64,000 nt of DNA from Spironucleus salmonicida (taxonomy: Eukaryota). Below, in pieces: positions 1 through 64,000 of this stretch. The DNA lies in the NCBI RefSeq assembly GCF_000497125.1, contig NC_090597.1:383797-447796 (forward strand), read 5' to 3'. The stretch's first letter is position 1. The number at the start of each line of letters is the position of its first letter. The notes under the pieces are model-generated. The model was not told where the DNA came from. It saw only the letters and a list, made by a program, of their open reading frames with translations, and did no database searches. The position numbers and the translations under genes are program-made.

Positions 1-170
1 AAGAAAAAAAATGAAATACTACTATTTAGATATAAATATATAAACTTTAAAAGCTATCATTTTTACTTTCGCACAATACTAGTGATTATAAGTAAACATA
101 AGTAAGCAAATAATATCATTTATATTAATTCGTATATATAAATATATATGCCGTTTCTAGGATTTATTAA

Positions 171-1715
171 ATGGACTCGTACATCTGCCCTACAAAAACC
201 TGCCCAGAAGGCACTGTTTGCCCAACCACTGATAAATTAAAGCCATAAATTTGTCAAGCATGCGAAATATTCAACTGCAAGAGGTGCTAGGCGTATTCAC
301 GGGGCAAGTGTTAAGCATGCCGATATGGGTACTACTTAGAGAATAATGCGTGCAAGCCGTGCAAAGACAACTGTGAAAATTGTGACAGCCGCGGATGCTT
401 CAACTGCATCCCAGGATACTTAGTTAAAGATGGTTAGTGTGTTAAATGCGTGTAGGACTGCAACATCTGTTTTGGGGAGTGGGCATGCAAAGAATGCAAC
501 CAGGGATTTTTTAAAGATAGATTCTATAATTGTTAGCCCTGCGCCCCAGGTTGCAGCGAATGCACTAGTAAATGGTCATGTAGCCGATGCTTACCTGACC
601 ATAATTTTATAAATAAAGTGTGCCAGAAATGTCCAGAAAACTGTATAAACTGTGAAGATGATAAATGTTATGAGTGTGTAGAGGGTTACAGAGCAATAGA
701 TGATGTATGTCAGCCTTGCCAAGTAAACTGCAAAAAATGCTCCAGCTACTAAGAATGCTAAATTTGCAAAGATGGCTATTTACTTGATAAGATGGCTAAT
801 ACGTGCACGTTCTGTAAGGCCAACTGCCGCGCATGTTTGTCGAAGGATGTATGCGGGCTCTGCAAAGACCACCACGATCTGGTTGACGGTGAGTGCGTTC
901 CGAGCGAATGCAACACAAATAACCTCTGCGGACCTACCTAGTTCTGTGATGCTAAGAGTACTGGATCGACTTGCATTAACTGCATGGAAGGATGCGCTAC
1001 TTGTAATAGCGCAGAGGTTTGCAGTAGATGCTCAACTGGCTACTTGAAATAGGATGACCGCTGTGTGAAATGTTCTCAAAATTGCTAGCAATGTTCGGTA
1101 GTTGATACATGTAATTAGTGTTTAACAGGATATAGATTCACCAATGATTAATAGTGCGTAAAGGATTAGTGCGAAGATAAAAGAGGTTGTCCTTAGGGTA
1201 AGAGCTGTAAAGAACTTGATTCTGGAAATATATGTATTTAATGTCCTGATTTATGCAATGTTTGCTCTGACACAGACACTTGCACAGAATGTTTAAATTA
1301 TGCACGGTTTTCGTCTGATGGAAATTGTGTCGACGATTAATGCCAATAAAATATTAGCTAGTTCGCTGGATTTTACTGCAAGGTATAAGATAATGGTAAT
1401 AGTTGGGAGTAGTGTCCTGCTAATTGCTTCACCTGTGATAGCAAAACTGTGTGCACCTAATGCAAAGATAATGCTCCTCCTGTAGACGGAGTCTGTGTTA
1501 TCTAAAACAACTAAATAAGTAACGGATCTATAATCGGAATCGTTGTTGGTATAATAGCCGCAGTCGGTGTTATTATTGGTGGAGTAGTCTATGCTGTTTT
1601 AATGAAGAAAAAATCTAATTTTGTTTAAAAGAATAATGATGCGACAACTAATAAGTAAAACATATAGTACTAAATTGTTGAATCAGCTACAATGCTTGGG
1701 TAAACTAAATAATGA
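171..1715 (+). CDS. Cysteine-rich membrane protein (CRMP, VSP-like), 514 aa, long cytoplasmic tail
   Basis: Table 6 ORF MDSYICPTKTCPEGTVC... with many CxxC/GY furin-like repeats; C-terminal TM IIGIVVGIIAAVGVIIGGVVYAVL then MKKKS...; ends TGA 1713-1715. In-frame TAA/TAG read as Gln. Confidence 0.9.
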
Positions 1716-1989
1716 ATTACAATATACTGCATTTTAATATATATCTTTACCATTTCAAACGGAATTTGTATTTCCCTATCCTCTTAGCACGCCTTTAAGT
1801 CTATTATCCCAAAACGCAAAACACCCAACTTCTGAAATCCTCACCAACTAAACACTAAACTAATGAATATTTACATCAAACCTCTCATTTCCATCATTAC
1901 TCCCTCCACTTCATCACCCTTTATCGCCTTACAGCCTTAGCCCTCCTAAAATCCCAGAAAACTCAATAAAAAGCACCCAACACGACCGA

Positions 1990-3490
1990 TTTAACTACCA
2001 GAGAAATTTCTGCCACTGCCAAAGCAGACAAATAATTACTTTCATCCGCACTTGCAAAGCAAAAAGTTCCTACTGCAACAGCACCATCAGCGCAATTAGT
2101 GCACACATCATTTCCAACTCTGCATCCTGATAAGCATAATTGCACATATTGCTGTACTCAGTTGCGTAATTATCCTATTTTTTCAACATTAAATCCGCAA
2201 ATTCCTTTATATCAGGTCTTAAAATGGCAAAAAAATACTACCAGCACTGCGCAAATGGCGATGAAATTCCGTGTAAATTCTGTAGTTCGCAGCAGCGCAA
2301 ACCTCGAAGAAGTAAATATCAAATGCGGAAAGTGCATGTTTGCCTATGTAGGCGATAGGAGCGGTTCGTGGACGCGCTATGCGATTAATTGCGTCAAGAA
2401 TGGCGAAAAGTGTGGTAAGTGTGCTAAGTAGAAAACTGTCAGGCCAGGTCGATGGACATAAAAATGTACGTAACGTGCAGAAATAACTTAGTTAGTAACG
2501 GTGGGAAATGCGAGGTATACCGCGATAAAAGGTCAGCGTGCCTGGATAAATTGTGTCACATAGGGGAAAATGCAGATAAATGTAAAAGCTTCGTCGGGAA
2601 TTTTGACCCTAAGGGAGTTCCTGCGTGCATTGAGTACCTGGATGGATTTTTCAGGTCTGAAACTAGGGGTAAGCGTATTTGTGCCGCTTGCTCGAAGAAG
2701 TGCATAGAGTGCAAATCAGTAGAGGTGGGCAATGCCTGCTAGGATGTGTTTGGTGTTGCTGGAGGCAAGTGCACAGCCGGCGAAGATGCTAATCGCAATA
2801 TCTGCTCTGCTGATAATAATAGCTGCGGTATATGCAAAACTGGCTACAAGCTCTTTGGCGGGAAATGCGAGAGGGAGTGCAATGCTTACGATGCCGTCTG
2901 CGCCACCAACCAAATCTGCTTAGGCACCTGCAAAACCTGCTCAGAGAACTGCAAAAGCTGCGTTCCTGGCTTTGCTTTAGATGGCAGTTCATGCGCAGCG
3001 TGCTCTGCAGGATGCGCAGATTGCGCTGGAGACAAGAACGTGTGCAGGATATGCAAGGACTGCTATTTCGGCATCAACGGGGCCTGCTAGTCGTGCTAAA
3101 ATAATGCTACCGCGCAGTGCGAATGCTCTTGGGCAGCTAACTGCGCAACTTGCGATACCGCTAAGTCCGGGACCGGCGGCACCTGCATCGCCGGCTACAA
3201 AATGTCAGCTAGCAACACATGCTTTACCGCATTCAAATGTACCAGTGACGCCTATATGTCCTATTTAGTAACGCTAATACGTGCGTTGCAGAGACTCATT
3301 GCAAATACAGCGAATTTTGCGATATACCAGACTCTGGGAATACTTATATTTGTTTCATGCTTCCTGTGAGAACTCTATTAGCTTAAAGGAGTGTGCAAAA
3401 ATACGTACGATATGAATACAGGTCAGACCTGCACTGGATATAGCGAACCGACCATGGGAGTTTACACGCATACGTGGAAAAATTAGTATT
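1990..3490 (+). pseudogene. Degenerate CRMP pseudogene
   Basis: CxxC-rich frames 2099-2431 and 2452-3369 are out of frame with each other and many Cys are lost. GNFDP..PAC and CAACSAGCADCAGDKNVC modules match the CRMP at 22133; 3300-3490 matches 29225-29420. No TM found. Boundaries approximate. Confidence 0.75.
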
Positions 3491-4675
3491 TATTGTAACA
3501 GCTCATTATAAAACTACCTATATACTGTCCTATTGCTAATAGCTTTTCTACCTACCAGGATATTCCATTATCGGAATACAGCATGCCCAACAATACTTTG
3601 TAAATGTAGAATAGATAATTTAGCGCATGTATGGGTTTCATAGATAATCGTAATTGTATTTTTATAGATGAAAAATTCACTGCTAAGGCTACTAATAAAT
3701 ACGCAATTTTCCCTCCTGGGTATCCCTTGAAAGAATATTTTCATAAAGATTGTGCAGTAGGTAGTGAAAAAGTGGACTATACCTATTTTTAAACGTTAAT
3801 AAGCTCGAATATAAATCTATCAGTCGGATGTTAGCTGAAATTATTATAGTGGCAGTCTCGCTTATTACTTCATTAAGAAAGGAAATAAGTGAGGTTGAAT
3901 GATATACCCTTATAATATGAAAAATTACAGAATTAAATTGACATAATAGGAATTTTAATATCAAACGCTTGATAATATTAATAACTTATATTGCGATTAT
4001 AGAATATGTAGCGATATTGAATTCTCAGATTTTACTTTGGTAGCATTTAAGCGATATTGCAAAAGCTTTTTCTGCTTAAAAGATTAAGTCATGTGAATTG
4101 ATAAAAATTGCATGAATTGCAGTTTCTATCAAATATGATATTTTGATGTTTTTGAAATACGATAGTGCATTAGGGATTATTGGTAGCGAATAGCGAAACA
4201 TGCAAAATTATAGATTTTATTTCTTATGTTTTGATAGAGGTCAATCTTGATAAGGAATTTTTAATTTTCTCACCATCAAAAGTAAGTATTTTTGTTTATG
4301 TTTAATTATCTAATTAACTAGTTTAATGTATAATATTAAAATAATAATTTAAAGATTCTTAGATATATATATGTCGTTATCGAAATATATTCATTGTTAA
4401 TTTAAAAAAGTATAAAAGTTACATTCAAATCTGATATTAGTCATAAAATAATAATAACAGATAGAATATAAAACATAGAATTGCTTTTTTTGTATTTATA
4501 TTGATAATAGTATAAATAAAGTAGGTTATTACTAACTTATAAAGAAGTACGCATGAAATATATGTTTAATGGAAGGTAATATTACTTACTATTTAAAGAT
4601 AAGAAGAAACAAAAACTGATATTACTTATTCATATCCAATATACATATAAGAATATCTATTCCATTTATTTTAAA

Positions 4676-5443
4676 ATGGATAACAAATGTACTTCTGCCG
4701 ACAAGACCACGTGTAGCAATGGATTCTTCTGTCCTGCTGATGTCCCTGAAGAAGAAACTGCATGCACTCCTTGTACTGGAAATACAACTGAAAAATGCTA
4801 GTGCGGTACGGCCGTCAATTGTGCTGTCTGCGACTCTTCAGACTCATCAGAATGCGGAACCTGCTTGGACGGGTACCATCTAACGGATCTTGGCGATTGT
4901 TCAGAGTGCCAATAATACTAATTTATGACGGAAGCCGGCTGCTAGGATTGCGACCGCACGTGCAGTTCCTGCCAGTCAGATGGTAAGAAATGTCTGTATT
5001 GCGCCAATTCGCATATACCTACTATTCAGTAAACTTGTTATCGTGAGTGTGATGCTAATCTACCTCCTGGGTTTGCATGCGAGGATGGATCTCAAAAACC
5101 TTGTGGAGCAAAAACTCAAATTACAGGGTGTAAATGTGCCGGAAAATCAAATTGCTTTACATGTAATTCTGATAATACCTAGTGTGAAACCTGCTTGAAA
5201 GGTTATAAGCTGGTAAATGGTGATTGTTCGGATTGTGTATAAGGCGCAGAAATGATAGGCGAGTTCTGCATTGGTGGTGTATAAGAAGACTTAAATAGCA
5301 GTTTATCTGGAGGTGCAGTTGCTGGAATAGTTATTGCTATTATAGTTATAATCGGAGGCATCGGTGGAGGTGTGTTTTGGTATATCAAAAAATCTAAAAC
5401 TTAGCTTAAAAATGTAGGTTAGGGAGAGGTTATGTAAGAGTGA
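4676..5443 (+). CDS. Cysteine-rich membrane protein, 255 aa
   Basis: [20 protein letters not shown]...[34 protein letters not shown]...E*; stop context GAGTGA. Confidence 0.92.
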
Positions 5444-5529
5444 AATAAAATTGAAAGAAAAGTATACTTTTTGAGGAAATTCGGTACGCCAGCTTTTTTA
5501 TTGATTTCTATTCTATTATTATCATAATA

Positions 5530-8500
5530 TTAATATTTGAAATTTAATATTTGATTTTTCAGAAATCAATTCTATCATTGTTCCATTATTTAAATTATTC
5601 TAGATATATACTGAATTTAAGATTATTAGTTATTAGCGAACTAAAGATACTTTCTAACTAAAACTTACAAAACTCAGCTAGAAATGGTTTACGAAGCTTT
5701 AATAAAACGATATTGAGACTGCAAATACCATTAAGCAATATGTATTATTTCTATACTGTTGAATTATTTTAAATGCCATGAAATTTCATTATTGACATTC
5801 ACTCCTTAATGGATATTATTCCTTTTAGGTAGCTATACTATTAGGTAGATTTCATTCTCTTCTAAACTAACAAATATATTATGTTAATATAATATATAGT
5901 TAATACTAAAAGTGTCATTTTCATGAATTATCTCTAATATTAACTGATATCGTATTTAAGATTGTAATACCTTTAATATCATGCCTAATAACAAGTGAAC
6001 ATTACCATGAAACCTAATACACTTTGACTCTTATATTACTCAAAATATCCTAAATCATCCTATATAAAAAAGCACAATCACATGATATGAAACCCACTTC
6101 CATCCTGCCAGCATCCTGGCAAGACTCTTGACTATTTTAAAATGTCCATATTCTATCATTCAATTTCCAGCAGCACACGTCTGCTATACCTACCAAACTG
6201 AGTTTCTTGGCTCTACCGAATGACCCTTAAACTTGCATATTCGAAGTCCTCTTACCCGTAAATTTATGATTATTCACAGCCCTACTTCTATGAAAATGCT
6301 AATTGTCATCAGTTTACTTGGTACAATCTAAGCAACTCATTAACAAGACACGCTCCAAAACGCGAATCCTAAAATTGCTAAATGCTACAATTTACTGTTA
6401 TGCCTAATATAAAATGCCACATAATGGCAGGTAACTGTATCACCGCGGCATCACTATACTGCCAAACCCTCCATTTCTTGACCCAACTCCGGGTTACTGC
6501 CTGCTGCTTCAATGGGTTAAAGAGAATTAGAACTTGCGAGCAGAAATTTGAATTCAAATAAACGTGTTAATGCGGTTCTATACGGGTATAAATACTCCAC
6601 AATAATAATATTTGCATCATTTTCTGATATTTAGCACCAAACTAATTATTGATTAAACTTTTTTGGTAACCTATGTATGATAAAGATTATTACACCGGGT
6701 AGAATAAAATAAAAGTATACAATGAAGTTATTATAATTTATTTTTCCCCATACTTTAGTTGAATCAGCATCAACTAACTAGATATTTTAACTATTGAACT
6801 TTTGATATGATTAATTAAAAGTGGTCGTTGTTTTTTCTTGACGATGAACATATAACCACAAAGCCTGCAATTCGACCAACCGTAGCTAACACGTCTATAA
6901 CTACATCAATAATATACATAATACTTATTTGGTAGTATGTGAATGTAATATACCATTAGTAAGAGAATAATCAGTTTAACATTTAGATATAACCCTGCAG
7001 AACTAAGTCACAATCAAAAAATGCTAAAAGATCATTTATGGTTTCAAAAAAAAAACACATCATAATTTCATTATTCTGTTACGAACCATAAAGAAATTTA
7101 GCCTTTCGGATACGGATAAATATCATTTTACTCTTTTTTTGGATGGAGGCTTATTACTCTATCTTAAATATTCTTTGCTAATGTTTTGCTTATTATATTT
7201 ATCATTTATAAGTTAAATGTATTGCGATTGAGTTTAGAGTTTGACAGATTTATTATTCTATTATACTATTTTATAGTTTAGATTTTATATTTATTTTACT
7301 TGTTATTTAAGAAAATATGTATTATCGTAACTAGGATTATTTTTTATTAAACGTATAAGATTAGGTTTCTGCTATCGTATTTTAATATTGATAATTATAT
7401 TTTTGTTATATTATTTTAGTTCTTATTCAATTTATTTGCATAGCATTTATTGCGACGTCAGGATTTTCTTAATATTAGAGTTTCACTTATTAGTATGAAA
7501 AATGATTCAAATACATAAAACGCCATATTGAATTTGAAAGTTCATACCATTGAATTATTTTCATATTGCAAACCGTTGAAACACAATCGCATACGCGCTC
7601 ATATTTCTCACGACCCACTGTAGCCTAAATGAACTTTTTAATTATAATAAAACAGCTTTACAAAATAATTTTTAAATTATGCAAAATCTAAATTTCTGTA
7701 GCATTAAAAGGCGCAAGAGAAATATGAAAAGTAATAGGGTACATTTTGCTTTTGTTAAAATAAATTTTTCATAATTGGTTTTTGAAACTGAGATCGATCA
7801 GGGACTTTTTGATTCTCTCTATGCTATTTATTACTATGTGGTTGTACGGTTTCAGCTATTAATTAAAACTTCGCTATTTGTTAATTGTTCTCATAAAATA
7901 TACTAAATAATAATTACGCACATTTTTAAATAGCATATGGTAATTTAGAGCTATTAAGTAATTAGTTTGTGTCTGTTATACTAAACTATTTTGTGCTCAA
8001 CTATTTATTAATACAAGTAATCCTGAAAAATCAATATAATGCAAAAGCCTAGTTAATTCGCTTAAAACGAATTAGAATAAGCAAGTTACATCCAAAGTTT
8101 AACACAAATCAGCGAGAAATATATTTTGTGTACATTTAACTTCTTATAAAATATGAAATTTATATCTAAACTAATTTATTTTTCTAATTGACATAATTTA
8201 GCTATTAATACCAATTTTTAGCAAATTGCATCTTTTAACCTATTCTATTAAGTATTGTTATTAATGAGAGTATACTATAACCAAGCATCAGAAATTATTC
8301 AATCACTATATCCAATTGGTTCATTATTTATAATTCACTAAATATATTATAATAAATGAAGTAACTATAATCTGTTTGTATCTTATCATATGTGTATAAT
8401 AATTATAAAATGAACCACCAAATTATATTTTACAAAAGCAATATTACATATGTATAAACTGATAATTCATTAAATGAAAAGTCTGTTAACCTGAAAGTGT

Positions 8501-8810
8501 TTATTAGATAGATATAGGTTAATTTATGAAGTTTCTGTAATAATTAAGTATTTAAATATAACCATTTATATTAATATAATCTATTTTTATATAAGTATAT
8601 CCAATCTGTGATTTAATAATTATATATTACTACAATTAATATAGTATTATTGCTGTTTAAAAACTAAAACTCATATCATCATTTACATCAAGTTTAATAT
8701 AATATTTCGAAGTTCTATTTTCAGAAAATGACCGAAACTGGGACTTGCTCAAATACCGTCCTCAACTGCAAGGCTGGATATTTTTGCCCTGCAGAAGATT
8801 CAACGACCGT
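5530..8810 (+). repeat. Segmental duplication copy A (intergenic spacer + CRMP 5' end); copy B at ~29897-33189
   Basis: Collinear direct repeat with ~24.4 kb offset; long near-identical stretches by eye (e.g. 7880-8810 vs 32260-33189). Confidence 0.95.
6740..6940 (-). pseudogene. Relic of a CRMP transmembrane/tail segment
   Basis: Minus strand reads QISIMYIIDVVIDVLATVGRIAGFVV/YMFIVKKKQ with a frameshift, resembling QISNGSIIGIVVGIIAAVGVIIGGVVYAVLMKKKS of the 171-1715 gene. Confidence 0.55.
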
Positions 8811-10551
8811 AGAATGTCAACCGTGCTAGGAATATATGGAATATGGTTAAAGTTGCTACTGTGAAGATACCAAACCAATAAAGAACTGTCAAGCATGTAC
8901 GGGCAAGCAGTGCTCTACATGCGTGCGTAATACATTTTTATAAAATAACAAATGTGAAGACTGTCCTTTTTTCTGCGATACCTGTGCAGACCCCAATTCT
9001 TGCATTACGTGCTCCAATGGCTACAAAAGAAATCCAGAAACCAAACTTTGTGAGGTAACCTGTCAAAACTCAGATACATGTGCCGCCAACAAAAACGGTT
9101 TCTGTAATCCAGCAACACTAACGTGTTAATCTTGCATTCATAATTGCGTGTTATGCTCTTCAACAACAATTTGCGATGTCTGCGAGCCTAATGAATTTGT
9201 CACTACAGTAGAAGGATAATGTACTAAGAAATGCGAAAATATTGATAACGGAAATTACTGTGAAAATGGTGTTCCAACGGCGTGTGGTGAAGGTCTGACT
9301 TCGGAATGCAAATGTGACGATGCTAAAAATTGTGCCTCTTGCACTCCTACCAAAAACAAGTGCGCAACCTGTTTGCCGAATTGGAAATTAAACGAAGCTG
9401 GCGAATGTGCAGATTGCGAGGATGGATTTTCGCTTGTAAACAAAAATTGCGTACTCTGCACATCAACCTAAACTACTGCCTGCACATGTTCAACCGCCAA
9501 AAACTGCTAGACCTGCGATGCTGAAATGAGTAAATGCAAAACATGCATCGGCAATTTTGACCCCTCCGGACCCATCCCTTGCTCGAAATGCAAGGACAAA
9601 TTCTTCGAGGACACTTCTAAAACCCCACACGAGTGTGTAACCTGCCATGCGACCTGCACAACCTGCTCTTCAAGCTCCGTTTGCACCGCTTGTGCTGATG
9701 GATTTTCGCTCGAATCAAATGACTGCGTATCCTGCACAGATGCAAACTGCAAGACCTGTCTAGCGAGTAAAGATGAGTGTACGGCCTGTAAATTCGGCTT
9801 TATCATGGAAAACTAAAAATGTGCAGCCTGTCCCAGCGACTGCGCGAACTGCGACGGCGATAAAAATATTTGTAAAGTTTGCAATAACAGTTTTTTCGCC
9901 AAAGATGGAACCTGTACTGCTTGTGATGGAAACAAAACGGAAAAGTGCACGTGCGGGGAAGCAGTTAACTGTGCTACCTGCGATACTTCTGATTAGCCAA
10001 AGTGCGGACACTGCATTATTGGCTATTAAAAGGATGACGATGGTGCCTGCTCCACCTGCTCCGACGGCTATCTAATGATAAACATGGTCTGCACAAAATG
10101 CGAGTCAAACTGCGCAACGTGCTCTAAAAGCCTCGAGAAGTGCGATACATGCGCCAATTTGCACACAATGAGCATTAAGTATACGTGCGAGAAGAACTGT
10201 TCTACAGCACTGGAAGATGGAAACGCCTGCATCGGTACTGAAAGTGCTCCTTGTGGAAGTGAAGGGCAGATAACGGAGTGCAAGTGTTCAAATGTTAAAA
10301 ATTGCCTCACATGTAATGCTAGTAAGACTAAGTGCGGCTCCTGTCTGTCAGGATACAAATTTGAGTTTGATGAATGTAATTAATGCGAAGATGGGGCTGA
10401 ACAGACTGGAACCTTCTGCTTCGCCACCAGAAAGGAATCTGGCAACCTCTCAGGCGGTGCGGTGACTGGAATTGTGATTGCTGTTTTAGTGGTAGCAGGT
10501 GGTGTCGGCGGTGGTCTGGCGTATTACTTCATCAAGAAAGGAAAGAAGTGA
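8728..10551 (+). CDS. Cysteine-rich membrane protein (CRMP1-type, KKGKK tail), 607 aa
   Basis: [21 protein letters not shown]...[36 protein letters not shown]; the short basic tail fits [KR][KR]x[KR][KR]. Confidence 0.93.
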
Positions 10552-11352
10552 AAAATATTGTAATATGTAATTGATTGGAATGTGAAATTTTCAAACTAGG
10601 TTTTGTAATAGTAATTTTTTAAGTAATACCCTCTTTGAAACCTTATAGATCTAATTATTTTGCATAATACAATAAATAGAGTCAGCATAGTTTAAAAATT
10701 TTGAATCCCAAAATTTTAGTTGTAGCGTAATATATGCTTCAGCATAACGTATTAATAACGTAAAAGAATAAAAACTTCAATTACAATTTATCCAGTTTCA
10801 TGAATAGATGATATTGAAATCTCGTGAAATATTGTTGGTATGGTAGTGATACTTTGGGAGCAAGTACTGTTAATATGCTAAATTATAGGTTTGATACTAT
10901 AGGTGCAGCATCATAGATTCTGTGCAAATGGTGGTAAATCTAATACTAGTTACATTATGCATCGTGATCTATCCATTTTTGTTTGTATTCTAATATAGTT
11001 AAAATATATTATATTAGTGCTAGTTTTATAAAATTGAAAGATGCTGATTATATATGGTTATTACCATATTAAGGAAATGTGGATTTGCAAAACTGTTAAA
11101 GGTGTTACCCGAATCTAACATCAGACATCGATTATTAATAACAAAGAGAAAAAACATAAAATTTGTTTTTTGTGCCCATTGTTAGGAATACTATAAGTAA
11201 ACTAGGTTTGTGTTAATATCTAAATTTTTAACTAAAATATATTTATATAAACATATAATTAGTTATAATGTAAAAATAGAAAGAAACAGCAACTCATATT
11301 CCCTATGCATACGCATTATATATATAAAGCTAACTATTCCATTTATTTTAAA

Positions 11353-12117
11353 ATGAGTAACAAATGTACTTCTACCGACAAGACCACGTGTAGCAATGGA
11401 TTCTTCTGTCCTGCTCATGTCCCTGAAGAAGAAACTGCATGCACTTCTTGTACTGGAAATACAACTGAAAAATGCTAGTGCGGTACATCTGTCAATTGTG
11501 CTACCTGCGACTCTTCAGACTCATCAAAATGCAACACCTGCACCGCCGGATTCGCTAAAAGTAGTTCAGGTGTGTGTGACTTGTGCTTGAATGGCTACTT
11601 CTACCTCAATAATACCTGTGCGAAGTGCAGCTCCTCCTGCAAGACCTGCATGAACATCGCTGAAACGTGCACCTCCTGCAATGATAATTTTACAATGAGC
11701 GTCAACCAGACCTGCGAGGCGAACTGTTTCGAGGATCTTCCTGACGGAAACGCGTGTATTTCACAGATGGTAGAGGTCTGTGGAAATACTTCATAGATCA
11801 CCTCCTGCAAATGCTAAACTGCGTTTAATTGCTTCGAGTGCGATAACGAGGATACTACAAAGTGCAAGTCGTGCATGAAAGGATTCAAATTCGAAGATGG
11901 GCTCTGCACTAGTTGTGACGACGGTTACGATAGCCTGGGGAAGTTTTGCTTCGCGTATGAAGAAAATTCAAGCAGAAATCTTTCCGGTGGTGCAGTAGTA
12001 GGTATTGTAATAGCAGTTATGGTGGTGGTTGGAGGAGTCGCCGGTGGCGTGTTCTGGTTCATGAAGAAGTCCAAAGTTAATTAGGAAATAGAGAAATAGA
12101 ATTTTAGCAGGGAGTGA
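11353..12117 (+). CDS. Cysteine-rich membrane protein, 254 aa
   Basis: [20 protein letters not shown]...LSGGAVVGIVIAVMVVVGGVAGGVFWFMKKSKVNQEIEKQNFSRE*. Confidence 0.92.
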
Positions 12118-14299
12118 TACATTACTTGATATCATGATTTAGGGGAAATATGGTGACATTAAAGTTTAAAGTATTCTAGAGGGATAAATTACAAATGTGT
12201 ATTATATTTCTGAGCCGAGTTAGACTTTGTTTGGGACGACTGAGCATATGTTTCTATTGGTGATGAGGAAACATTGGGTGCACAAACCTGATATTGCTAA
12301 ATTTGAAAAGTTAATATTAGCCAATATAATTAATTTTGTAAATTTAACAAGCTCGAGTGTTTTCCAATAATACTTATCAGCACAGAAATAAATTGTGAAC
12401 TTCTATTTCATGCTGAATTAGGAGTTCTAGGTCTGACCTTGTTTTGGTGAGCATAGCCCAATACCAATTTTGGAAAAATACGCTGATTGTTTCGCTAAAT
12501 TTGTGATTTGCGTTTCACATGCACTTCAGGTATACCAGTTACCAATACTATGGATTGGTATAAAATATTAACTTTAGGTTTTCCTAATCAAAAAAGTTTC
12601 ATCATTAATGTATTAGTATATTAATATATATGAATAAAACTGCAATACCTTAAAACGCCAATCACATGAAGTCACATGTCTTACCCTAGCGCCAGCTGGC
12701 CGTCCAGTCAGTCCAACCGCTCATCCAGCCCATATAACTCAACCTTCATCTTGGAGTGGGCCTCGAAGAACGGCTTGGCGATGGAAAACGGAATTACACG
12801 CCTCGTGGTGTGCCTGTTATCATGGCTTAGGTCTATGCGCGAGAAATTATACAGGTTCGTCTCGCTATGTAGATGCATTCATACCGCGTGGAACGTCATT
12901 CTCGATGACCTCAATGAGCTGATATTGTTAATTATATGGTTATGACTTGTTTATGCTTTGTTGTTTTTCGTAGTTAGTTTGCTATTAAATTCACCTTGCT
13001 GAAGTAGAAAAAAAATTTAAGTAAAAATACAAAGTAAAATATTATTATATATAAACTACATTGTTATATTTCCTAAATTAAACAAGGTTTATAGCAATCG
13101 TACGCTAGACAGCTGTAGCTGTAAACGATATCATGTTTAATAATGTCCAGATCTAGCATTGAAGCTTAATTCGTTAGGTATCTCCAGGTAGAACTATAGT
13201 TGGCTCCAAGCTAACCAATTAGCTATTATGGCACCGCCCTGACACCATGACAAGCCCTGAAGCATTATTACGCAAGCCACAGTAAATTAAGGATGCAAGG
13301 TATTTCTTCATTATTCTATCTCCATGCTATAAGCGCACATTCTTTCATACGAATTTTTGATATTATGTGCTGGTGGCTAGCGCTATCAATCTCGAAAGTT
13401 CAATAGAACTAGGGTATATTTTAGTATCCTCTTCTCCATCAGGCGCACCAATTAGCAGCCAAAGAACCCAAATATTACATGATGGGATAGGCACTATTCA
13501 CTTGTTTGACAATCTACCATATTTATTTCAATATTGATACTCACTGAACTGTAAAGCTTTGCATGCAATGGTAAGCAGGATACAAAGTACATGATGGCAG
13601 GCATGTTACTTATGCAACATTTCGTAACAAACTAAATATCCATATAGGTATATGAATATAATAGCCAGAAAAATGAAAATTGCGTATTACTTGCCTGGGT
13701 GCGTGCTTGGCTATGGTAGGCTTGAACAACGATTCTCTTACCGAGAGAGTCTACTAAAGCTATTTGATGGGACCAGCTTATTGATAATGCTTGGTAGAAT
13801 CACGAGCGAATCAAATTTATCCACCTGAAGAGCCCACTGACATACAATTACTATCGTATTCCTGTCTGGTCATGCCCAGCTGGTGCATATCCACTTAGTC
13901 TCGAATCTTGCGTCGACCTGTATGCATTCGGTACAGTAGCTAGAAAACTAGCTCCCTGAGACGTTTACTATGTTAACCTAAGACAAGGAGAGCTTTCGGC
14001 TAGAATATTAAAGTAAGCGCATTCACCCCTACTTAAATCATCTAGTGCAATACCTACCACAACCCACCTACCTGTATTTTACGTGTTATTCCCAGACGCT
14101 AAATACGCTCACAGACTGCTCGCAAAGTTGTTCGTAAATCGTGAAATTTTTAACAATTACCGAGTCATTCACTGCATAGCTGTTAATATAGTAGTACGCT
14201 AACCCTACCCAACATCTCCAATTACTCCCAACACGCGAACCACACGGCCAGAAATCGCCCACGACCTATTTGATTCACCTAAGTATCCCTCTAAATCTT

Positions 14300-14990
14300 A
14301 CAGCACAACCCCGCTAACGTCTCATGCTCCTCAGTACACTTCTCCTTATCTCCATCAGAACATTCGGCAACCATCCCTTACCGCCGTCCTGACCGTAGCT
14401 GCATGAAGTACCTTTTCTGCGGCATCGCATTCACAGGATGGGTCAATACCTTCCACTCAAGTGGTTGGAACGTCCTCCAGAAAATCGTTGCAGTTCGCGG
14501 TTCCGTCACTGAGTATGGTGGTAATGTAATAATTCTCATCGCGGGAATTGCAAAATGCAACAGACGATAAAATATAACATTTTGACTCGCACAGGTGCAG
14601 CTGTTTGTTGGAGCGGAGCAACATGCCTTTGCACTATTTGCTCAGCATTCTCTATACGTCGAACAATCGAATAGACTATTTTGGGCTCCCCTCCATTACA
14701 CCCGAAGTCATTTTGTGCAGGGTTGTGCGCATGCGGTGTACGGGATTTCGTCTAGAAAGGTATCAGGAGGGCCTTCAGCCCAAGAAGCGAATCCGTATTT
14801 CTTGCTGTCTACTGTCTTCCTGTCGTCGACATACCATCCCAGGTCCAGCTTCGTGCCGTATGTGCACAGGACACAGTTCTCGGATCCTACGCTGGGGACT
14901 AGTAGACAGGATCGGCATAGCAGGGTTTCGCGGTGCCTTGCAGCTTGCGAGTGGTCTTCCGTTTCGAACTGAGGAACTGTAGCATGATTC
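14300..14990 (-). pseudogene. Degenerate CRMP pseudogene related to the 15466-16320 gene
   Basis: Minus-strand remnants such as FCNSRDENYYITTILSDGTANCND...VPTT*VEGIDPSCECDAAE align with [23 protein letters not shown]...[19 protein letters not shown]; Cys codons mutated to TGA, plus frameshifts. Confidence 0.65.
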
Positions 14991-15465
14991 TCATAAATAG
15001 CGTAAATGGGTTTTCATGTTTTTCTATTTTGCTAAGTTGGGACTAGGTTGGGTATCCAGAGCTAAGCTCATGATGCGATTAGTATCCTGCATATTATATA
15101 AACTAGATACCAAAATTAAACTTCCGCTCCAATTAATATTAGACACTAACGTATTAGATTGAATATGACACCCTATGACGACAATATGAGTCCACTGACG
15201 GCCAGCACTCGCCCTGTGCGGTCGGCTATCCCAACAGCAGCATGTGCAAAGGATGCAAAGCCAGATACAAGGCAAGGCGTGATCGATATCTAGCGGTGCC
15301 AGCCCGCTAGCAGGATATTTATGCCTCTCCGGAGCACAGTTGTACCCAGTACGAGCATTTCCACTTTCCCTTATTCCCCGAGTCTGCTGCTCAAATCCGT
15401 ACGGCATCAGCTCCCGCACCACTAGATGATACCGTGGCCATCTAGCCATATTATGCCAAATTCTA

Positions 15466-16320
15466 TCACTTCCTGGCCTTCTTGATGAAGTAGTATGCCA
15501 AGCCGCCACCAACTGCACCAGCAACCACCAATACCCCTATGATAATGCCGGCAATCGCACCACCGCCTATTTTATTCTGCTAGACTGTGTCCTATTTGGG
15601 CCAGCACAATCTTCCTCTAACTTCATACCCGTCCGTACATTCAGTGCACGTACCGCCTTTCGCCTTCACTATATTAGGTAAACACGTATCACAGTCAGTC
15701 TTATTGTCATTGCATGAGGCACAGTTTACAGCATTTCCACATTTGCAGGCAGAATCAAGCCCTTTCGCGCACGATGTGGCAACGCCATTCTTGCAGTATT
15801 CGCCATCTTGGAGGCTATTGCAGTTGGCTATGCACCTTCCGTCTATAGTAGTAGTATAAGCGCCTGGATTACAGGTGTTGCACACTGTTTTTGAGGAGCA
15901 AAGAAGACAATTTTGTTCGCATTTCTCGCAGCGATTTACTGACAAGTTGCAGAATGTAGAAATTTCATCTTCGCAGTCTTTTAAAGAATTGCAAACTCTA
16001 ACGCATGTATCATTTTCCTTGATGTAGCCCTCAGCGCAAGCCTCGCATGAATCAGGGTTCTTACACTTAGCACACCCCTTTAAGCACGAGGTGCACATAT
16101 CATTCTCTAGAAAACTTCCGGGAATGCATTAGGAGCATTTTTTATCTGCGCATTCTCTACAATTGGGATTAGCTGTATTGTCCACACAGTAGCAGCCTTG
16201 GCCGAGTTTTATGTCACCGGAGCAAGGGAGGCAGATCACTTCCGTGATGCTGGTCGCTGGGCAATAAAATCCTGCCTTGCAGCCGGTACTCGATCTACTA
16301 CATTTTCCGGCGTCGCTCAT
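15466..16320 (-). CDS. Cysteine-rich membrane protein (CRMP1-type, KKARK tail), 284 aa
   Basis: [21 protein letters not shown]...[35 protein letters not shown]. Confidence 0.93.
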
Positions 16321-19300
16321 TTTGGATGGATACACGTATTATAATAGAGTATCTCCTGTATAGAATAACTTACCAGTTACGAATTTATTGAATATTGCTT
16401 GATATGGTATATAAGACAATATATCCAGAAACTAAAAATGGAATAACGTATTTATATCTATAAAGTATGTATTTGTGAGAACAGTTTTCCCAGTGTTTAT
16501 TGCTTGTTTATGTAGATATGCTACGTCTCCGAATGGACCCCTGGACCGGAACTGCATGAGGCTACCATGCGTACTGGTACCAGCGCGGTACACCGAGAGG
16601 GCCTTGGAGCAGGTAACTGGGATATGCAGGTACACCGCAATAACACCTCCCGAAAGCTCACTCTGCAAGGCAGCAAGCAGGCTTTGGGGGCTCTTACCAC
16701 GCCCAACGATGTTAAGAAATAAGTGCGCTTCCCAGACAGCCTAGCATGCTCCTAAGAATTTACGCAAGGTATCCCCTCAAGGGCCTCATTGAGCTAGGCA
16801 ACCTCCTGGAAGTTGGTCTGGGCCGCGCTGCAGTAGTTTTGCGACTAGCCTAGGCATCAGGTTGGTTCTAACCCTCGTTCTAAGCCGGTTTTCGCTCTCG
16901 GGATAATGAAATAGGTAAGTAACCGAACTCAGTGCTAAGTATTCCAAGCAAAAATATGAAAATCCATATTGAAATACGAAACATCATTTTATTAAATTGA
17001 GAAAGAATTTATATCATTCAATTACATATTTCATAATCATATTTCATATATTTGCTAGTATACCTACTACTCTACAAGCATATCAGTGTTTATATAATTT
17101 TTAAAAAAGAAAGCTTCGATACTTAAAACAAGTCATTTTTAAAAATACTTTGTATCTTCCATATTAAATAATCTTGCTAACCACCCTCAGCGTGAGCAGG
17201 TCAAGGGAAATATGATCTCTTTAGAGATTGTATTTCCATTGGGTCGCCCAAATCGAATATATCAAATTCATAATTATATTTTAATTTTCAATATCGTATT
17301 TTTTAAAATACATAACTGGTGTTTTTATATTTAGATGTTATTAACAAATCTTGATCAGCCATGACAGAGAAGTAATATTCAAGCAAGATAAAATTATAAA
17401 TACAAAAATTAAAATACTTAAAACAAGATTTATTACAGATACTAGAAGAGGATCTTGATTTTATAAAAGTAAAGCTTTTAAAATACGAAATCTAAACAAT
17501 AATGCAATGATCTGAATATGAATATTAAGCAATACAAAAACGAATATAGTTAGATATCCCTTATAGATAAATAACTCTAATAAAACAAATACTAAATAAT
17601 TTATTCTAATAAATTAATTAGATTAAACCAATTATAAAAGTTTTAACTGATATACAATACAATTAAATAGTAAAATTTACAATTAAATGAGTTCAAGGAT
17701 AAATCTCATACCAGAGTCTTGAATAATCTATCAAGCGATTTACTACAAAATATCACATTGCATAAATTCAATTACCAAAAGTAAAACAATTAATGATAGT
17801 ATTAATTTAAATATAGACTACAAGTAAAATATGTTTGAAGAAAATAAATAGTAAGCAAGTAGTAAGTCACCCTCAAGAAGGTGCACACAGAATATTTGAA
17901 TTTTTAAAATGGACTATTATTTTATTACTCGCAATGCGAATGATAAAATCTGATATAGTAGATAGTATCCCAGAGAGGGGTCAAGAAAAAATATTTTTCC
18001 TATTTAAAAATTCAAAACGGTTACTCACCAAGGGCGACCACTAAATTGGGTCAAAATAGTTAACTTTAAAATTTTCTAAAGCTACTAATTCTAATTATGT
18101 GGTTCATACAATGGGGATTTGTTAGTCTATGTATTATTCTGACTACAAACTATGAAATTTTGAATTTTAGCGTTAAATTAAAAGATACTCTGAGTACTGA
18201 CACTCCTCGCCTTCTACTGCTAGGACCCCCTTATAACTTTGCCAACGTTTTTTTAAATGTAACCCTTGCAGAGTAGCATTTAATATCAGCAAAAAATACC
18301 ATTTTCACCCTCTAGGTGATGCGCCAAACCAAATATCTGTTGCCAAATTATGACGAATTCACCATAGTCTCTGCTCTACCAGATACCTAATTTTATAAAA
18401 TGATACCAGTAGAAGGTTGCAATCGTGCGTTCCGCACCAGCAGTTCTGCCTCTTTCCGACCATCCTCTGCTCAAATATTCAACGTGGCGTGCACGCTAGG
18501 AATAGGTGCTACACATCGCTGCGTGCCTTCTGATTACGCAAAAACATTTCTTACCCTTTGGTGCATGCCCTGTTCCCGTCTTGCGCGCAGATGCTTCGCA
18601 CGGGAGGTTGCAAATTTGGTAATTTGGAAGCCTTTCAGCGGGAGTGGGGTAGAAAATACGCATTTTCCTAAAGTTTAGTTGTATGCTATTTGAAGTCGAA
18701 ATGAGCATTTTGGCGATAATTCTGGGAGGGCAGTTAGCATCGTGTAAGACACTTTAAGATGATAATTTAAGGAATTGGTTGATTGCGGTAATGTGTGCAT
18801 AGCGTTCATGGGGATTAGGTGTGTTTGATTTGTGCAGTCTTAGCAGTTAGGGAATGGGAGATGTTGGGCGAGAAGGGGGCTTGAGTATTTTGGTGTAGAT
18901 GCATTAACATGATATTTGTCAGGTCTTAACGTTTGGAATGGTGTGGTTGTGGATTGAATTTGGTTATTTAGAGATAATTTTATTGTACAGTAGTTGTAGT
19001 AACTATAGTTTGGATGAATTTGGAATATCGATATCTTACCATACGCAGGAGTACGAAATTCAACTTTAAGGTAATTTTAAAGTAATGGTACAATAACATG
19101 TCATACTGTTATATTTATCTATTATGCTGTCCGAATTTGAAAATAATTAAAGTATGCAAAACTGAAACTGAAATATTTAATAATAGTACACCCCGCAGAA
19201 TCACTCTAAAGATAGTAAGTTAAATTTCATAAAATAGGCCATACACCAAATTTATGACTTAAAGTATTACTATCATTCATGCTACGTAATATCATGGAAA

Positions 19301-19616
19301 ACATGCGTTTAGTTAATTTTTGCAGAACTTCTAAGGCTTTTGAACTAAAATATATTACTAATTACTCATATGGTGCTATTTGTATTACATGTGGTAAATC
19401 GATCTATCGATGCCTTGCTTTGACCTCATGCTAATTTTATCTCAGATTATCAAGTATTATCGTATTAGGTCTAGCAAATTGAAGTATATTGTGGTGGGCT
19501 CAAGTATTCCGTAACGAGCTGCTGTCAGCTAAGTATCGCGAAGAGTAATGCATCGCTAATTAACATTTAAGTTCACTTAGAATTTTTGGCCATGTATTCT
19601 TTCACAACTGGTACCA

Positions 19617-20490
19617 TCACTTCTTCTTTTTCTTGAGGAAGTAAATGCAAGTCCACCTTCGACTACACTTACTGTTAATATTCATATTATAACAATTCTG
19701 GATAATCTAACGTTATACATTTCATCAAAAAACAGATATTTCCAAGTTTCTCAGCACATTCTATGCATTCTCAGCATTGTTAGTATTTGGGTAAATACCC
19801 CAGAAAGACTATAACTTCCACTAGATTAACGATTTAGGGCTCATGAATGTCTAGAGAGCAGATAGTTCCTAGAGTCTATGCAGCCCGTGCATTCCCATTA
19901 TCTTCATCAGAATATATGCATAATGGATCAGTACAGGGCCAATCTCTTATTTCTTAAATTGTTTGACAAATAAGGCAATTAGGCGCTCCTGGAACACACC
20001 TGCGTCGTGGTGTCTGGCCAGCGGAGCAGTATTCAATAATAGGATTATTAGCATAGGCATAGCGGACAATGATGCGGCTACCTAATAGCTTACTTATTTA
20101 TACTGTGCCATCTATTTGGGATTTTGCATTTGAGGATTCATCCAGCTGCTGCATGCCTCGCAGATTGTTAGCAGGCTCTCCAGAGATTCCCAGTGGATTT
20201 AATTCGCAAAGCTAGGAGTATTGAGAAAATGTCTAGGACCACAAGCGCGTGCAATACCTGCTTATTTTATTCATATACCGCCTAAAGCTTTAAATCGGAT
20301 CGCGATAGCTGTACATTAGGCGTATTACCGCATGCTGTAGCGTTAGCAGAGCATGCTGGCAACAGGCTGAGATACGAACTAAGCATTAATTTGATTTTGC
20401 TACTGCATGCGCTATTACTACTTCTGTACAGTAAATGCTACCAGGATTAGCTTCGTGCTATATTGAATGCAGTCGTTTAGTTTATTGTAT
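19617..20490 (-). pseudogene. Heavily decayed CRMP1-type pseudogene
   Basis: Minus strand ends VVEGGLA/YFLKKKKK-TGA (AAGTGA). Upstream GYLPKYQQC*ECIECAEKLGNICF parallels [24 protein letters not shown] of the 8728 gene. 5' boundary approximate. Confidence 0.65.
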
Positions 20491-22132
20491 TAGGATGGCG
20501 TTTAATAGTTTTGGTATTTAATAGTTGTATTTAGTTAATTATTTAGTATTTAGATAATATTTACTAGTATAATTAGACATAGTAAGATATTTACTACTCA
20601 TTCAGAAGGAGATACTGATTAATATAATATATGCATCTGTTATAAAAATAAAAATCAATAACTGAAGGTTTGCTTATATTAAACTGAAACTATAATAGTT
20701 ATAAATTGATTAATTTACCAAGTTTCTGCATAATAGGTTAATACATAATATGATGAAAAATGAAAAATGTAAATGTAAATTATATGTATTATCAAAACTT
20801 ATCAGGTTTAATCCTAAAAGTGTTATGATAACTAATGAATATAATATTAACATAAAATATTTTTCATCTAATTGAAGTTAGTCATTCTCAGGTAAGGATA
20901 TGAAAGATTAGAATGTATATTACTTAAATTTTACAAATTTAGTTATTAAGCCTTAGATCATAGCATAGATGGTATAAGGATAGTAGAAAGTGAAAGTTCT
21001 TACCTAATAATGTAGTCAGTGAACAAAACCTATCTCTCTCACTACAGGTCATAGAAATAATAAAATTTAGTTAATGTAAGCATTGCCACTTTAGGAAAGC
21101 ATGTAATAGATAAGCTAATGATAAAGTAAGGTTTAGTAATATTCTGGCATACTGTGCTGCAAGGGGAATGCATGTATAGACTTAAGGCTGATTAGTGGAA
21201 CAGCTGGGATCTGAATAGAAATGGTGTCAACACCTAGTACTGCATCTTAAATGAACCGTAAGTAGAAACCTGCATATTATTAGTGGGAAAGTAGGATTTA
21301 CGAAGTATCTGCGCAAATATCCAAACAAAATAATACGATACCAGCCAAACTTCTGATACCTCGGTGAGAATCGGAGCATGGATAGTACCACGGGCTCTGG
21401 TACGGTTCGGAGTGGCTGGTATGCTCCTGCATATTTAGGCATCAGGCTAGCCTAGAAGAAGTAATTGAAACCCTATTAGCCATCTTCACCATTCTTTTAA
21501 TTTACCATATTAGAATGACATAAATATTTTTGAGTTTTGCAGCTTTGTTAGTCTAAATACTATCCGAATATACCATTCACTGATAACGTGGAAATATGAA
21601 TTATTTTATTATATTAAAATAATATTGTTAACTTCGGCTAACATAAAGTTGGTCTGAGTATTAATTATGTTTAAATACCCATAGGTCCAACTATTACCAG
21701 CAATCGGGTATTTAGTAAACTTACTGCTATTTCTGCAATCACAGGGGTATTATATAATATATGGATTTTTTCACTTTTAGTTTTTGCAGTATTATATTAG
21801 TATGCACAACTATTATTAAACTCAATTTAAAGATTTGCGGGTTTTAAAGATTATAAGTTACTACGCACTTTGCATAAACTATTATAACACCACTCATGCC
21901 TATAATAACAATAACATCACCATTTCTTTTGGTAAATCTACTGGGATTCCTCTACAACTACTTTAAGTAAATTTTACTAAATTATACTTATTTGTACAAC
22001 ATCAATTCCACGCTTAATAGTAAACGCTATCCATAAAATATTTCACTTCCACTTCAATACTCAAAAACACAAAACTGCTATACTCGGTAATATTCACAGT
22101 TACACTGTAGTCATGTTTTCACTTCTATCTAA

Positions 22133-23884
22133 ATGTCAAACTAGTGTACTTCTTCAATTACAAATACCTGCAGTGAAGGGACTTTCTGTCCATCAAACGC
22201 AGGAACTACTTCTACAGATTGTCTCGCGTGCAAATCAGAGTGCGCAACCTGCACAGCAGAGAACACGTGTCAAACCTGCACTAACGGGAACTTTTTAAGC
22301 GTAACCACCTGCGCCACCTGCGTTTCCGGAACCACCATGAAGTGCACCTGCGGTTCCGCTGAGAACTGCTCGACTTGTTCGGATGATATGGCAAAATGCG
22401 CTACCTGTAGTAGTGAATATGATATGGCTGCGAATCCTCCTTGTTCAGCATGCAAGGCAGGGTACTTTGAGAATATTGAAAACCCAAAAACCTGCACAAA
22501 ATGCCCAGTAACCTGCGCAACCTGTACCGCAGAAAACACCTGTCTAACATGTAAAGATGGAAACGTTTTAACTGGCAGTACCTGCGTCCCCTGCAATGCA
22601 ACCCAAATGACTGCCTGCACGTGCCAAACTACCAAAAACTGCTCAACATGTAAGTCTAGTGAGATGGACAAATGCGAAACATGTATAGGAAACTTTGACC
22701 CTTCTATCACCACTCCTTGCGAGAAATGCTTGTCAGGATTCTTCAAGGAAAACAAAGATGCGAGTGATACTTGCACGGCCTGCTCCAAGAATTGCACAAC
22801 CTGCACATCCATCTCCGTTTGCACATCTTGCAGGGACGGGTTTTTGCTTGATAACAAGAATTGCGTAGCCTGCACAGATACAAACTGCAAGACATGTCCC
22901 TCTAGCAAAGATACCTGCACGGCTTGCAAAGATAAATTTTCGGTGTAAAGCGATAAATGTGAGAAAATATGCACAGCAAATGACGGTAGCTGTGCCATGA
23001 ATCAAATCTGTGATACGATCTGCAAAGACTGCACCGGTAACTGTGCCACGTGCAAGGACGCAGTCGACAAGTGCTTGACCTGCGATCCCGGATTCATTTT
23101 AGTAGGCGATAAATGCGAAACGTGCTCTGCTGGCTGCGCGAACTGCGACGGCAATAAAGACACCTGCAAGGTTTGTAAGGACGATTTTTTCCTAAAAGAT
23201 AAAACCTGCACTGCTTGTACTGCAAACACAACAGAACAGTGTACGTGCAGTGAAGCAGCTAACTGCGCTAACTGCGATACTTCTGATAAAGCAAAGTGCG
23301 CCACCTGTATCACCGGTTACAAAAAGGCTACAGGAGATACCTGTTCTACATGCGACGACGGTTATCTGATGGTCGGAATGGTATGCACGAAATGCGGACC
23401 AAACTGCGCAACGTGCTCCTAAAGTATTGAAAAGTGCGATACCTGCGCCAGTTCGTACACAATGAGCATCAACTAGACGTGCGAGAAGGATTGTACGGAG
23501 GCACTGACAGATGGCAAGGTGTGCGTCGCCGAAAAGATAGTGGATTGTGGAGGCACCGATCAGATAACTGCATGTAAATGTGGCAATACTGGAAACTGCT
23601 TCAAATGCGACGGTTCGGATAAGGAAAAATGCGAGTCCTGCATGCGAGGATACAAATTATCAGATGACACGTGTACTACCTGCATGGACGGGTATACCGC
23701 CGTTGGTACTTTCTGCTTCCCCTAGAGCGATACGCTAAGTACCAACCTCTCTGGTGGCGCTGTTACAGGCATTATCATCGCAGTTCTAGTAGCTGTGGGT
23801 GGAGTCGCCGGTGGTATTTTTTGGTACATGAAGAAGTCAAAGCTTAATAAGGAGATTGACGAGTAGAAGTTTGTCCTGAAGTGA
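22133..23884 (+). CDS. Cysteine-rich membrane protein, 583 aa
   Basis: MSNQCTSSITNTCSEGTFCP...[45 protein letters not shown]; joins track ORFs 22337, 22997 and 23519 through TAA/TAG. Confidence 0.93.
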
Positions 23885-26800
23885 TAATTTACGTTATTTC
23901 AGATATTATGATTATGTATATGGAGGCATCCTGCAATAATGAGAATATAAGGGTATAAAATTAGTAATTTACTATTATTAAATATGAAGAAGAATTCGAG
24001 TTACTTAAATCTTACATACTACTCACTATTTCTTCACAATATTGAAATACTCTGTTTATCTCCATTATATCATTAAGTAAGCGAACGTATACTAAATATT
24101 ATAACTAAGTTAGCAATATTATCAATTCTGTGCTAAACTTTATCATTACATAACTATTTTGCGAAATTCAATTTTATGTCTTGCGTTGGATTGCAAAATT
24201 GGCTATGAAACTTGGAATGGTATGAAATAGATATTGATAGTTTTAGTATGAGATTAGTATTTAATTGGGTAAGCGAATGACAAGTTGAGCATGCGTTGAA
24301 CTATATTTTGCGGTTCTAAGTTTATATTTGATTGTTAATATAACTTTCTAATTATCATACTATTTAAGATAATTATTTTAGGTTATTAGTATAATTTTTC
24401 TGTTTTGTGAGTTGATTTGTAATGTAATTGTGAGGAAACGGTCGTAAAAGCAAGATATAGTATAAAATGTATAAGAAGGTGAAATAGTAGATTAAACTAC
24501 TTTTGTAGTTTTTGAATACTTATATGTTGAATTTAATGATGACTACTTAGTGATTAATCATAATTGCCTTCTTCATTTCTATACTCTGATTATCTTCTAC
24601 AATTGTAATTTAATAAGCATGTTAAGTAACTATTATAGTTCTATTTTATCAAAAAATATACTATGTATATTATATATTCTAATTATTATTTACACTTCTC
24701 TTCTATATAGGTTTTATGCATAGTATCACACCTAACAATCTGATGCCTAGTTAAAGTGAAAATTTTCTATTAAGGTATGCTATAGCAACACAGCTAACGC
24801 TATGAAAATAATTATACTGTAATCAGTCTTGTAGTAGTTAATTCTATATGGTTCATATAATTTATACAACAATTATTTAATATTACCCCTGCTCTGTCGA
24901 GTGCACTTTTTTGAAAAAGTATAAATCTGCCCAAAGAGGAAAAGTTGCAAACTTATTTAATGGGAAAGATTCCCATTCTTTGTATTTTGCTTTTCTTGTT
25001 GTGTTTCGTAATTTTCATTTTAATCGAATTCCGCTCCAGAATTGGAAAATCCACAAAATAACTCTTTGTCGAACAATCTTTAAATACTTGACCCAATAAA
25101 TAATACAATATATCTGTGAAAAGAAAATAAGCATCTAAAGCTAATTTGGGCATAACTAGGAGCCATTACAAAATTAGAATTCAAAACTTATAATCTAAAT
25201 TATAGCCATCAACTTATTTCCATATCATAACTAAGATGTTATTTTAGTAAAAAAGAATTATTGTAAAATATTAGTAAAAATATATTTATTCATGAAAATT
25301 TTAAATTCTATATTTTTTTATAACAATTAAAATTTACAGAATAGAGTAATATCTGATGAAGGGGAACATTATATGAATGTGATATAATTTATTTCCAGTA
25401 ATTAAGGAAATTTTTATTAGAATGATGATGATGATAATGAAATTAAAAAGTTAATAATTATACTTTGCTAATTAGTAAAATTTTAATGTTAGCACTAGAA
25501 ATGTAGATTTAGACTCTATTGAATGCTGTTTAAATATAGTTTAGTATGGAATTGGAATAAATTCAGAAAAATAGAATATTTACCAATTGACGAGCCACTG
25601 TCCCCATTTAAAGGCAGATATACTAAAAAATATACCTACCTTAGAATCTAAATAAATATAGACATCTTTTAGGTCAGTATCAGTCCAAAAATGGTTACTG
25701 CTTTAAATTGTAATCTTATTTTGATTTTGGGTCCAGTAAGGCTTAAAAGATATTATATAGTACCTTGTGTATATATTTCCATATAGTCAAAGAGGTGTGA
25801 GTTGGGAAAATTTTATAATTCTGAAAAGTTATCAAATATTGTTTAACTAATAAATTAAACTTTACTTACGATACGTAGCAACAGGTACAAAAGTAATATT
25901 TACCTAAAGAATTAAAAGTCAAGTAATTCAAAATTTTAACTTTTGAATATTTTCATGATTTGGAATGAAGATCAAAAACATAAAATTAACAAAGTTGTTT
26001 TTCTCAATGATCTTATAGGTTAACTCTAATGAAAAGAAACACACATTTACTTATTCACGTACATCCATAGTAGATCTATATAATAAATTAATGGGCTGAG
26101 TAAATTTCTAGGATTATAATCTTCAGCTAATAAGGTTACCCATAAAGTTTAAATGAGGGGTATTAAATTTATTTCATACACTCAACATCTGTTTAGTAAA
26201 TTATTAGATTTACTTCAAAGAAATCAACAGTATTGAAAATCTTGAACTTAAACAATATTTGAAGGCCTAATGAAATAGATTTCTTTGTACACGAAGCTAA
26301 ACTACAGTAAATCTAATGTAGAGCATAAGCTATTTACTAACGCTGTTCTAATGTACAATCTCACTAAAATACTAATATTTAATGCTAATATTTTATATGT
26401 TACATGTAGTAAATGCTAGAACTGGAGAACATTCTATATGTGTAGTAGATACATTAACAAAAGAAAACAAAGCAACTACAGAAAGCGATATTTGCAAATT
26501 TTACTTTTTCGGAAATAGCTTTTAGCCCGTATTCCCAATAGCAGACAGAGTCATATACATAACGCTCCCATCAGTAGCGGGTAATATTTTTCGAAAGATT
26601 TTTCTATAGGTTTGGTTGAATAACCTCCTCACCAGGAAACAGCTAATAAAGTTAATATTAGTATTATATTTGTTATACTTTTTATAATTTTAATTAGTAG
26701 TAATTATATTATCTAATATAAGGATTATTTTTAGTTTTATTATATTATATAATATTACTCAATAAATAGTTAATTTTTGAACGAACTATTAAGATTTAGT

Positions 26801-27149
26801 TGTTTGAGCGATAATAGCTTATCGTGTATTGGCATTAATAATTATTATCTGTTATACGAAGATAATATGAAATAAGCGCCGTTACTTTTATATAGGGAAC
26901 CTAATCATTTAAACCTATTTCTTATAAAAAACTCTACAACTATATTCATGTATAATAATTATTTACCTTATTTTCACTCCTAATTATCCTATTTTAAGTC
27001 ATTAGATATATTTATAAACCAATTCACTATCCTTGAAGTGACCCAAAACATAAAACGATTAATCTTACTCACTACTAAGACTTATAGCCTTTTACACTTC
27101 TATCTATATTAAAAGTGCTAAGTACTCCACATCTTCATTTTCAAGATCC

Positions 27150-28204
27150 TGAGTGAGTCTACTTTCCCCAACAAAACATAGCAGCTGATTCCACAGAACC
27201 CCTCCTCTGCACCACAAACATTATGTGTCAAATCAGTGCTAAGGTAAATACTTTAACTCGAAATCACTGATTTTACTGCACCATAACTTAAATGGCTGCA
27301 CTCATCTTTAACACTACTAAAACCTACGTTTCCACTCGGATGAACGAGGAATAAACCTATACTAAGTGTTACAGTCTGTCCAGTATGATATATTGCGAAA
27401 CCTGCAAAGCTTAGTTGCTCTATTATGGTTTCTGCAAGCTTCCGAAAGTTTACAGACTGTAAATCTGGTCATATTTTGAAAATGATAAATATACTGCACG
27501 CTTAGAGGGAGACAACATTTAAGATAATAACAATATTAGATAAAAAATTTCCAAGGATACCTTTCAAATCAAATGGTAAGTATGCATTCTTTCTATACGA
27601 AGAGAACTTAAAATGCTAACATGCTTCAGCTGTTAGCTGCATCACCTACAACACGGCAATCCAAAAAATGATCAACATGCATCACTAGCTGCAAACGGTA
27701 CCGGCTTTAGCTGAGATAGCGGAGTTTGATGGTGGAAATTGCATGCACAACATCCAGGGAACTGTTGTAACCCTAGCCATGCACAATAGAGCTTTGCGAT
27801 ACGTGTGGTGATGCTCATTAAATGGAAATTGATTAATTTGTGTTACCCTAATTGTAGTCATTAAATAACAGTTAGATAGCTTACATCCGTGGAGTTGCGC
27901 CTGATTATGATAGAGTAGGTTAAAGTACTTTATACAGATATCAAGATGCCTAAACTTATTTTAAGTATGATGAAAGTAACAATAAAGAATGTCATAATTA
28001 CATGTACTAATACAAATTCAAAATAAAGCATGTACAGGTTTGTTGATTCCTTTGTGTCAAGTATATAGCGCTATTTATTACTAACCAAGTATCTGGAAGT
28101 CTATCTACTATATGGCGGCTTGAATTGTGATTCCAGTATTAGGTGCCGTATGTGCTATCGACGGCAGCCTGATTTCTTATGTTATCAAGAAAGGAAAGAA
28201 ATGA
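27150..28204 (+). pseudogene. Decayed CRMP1-type pseudogene
   Basis: 3' end reads SGSLS../IVIPVLGAVCAIDGSLISYVIKKGKK*, matching the tail of the 8728 gene; scattered CxxC remnants upstream. 5' boundary approximate. Confidence 0.65.
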
Positions 28205-28886
28205 TGGTAATAGTTCCCGAAAAATATACACGAAAAATGGTTTCGCAAGGTAAAATGCGAAAATTCAATTTTACCCGAGGAATACATTATTATGTTATAT
28301 AATCGCTTGTAGAAGTATTATATGGGATAGTTATATCAGTAAAATGAATTTCTTTTTCTTAGTACGTTACATGTAGTTAGGTATGAAGCAATAGGTACTA
28401 CATCATAGTTAGAGGTAGTTGATAGCACAATCTAAGGATGCATAACAGAAATTAGTATAATATTCCCAACTTCTACTAGCTGTTAGTTCAATAGCATTAT
28501 TAATACACTCGAGACTAATTGAAGTTAAATTTTAATATCGCAAATGCAAAATCATACATACTGATACTCAATTTGTATTAGTAATATTATCTGATATTAA
28601 ATTAATACTCGTTTATTGATAGACTAATTTTTGCAGATTCATAAAGTATTCAGTTTCAGCGTGAGATACATTAGGTATCTACACTGAGCTACTGCGTCTT
28701 AGTTTATCCTAATTTTTATGTTCAGTTACAAATTTGTTACTAATCATACGATATACAATATGATTTTAATATTATATATTATTTCAAAAATATGTTAATA
28801 CATATTTCCTATATAATCCAAGTTACTGAATAATATTTTGTATTATTACATACTCAGAATATTACTAAAAATAGAAACTGCTAAAA

Positions 28887-29854
28887 ATGGAAACAAAGTG
28901 CGACAACGGTTCTAAAACATGCCCACTATGCACGCATGTCCATCCGATGCCACTACCTCTAATGAGAAAAACTGTGTCTAGTGCAATATTGTCGGTAACG
29001 ACGGCTGCAATGCTTGTGCAGCTGATGATGCTGACGTCTGCACTGGGTGCAACCCAAAATTTTACTTTGACCCCGACACTACCGAATGCGTTGCATGCTC
29101 CTCCAACTGCTCTACTTGCGATAGTGCGGTTCAATGCACTGTCTGCGCCACCGGCTTCAAACTAGATGGTGGCACATGCGTAGCCTCTGATGTGATCGCA
29201 TGCGATGCAGATAATTCTTGATAAGACGACTAATTCTGCGAGATAAAGACCTCTGGGAACACTTGTATTCCTTGTCCTGCTTCTTGTAAGAAATGTACTA
29301 GCTTGACAAAGTGCAAAGAATGCAAAAATTACCACGATATGAATACTGACTAGACATGCACGGAATAATGCAAAGGGTTTATAGAGGTTTTATAAGCATG
29401 CGTAAACAACATAATTATCCCTTGTGGTAGCTACAAGCAATAGACCTCCTGCAGGTGCGGTCCTGTTGCTTAGAACTGCCTCACTTGTTAGGCTACTGCA
29501 GTACCAGAGGGTGGAACATGTACAGATGCTCGTTGTACATGTGGAAAAGATAGTCCTGACACTTGCACGGGTTGCATTGATCTGACTAACTATAGATTTG
29601 CGAATGAAAAATGCATTGGTCTTGGTACTAATAAATGCTTAACTTGCCTTCCTGGTTATATTTTTAAAGATGATAATTGCACTGATTGTGCAGTAGCGGC
29701 TGAAAAAGTAGGGGACTTTTGCGTCATCCCAAGAAAGGAGGCTGGTAACCTCTCAGGTGGCGCGGTAAGCGGAATTATGATTGCTGTGCTTATAGTGGTT
29801 GGTACTGTCGGCGGAGGTCTGGCGTATTACTTCATTAAGAGGGCCAATAAGTGA
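28887..29854 (+). pseudogene. Recently inactivated CRMP1-type gene (or consensus error)
   Basis: METKCDNGSKTCP, then a 1-nt frameshift near 28926-28937, then an in-frame TGA at 29219-29221 in a Cys position; otherwise intact to [14 protein letters not shown]. Confidence 0.85.
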
Positions 29855-29896
29855 AAATTATTTGAGTTTTTCACATTAATATTCTAGTATTAACAT

Positions 29897-32800
29897 AATA
29901 TATGAAATTTAATAATTGACTTTTCAGAAATAAATTCTATCATTGTTCCCATTATTAATTTAAATTATGCGAGATATATACTGAATTTAATATTATTGGA
30001 TCGGAGCTTAATTAAAGCTACTTTTCTAAATAAAATTTCAAAACTCAGCTAGAAATGGTTTACGAAGCTTTAATAAAACGATATTGAGACTGCAAATACC
30101 ATTGAGCAATATGTATTATTTCTATGCTATTGAATTATTTTAAATGACATGAAATTTCATTATTGTCATTCACTGCGTAATGGATATTATTCCTTAGGTA
30201 GCTCTACTATTAGTTAGATTTCATTCTCTTCTAAACTAAGAATAGGTTATTTTAATATAATATATAGTTAATATTAAATTATAATTTGCATGAAGTATCT
30301 CTAATATTAACTAGTATCAAATATAGAATGAAATAACTTTGAACATCATGTCTAGTAATTAGGAAATATTACCATGAAACCTAATAACCTTTTACTCTTA
30401 TGCTAAGCAAAATGTACTAAATCATCCTATATATAAAAAGCACAATCACATTGAATGAAAACTCACTTCCATCCTGCCCGCACCCTAGCAAGACTCTTGA
30501 CTATTTTAAAATGTCCATATTCTATTATTCCACTTCAGCAACATACCTCTGCTATACCTAGCAGCCTGAGTTTTCTTGGCTCTAGTGGATAAGCCTTAAA
30601 ACTTGCAGATTCGAAGTCCTTGCTAGCCGTGAATTTATGATTATACACAGCCCTACTCATATGAAAATGCTAATTTTCATCAGTTTACTTGGTACAATCT
30701 AAGCAACTCATTAACAAGACACGCTCCAAAACTCGAATCCTAAAATTGCTAAATGCTACAATTTATTAATATACCTAACATAGAATACCACATAATGGCA
30801 GGTAACTGTATCACCGCGATATGACCATACTGTTAGGCCCTCCATTTATTGACCCAACTCCGGGTTACTGCCTGCTGCTTCAATGAGTTAAAGAGAATTA
30901 GAACTTGCGAGCAGAAATTTGAATTCAAATAAACGTGTTAATGCGGTTCTATACGGGTGTAAACACTCCACAATAATAATATTTGCATCATTTTCTGATA
31001 TTTAGCACCAAACTAATTATTGATTATACTTTTTTGGTAACCTATGTATGATAAAGATTATTACACCGGGTAGAATAAAATAAAAGTATACAATGAAGTT
31101 ATTATAATTTATTTTTCCCCATACTTTAGTTGAATCAGCATCAACTAACTAGATATTTTAACTATTGAACTTTTGATATGATTAATTAAAAGTGGTCGTT
31201 GTTTTTTCTTGACGATGAACATATAACCACAAAGCCTGCAATTCGACCAACCGTAGCTAACACGTCTATAACTACATCAATAATATACATAATACTTATT
31301 TGGTAGTATGTGAATGTAATATACCATTAGTAAGAGAATAATCAGTTTAACATTTAGATATAACCCTGCAGAACTAAGTCACAATCAAAAAATGCTAAAA
31401 GATCATTTATGGTTTCAAAAAAAACATATCATAATTTCATTATTCTGTTATGAACCATAAAGAAATTTAGCCTTTCGGACACGGATAAATATCATTTTAC
31501 TCTTTTTTTGATGGAGGCTTATTACTCTATCTTAAATATTCTTTGCTAATGTTTTGCTTATTATATTTATCATTTATATGTTAAATGTATTGCGATTGAG
31601 TTTAGAGTTTGACAGATTTATTATTCTATTATACTATTTTATAGTTTAGATTTTATATTTATTTTACTTGTTATTTAAGAAAATATGTATTATCGTAACT
31701 AGGATTATTTTTTATTAAACGTATAAGATTAGGTTTCTGCTATCGTATTTTAATATTGATAATTATATTTTTGTTATATTATTTTAGTTCTTATTCAATT
31801 TATTTGCATAGAATTTATTGCGACGTCAGGATTTTCTTAATATTAGAGTTTCATTTATTGGTATGAAAAATGATTCAAATACATAAAACGCCATATTGAA
31901 TTTGAAAGTTCATACCATTGAATTATTTTCATATTGCAGACCGTTGAAACACAATCGCATACGCGCTCATATTTCTCACGACCCGCTGTAGCCTAAACGA
32001 ACTTTGAAATGAAGTTTTTAAGTATAATAAAACAGCTTTACAAAATAATTTTTAAATTATGCAAAACATAAATTTCTGTAGCAGCAAAAGGTACAAGAAA
32101 AATGAAAAGTGATGTGTACCTTTTGGTTTTGTTAAAATAAATTATTCATAATTGGTTTTATTAAACTGAAATTGATCATGCACTTTTTGCTTCTCTCTGT
32201 TCGATTTCCTACTATGTGGTTGTACGGTTTCAGCTATTACTTAAAACTTCGCTATTTGCTAATTGTTTTCATAAAATATACTAAATAATAATTACGCACA
32301 TTTTTAAATAGCATATGGTAATTTAGAGCTATTAAGTAATTAGTTTGTGTCTGGTATACTAAACTATTTTGTGCTCAACTATTTATTAATACAAGTAATC
32401 CTGAAAAATCAATATAATGCAAAAGCCTAGTTAATTCGCTTAAAACGAATTAGAATAAGCAAGTTACATCCAAAGTTTAACACAAATCAGCGAGAAATAT
32501 ATTTTGTGTACATTTAACTTCTTATAAAATATGAAATTTATATCTAAACTAATTTATTTTTCTAATTGACATAATTTAGCTATTAATACCAATTTTTAGC
32601 AAATTGCATCTTTTAACCTATTCTATTAAGTATTGTTATTAATGAGAGTATACTATAACCAAGCATCAGAAATTATTCAATCACTATATCCAATTGGTTC
32701 ATTATTTATAATTCACTAAATATATTATAATAAATGAAGTAACTATAATCTGTTTGTATCTTATCATATGTGTATAATAATTATAAAATGAACCACCAAA

Positions 32801-33189
32801 TTATATTTTACAAAAGCAATATTACATATGTATAAACTGATAATTCATTAAATGAAAAGTCTGTTAACCTGAAAGTGTTTATTAGATAGATATAGGTTAA
32901 TTTATGAAGTTTCTGTAATAATTAAGTATTTAAATATAACCATTTATATTAATATAATCTATTTTTATATAAGTATATCCAATCTGTGATTTAATAATTA
33001 TATATTACTACAATTAATATAGTATTATTGCTGTTTAAAAACTAAAACTCATATCATCATTTACATCAAGTTTAATATAATATTTCGAAGTTCTATTTTC
33101 AGAAAATGACCGAAACTGGGACTTGCTCAAATACCGTCCTCAACTGCAAGGCTGGATATTTTTGCCCTGCAGAAGATTCAACGACCGTA
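29897..33189 (+). repeat. Segmental duplication copy B (copy A at ~5530-8810)
   Basis: Direct repeat of copy A, including the CRMP-tail relic (~31110-31310) and an identical CRMP start region. Confidence 0.95.
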
Positions 33190-34041
33190 AATTGTGAGCC
33201 ATGCTCTGAAGATATGGTATATGGGTAAAGTTGTTACTGCTAAGACAGCAAATACATAAGCAACTGCCAAGAATGTGCGGGAAATCAATGCTCTAAATGC
33301 GTGCGTAATACATTTTTATCAAATAATAAATGTCTCGACTGTCCTTCAAACTGCGATACCTGTGCAAATAACAATTCTTGCATTACGTGCTCCGAAGGCT
33401 ACGAAAAGAACCAAAATACCGGAATTTGTGAAGTATCCTGTAAAAACGAAGATGGTTATCAGCCCATTGAAGTATATTTAGGTGAACAATCTACATAAAT
33501 GGCTTTATCTCGCATTGCGAATTGCATCCTTTCCGATTCAGACAAAATTTGCTATTTCTGCAGCCCTCAAGGATATGTCACTACAGTAGAAGGATAATGT
33601 ACTAAAAATTGCGAAAATATTTAAAACGGAAACTACTGCAAAGACGGTGTTCCAACGGCGTGTGTTGAAGGTCTGACGTCATAATGCACGTGTGGCATTG
33701 CTAAAAATTGTGAGTCTTGTGATGAAACCGGAAACAAGTGCAAAAAGTGTTTGCCTCATATATAAGTTGACTCAACTGGAGAATGCGGAAAATGCGATGA
33801 TGGATACGAATTACATGCTAAACTGTGCTGGTTATCTGAAATTAAGGATCCACCAGCTCCACCGCCAGTTCCAGTTCCAGGACCAGTTCCAGTTGTTGTA
33901 AATAAGTTGGGTGGTGGTGCTATCGCAGGAATCACAATAGCTGTAGTGATAGTTGTAGGGGTAGTTTGTGTCGGCACATTTTTGTTTCTGAAAAAGAAAT
34001 TTTACAATGTTGCTGTAGAAATAAGAAATAATTTAAAGTGA
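33106..34041 (+). CDS. Cysteine-rich membrane protein with Pro-rich stalk, 311 aa
   Basis: [21 protein letters not shown]...[53 protein letters not shown]...K*. Confidence 0.9.
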
Positions 34042-36113
34042 TTTAAAATATGCTTAAATTAGATTTTTTTAATAAATAAGTCTTCAGTCTTTGGCTTGGT
34101 AGTACTTGTTATAAAAATATCTATAATTATAGGAAAAATTAAAAATAAATACTGTTAAAACTCTCTGTATTACAGCAATAAATCCTTTTAATACAAATGT
34201 GTAGTTAACACTTCATACTGTAAAACTTATTTTAAGAAAAAATTATCAACAAAGAATTTAAAACTTATGATATATACTATAATATTTCATGTTAAACTTT
34301 TTATATTCTATTATAAGAAAAAAGTTATTTTTATTTTTCTTCTTTCTCTCTGATATTTTATGTTATTTATATTGACTTTAATTACTTTTCATCTTTTCAT
34401 GACATAATCTACACTAATTAAACTTACCTTAGCATTTACTGCAGCATGCATGTAAACTGACATCAGAAGCATTCACATTAGTTTTTTAGTTTTAGAAATA
34501 TGTTCCTATTATATAGGGAAAGTATCATGAATTTATCAGTACTTTATTATAGGCAAATCATATATAAGACTAAGTAATAATTTATCCAAGTATTTTCTAA
34601 GTCATATGTTAAATTTTGATTCAAATTTTACCAGAACAAAAACTGCTAGCAAGACAAATCTACAAAAGATACAAAAATACATGAGTAGCCCAAAAACTTA
34701 GCTTGCGTTCTATTAAATGATTTAAAGATAATACGTAAAGTTATACAACTCTCCCATATTTGCTATTAGATATTTATTTCCCAGGTGACAACCTATCGTA
34801 CTAATTTCCACCAGCATCGTAAGTAATAAATAACATACTCGGTGTGGCCAACACATACAACTTTGGTATTTTTATCTTTCCATTCTGTAACTCAAAAATT
34901 GCGACATTTTGCTGATACATATTAGAACAATTTTAAGTCCTTTTATTGGCATGAAAACTTATATCTATTGATTCTTATAGTTCCAATTAGTCTTCTTTTA
35001 TGTCTTATGTAAATTATATTGATTCAAATGAAGTAAGTAACTCTCTATAGTTAAGAGTGTTAAATAATCATTATAGAGCTTAGCAATATATTGAATATAT
35101 CTTACAATTTATTACTTCCACTATTTTATTGCAAAATTTCACTGTGTAGCAATATCCCATAAATGAATCACCACATAGTCTAAACAGTAAACTTCACGTA
35201 CAAGGTTTAGAGGATGTTTATGCTTTATGTTTACATACTCCCTTATACCAACTTATAGCTAATCAATAGCTTTGTGATCCATAAATTGTGTTTTAATCCA
35301 TTCTTCACAAATATCTTCGCATTATATTTATACAGCGTTGAACGAAGTCATTGGATACTTTATTTATATCTAGTGTATGTGCTTTTTTATCATTCTACTT
35401 GCTCATTAAATTTAACTGGAAGTATTTTCATCTTGCACTAGCTAGTGTTTCTACTATTATACGTTCTCATTCTCATATATATCATTTTGTGATAAAAGAT
35501 TTAGTATCAGCTGTTATTTTAGCCCTTGCTCCCCACAACCTCATTAAAATATCAAGCAGGTCAATATTTATAAAAATAAATAACTGGATAGTAATTATTT
35601 TACAGCAGCTGATGCTAGTGTATGCCTTAGTTAAAATAATGACTTAATCTAGAAGTGGGTATATTTTCATCATAGTACTTTAGATACTAAAGTATTTGGA
35701 GTTATCCATCGTTACTGTTTACTAGAATTCTTAAAAACGTAGTTGCATATGTTTAGTAGTTGATTCTAGAACTGGTAGCTATAATTATTAATTAAAAATG
35801 ATTATTAAGTGGGCTCCAAAATTTGGTCAATTTTCAGAATTTGGAGTGGTAAATAAATAAGCATGAATTGAAAATTAATCTCCTAAAGCAAAATAAAGTA
35901 AAAGTAAATAATATAATTATTATGTTATGGTCCTGTACCAGTATATCATTTTACGACAAAAAATCAAAACATACTTAGGTACTTCAGTGTTAAAAAGATA
36001 CTGTAAAATATTTACGGATTGAATATTTTATATAAGCTTATTGATAATCATATCAATATAATAATATAATGCATTTATTTATGATTCTAATTAAAATTGA
36101 TTTCATTTTTAGA

Positions 36114-36957
36114 ATGTTTGGAATCTTACTTGCTCAATATCGTATTGTCTTGGTTCATGGTTATTCCTAATCTGAAATTACCTTGATTATATGAGGAAGA
36201 TGATTAAAAAGGAAATTCCCGACACAATTGTAGTAAACTGTGAAATTGGAAGTGGTAAATGGGACTCCATGTTTATGGATATATCACACCAAATAAAGCT
36301 TCTAGTATAATGTATCAATTAACATAAAATTACTACGCATGGATATATTGGTGTTGGACATAGTTAAGGTGCATATTTAATGAGAGCTTTGTTAGAAGAA
36401 TTTAATCATGAAATGGCTCCAATGGTTAGATTTATTTCTCTCTCGGGTCCATAGGGCGGGTTTTTCTGTGGGGTTTAATCTAAGTGTTGGGGAAAATAAT
36501 TACCTAGGCTTGTCTAGAAATTGATCTTTTTGTTAGAGTATTCTAGGATTATTTAGGTTAATATCGCACCTTCTCAATATTGGAGAAATCCGTATAAATT
36601 AAAAGCATTCACTAAAAATGCTAGATCTTTGCCATTTATAGATAATTAACGACGATATAATCAGTAAAGGAAAATAAATTTTATGTCAGTAGATAAAATT
36701 ATTTTATTTGGAGGAGAAACTGATGAAACTATTTCACCATGGTAAAGTGCATTTTTGGGGTATGGAAAGTTAATTCTGACTCAGAAGCAGAACTGTATTA
36801 TGAACGGGATATATACAAAAATGATACATTTGGGCTAAAATCTATGGTTGAATAAGATAGGGTTATTTTTGAAACTATAGCACTATTTCATGGTGAATAT
36901 GTTACAGATGAATAGTTTATATTACAGAGACTTATGCCATATTTACGAATGAGATGA
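36114..36957 (+). pseudogene. Palmitoyl-protein thioesterase (PPT family) with two 1-nt frameshifts
   Basis: IVLVHG, GHSQG nucleophile motif, FISLSGPQGG, QYWRNP, DETISPWQS, DIYKNDTFGLK and H of LFHGE. The frame breaks at ~36181 (CC) and ~36752-36756 (T5). May be an intact gene with assembly indels. Confidence 0.85.
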
Positions 36958-37085
36958 TAATTCACAAATATTTAATCTATTAATATAAAATTAAGTTTTT
37001 TATCCCTACATCAAATTATTCAAAGACAAGTAATCTAAACATTCTTCAATAGTCGTAACATGGCTCAATATATTAATTTATCAGC

Positions 37086-37970
37086 TCACTGAACACCTAC
37101 ATGCCTAGGAAGTTCCACAGGTACCCATCTTAACTTAATACTCTTCATATCTTCAATTTTACCGATTTCATATTTAATAGTTTTTCTGACTCTTTTAGGT
37201 GGTAATAATGACCTTAATGTCTTCTCTCTTGGATCAGGCTTTTCAGCACCTTCTTCCTCTGGCTCTTTTTCTTCTTCGCCTTCTTCACCCTCTTTCTTCT
37301 AATCTAACTTTTCTTAGTCTTCAGCCATCTCATCCTCAATAGATTTTTCAATGTCCTCTTCATTCTCATTCTCATTCTCGTTTTCTATCTCTTCCTCTTC
37401 TTTAATAATTGGATTGATTTCAATAAATTCTCCCTACTATTCCCAGTTACCATTAACCCACTTACCTTCTCCGAATGGCTAATTTAATCTAAATCCACCA
37501 ATCCACTTGCTACCATCTCTGAGTGTCAACTCACCTTAAATTATTCTACCAAATTCAAAAGTCCCAGTAGAAATTGAGTCACATGAACGATAGTAATACT
37601 TACCCTTTCCGTGAGGAAGGCCTTTAAGCCATTCACCTTCATAATAATCGAGATTAGGGTATTCTATTCTGCCGTAGCCTTCTCTCACTGAATTTACAAA
37701 TTCTCCCTCATAAACTGTACCATTAGCGTATCTCATAGTACCGCGACCATTTCTGAGTCCATTTTAATAAGCACCATGATACTTAACACCTAGATAAGCA
37801 AAACGATAAGTACCCTGACCAGAGCGGAGACCGGATTCAAAGTTTCCAACATACACATCTTTATTAGGATATTCCGAACGTCCACGTCCATGACGCTCGC
37901 CAAGTTCATTTCTAGGACCGTCGTATCTTCCTATATTAATAATAGGTACTTCTGGTGATTCGTCTTCCAT
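37086..37970 (-). CDS. MORN-repeat protein, radial spoke head 1 (RSPH1)-like, 294 aa
   Basis: GRYDGPRNELGERHGRG..YPNKDVYVGNF followed by ~7 MORN repeats and a Glu-rich tail; stop CAGTGA. Confidence 0.88.
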
Positions 37971-37972
37971 TA

Positions 37973-37988
37973 AATTTGGAGTGGTAAA
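37973..37988 (-). promoter_or_regulatory. C-rich upstream element (TTTACCACTCCAAATT) just before the MORN gene ATG
   Basis: A CCACTYC core also lies shortly upstream of the ATGs of the kinase (38393-38399) and ArfGAP (52703-52709), and CCACT precedes the 50395 gene. Confidence 0.5.
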
Positions 37989-38409
37989 ATTGCGCAATTT
38001 TTTTCAATATAAGTGCTATTTATATATCAGGTTATGGATTGATATTTGATGCTAAAAATATGAACTTTATTGCGTATTCTTTATTTGTTAAACATTTGCT
38101 TATTATCTATTAAAGGAGACTCAAAATCACAATTAAGAAAGTTGTATTTATTACATACATCTAAAATCAACGTTAAAAATAAACTTAAATGGAAACTCCA
38201 ATTTTGATAGCTCTCCGACGTCACCAAGCCCGCAACATAATCTAACGCTAATTAGGACCAGCGGACATTATTTTTAGTATTTTTTTCTTAATTTTTAAAG
38301 TGCTTTCACTTAATCTTTTTCCCCACTCCAATAATACATATTTCTAACTTAAAATTAAATTTATATAATAATGATATATCTATCAGTTTTCACCACTTCA
38401 AAAAATTTA

Positions 38410-40011
38410 ATGCACCCCTTAAACTTCCTCCTAACGCGCACCTCGAAGTTCGGTAAGAAAACACAGAAAACGCTATCATTAGCTCCGAATGCTGTCTCTT
38501 CCGCCTCGCAAAAATTTGACAAAAAAGCGTCGTAAATTCACGGCCTGCACGTCTCACGGACCAACAAAAACGCCTTTGCGATTTCGCTCATCGAGCCCGT
38601 TATTTTCGAAACCGACGAGGCAGACCAGGTCGCGCAGATCATAGAGGCCTGGAGGGAGCTCAAACTCGGCCAGATCTTCTACGACGACGAGATTTTGACC
38701 GTTCAGGGCGAGGAACCGCCGCAGACCCCAAAAATCGCCCAAACGCAGCCAATATCCTAACAAACCTCCCAGCAAAACGCCCCGCTAACGGTCCAAAAAA
38801 TCCAGCCGCAATCGCCGCCGCTAAACCACGGAAACGCGAACCCGCTGGCCATGCACCACCTTTCGAAGCTCCCGCGCTTCCCGAAGCCCCCAAATTCGGC
38901 AGAAAAGCTCATGAAACCGCAGAATTTCGAACTGGTCGCCAGCGTCGGAAAAGGCAGTTTCGGCCAGGTATTTCTCGTGCGGCGCGTTGACGACAACCGC
39001 TTTTTCGCGATGAAAGTGCTCAAAAAACGCGCAGTAATCGACAGGAAGCAGCTGAACCACCTGCGCGCCGAGCACACGATTTTGCAGTCCGTGACGCACC
39101 CGTACTGCGTGAAACTGCACCATTCCTTCCAGACCAGAACGCGCCTTTTCTTCATTCTGGACTTCGCGCTGGGCGGCGAAATGTTCCACCACCTGAAGAA
39201 ACAGGGCCAGTTTCCTGAAATTCTGTCCATTTTCTACCTCGCGGAGGCCGTTCTCGCCTTCGAATATTTGCACGAATTCGACATCGTTTTCAGGGACACG
39301 AAGCCCGAAAACCTGCTTCTGGACGGCTACGGACACGTCGTTTTGACCGATTTCGGCCTCGCGAAGTGCGGCGTTTCGGCCGATTCTACAGATTCAATCG
39401 GATATTCTACGAAAACTTTCTGCGGGACGCCGGATTACCTGAGCGCCGAAATCGTCGCCAGCGTCGCGCACGGGAAGGCCGTTGACGTCTGGAGCGTCGG
39501 GGCGCTCCTGTACGAAATGCTCGTCGGCCAGGCGCCGTTCAGCTACGGAAACGGCGCCGGAACGGCTCCGAATCGCAGCGAGCTCTACAGGCGGATTCTG
39601 CGCGGAAACGTCATCTTCCCGGCGCACGTTTCGGAGCCCGCGCGGCAGCTCATTCTGGCCTGCATGCAGCGGCGCCCCAAGGACCGGCCCACGATGGCCG
39701 AATTGCGCGATTTCGAGCTCTTCCAGGGCGTGAATTGGGAGAAACTGGCGCGCAGGGAGGTCCCGCCGCCGCAGAAGATCAAAATCGAGGAGAACTGCAT
39801 AAAGGCCGTCGAGGGCCGCCTGGCGCAGAATTCGGGCGACAGCATCTACAAGTACATCATGCCTGACAACCTCGTGGCGCATTTCGACCCCAGGTTCACG
39901 CAGGAGCCGCCCACGCTCGCCCCGAGCACCGCGCAGGACGGCGTTACGGCGGAGGAGGACAAGAATTTCAGGGAGTTCAACTGGACCAGTCCGGATGCGT
40001 TCAGGTAGTGA
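38410..40011 (+). CDS. AGC-family Ser/Thr kinase (PKB/Akt-SGK-S6K-like) with putative divergent N-terminal PH domain, 533 aa
   Basis: GKGSFG, AMKVL, FRDTKPEN, DFG, TFCGTPDY and an AGC C-tail (HFDPRFT, FREFNW). In table 6 the ORF extends 147 codons upstream of the track start at 38851 and ends TAG-TGA. Confidence 0.93.
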
Positions 40012-40105
40012 GGGGGTTGAGTTGAGTTGAGTTGGGGTGTTATATCAGTTAGTGAGGGGATTTTGATGAAATTTGGGGTGTTATATCAGGTGATTTTGGG
40101 GATTT

Positions 40106-40144
40106 TGATGAAATCTGATGAAATCTGATGAAATCTGATGAAAT
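40106..40144 (+). repeat. 10-bp tandem repeat (TGATGAAATC) x~4
   Basis: Directly visible downstream of the kinase; nearby TTGGGGTGTTATATCAG occurs twice (~40032, ~40073). Confidence 0.9.
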
Positions 40145-40552
40145 TTAAATGGCTAAAACGCAAGATTTGGGGTAAGTAGGTGACATTAAAATGCTGGGCG
40201 ATTAGCGCGAAATCAGTGAAATGAAATTCTGCAGTTCGGGTTTAAAATCGATAAAATCGTGTTGGGGTTGGCGCGAAACGTCGAAAGAAAGGTGAAACGT
40301 GAAAAGCGAAGTTGATTAGAAAATATATAATAATAGCTAATTTTGGAGTGAAAAATAATATCAATTATATATGTTAACAAAGTGAATTTAAAAAGAAGTG
40401 GAATTTGATAATTTAGTTTTTAATATATTAATATTATGTAAATTATAATATAATTATAAGATTAGTAGTTTAAAAAATAAATTGAAGTAAAAACCTAGTT
40501 TTCTAACTAACTATAAACTATATAAAACTATGAGATATTCGTAGTTTCCAAA

Positions 40553-42094
40553 ATGCTCAACGTACTGTGCGTTTAGCTAGCCTCCTGCTACACCAGCGCG
40601 CAGCTGCAGTACAACGAGAACCTGCAGACGACGACGGTGGTGCTCGAGTCGTTTCTCAACCCGGAATGCCAGCAGTTCCAGGACGAGATCAACCTCACCG
40701 TGACGTTTTACAACGACTGGGCTCCTATCACGTTTATCCAGCCGAGGTTCAATTACTCCAGCTTCTCGTAGGTAGTTATGACTCAAACCGTCATAAAGTC
40801 AACTCCTGCTGCCCTGGAGTCTCTTCCCACGTTTGCAGAGCTCAACATCTCCAACCTGGCCTACTGGACGCTCGTCCGGGTCGTCTTCCTCGGCAGGCAG
40901 GTCGCCCAGATGGACCGCTGCTTTGACTAGAGCCGCAGTTAATTTGAAGTTTAACTTACTAACTTTAGCTTCGTCCTTGGCTTAACTCCAGCCTGCTTAG
41001 AAGAAATACGAGTCCATTCATTGGAGTTTCAGTATTAATTTAATATGAAAGCTGGGACAGTATAAATAATACGAACTGGTGTTGGTTAAAATTGTGAGAT
41101 CCTTGACACATCACTTAGATGTTGGAATTATGATGACTATTTAGATGATGTATAACAACCTTTCACCACTCCTCTCATAAAATTTTTTATTCCATAAGAC
41201 GATGTGATATATTCAACAGAAATAGTATTTGAGAAGGTTGTAATCGGTCGTGTGGGAGGATTTTTTGAGAATTGTTAGGCTTAATTTTTCTTAGATAATT
41301 ATTACATATAGTTTGACATAACTAAAAATGAAACAATTTAGGCTATTTTTGCAGATAATATAGGAGACTTTACTAAAATTATTTACCGTATTACAGCTGA
41401 AATTGGGACAACAGTTATAATGCTTTAATTTGTATAAACATATTATGATCCTTTTTAACGTATTTTATCACAAAAATGCTATGACTAAGAATGTATAGAC
41501 AATCTAAAGTTAATTAGAACAAACTTAGATACAGCTAGACTATATCTTGACCTTGTCAGTTATACTGAAATGAACATGAACATAATTGTTGGATCCCCTG
41601 TTGAGTAGATAGTAGCATGCTTTAGACGACAGGTTACTACTATAACATCTAAAAATAGTTTTTGCGTATAGCTAGAACAGGCTGGAATGTTCTCAATCTC
41701 TCCATTTTGTAACAGAATGACAAACAATATGACAGTAGATGCATTATTTTATAGTAAGGATACAACAAATTTATCATAAAAAGACAAAATTAATGCTGTA
41801 AAAACAGTATAATTCGATTTTTAGAATCCGATCGTTTGTTTTGAAAGTGATGATGACGCTGCTATTTAAGAATTAAGACATGAAGGAGTATTGGGTATTA
41901 TGACTTTATCTGGAAAAGGCTTTTAATTTATTGTAGCTGGATACTAGATATGTAGTGGAGAATATAATTTAGTCTATTATATAGTATTTACAATCGCTGG
42001 GATATTAATAACTCTTTGCTTAGTAGATACTATTATAAAATTAATAGTTTTAGTTAATATTCTCAAAGCATCTAAAAAATCAAGAAAACTATGA
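40553..42094 (+). CDS. Uncharacterised type I membrane protein, paralogue A, 513 aa
   Basis: MLNVLCVQLASCYTSAQLQY... continuous in table 6; C-terminal hydrophobic segment LVYYIVFTIAGILITLCLV and tail KASKKSRKL*. Confidence 0.85.
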
Positions 42095-43377
42095 ATGATT
42101 ATAAATTACTCTTGCATAGTTATTTATTTTAATAGTATTGCAGTCACGGTTTAAATGTTTACAAAAAATACTTTAATTTTAGTTATCAAAAGTCTTAATG
42201 CTTATTGTTAATTAAATAAACATTATTAACCTATTACCTAGTTGCTTTATTCTCATAAATAATTATTTGCGATCGTAAATCAAATCAAAAAGAAATTATT
42301 TATAGTAAAAAATGATTAAAATTATAAAGAATCATAAGTATACGAAAATATCACCATAGTGAATGATAATGATAAAAACTATGCTATATATGATAGTATT
42401 AAAATTAATGCATGTAATAATTCCAAATGTGAGCAGTCTTAAGCATAATACCCTAAACTAGAAATTATATAATAAATAATATACCTTAAAGAATGTATCA
42501 TTTTATATTAGAAAACGCGAGCGCTTATTAATAGTAAATACTGAGCAGGTGTTAATTATTAAATTTTATTGAAAGAAAGATTTAATAAGGTTCGGTGTAT
42601 TCATTTTCGAAAATCATATAACTATGTAATCTTAGTCTAATAATATATATAATAATTTTATTTCTACTAATTTCAGTATTAATAAATTTATCTATTAAGA
42701 AACTAAAAATATTAATAACATAAAGTATCTAATAATAAAAATAAATTAGCAATAAAAATAACTAATGATAGTTATGAATAATATTCAGAAAGTATGTTAT
42801 GTATTAATTTCATAAAATGGTAAACATTTTTAATAATAAGGCTCGCTCTCAGAACATCTGTAATATTGCTTATAAACTTATATATTAGTTTTAAACTAAA
42901 CATAAAAGTAAGCTGTAATTACAGATTAAAAATATTTTAATAAAATGCTGTATTTTATTTATTTTATGATAATTTAAGATATTACTTTTTAAAAAGATTA
43001 CCATCTTAGAAAGTTATATGTTAATTCAAACCTATAAACACATAATTTTTTATTTAATAAATTTGAGATTTACAATTTTACTGAATCGAAAGCTGTTTTA
43101 AAATAAATTATAATCAATAATTCAAAACTTATTATAATTTCTTTTAATCAATTCTAAAACTTATATAATATAAACCATTGATGTTTTATTACTTGACAGA
43201 ATAAATTCCTATTTTTTCTTACTAAGCACTACCTTATAATACTATATATCAATGTAACATGGTAAATAGGTTAATTACAAAGTATAGATAATTAATAATA
43301 ATATCAAGTAGTCTAAAATTTCTAAACATACAATACTAATATTTTATTTTAACACTTATTATTGTAACTTAAATTAA

Positions 43378-44916
43378 ATGATCTTATTGTTAAACTAGCA
43401 GGTAGCCTCCTGCTACACCAGCGCGCAGCTGCAGTACAACGAGAACCTGCAGACGACGACGGTGGTGCTCGAGTCGTTTCTCAACCCGGAATGCCAGCAG
43501 TTCCAGGACGAGGTCAACCTCACCGTGACGTTTTACAACGACTGGGCTCCTATCACGTTTATCCAGCCGAGGTTCAACTACTCCAGCTTCTCGTAGGTAG
43601 TTATGACTCAAACCGTCATAACGTCAACTCCTGCTGCCCTGGAGTCTCTTCCCACGTTCGCAGAGCTCAACATCTCCAACCTGGCCTACTGGACGCTCGT
43701 CCGGGTCGTCTTCCTCGGCAGGCAGGTCGCCCAGATGGACCGCTGCTTTGACTAGGATAAAAGCTTATTTATGGTGCAATTATCTAATTTCAATTTTGAG
43801 CTAGCATTAACATAAGCATGCTTAGCTGAGATAAAATTATAAGCTATAGAATTTTAGTATTAATTTAACTAAAAAGCTGGAACTATAACCATATTAAGAG
43901 ACGGAACTGATTAAAATTGTGAAGTTGCCGAAAGTTCAATAAAATGCTGGAACTATGATGACTATGTGGATGATATTCAGTAACCATTTACGACTCCTCT
44001 GATAAAATTTTTCATACCATCTGATGGAGTAATTTATTCGACCGAGATTGTCTTTGAGAACGTCATCATAGGCCGAGTTGGAGGATTTTTTGAAAATGTA
44101 TAAGCGCAATTTCTAATAGATAATTTTTATATTTAATTCAATATAACTTAAAATAAGACCATATAAGATGTATTTGCAAATAATATGGAGAATTTTACTA
44201 AAATTATATATCGCCTAACTGCTGAAGTTTGTAGTACTATTATCATGTTTTAATTTGTTCAATCTTATTACGACCCGAACTAAAACTTTTTATCTCAGAG
44301 ATGTTACGATTAGGAATGTAGAGATAAATTAAGATTGTTACGTAATAACTTAGATATTACGAGAATATATTTAGATATTGCCAGCTATACTGATATGGTT
44401 ATGAATGTAATAGTAGGATCTCCTGGTGTTTAGGTAGTAGTTTGTTTCAGAAGAGTAGTCACAAAAATTATATCTGAAACTAGTTTCAGTGTCGAGTTAG
44501 AAATAGCTCGCAGCTTTCCTATTACACGGCTTTGTACTCAAATGGACTCAACTATGGTAGTAGACATGAAATATTATAGTAAAAATATATAAGATTTAAC
44601 ACTACCTGACTCTATTAATGCAGTAACATCCATAAAATTTGATTTTGATAATCCTATTGTACTCTTCGAAAGTACTGATACTAAAGAAATATAAAATCTT
44701 TATGACCCGGATATTTTATCTGTTATTACTATATCTGGAAAAGGATTTACATTTGTTGTAACTGGATACTAGGTAAGTAATGGATAATACAGCATTGTAT
44801 ATTATATTGTATTTACTTTAGCTGGTATAGTAGTTTTACTTTGCTTAATTGATACCATACTTAAACTAATAGCACTAATGAATCTTCTGAAAGCTACAAA
44901 GAAGTCTAGAAGGTGA
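43378..44916 (+). CDS. Uncharacterised type I membrane protein, paralogue B, 512 aa
   Basis: MILLLNQQVASCYTSAQLQY... collinear with paralogue A throughout; tail KATKKSRR*. Confidence 0.85.
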
Positions 44917-45317
44917 TTGCCATTATTTAAACATATGATTGTTATTATATATAATATATACGGGAATCTTTTAATGAACATACCCGATGGGCGTACTAGT
45001 CATAATGTTTCTTATAAATTTGTTTTATCAACATGATAATGAATGTAATATATCATTCAGTTAAACAATTTAATATAAAATTCTATTCATTCTTGTTCAA
45101 GTATAGTATTACGAAGTTATAATATAATTATTTATTATGTTAATTAATTTTGTATTTACATGTTTAATTATATTGATACTATTTCTTCTGACAATTAAGT
45201 AGCTGATAAAATAGCATATATTTATATTTTAGTTAGCTTAATCTACAATATTAACTACTTAATTCATTCAGAATCTTAAAAAAACAACTTACTAATATGA
45301 AAATATATTAAATACAC

Positions 45318-46220
45318 TCACTCATGAACATTAATTTCCTCAGTTGTGACTGTCTCCATGTTTGTCTCTGTGACATCATCATTTAGCTTATTATCCTAAG
45401 ATAAACCCTATCTACCATAGTACCAAACTTACCATAAAATAATTAAATCGCATAATGCTGGCCAAGTGCAGGAGAAAATGAAAGGCGCTTAATCTAAGGC
45501 AGAAGCCCCATTGGCAATATCACACATCAGAGAAATAAATTAAAAAACATTACCAGAAAATGTGCAAAGAAACATACCGCTAGCAAGTCCTTCTGTACAT
45601 TTTCTTTTGTAGTTTTTGTAAATTTAACCTGGCTTAGAAAGACCATAAAGTGGAATAGTTAAGTAAGACAGAACAAGCCCAAAGTAATAAATTCCCCCTG
45701 TTACAGGTACATTATCTTAACATTAAGGATACTAATTAGGTGCATGCTGCATAAGATTGCCAGCAGGAACCCCATAGCAGCAAATCCCGATCACAACCAT
45801 GCTTACCATAAATGCATAAAATTAACCCTCAGCAAATCCAACTTTAGTGCTCATACGTTTTTCCCTTAGTTTTTTAGCTAGTGGAAGACGATAATATACC
45901 AGTTGGAATATTAAAACAACGTCAATAGCGCAATAAAAAAGAGCCAAAAACTACTATGTAAAAAGAAGCTTAAGAACAGTTGTGGAAACCGCGCTACAAA
46001 TATCACCACCAATCCACTAAATGATAAAGATAAGGGAAATAGCTTCCGTCTCTTTAATGAGGAAATTGACACGAATTTAAGGATACAGCGCTACAATCCA
46101 ACAGAATATCGAAAGCCAACCAAATACAAATGAAACTATATGTAGAGTGTTCACTTGGCATTGGTTGAAAACCGCTGCAATGAAAAAGTTAGCTTTCGGA
46201 TCTTTGCAGAGACACCCCAT
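45318..46220 (-). CDS. PQ-loop repeat transporter (PQLC2/Ypq-like), 300 aa
   Basis: GWLSIFCWIVALYPQIRVNF..ETEAISL.F..QWIGGD and a second repeat LYGLSKPGQIYKNYKRKCTEGL; multiple TM segments. Confidence 0.9.
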
Positions 46221-48227
46221 TTTAAAAGAAAGGGATATAACAACGGTACATAATATACCAATATAAATACTTATTTTTAGGGAGTTGAATTTGCTCTAAA
46301 ACCTCAATATTGTAGTTATAATATCTGTATATTAACTATTTAAAATGTGGTTCATCCAATATTACGGTAAAATGAAAATTCCAACACCTATATTATTATA
46401 TTATTATATCTTCATATACAAATTTCGCAAAAAACCATTCCTTTTTTTCGATGCAACCTATCTCTAAATATCGCAATTTGTTTAATACGCACTTGTCCCC
46501 AAAAAAATTTCCCTTCCACAAAAATTTACAATTTTCCACTCCACCATTAACTCACTTAACGAAAAATTTCTTCAAAAATACTCACAAAATTTCGCCTTTC
46601 CGCAAAATTTTTCGTTATCGCGCACATCAAGTACGTGAAAATGTTCAAATTTAACTGAAAACTTCAGCGCCGCGCGAGAAAGTCGATTTTCTGGCGTTTC
46701 GGCCTCGCAAAAGACGAAAAACTCAAAATTTTCGTAGCGTTCGTTTAGCGGGTAAATTTTGAATTTTCGATATTTACTCGTTACATCAGTTGTATAAAAT
46801 TTTTATGAGTATTGGAAGGGAACGAATCGGAAGGTGTATTACCATTTTAATGTGTTAAATACTTGTATTTAGACTGCGAGAATTTGCAAATTTGGTTTAT
46901 AAGCGTTATATCATTAAAATAAAAATTTGGACGTTATATCACTTGGAAAAATATTTTTATTCGATAATTCGTTTAAAGTCCCTTTCAGCGGTTTCCTGCG
47001 CCCCCAAATTGTCCAAATTTAGTAAAATTACTAAAGAATACTTAGCGAGTATTATCGCTTCAACTGATATAACAAAAACTAGTCTAGTATTAAAATTGGA
47101 TAAGTATGGTGCTGGAGAAGGAAAATGCGGTAGCGGGGTATCGTTTTCATGACGTAGAATACTGCGAAAACGCGGTAATAAAAAATAGTGGAGTGGATAA
47201 TTTTTATTAATATTATAATATTATATATAATAATGAATAAAATAAAATGGAGCGCAGAAGGCGAAACCGAGCTGGTGGGAGTCGAAAAATGACGCATGAT
47301 ATAATAGATTAGTGATGGGTTAGAAATTTTAGCTTTTGTTGGAAATCCGTGGACGGAATGTGCGAATTTTGGCCCGCTAGTGGCTGGTATAAAGAAGTTA
47401 GTGAAAAGTTACTTTGGGGGCTCTGTAAATCATAGAATTAAGCTTTTCTCTGGTATAATTAGCAGTAATATAATGTAATGAATAATAGTTTGATCTTCAG
47501 AGAAGCATATTTTGGCTACTTTTTAATTAATAATTTGTGTTATTAAAGATATAATAATTATATATTTGAAAATGCAAAATGGAGTCGAAAATACTCAGCT
47601 TAGAAATGCGACGAGAATAGGCAATATTCCATTAAGAGAGTTTTTAAATATCATAACTTTAATTTTTAGCATGTTTTATGTGTCAGATTATTGGTTTTTG
47701 CCAATTTGTTGATATTTGTATGATAGAGGTTGTTACAAGTTACGGTAACACCAAGCAGTAGATTATTAGGATATATGCTCATAGTAAATTACTTAGAAAA
47801 TGATTAGGGCGTTGTGTCTAAAAATATCTGTTTTTAACTTAGACAAGCAAACTTATCATGAATTATTGGCCTGTTTTCGAAATTGTTGATGGTTTGAGTC
47901 TTTTATATTTATCTAAATTATTGTTGAGAAAATAGTTTTTCGTATTGTTAGCATAAATTGATATATTTTATTAATAAGTCTTTTATATAGGCTTTTAGAT
48001 TTCTAATAAATCATATTATGCCTCTTAAATAATGAGACTAGCTTTAAGCTTTTACCGCTATTCATTTATTATTTCAGAGTTAGAAAAAATAGCTTAAAGA
48101 TTCCGGGAAAACCAGTTACGTTCAATAATTTTAATTATATATTAATTAATTGTATAATAATTCGAAAATATCTAATTATGAATAATATAGTTTTACTTCA
48201 TAGAATTCTATTCCTTATGTTTTAAAA

Positions 48228-49625
48228 ATGACAGAAAATGTTGATGCCGATATAGAAATTAAATAGATAGACTCATAAACAGTCGACGCGGCATAGCCTG
48301 AGTTATATACAAAAGTTGAGGAAAAGCCAAATAAACTAGCATGGTGGATATTCTTACTATTTGGTATTACCTTCCTTATTCCTTTTAACTGCTTTATAGT
48401 ACCAGTAGATTATTGGTTTAACTAGTTCCCTAGTACATTGCTTACTGGTATTTCTCTAGTAAATAATGTTTGTACGGCTGCTACATCTATCTTAATGATG
48501 AGATACTCAGTAACACTTACTGTACGTTTCAGACTAATACTTTGTTGGTCTGTTTAGTTGTGCATTATGCTCACCGTTCCATTTGTCTAGTTAATTACAT
48601 ACAATCAGAAAATGAGAATGGCTATTATTCTCATATGCTGTGTATTCTCTGGAATTTGCGCAGGAATATACTTCCCTACATTAATGGGACTTGCAGCTTC
48701 ACTAGATGTAAAATATATAGTTGCTGTGAATAGTGGTTCAGGTGTTGCTGGAATGGTAGCATAATTAATTAAAATTTTAACTAAACCAATTATACCATTT
48801 AACAGTAAGGATGCTAATTATGACTCATATCTCTACTACACCACAATATTGTATTTTGCTATAGGTTCACTGTTTATAATAGCTTCATTTATCGGTTACT
48901 TCAAAATAACAAAAATTTATACTACTAAATAACTGGAATTTGATTCATAAGATAGGAAACGATTTTTCATGCAGAAATTGACGAAAATTTAAATAAATGA
49001 TGCACCCGGATCAAGATTTATTGACGCTGCTAAAAATTTATGGATGCCTGGATTATCCTTATTTTTAATCTTTTTTGTTACATTAACTTTATTCCCTGCG
49101 ATTACTATTTAAATCTTATGTTATTCCATGTTTAAAACGAATGAATCTGGAAAATATGGTGATTGGTGGTCAATTATAATGTTTTCATGGTTCATGCTAG
49201 GTGATTGGGTTGGAAGATAATTCCCATCTTGGAAATGGGGACTTAGCTTTTGGAGTGTCAAGAGCCTTTTTATCGCTGCGATTATTAGGCTTTCTTTCAT
49301 CGCATTATTTATTGTACAAATTGTCCCATATTATCACTGGCCTAGTGGTACTAGTAGCCCAGCTTAGGTGGGCTAAAAACCTGATGGATTACCGTTGGTG
49401 CATAACGACTTGTTTGCGTGGATAGTTATGATTTTATTCGCTGTTTCAAATGGTTGGTTTATGTGTGCAATTTTCTGCAAATATGGTACGATTATGAAGC
49501 CAGAAACAAATCATACACATGCTGCTAATTTTATGACTTTATGCCTTAATTTTGGTCTTGTAATAGGAAGCTCCTTAGGAACTATTGTATCAATAATTAT
49601 TGATACAGCGAAATCAAGCCTCTGA
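48228..49625 (+). CDS. Equilibrative nucleoside transporter (ENT/SLC29), 465 aa
   Basis: FLLFGITFLIPFNCFIVPVDYW, GSGVAG, FFVTLTLFPAI, GDWVGR, FAVSNGW and GLVIGS motifs; many TM segments. Confidence 0.92.
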
Positions 49626-50122
49626 TTTATTTCCATTATTTACTAAATCTAAAAAATCTATAGCTATATATTAATTGTAAATTAATTATTATTTAAATCC
49701 AAAAATGAATAATCTATTACTTTATCCTTCTATGCGTTTAATTCTGACGTATTAAATGATGAATAACGAATTTTATAAATTAAATGATTATTAAGGCAAC
49801 CTGAATCATGATTCTAGTTGACTATAACTAAAATAATTGAATCATCATTTAAATTTTTAAAGAAACTTATCTAAGAACATTAAATAAGATTTAACTATTT
49901 AAAAAATTAATTATATATCACATGAATAAGATATTGCTTGTTGGTACTAATACTACGAACTAAATAATAAATTAATATAATAATTAAGTACTATGGTAAT
50001 TGTAATTTAAAGAAAACAAATAAACTCATTGATATAATTTTATTAATAATGATATGATTAAGTCGTTGATATATGTTATTAAATTATTCAATAAACACAT
50101 GATTATTCAGTGACAAATACGT

Positions 50123-50395
50123 TCAGATAAAGCCCATAGCTTTTCCGTAGGCAGTCCAAGCCTATTTTTGCGTATCAAAAGCAAGTTTCTTCATTTCAGT
50201 TACTTTAGTATTAATTTCAAGAACTAATTCAGCTTTAACAACCTCACACTTACAAGTTTCACAAATGCATTCGCATTTTACGATTTCTTGAGTCTTTTCA
50301 ATTTACTAAGGTACCATTTATGGTTACATCATGTACATATAAGGGTTATACATTGGCATTGCTTACATGGCTGGAATAGGCTATTATGGTTGCAT
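50123..50395 (-). CDS. Hypothetical 90-aa protein (Q/P/M-rich N-terminus, CxCxCxxCxC cluster)
   Basis: MQPQQPIPAMQAMPMYNPYMYMMQPQMVPQQIEKTQEIVKCECICETCKCEVVKAEL...GFI*; C-rich motif directly upstream. Confidence 0.7.
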
Positions 50396-50523
50396 TAGTG
50401 GAAGTGAAAGGAACGGGACCTATTCATAAATATAAGAATATAATATAAGTATAGTTATTAATATAATGTTTAGTAATTACTACTATTATTAAAGTATAAT
50501 AAAGATAAATAAAGAAATGTATT

Positions 50524-51393
50524 TCACACAACACAAGGTCTACCTTAAAGAATTATGCTTATCATCTCCTCAGACATATCTTTCCTCATAATTTCCAGTA
50601 ATCTTTCACATACTTTTTTGACACATTTCACCTTTTCCATGCGAGGTACATCCCTAAGAATTTAATCTATCTCTTCTTGGCAAGCACCTAACTCAAACAT
50701 CCTATCTTTTAGTATGTTAACAATCATTTTATTTTCGTTTTATATATTAACTGAACCGCATAAATCGTTGTTATATTATTATTAATATTAGTAATAAAAA
50801 CATCCTTCAACTTCAACTTTAGCTGCAACATTATCATTACAAACATAAGATGGTTGAGGCTATTCCTTTTCAGGTTTAATTTCAGTAGGAATTTTACCTA
50901 AAATAGAAGGCGTTTTTGGTTTATTGTTCTATGTTACCTTATTACTTTTTAATCTCTAAATCTCATCATTTAATTCTTGAATCAATGCGTTCTTTTCTGC
51001 AATTTCACTATTTAAATCGTCAATTTAAACCTAAATTGAACCTGTATTTAACTTCCATGAAGACATTCCCATAGATTGCGATAGTTCCTGCCCATACATA
51101 TCAGTCTCACGATGTTTTATAATATCTTCAATTTGATCAATCGCAGCTATAACATCGCTTGCTTATTATTTTGATATATATCCAGTCTTTTCAAAAAGTT
51201 ATTCAATTTACTAGATAGAAATTTAGTCGACTTCAACAAATTCTGCTGTGCTGAAAAAATTCCTATCCCATATCTTTTTGAACCCTAAGATTGTAGCTCT
51301 GGAGAGATTAATAGTGGCCTATTTGGGGTTTAAAAGAGATTGAAGTTATCTAAGATGTTTCTTCATTTCATGACATGCGTTTAATTAAGGCAT
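50524..51393 (-). CDS. Hypothetical protein with central coiled coil, 289 aa
   Basis: Uninterrupted table 6 ORF MPQLNACHEMKKHL...QIDDLNSEIAEKNALIQELNDEIQRLK...RPCVV*. Confidence 0.8.
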
Positions 51394-51677
51394 TTTGCGG
51401 ATGGTTTGGAATAATCTATTACTTAGTTATTTATATAATAACGTTAATATTTTGTTTTCTCTGAAAAAAATGGGAATGGCAAATTAAATTAGAAAATCTC
51501 ATAATTTGCTTATATATAATGAAGAAAAGTTTGTTTATAAAAACTGTAAACTTACACTATGTATTATCATAAATTATATATAAATATATCAATCATGATA
51601 AAATAATACTAGTTAATTTTGTCCTCCTAACCAAATTTACTAACAAGCATACACAGCTTTACTTTAAATAATGATCT

Positions 51678-51980
51678 TCACTTTACACCATCAAAATAAT
51701 CAGCAAAATACTGATATACGTTACTTGGTTTATCCATTAGCACTGAGCTTAAAAGATCGCTGATTATACTCCTAAGCTCAGGATGTTTTTCTAAATAATC
51801 AGTATGCAGTTTAGTTACCTCGGCTGTCTAAAGAGCCTCTTGACGCTCCAAATCAAAACGATAATCCTCTATATTACCTTTTTATAATTCTACCTCACCA
51901 AGTTCTGCCCTAGGAGGCAATGCTAAGTTTTCTCTGTTTACAGGAAGAGTAGGATCAGTAATGAGTGGGAAATCCGCCAT
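51678..51980 (-). CDS. RIIa dimerisation/docking-domain protein (RIIAD1-like), 100 aa
   Basis: DYLEKHPELRSIISDLLSSVLMDKPSNVYQYFADYF matches the RIIa D/D pattern; stop AAGTGA. Confidence 0.8.
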
Positions 51981-52271
51981 TTTATAATTTAATGAACCAA
52001 GTATATAGAATATATAAATATAATTTAAAATAATTAATTGTTATCTTCATTTTATTAACCTTATAAACCTAATGATAAGAGTTAATTACCAAGTAACAGT
52101 GCCTCATGAGTATTTTCAGGTCGACAATTTTAACAGTAGAAAAGTAAACTAGACTTAATTTGTCAATATTAATAAAGTTATTTATGAAAGCGAAATTATA
52201 CTAACAGTTTTGGCTGATATGCAAAACTAAACAAATCTTAGGTACAAATTTGGTAAATTTAAATATTTTTT

Positions 52272-52421
52272 TCACTTTTCAACTTCTTTGCTTACCTCAA
52301 TTAAATAATTACCAATGAATTCAATGGCATCGGCAGGTTTTCTGCAGATAGCCTCAGCTAAAGCATTTGAAAGTTATTCGGCTACAGCTGTGTTCAGATA
52401 AGAAATAGTTTGAGTATCCAT
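52272..52421 (-). CDS. Dpy-30 motif microprotein, 49 aa
   Basis: MDTQTISYLNTAVAEQLSNALAEAICRKPADAIEFIGNYLIEVSKEVEK*; fits the YL..V...L..AL.....KP.D.IEFI..YL pattern. Confidence 0.85.
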
Positions 52422-52718
52422 TTTGCGGAGAATTAATTTGAAACGGAAGCAAGACTCTTATATTTTAATATAATATTATAATTACTGTTTAAAATCACTA
52501 ATTTTTTAATTAACTTATTTATATCAAAAATTTCATTATTCTATAATCTTTAATGTAATTTTGTTATAAATGATTATAAGTATATTTTAATAGTAACATT
52601 GATAGTATTTTATTTTTGTTTAATAAGATAATAAGGATTTATATAAATATCTATTTTTATGTAGTATAAAATTAAATCATTAATATATGATTATTAATCT
52701 ACCCACTTCTCAATCCAG

Positions 52719-53726
52719 ATGTCTACTAAAGGTCCTTGGACGTCTTTAGAGCTGTCTCTTAAAACACAACTAGAGTAACTCTAAAAACATGCAGTAAACG
52801 AAGAATGCGCTGATTGCACTTCAAAAGGTCCGAGATGGGCTGTTTTCAATCACGGTATATTCGTCTGTATTAAATGTTCTGGATAACACAGAAACTTAGG
52901 AAGAGCTATTTCAAAGGTAAAATCTATAAATATGGATAGGTGGATTTAAGATTAATTTGATTAGATGATTGGTAACGAATTGGCAAATAAAATACATATG
53001 TGTAATGCGCCACCTGAAATCCAAAAACCGAAGGAAAATGAAGATCATAAGCGTGTTAAATTTATAGAATAAAAATATATGAAGAATTATTGGAGAGCTA
53101 ATGCCGAATAAGAAAGCTAAATTAGATAAGGCTTAGTCGTTGTTGCTCAACATCAGGTATAATAATAGCCTTAGCAAATATAATAGCAGCCGCAATAATA
53201 ATACTAATAACAATAATAATAATTTTAGCCTTAAGTTCAACCATAGCCTAATATGAATTAACTTATTTAACAAAATCATACTTAATAAGTTCAGCCTCCT
53301 CATATGTTCTCCCAGTAACCTATGTAACAAATACAATAGTACAATAAACCTTAATTTTAGTAATAATTATAGCAACCAATACCCTAATAACCATAATATC
53401 AGGCACCGCAACAATAATAGGTTTAATACTAACAACCTATTGTTCCATAATAGCAAGTTATCTAAAATTAAACGTTCACGTAACCTCAGCAAGAGATATA
53501 GCTTACCCCATCACCTTAGGTGCCACAAGTAGAGGATCTGCTTGATATGTTCGAGATAAAAACCACAGAACACCTTCCCCACCAACAGCCGATTATAACC
53601 ACCTAGGAAACACCCCAAAAGCCATAGTTCCACGTCCCCCAGATCAGAAAACCGACTGTGCAGCAGTCGTCAAAGCCGAAGCAGTCCGCAAACCAAAACG
53701 CGAAGCAATCACATTTGGACTGGTGA
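52719..53726 (+). CDS. ArfGAP (SMAP-like) with Gln/Pro-rich tail, 335 aa
   Basis: [35 protein letters not shown] zinc finger with catalytic Arg, [23 protein letters not shown] clathrin-box-like motif. Confidence 0.93.
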
Positions 53727-53768
53727 TTTTTTAACAGCTTTATTTTGTATTATATGATATCCATAGAA

Positions 53769-54437
53769 ATGGACTTCCTGAAAAGTGCTGATTTCTTCGT
53801 TTTCGACTTCGATGGCACGCTCTTCGACACCGTCGGCAAGGCATCCCAAATCGACCGCGAGCTATTGCACATGCACGGGGTCCCTGATTTCGACCGTAAG
53901 GCGGTCGAGGAGGAGATCAACGGCTTGAGCTGCGCGGCCTACATGGCCTATCTGCGCGCAAAGTTCACGCTCGCCGCGGACGTGCCGACGCTCCAAGCGG
54001 ACCTCTTCGCGATCGTGGCCCGGGTGTACCCCGCCTGCTCGTTCGTCCGCGGCGCGCTGCCGCTGCTCGCGCTGCTCAAGGCGCGCGGGAAAAAGGTCGG
54101 AATCGCGACCGCCGCGGGGCGCGAAATGCTGGAAATCGTCTTCCAGCACTTCCCGCAGTTCGCGCGCCTCGTGGACTGCCTGGTCACGTGCGAGGAGGCT
54201 GGCGCCTCGAAGCCGGACCCCGCGGTGTACCTGCGCTGTCTGGAGGGCCTGGGAGGGCAGGTTTCGCGCGCGGTCGTCTTCGAGGACACCGTCGCGGGGC
54301 TCCGCGGGGCGCGCGCGAGCGGGATGTTTGTCGTGGGGGTCATTTCTGATAGCGCGAACTCCGCGGCGAAGGCGGCGCTGAGCGACTGTTCTGGGACTGA
54401 TTTGGAGTGGGTTTGCGAGTTTATGGGGTGCGAGTGA
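53769..54437 (+). CDS. HAD-superfamily hydrolase, subfamily IA (beta-PGM/CbbY-like), 222 aa
   Basis: FDFDGTLFDT (motif I), IAT (II), KPDPAVY (III), VVFEDTVAGLRGARASGM (IV). Confidence 0.93.
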   Translation: MDFLKSADFFVFDFDGTLFDTVGKASQIDRELLHMHGVPDFDRKAVEEEINGLSCAAYMAYLRAKFTLAADVPTLQADLFAIVARVYPACSFVRGALPLLALLKARGKKVGIATAAGREMLEIVFQHFPQFARLVDCLVTCEEAGASKPDPAVYLRCLEGLGGQVSRAVVFEDTVAGLRGARASGMFVVGVISDSANSAAKAALSDCSGTDLEWVCEFMGCE

Positions 54438-55585
54438 GTGCATTTTGAGGGCTTTGGGGTGAAAATTCGTGCGGTAATGTGATTTGTGGGGAATAAGCAG
54501 TGGAATAGAGTAGTGCGGGGCAGTTTGTGGGCTAGATTGAGGGTTGCCGGGACTGCGATATTGAGAGGTATAGGTCGTTGTGAGTGTTTGGGCAATTTAA
54601 GAGTGCGTTCTGGCGGTAAAATTTAAAATTAGGAGTGCAAGTGCGGTGGAATGACGATGAAGTCTTGTAGGATGTGCGAAAAAGAGAAATGCGTTTAGTG
54701 CGCAGTTGGAAATAGCGTGCGTGGGGTGCTTGCGTCAGCTGTGCAGGACTGGTAGAGGGCGAAAAGTGTGATTGCGGGGCCAAATAAATTAGCTGAGCAA
54801 CTGCGGCTAAGAAAATTTATGCTGAGCATGGCATGATGGTCATGTGCTGAAAAAGGAGAATATAGTAGTTGTGCTGGCAATCCCCGGCTCTGCGTGGAAA
54901 AAATTTCGTCAAATACGATTATTTGCATCGTCATGGGAATCTTAGGTGGGATAGCTTTAATATTCGGGGATGAGGTATTTGTAATCGTCGCTAGGAAACG
55001 GAGATTCCATGTTAATCGCGATTATGGTGCAAACATTTTAGGCCAGAGCAAGGACTCGAGCGGCTAGTTATTTTGAGTGGCATTTTACCTATTTTAAATG
55101 CTATTGGCGTTAAAGCTTTTGAGGTAGATATCGGATGGTATTATATAGGAGAGGTTAAGGAAAATGCTTTACTGAGAGTTTAAGTAAAACTTTCACAACC
55201 TTCATGTATTCTAGTCGCGAGAGTTATAAGCATTATCTTGTGATTGTCATTAGCCATTGTACTGAAAAATGATTAGTTTCAGAGGATGTTAGTAGGTGAC
55301 TACTGGGTTGTATAATTGTAAATGCTGCTGCTAAATTAATACTTTTAACTTCAATTTTTGGCCCATTCTCATAAACGGATGTGAGTATGACCATTGTGCA
55401 GTAAGTTTCCATAAACAGTCAGATACATATAATGTGATAAATATCTTAATTTTAGGATATGGCTTATACGAGGATTGGGCTAGATGCGCTTTATTATAAT
55501 ATACAGGACGCATATAGTAAATGCTGCATACAAGCTATAATCATAATATGGAAATTGCGTACCTTGACGTAATTAATAAATAAGT

Positions 55586-55691
55586 TAGCACGACTAGGAA
55601 TCGAACCCAGGTCTCTTAATAACTATCTGTCATATGAATGGTCACATTGAAATGTTAAATTGCAAGAATGCTCCCACTGCACCATCGTACT
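55586..55691 (-). tRNA. Intron-containing tRNA (or tRNA-like) gene; identity uncertain, best reading tRNA-Gln(UUA)
   Basis: Acceptor AGTACGA/TCGTGCT+A, D arm GTGC-AGTGGGA-GCAT, T arm CTGGG-TTCGATT-CCTAG, anticodon stem CTTG/TAAG with ~34-35 extra nt in the anticodon loop. Confidence 0.72.
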
Positions 55692-56646
55692 GATGTGGTA
55701 TTTCCGCAACTATATAATATTTCCTTATTAGCCTAGAACGTACTTAGCTCTATATGAAAATTATGCAGAAAGTATCATGCTTCATAAATTACTTAAACTA
55801 GCCATAGACACCTATTCCTTGCATAAGGAGATCGCCATACACAAAAGCTGATTACGCTGGATCTAGGCATTTCCCTAAAAGTGTTTACTTTGCTAAATAC
55901 AATTATAATATGTATTGATACTTTTCTAAAATACGAACATGGAAACCTGTAGATGATTTATTTCATATCGAGGGTAGTTTGATTTAATATTTGGTTATAT
56001 TAACAACAAATTACCACTAAGACGCTACTGGACCGTATTTCGCCTAAGTGGTGAATCTATTTATATAAATACTACTAGTTACCGTAAATCACTAAACTAG
56101 TCTTGATAACAAACTACTACTTACTGTTTGCATAAATTTTTAAGAAGTGATATTAATTTAGCTACGAAATTATTGGTATAGCGTCTACTGTTAATAAGTT
56201 CGAATTAAATTAACTTATTATTTAACTTAACTTTAGGCACTCTTACTTAAAATATTTTGAATATTTTTACTTAAGCTATCTAGAATGGTTAATTTATAGG
56301 AAATAAGCGATTAATAGGTGTAAAATAATAAAGCTAGGTATTAAAATAATATTATTATTGTTAACTGTCTTTCAATAAATAGTGTATTAAATTAAAGCTT
56401 CCACAGTAAAAATTTATATCAAAATTTGCTTAAAACTATAACATTTGATGTAAACTTATACGTCATAACAATTACAGAATGCTTACTGATGTAAAAGTAG
56501 ATTACGTGGTTCCTATTATCTAAAGTTTCACTTTACTCTGTTCTGATAAACATACTTGCCTATTAGCATTTAAGATAAAATAAACCATTGATAGTGAGCA
56601 AAATAGTGAATAAATATAGCATTTCACAAAATAAATATTAAACCTC

Positions 56647-59600
56647 TCACTTTGCCATACTGTGCTGGAAGCTGTATTTCTTAGGGCGCTTGGCGTAAAA
56701 TATGGACACGCCGGCTATTATGCCTACCGCGGCCACCGCAGCTACCACCATACCGGTTATGTTCGCTATGAACAGCGACTCATTGCGCTATTCTTCTATC
56801 GGGACGCAGGTGTGTTCGACCATTTCAAACCCCTCGGCGCAGGAGTCACATTAATTTGCCGTGCTCAACTTCCACTCCGGAGTGCAGGCGAAGCATTTCG
56901 TGCCGCTGCAGTTTGCGCAGTTTAACATGCCGGCGCAGTTGCACGACTTCCCGCCGTTGCAAGGCTCGCAGGACTGGGAGGCACCGCACATTTCACCTAC
57001 CAAGCAGTTATCGTCCGTCTTGCACATCACCTTGCAGACCTGATCGACCAGTACGTATCCGGTAAAGCAGCCTGCGCACTTGTTCCCGTCGCAGCTCGTG
57101 CAGGTGTCGAACTGGTTCCCCTCGCAGTTGCAGAAATAGCCTGTGGATACATGCTCGCACAGAGAGCAGGAAGGTGGCAAAATACAAGCATGCCCGGTGA
57201 GGCAGAAGGACGAGTCCTGGGTGTTCTCGCAGACCCCTGTGAAGCCTGGAGGGCTCACCATGCACTGCTTGTTGATCATCACCGACCCCGCCATGCAGGT
57301 GGCGCAGCCCTTGTTGTCCGCGGTGCAGGTGGCGCAGTTCTACGCGCTGCCGCAGTTGCACTGGTTTTGGACCGCAGGGCATTCTTTCGTATCATTGGGG
57401 CCGCTGCAGTAGTGCCCCGCCGGAACATTGATGCTGCAAATCGGCACCGAGCAGGAGTTCTGAGAGTCGGGCCCGTACCCCGGCAGGCAGCTGGAGCAGG
57501 TTCCGGCAGCACTGCACGCGACACAGTTTATCGAGTCGCCGCAGTTGCAGGCTTTGTCCTATTTTCCGCAGACGTTGCACTCGCTGGCAGTCTCGTCGCA
57601 GTACTAGTTTACTGGGCAGTCAGAGGTGTCAAGGCAGCTGACTTTGGGTTGGCAGAAGCCGTTCACGAGCAGAAAGCCCTCCAGGCAGGTCTGGCAGCTG
57701 TCTTGGTACGCCGAGCAGGTCTGGCAGTTTTTGGCCTCCGAGCATTTGCATTCCTTAGCCGATGAGGTGGTGCAGAGCTCGCAGCTGGCTTCTGCATCAT
57801 TAGAAGGACAGAAGAAGCCGTTGAAGCAGGAGTTTGCTGGCCCGCATTTGTTAGGCTTGCACTCGCCCTTGAGGAGGTCCAGCCCAGCAATGCAGAGCTT
57901 GCACAGCTTATCTTCGCAGAAAATGCAGTTTTCGCGCATGGTTCCGTCGCAGTTGCACGACTTCCCACTCGTCAGCTGGTTGCAGGGAAGGCAGACCTCG
58001 CCGAACTAGCCATTGCAGAAGAACGAGTTGTTGCACCTCGAAGACTTGTTATCTTGGTCGCATATATTTTTAGTTTCATTGGTGATTTTAGCGCATTACA
58101 AAGTGGAAGGATTGAATACATGGCCGCTCGTGCACGTCTGGCAAGTGTTGGATAGAATTCCGCAGGTTTTACAGTTATCTGCCGTTCCGCAGTTGCACGC
58201 TGCGTCTACCGCAATTGAGCATGGCTCGCACTTTGCGTTTGCTGCCGAGTCAGGCGGACAGTGGTGTTGGGGAAGGCATTTGGTCGCCGAAAGATCATCC
58301 CCGCAGTTATTTTCGGCGCAGGCCCCATGTAGCAGCTCAAACCCGGTAAGGCAGCTCGTGCAGCTTCCACTGCTGCATTTGTTACAGTTCTTGATGTCGT
58401 CCCCGCTGCAGTGGCAGGATTCGTGTATCTTGATCTATCCACAGCTGACGCAAATTGCTCCAAAACTATCATTACAGTAAAAGTCGTCATTACACAATGT
58501 TGATTTACCATTCGAATCGCATATATTTCCCTTCAGACTACATTAATTCTTCGCATCTAATTCGTATCCGGCAATGCATGAACCACAGGAGTTACTGGCG
58601 CTACCGCAGGTTTGGCAGAAGTTGGCCCCGCATTAGCAGGCGTTAGATGATGATTATGTGCATAGCTAGCAGTTAACCGTGCCGCTGCTCCCATCAGGGC
58701 AGTAATTTCCCAATGCACAGGTGCTTGAGGGCCCACCAGAATTGCAGGTGTTTGTGACGCAGATGTTGTTGTACGGAAAGTAGCCGTCAATGCAGGCCTC
58801 GCAGCCACTATTCTCCGAATTACATTACTTACAGTTTTGGAACAACGCGCTTCCGCATTTGCAGACCTTTTTTATGGTCATGGTATCACAAGATACGCAT
58901 GCGTCTCCGAATTTGCCGTCGCAGAACTTTCCCGTCGTGCAAAGCGTGGAGCCGTGGGCGAAGTCGCAGATATCGCCCTTCAAAACGCATTGTTTGTTAC
59001 TAGATTACAAATCATAGCCAGAGAAGCAGGACCCGCAAGTATTAGCTATAGAACCACACGTTTAACAGCTGGGGAGAAGCCCGCACTTGCATTCCTGCTG
59101 CTAATCATGACATTTCTTACAAACCTCGGTTCCCGATGCCGCGCTGTTCGGACAGTAGTACCCGTCAATGCAGTTTTGCGTGTTTTTGGGCTCTCCGCAC
59201 ATATTGGGTACGCAAACCCCCTCGATAGCCAGATATTTATCAATGCAAACTTCGCATTAGGTCCCGTTGCATTTCTTGCAGTTTTCTTGGAGCGTCAAGT
59301 CGCAATTGCAAAACTGGCCCTCTGCAATACTCGCGCATTCCTAACAATCATCTCCAGGATCTCCATTGCACATAAACCCTACAGTACATGTAAAGGACTC
59401 CTTTAAGGGGCTGCAAACGTTCGACTTCGCCACGCAGCGCCTTTCTTTGTTGAAATCGAAGCCGGGAAGACAGGTTTTGCACGTCTTGGCATTAAGATCG
59501 CACGTCTCGCAGTTTTACAGGTAAAAGCACTAGCACGGTACCGTTTAACCAACCTCGCAGGCCTCACAAGCCGCCATTCCCTGCGTCCACGCCGGGCAGG

Positions 59601-60609
59601 CATAATTATTCAAGCACAAGCTCGTCTCGTTCGTACAATAGTTAGCTATGCAGTTGGTCCCAGTGCTAATTCGTGACATGAAAAATCCGTATCCGCATTC
59701 ATCACATTCTGCGTTTTTGCACCTAATGCAATTATAGAGCTTTCGATGTGGGTTGCAGTTACATCCTTCGCTGAGATACATCGTATCGCAAGATCGGCAA
59801 ACCAGACCGCTTTCGTCGCAGTAGAACCCTTTTGTGCAGTTTGAACTCGTGGGGTTGTTTGGGTTACCGCCTGAAATACAAGTCTTTGGGTCCTAGCAAC
59901 TTTTATATTCCTAGTTGAAAACCGTTCCAAAGGTCAAACCTTGGGCACAGGTCCTGCAGCCAACTCCGCCAACGTCGCATACCTTACATCCATCTATTGT
60001 ATCATAATCCTCACAATAGCATCGAACACCTGGGTCCGTACTCGTAGAACAGCTGTTACATTTACCGCCGCTACAATGATATCCTACGTCACAGTTATTG
60101 CTGACCTAGCAAGATTTTTAAATGATCGTACGTTCGCATTTCCCATTTACCAAGATTAATCCCACAATGCACTTTGAGCAGAAGTCGACATCACAGCTCT
60201 GGCATCCTGCTATGGCTTTACCGACGCAGTTACAGATTCCTTAAATGTTTATTCCGCCGCACTTTTGGCATTTGGCACCAGACTATTGGGGACAGAAGTA
60301 CTCGTGCGGGCAGACTGCCGAATCGTTGTTGCAGTTATCTTGGGAGAGAATACAACGGTTGTTAGACAGAGTATAACCAGTTATGCACTTGGAGCACTAG
60401 ATTCCGGTACACTCAGCACAGTTTTCTCGTAGGTTGTCTGCACAGTTGCACTTCTTTCCAGGGAGCATGTTAACGTGACATTTTTTACACATCACGTCGT
60501 CTTTATAGTTAGGAAGAGGACAATATGAGTTAGTAGCACAGTCGAGTGAGTGGAGTTGCAGATCGAGGTTTCTAGAGCAGTTTCCATAATAATTCTATGG
60601 TTCTGGCAT
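56647..60609 (-). CDS. Large cysteine-rich membrane protein, ~1320 aa
   Basis: MPEPQNYYGNCSRNL...; track ORFs 59545, 57604 and 56851 share one frame joined by TAA/TAG; C-terminal TM then FYAKRPKKYSFQHSMAK*. Not every internal codon was checked. Confidence 0.88.
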
Positions 60610-62124
60610 TTTATAATAAATAGAGTTATATGATAATTATAATTTCAGAGACTTTTGAAATATGAATAGAAATGGGTTTTTAATGGATTCATCTGCTAAT
60701 AATTTTATATTTTGATTGTATTGTGATTTTTTCCCAACAAAATTATTAATATTGCTTTAAAGTAGTTAATATTCCTATTATTTTTAGAAAATTAATTTAG
60801 TATAGTGTGTCATGTCAAAATTTAGTCAATTGAAGATAAAATGGATTTAAATTTTGAATAAACTAACTATTTCATTAATATAATAATGTTATATTTGAAA
60901 AATTTAACGTAATATATAAATTTTATATAAAAAAGATGTTTATATAAAAATAAAATACTTATATTTTTTAAAGAAATATTCTCAAATATATTTTATATTA
61001 TTCATTAAAAATAATGAATGATAGTTTCCTTTCACGTAAATTTTAATAATTATTTCGTATTATGATAAATATATTGATTTCTCTTTTTATCTCGAATTTG
61101 TTAACAATAAGAAAAAAATTATATGTCCATACTTAACTATATTATTAGAATGGGTATATGCAATTTACAGTATACTTATTATTATTTAATATATAAACTT
61201 AATCATTATTAAGCATTATTCGCTTTAAAATTGATAAAATATTGTTGCTATCTTATTTGCATCATCTAGAGCAGTATGATCTTACATTGTCGAATAATCA
61301 TATATCATAATATTAAAAAATAGTAGAAATAAGAGTTGATAAGTAGATTAAACTTATCATAACACTTTTCAGACTTAAAATTTCATCAAAATAAGTATAC
61401 TATGTATTTACATATTAATATTATTTCTCCTTATTTCTTTTAATAAGGACGATGAACGTATTCACGGTAACTAAGGTTTAAGAAAATATATTTTAATAAA
61501 TAATAATATAATACATATAAATTATATTTATATCTTTATATGTATTGTTCACTCATATTAACTATTGATTATAATACTTAAGTATACTGAATTAAAAAAA
61601 GTGCTGATAAAATTCAGCGTAATATTAATATTCCTAATAATAGTAAATAATAAAGCATTGGAAATATAAAATAACATATTAAATTATTGAATAGTTAGGG
61701 TTTTGTAAAATAAAAGTGATTTTAATCTTAGTCTCAAAGATAACAAAACCTGATATCTTATTTCTACTCATTTATTAAAAAGTTTATTAATTATTGAATC
61801 TGATTCCAAGGTACATGACCAAGGATAATCCTGCTTACGTAAATAACTAATTTATGTTAAGGAAACCGTATGTTTGCTCTATAGACAATTGTAGAATAAC
61901 TTGGACCTAAAGTAGACAGGTATTTATGAACTAAACATAAATATCCCCAGATGGTAACTACAGACACCTATTGGTTAAAAGATTAAAGAGATAACCTATA
62001 ACATTATGCTATTATAACATATTTTACAAACCATATCTAGTTAGTGGTATAACTACGAGTACCGGCAACTACTAATTAATTTATTCTTTGAATGAGTACA
62101 TTAAAACCTTTATTTTGAGGTGAT

Positions 62125-62146
62125 TATATATATATATATATATATA
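62125..62146. repeat. (TA)n microsatellite
   Basis: About 11 TA units. Confidence 0.9.
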
Positions 62147-63327
62147 ATATTGAGTACGCTCCGTATTGATCGGATATGCTTAGTAAATATTCCCATAATT
62201 ATAATTCTGTATATAAAACTACTGTATAAGAATAAATAGACCTTCAGAAGCTCATGTAAATAAAAGTTCCGGTATCATTGGTCCTGTTATCTGTGGTATC
62301 ATCAATATCCGAACGCCATGCTTCTAAATAAATACATTCTTCTATATATTATATTCTTTAGCTGGATAATGCAAAATATATATCGCTTAATAATTCGTTA
62401 ATTTTAAAATAAAATGATTGGACCATTTACCGCTATTTTCAACCTACATAAGATTGTAAAATCTCAATGCATCTCTTTTAAAAATATGTATTCTTTGTAT
62501 TTCGTTGCATTTTAACACTACTTTTAAACATTATAAGGCCTCAATTAATACCAATTTTTATTTCATATAGCTTAAGGTTGAAAAAGAGTTCTCACACAAC
62601 AAATATCACATTGGACATTATACTATTATGACATGCTATCAATACCGGCTTAATACGCGGTATATTTATTTTGAATGCCTCGCCAAGAAGGAGTCACCGA
62701 TATTTAACTATTTTACATTTATTTATTATTTCTGTATATACCATATAATAATGAAATAATCAAAAAAATTTAATAAAATTAATAACAAAAAATATAATCA
62801 TAACTAACTTTATTACATCAGAAAAACGTTTAAATTAACCTTGAATATATATTTATTGAAGCATAGCAATAATAATATTCAAATTAACTTCTGCCAACAG
62901 GCAAATTGACAATAACAAAACAAGGATATAATTTAGACAAATAATCTTAGCAATTTTATTTGATTCAACACTTACCAGAATAAGTTCCTATGAAATTAAA
63001 TATATTTCCATCTGATATTATCTTATTATTATTAAATATAGTAAATTTTACCATAAATAAATGTTATATCCTAAAATTCTACTACTAGTTAGATAAGAAT
63101 ATATTTAAGCCTAAAATAATTTATTCGTATATAATAACTATCTAAAGTAATTGAAATAATAATATGAATGATTATCATTATTTTCTCTAATATTAAATTA
63201 AAGCTACGCTCATTATGAGTTTTCAAATTAATCATTTTTTATACAATCAAACTCATATTCTACTTTTATAGTTGTTGTAAAATTTTAGTACGATTAATAT
63301 ATCAAATATACAATAGTATCATTCGCC

Positions 63328-64000
63328 TCAAATGTCAGTATTATACTCGTTCGCGCTCATGCTCTCGTTGAGCTCCTGCGCCTCCTGCTCCAGGGCCATG
63401 AACCTTCTCTCGCTCTTCTTCCTCAAATACCTGATCACGAACACGACGATCGTGATGACGAGCGCAAGTGCGATGACTACGCCGATAACGACGAAAATGG
63501 CCACCGAGCCCTGAAGGTCGCTCACGCAAGACTCACCGTCGAACGTGAACCCGTTCTCGCAGCGCTTGCAGCGGCTTCTGATGGTGAGCCCGCCCAGGCA
63601 CTGCCTGCAGTCCTGCTGGATGTCGAATCCGGGGTGGCAGGAATCGCAGAAACCGGTTTGGGCGTTCGGCCTGTAGCCGTATTTGCAGGCACTGCAGGCG
63701 GACTCCTCAGAAAAGCCGGTCTTGCAGTTGAGACAGTTCGACTTGATGTCAAACTGGTTCAGGCAGTCCGAGCAGCCTTTCGCGGGATCGTAGTTCGTGG
63801 GGCACCGGCATATGAACTTTTTCACACCACGGTCGAACAGGCAGCTGGACTCGGGACAGCTCGCGGTACAAGTGCTAGGAGCGCAAATGAAGGTCTCGTC
63901 CGGATACGTATAAAGGATAAAGTTAGCCTTGCAGTTTAAACAAAACTTATCCATATTTTCAGCTTTGCACGAACATTTTGGGGAGAGGACGCCGGCCAAG
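63328..64000 (-). CDS. Cysteine-rich membrane protein, 3' part (5' end beyond the window)
   Basis: Short CxxC..G[FY]D repeats, TM VAIFVVIGVVIALALVITIVVFVI and tail RYLRKKSERRF...NTDI*. Confidence 0.9.
   Translation of the reverse strand, partial: LAGVLSPKCSCKAENMDKFCLNCKANFILYTYPDETFICAPSTCTASCPESSCLFDRGVKKFICRCPTNYDPAKGCSDCLNQFDIKSNCLNCKTGFSEESACSACKYGYRPNAQTGFCDSCHPGFDIQQDCRQCLGGLTIRSRCKRCENGFTFDGESCVSDLQGSVAIFVVIGVVIALALVITIVVFVIRYLRKKSERRFMALEQEAQELNESMSANEYNTDI

What the first reader, a model, noticed from the sequence alone, without database searches (positions are those of the whole stretch)
55586..55691. Intron-bearing tRNA with an irregular anticodon arm: candidate UAA-decoding tRNA-Gln
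Seen: canonical acceptor (A1-U72, A73), D and T arms, but the anticodon region reads CTTG-C-A-AT-TTA-A-[34 nt]-A-TTAAG. Inference: removing 34 nt at the usual 37/38 position gives anticodon UUA, but only with a bulged C in the stem and a purine at position 32. The strict register gives UUU with a non-canonical A33 and a C31.U39 mismatch. A second loop-like word (ATTTCAA, anticodon UCA) follows immediately. Known: hexamitids need UUA/CUA tRNA-Gln to read reassigned stops, and altered anticodon stems change decoding elsewhere (Blastocrithidia tRNA-Trp). This could be a structurally unusual recoding tRNA or a tRNA pseudogene.
Basis: partly seen in the sequence, partly recalled or inferred. Interest (0 to 1): 0.75.

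Follow-up and report, generated by a model that had tools for sequence, protein, structure and literature searches.

The report
Intron-bearing tRNA with odd anticodon stem
This is a real tRNA gene with an intron, in a protist that reads two stop codons as glutamine; its anticodon stem carries one extra letter, and it most likely reads UAA, though that is not proven.

Summary
Window 55586-55691 (minus strand) is a 106-nt tRNA gene: Rfam tRNA 37.2 bits against a cut-off of 29. Acceptor, D and T arms are canonical. About 34 nt interrupt an irregular anticodon arm.

The host reads TAA and TAG as glutamine. In four genes of the window, TAA is the commonest Gln codon and all four end in TGA.

Short-read contigs reproduce the window's letters exactly. 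They also hold a second, diverged version at similar depth. Its tRNA body has 0 of 50 substitutions, against 20 of 123 in intron plus 5' flank (p=7e-4). Its intron is about 11 nt shorter. So the insert behaves as an intron and the gene is under constraint. An assembly error is unlikely.

The best reading has an extra pyrimidine in the 5' strand of the anticodon stem, a loop with U33 and A37, and anticodon UUA, decoding UAA as Gln. In the second version the intron's 3' end forms a four-pair helix and a 3-nt bulge in this register.

No spliced, CCA-tailed or charged product was seen. No other tRNA of this genome could be compared. The UUU register and a decaying gene remain possible. Interest is moderate.

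The parts
55586..55691 (-). tRNA gene, 106 nt including the insert (idx 1 = 55691, idx 106 = 55586; idx = 55692 - position)
   Evidence: Rfam RF00005 at 37.2 bits, model 1-71 of 71. ARAGORN -i places one tRNA at c[55586,55691].
55655..55691 (-). 5' exon in the favoured register (idx 1-37): acceptor 5' strand, D arm, anticodon stem 5' strand with the extra C, loop positions 32-37
   Evidence: Sequence. In the second version, idx 1-28 show no substitution (X3 contig) and the depth bins show no deleted letter over idx 1-27.
55673..55684 (-). A-box-like stretch (idx 8-19, TGGTGCAGTGGG)
   Evidence: Sequence. The consensus is recalled, not tested.
55662..55662 (-). Extra nucleotide C (idx 30). It is a bulge between the G.U and A-U pairs of the anticodon stem in the favoured register. 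In the strict register it is a C31.U39 mismatch.
   Evidence: Sequence and enumeration. Short-read contigs carry the same letter (X3 record 12 has 0 differences). In the X3 diverged contig it is U.
55656..55658 (-). Proposed anticodon UUA (idx 34-36). U33 is at 55659 and A37 at 55655.
   Evidence: Inference from register. No substitution is listed here in the X3 diverged contig.
55621..55654 (-). Intron, 34 nt (idx 38-71) in the favoured register. It would be 35 nt (55621-55655) in the strict register.
   Evidence: The second version has 5 substitutions here and about 11 deleted letters, all between 55616 and 55664 by table rows and depth bins. Rfam leaves 46 inner letters unaligned.
55586..55620 (-). 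3' exon (idx 72-106): position 38, anticodon stem 3' strand TTAAG, 4-nt variable region, T arm, acceptor 3' strand, discriminator A
   Evidence: Sequence. 55590-55619 is unchanged in the second version, and idx 72 is A>U there.
55597..55607 (-). B box GGTTCGATTCC

Best explanation
This is a functional, intron-bearing nuclear tRNA gene of a hexamitin-type diplomonad. Its mature anticodon is UUA, so it reads UAA (perhaps also UAG) as glutamine.

In this reading the anticodon stem has five pairs (C-G, U-A, U-A, G.U, A-U). One extra pyrimidine is bulged out of the 5' strand between the fourth and fifth pair. The loop is A32-U33-UUA-A37-A38. A 34-nt intron sits at the usual 37/38 position.

RNA polymerase III would transcribe the gene from its internal A and B boxes. 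The tRNA splicing endonuclease would cut after A37 and before A38. A ligase would join the halves, and CCA would be added.

Shown: the gene, the insert, the host's code, the exactness of the letters, and conservation of the tRNA body in a second diverged version.

Inferred: the register and hence the anticodon, splicing, charging with Gln, and any role of the bulge. I take the bulge to be tolerated rather than adaptive.
For: 1. It is a real tRNA: 37.2 bits against a cut-off of 29, full model length, with perfect acceptor, D and T arms.

2. The host needs such a tRNA. NCBI table 6 opens 35 ORFs of at least 250 aa, against 1 under table 1. An ArfGap domain scores E=3e-33 only when TAA/TAG are read through, and a Giardia-VSP-like protein is present. 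In four genes the counts are TAA 60, TAG 37, CAA 45 and CAG 34, and all four end in TGA.

3. The letters are not an assembly slip. Short-read contigs cover 55396-55615 and 55590-55780 with 0 differences in X3 and 0 and 1 in X1.

4. The gene is under constraint. A second version sits at similar depth (about 325 against 331 in X1; 26 against 18 in X3). It has 0 of 50 substitutions in the tRNA body outside the anticodon arm. Intron plus 5' flank have 20 of 123 (Fisher one-sided p=6.7e-4). About 11 intron letters are deleted, and depth bins show none deleted in idx 1-27.

5. Register. Of the 12 excisions with at least 4 stem pairs, none gives both U33 and R37. Only the bulge register does.

6. In the X3 diverged contig the three inner stem letters change in ways that keep this structure: G.U to A-U, bulge C to U, A-U to G.U.

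7. In the second version (X1 and X3 agree) the intron's 3' end changes at idx 64, 67, 69 and 72. Idx 66-69 then form four Watson-Crick pairs with idx 32-35, followed by a 3-nt bulge next to the stem. This is the geometry described for the central helix of canonical tRNA introns, where the first two anticodon letters pair with the intron. It gives 4 of 4 pairs in the UUA register and 3 of 4 in the UUU register.

8. The loop letters idx 32-43 carry no listed substitution in the X3 contig. The region from which ARAGORN draws its anticodon is changed.
Against: 1. No spliced form was seen. There are no joints in any of the four runs laid, all of which are contigs.

2. The anticodon-arm part of the exons has 4 of 18 substitutions in the X3 contig. 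That is no fewer than neutral sequence (p=0.51). The arm itself shows no excess conservation by count.

3. In the window's own copy the intron pairs poorly with positions 32-35 (2 of 4), and position 32 faces G at intron -3. The constrained fold instead pairs idx 35-38 with idx 69-72, which puts both splice sites inside a helix.

4. The second version is known only from difference tables with hidden rows (35 substitution rows and 15 gap rows not shown). X1 does not report the three inner-stem changes that X3 reports. The two runs also differ at 55731. My attempt to reconcile them found no solution. A hidden deletion inside idx 28-43 cannot be excluded.

5. A1-U72 and A73 are not what I recall for eukaryotic tRNA-Gln (recalled, not tested).

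6. The downstream flank has only a T3 run.

7. Energy models do not favour any cloverleaf. The cloverleaf is 2-4.6 kcal/mol above the minimum for both registers. The precursor fold scores z=-0.89.

8. No other tRNA of this genome could be read, so Gln identity rests on the anticodon alone.
Confidence: 0.47

Rival explanations
1. Same functional intron-bearing tRNA, but in the strict register. The anticodon stem has 4 pairs with a pyrimidine.U mismatch at 31-39. The loop is A32-A33-UUU-A37-A38, the intron is 35 nt, and the anticodon is UUU (Lys).
For: It needs no inserted letter and keeps standard numbering, so a covariance or ruler count from the body would give it. Lys codons are frequent: AAA 87 and AAG 80 in four genes. 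All changes seen in the second version are compatible with it. tRNA-Lys(UUU) carries an intron in yeast (recalled).
Against: It requires A at position 33 in every version seen, where U is nearly universal (established knowledge, recalled). It leaves a mismatch next to the loop. In the second version the intron pairs with positions 32-35 at only 3 of 4 in this register, against 4 of 4 in the other (my reading).
Confidence: 0.13
2. A tRNA gene that no longer decodes. It would be a decaying copy or a tRNA-like Pol III unit. Its body would be kept by promoter function or by gene conversion from paralogues, while its anticodon arm drifts.
For: The anticodon-arm exon letters change as fast as neutral sequence (4 of 18 against 20 of 123, p=0.51). 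The window copy lacks the 32:-3 pair and a bulge-helix-bulge-like fold. There is no T4 run downstream. No canonical arm is possible. No spliced form was seen. Extra contig depth over about 55587-55618, and a contig with a different downstream flank, suggest further family members that could donate sequence.
Against: The acceptor stem, which the promoter does not need, is unchanged, like the rest of the body (0 of 50, p=6.7e-4). The outer stem pairs and the six loop letters carry no listed substitution. The three inner-stem changes keep pairing in the bulge register. Conversion from a canonical paralogue would be expected to repair the arm as well.
Confidence: 0.27
3. ARAGORN's solution: tRNA-Asn(GUU), 69 nt, with a 37-nt intron at a non-canonical site inside the loop.
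For: It is the only call ARAGORN -i makes. It gives a 5-pair stem.
Against: It uses position 26 as a stem letter. It leaves a 3-nt variable region and has A at position 33. The letters that would form its anticodon loop (idx 68-73) are changed at idx 69 and 72 in the second version, while the body is unchanged. No bulge-helix-bulge flanks that site.
Confidence: 0.02
4. The extra letter is an assembly or sequencing error in an otherwise canonical gene.
For: Single-letter indels are common in long-read assemblies (general knowledge).
Against: Contigs of two short-read runs carry the window's letters without any gap across the gene (X3 records 11 and 12 with 0 differences; X1 records 2 and 4 with 0 and 1). 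The X3 diverged contig also keeps a letter there. The runs may be the data the window was polished with, so this is not fully independent.
Confidence: 0.02

Closest known systems
tRNA-Gln(UUA)/(CUA) of organisms with UAR=Gln codes (hexamitin diplomonads, Tetrahymena and other ciliates)
   Same: The host reads TAA/TAG as Gln. The favoured register gives a cognate UUA anticodon. Such tRNA genes are reported for hexamitins: a passage in PMC1805757 says they were 'identified previously', and a passage in PMC5304391 names a tRNA-Gln(CUA) gene in Spironucleus salmonicida.
   Different: This gene has an intron and an extra letter in the anticodon stem. The passages I read mention neither. Its acceptor end (A1-U72, A73) differs from what I recall for eukaryotic tRNA-Gln. 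I could not see the sequences of those genes. The primary paper, PMC450153, is not held, and supplements are closed.
Canonical eukaryotic and archaeal intron-bearing pre-tRNAs (intron at 37/38, A-I pair, bulge-helix-bulge)
   Same: The insert lies one letter 3' of the proposed anticodon. In the second version the intron's 3' end gives a four-pair helix with positions 32-35 and a 3-nt bulge, as described in the PMC4090602 passages.
   Different: The window's own copy forms only 2 of the 4 pairs and lacks the 32:-3 pair. The stem that the endonuclease would measure from carries a bulge.
[quoted passage not shown]
   Same: It is a natural tRNA that reads a stop codon with a cognate anticodon, and its anticodon stem is broken by one unpaired nucleotide (PMC7609411 passages).
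   Different: It is archaeal. Its stem has 6 pairs and its unpaired A is on the 3' strand. It has no intron and is charged by PylRS. Deleting the unpaired nucleotide did not change translation efficiency (same passage).
4-bp anticodon-stem tRNA-Trp(CCA) of Blastocrithidia, Condylostoma and Blepharisma
   Same: An altered anticodon stem in a lineage with reassigned stop codons (passages of bioRxiv 10.1101/2023.10.09.561518; search listing with abstract opening of PMC13092985).
   Different: There a near-cognate anticodon reads UGA thanks to the short stem. Here the anticodon would be cognate, and the irregularity is an extra or mismatched letter next to the loop.

Membership tests
tRNA (Rfam RF00005) | Score at or above the curated gathering score over the full model | tested here: met
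   37.2 bits against 29, model 1-71 of 71. Missed with the fast filters.
tRNA (Rfam RF00005) | 7-bp acceptor stem, D arm with G18 G19, T arm with the TTCGA loop | tested here: met
tRNA (Rfam RF00005) | 5-bp anticodon stem closing a 7-nt loop with U33 and a purine at 37 | tested here: inconclusive
   None of the 12 single excisions with at least 4 stem pairs gives both U33 and R37. The feature is met only if one 5'-strand letter is bulged.
Intron-bearing eukaryotic pre-tRNA (canonical 37/38 intron) | Insert evolves freely while the exons are kept | tested here: met
   In the second version the intron has 5 substitutions and about 11 deleted letters, and the body has 0 of 50 substitutions.
Intron-bearing eukaryotic pre-tRNA (canonical 37/38 intron) | Pair between position 32 and intron position -3, with the 3' splice site in a 3-nt bulge | tested here: inconclusive
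   The window copy has A facing G, so the feature is not met. The second version has A-U plus three further pairs and a 3-nt bulge, so it is met there (read by hand).
Intron-bearing eukaryotic pre-tRNA (canonical 37/38 intron) | Spliced product exists | not testable with these tools
   Only contigs were available. They show no joints, and contigs cannot show rare or small RNAs.
tRNA-Gln(UUA) of UAR=Gln organisms | Host translates UAA as Gln | tested here: met
tRNA-Gln(UUA) of UAR=Gln organisms | Mature anticodon UUA | tested here: inconclusive
   It depends on the register.
tRNA-Gln(UUA) of UAR=Gln organisms | Body related to the organism's tRNA-Gln(UUG/CUG/CUA) | not testable with these tools
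   No whole genome is held. The window has no other tRNA. Metagenome scans gave no relative: 0 hits, and 28 loci, none with this acceptor stem.
tRNA-Gln(UUA) of UAR=Gln organisms | Charged with glutamine | not testable with these tools
   This needs an experiment.
Short-anticodon-stem near-cognate stop readers (Blastocrithidia tRNA-Trp type) | Near-cognate anticodon plus a 4-bp stem | tested here: not met
   The candidate anticodons are UUA (cognate to UAA) or UUU (not near-cognate at the relevant position).

The most novel reading that the evidence does not exclude
The extra pyrimidine in the anticodon stem is a conserved, functional feature of this organism's UAA-decoding tRNA-Gln. This intron-bearing family may be the main UAA decoder. 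The bulge would tune decoding, for example by helping one UUA tRNA read both UAA and UAG or compete with release factor. That would be a second, structurally different case of anticodon-stem remodelling tied to stop-codon reassignment.
Probability: 0.1. Interest if true: 0.75.

Novelty: new variant of a known kind. Interest (0 to 1): 0.4.

Why it matters
Hexamitin diplomonads read UAA and UAG as glutamine. In the window's genes UAA is the commonest Gln codon, so the tRNA that reads it is central to their translation.

A UAA decoder made from an intron-bearing precursor with a bulged anticodon stem would be an unusual natural tRNA. It would bear on two open topics. One is how anticodon-stem geometry affects stop-codon reading. 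The other is how a eukaryotic splicing endonuclease, which measures from the tRNA body, handles an irregular stem.

If the gene is instead a drifting copy, it mainly warns that automatic tRNA callers give three different anticodons here (UUA, UUU, GUU).

Tried and rejected
- ARAGORN without introns found 0 genes. Rfam gathering mode on the whole window found 0 matches. Both are filter or option effects.
- ARAGORN -i called Asn(GUU). I rejected it; see the rival explanations.
- Free and constrained folds of the precursor and of the in-silico spliced forms do not discriminate. The cloverleaf is never the minimum, as expected for AU-rich unmodified stems.
- No whole genome is held, so no other tRNA of this organism could be compared.
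- Keeling & Doolittle 1996 (PMC450153) is not held.
- Metagenome scans: the exact 5' half gave 0 hits. The D-arm plus B-box pattern gave 28 loci. These carry tRNAs of mixed identity (Trp, Gln, Gly, Thr, Met, Asp, Arg, Pro, Lys, Val). None has this acceptor stem, so they are not relatives.
- Exact look-up of three window proteins: 0 of 3 are in the collection.
- A paper search for the 5' half as a string found 0 papers.
- Paper searches on diplomonad tRNA introns, UUA anticodons and anticodon stems returned no paper that describes this feature in what I read: search listings with abstract openings, plus passages. Supplementary tRNA tables could not be opened.
- Sequencing runs: no RNA holder is listed. 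Four rows are only guessed to be RNA.
- Laying X1, X3, X5 and X6 gave no joints. The guessed-RNA contigs cover the unspliced gene and its flanks at depth 3-8. That may be DNA or read-through and says nothing on splicing.
- A brute-force attempt to find one second-version sequence that fits both the X1 and X3 difference tables gave 0 solutions. Either my assumptions about the hidden rows are wrong or the two contigs differ.
- The weak skipping-rope RNA hit (27.4 bits against 36.7) lies inside the HAD gene and is taken as chance.

Full report
**What is there.** The minus strand of window 55586-55691 is a 106-nt tRNA-like gene. Below, idx counts along the RNA, with idx = 55692 minus the window position.
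- The acceptor stem has 7 pairs, with A1-U72, U3.G70 and discriminator A.
- The D arm is GTGC/GCAT with the loop AGTGGGA.
- The T arm is CTGGG/CCTAG with the loop TTCGATT.
- The variable region has 4 nt.
- Between them lies CTTGCAATTTAA, then 34 nt, then ATTAAG.

Rfam's tRNA model scores 37.2 bits against a gathering score of 29, over its full length. The E-value is 1e-6 locally and 3.3e-4 for the whole window. The model leaves the inner 46 letters unaligned. ARAGORN without the intron option and Rfam with fast filters miss the gene. It is the only tRNA in the window.

**Host and setting.** NCBI table 6 (TAA/TAG = Gln) opens 35 ORFs of at least 250 aa, against 1 under the standard table. Read this way, the neighbours are:
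- an ArfGAP at 52659-53726 (Pfam ArfGap, E=3e-33) with a Q-rich tail holding 56 TAA/TAG codons;
- a HAD hydrolase at 53754-54437;
- cysteine-rich membrane proteins, one of which matches the Giardia VSP family.

In four genes the Gln codon counts are TAA 60, TAG 37, CAA 45 and CAG 34. All four genes end in TGA. This is the hexamitin diplomonad code (passages of PMC5304391). The DNA runs that hold the window have 12-13 million letters of contigs each. That is in the range of the 12.9-14.7 Mb assemblies of Spironucleus salmonicida (table passages). The species is an inference. The tRNA sits in a gene-poor stretch between the HAD gene and a cysteine-rich protein gene.

**The irregular arm.** I enumerated every single excision that leaves a 5+7+5 anticodon arm and a variable region of 3-6 nt. 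Twelve of them have at least 4 stem pairs. None of the 12 has both U33 and a purine at 37. Three readings remain:
- A, the strict register. The stem is CUUGC/UUAAG with a C.U mismatch at 31-39. The loop is AAUUUAA, so position 33 is A and the anticodon is UUU. The intron is 35 nt.
- B, the bulge register. The pairs are C-G, U-A, U-A and G.U, then an unpaired C, then A-U. The loop has A32, U33, UUA, A37 and A38. The intron is 34 nt.
- C, ARAGORN's call of Asn(GUU). The intron is 37 nt at a non-canonical site, position 33 is A, position 26 is drawn into the stem, and the variable region has 3 nt.

Energy calculations do not decide between them.

**Evidence from sequencing runs.** One search found 8 coded runs of one organism. 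Four are DNA runs of one sample. Four are guessed to be RNA, from another study. I laid X1 and X3 (DNA) and X5 and X6 (RNA?) on 55200-56100 at 80% likeness. All four are contigs. There are four results.

1. Contigs identical to the window cover the gene. X3 records 11 and 12 have 0 differences, and X1 records 2 and 4 have 0 and 1. The extra letter is therefore not an assembly slip. These runs may be the window's own source data.

2. A second, diverged version is present at similar depth: about 325 against 331 in X1, and 26 against 18 in X3. It may be an allele or a duplicated segment. Passages of PMC9509377 say 19% of the S. salmonicida assembly is duplicated and that regions near cysteine-rich protein genes are variable. 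The X3 contig over 55590-55780 has 24 substitutions and 13 gap letters, and all 24 substitutions are listed:
   - 15 in the 89-nt 5' flank;
   - 5 in the intron;
   - 1 at idx 72 (position 38);
   - 3 at idx 29-31;
   - none in the 50 body letters outside the anticodon arm.

   Against intron plus 5' flank (20 of 123), the body's 0 of 50 gives Fisher p=6.7e-4. From the depth bins (my arithmetic on table 2), about 8-9 deleted letters lie in 55634-55664 and none in 55665-55726. The intron is therefore about 11 nt shorter and the 5' exon is intact. The downstream flank has 14 substitutions and 13 gap letters in 55396-55615. The insert behaves as an intron and the tRNA body is under constraint.

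3. At the intron's 3' end both runs agree on idx 64 deleted, idx 67 U>A, idx 69 G>U and idx 72 A>U. Read by hand, idx 66-69 then pair with idx 32-35 through four Watson-Crick pairs. Three unpaired U follow, directly before the stem. This is the central helix and 3' bulge described for canonical tRNA introns, in which the first two anticodon letters pair with the intron (PMC4090602 passages). It fits register B at 4 of 4 and register A at 3 of 4. The window's own copy forms only 2 of 4 in register B and lacks the 32:-3 pair. Its constrained fold pairs idx 35-38 with idx 69-72 instead.

4. In the X3 contig, idx 29-31 change from GCA to three other letters. In register B these changes keep both pairs (G.U to A-U and A-U to G.U) and turn the bulge from C to U.

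**Caveats on this evidence.**
- X1 does not report the three inner-stem changes, although its contig has the same totals of differences.
- X1 and X3 also differ at 55731.
- 35 substitution rows and 15 gap rows are hidden.
- My attempt to reconcile the two tables found no solution. There may be more than two versions, and a hidden deletion within idx 28-43 cannot be excluded.
- By count, the anticodon-arm exon letters (4 of 18) change as fast as neutral sequence (p=0.51).
- No joint, meaning no spliced form, appears in any run. Contigs could not be expected to show one.
- The guessed-RNA contigs carry the unspliced gene with its flanks at depth 3-8, which is uninformative.
- One X1 contig matches from 55587 and has a different downstream flank containing a T4 run. 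Extra depth over about 55587-55618 suggests further genes that share the 3' exon. I could not read them.

**Verdict.** The gene is real, the insert is an intron, and the gene, or at least its body, is maintained by selection in at least two versions. Given that, the register that preserves U33 and a purine at 37 is the more likely one. U33 is close to universal (recalled knowledge). The geometry of the second version's intron agrees modestly.

I put UUA (Gln, reading UAA) at about 0.47, UUU with A33 at about 0.13, and a non-decoding or decaying gene at about 0.27. ARAGORN's Asn call and an assembly error get about 0.02 each.

Nothing here supports the idea that the bulge changes decoding. In the one natural precedent I read, M. 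alvus tRNA-Pyl, removing the unpaired stem nucleotide did not matter (PMC7609411 passage).

**Novelty.** Cognate UAR-reading tRNA-Gln genes are known in hexamitins. An intron plus an extra stem letter in such a gene is not described in anything my searches returned. I read search listings with abstract openings and passages. Supplementary tRNA tables, public annotations and the 1996 primary paper were out of reach. I therefore call it a new variant of a known kind, of moderate interest until the mature RNA is sequenced.

Noticed in passing
window 53754-54437 (+): A HAD-family hydrolase (Pfam HAD_2, 1.1e-20) has 64% G+C against about 35% around it, and no TAA/TAG Gln codon. It looks compositionally foreign and is a candidate lateral transfer.
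   Followed up: partly
window 52659-53726 (+): An ArfGAP has a long Q-rich tail in which 56 Gln are encoded by TAA/TAG (40 TAA, 16 TAG) against 33 by CAA/CAG.
   Followed up: partly
window 55396-55942: DNA runs hold two versions of this intergenic stretch at similar depth, differing by about 10% substitutions plus many indels. X1 and X3 contigs also disagree with each other at 55731 (C, T or G), which suggests more than two versions.
   Followed up: partly
window 55587-55618: One X1 contig shares only the tRNA's 3' part. It then runs into a different downstream flank that starts with C and holds a T4 run. Extra depth over this stretch suggests more genes of the same tRNA family elsewhere in the genome.
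   Followed up: no
window 55913-56100: The only DNA contig listed here differs from the window at 7 places (for example 56032-56034, 56057, 56063, 56069). The guessed-RNA run X6 shows six of these differences, and X5 only the one at 56063.
   Followed up: no
window 56647-60813 (-) and 21596-23884 (+): Large cysteine-rich membrane proteins with CXXC repeats and a C-terminal transmembrane segment. One of them matches the Giardia VSP family weakly (3.9e-8). The upstream part of the second ORF looks non-coding.
   Followed up: partly
window 54086-54155 (+): A weak match to skipping-rope RNA (27.4 bits, below the gathering score of 36.7) lies inside the HAD gene. It is probably chance.
   Followed up: no
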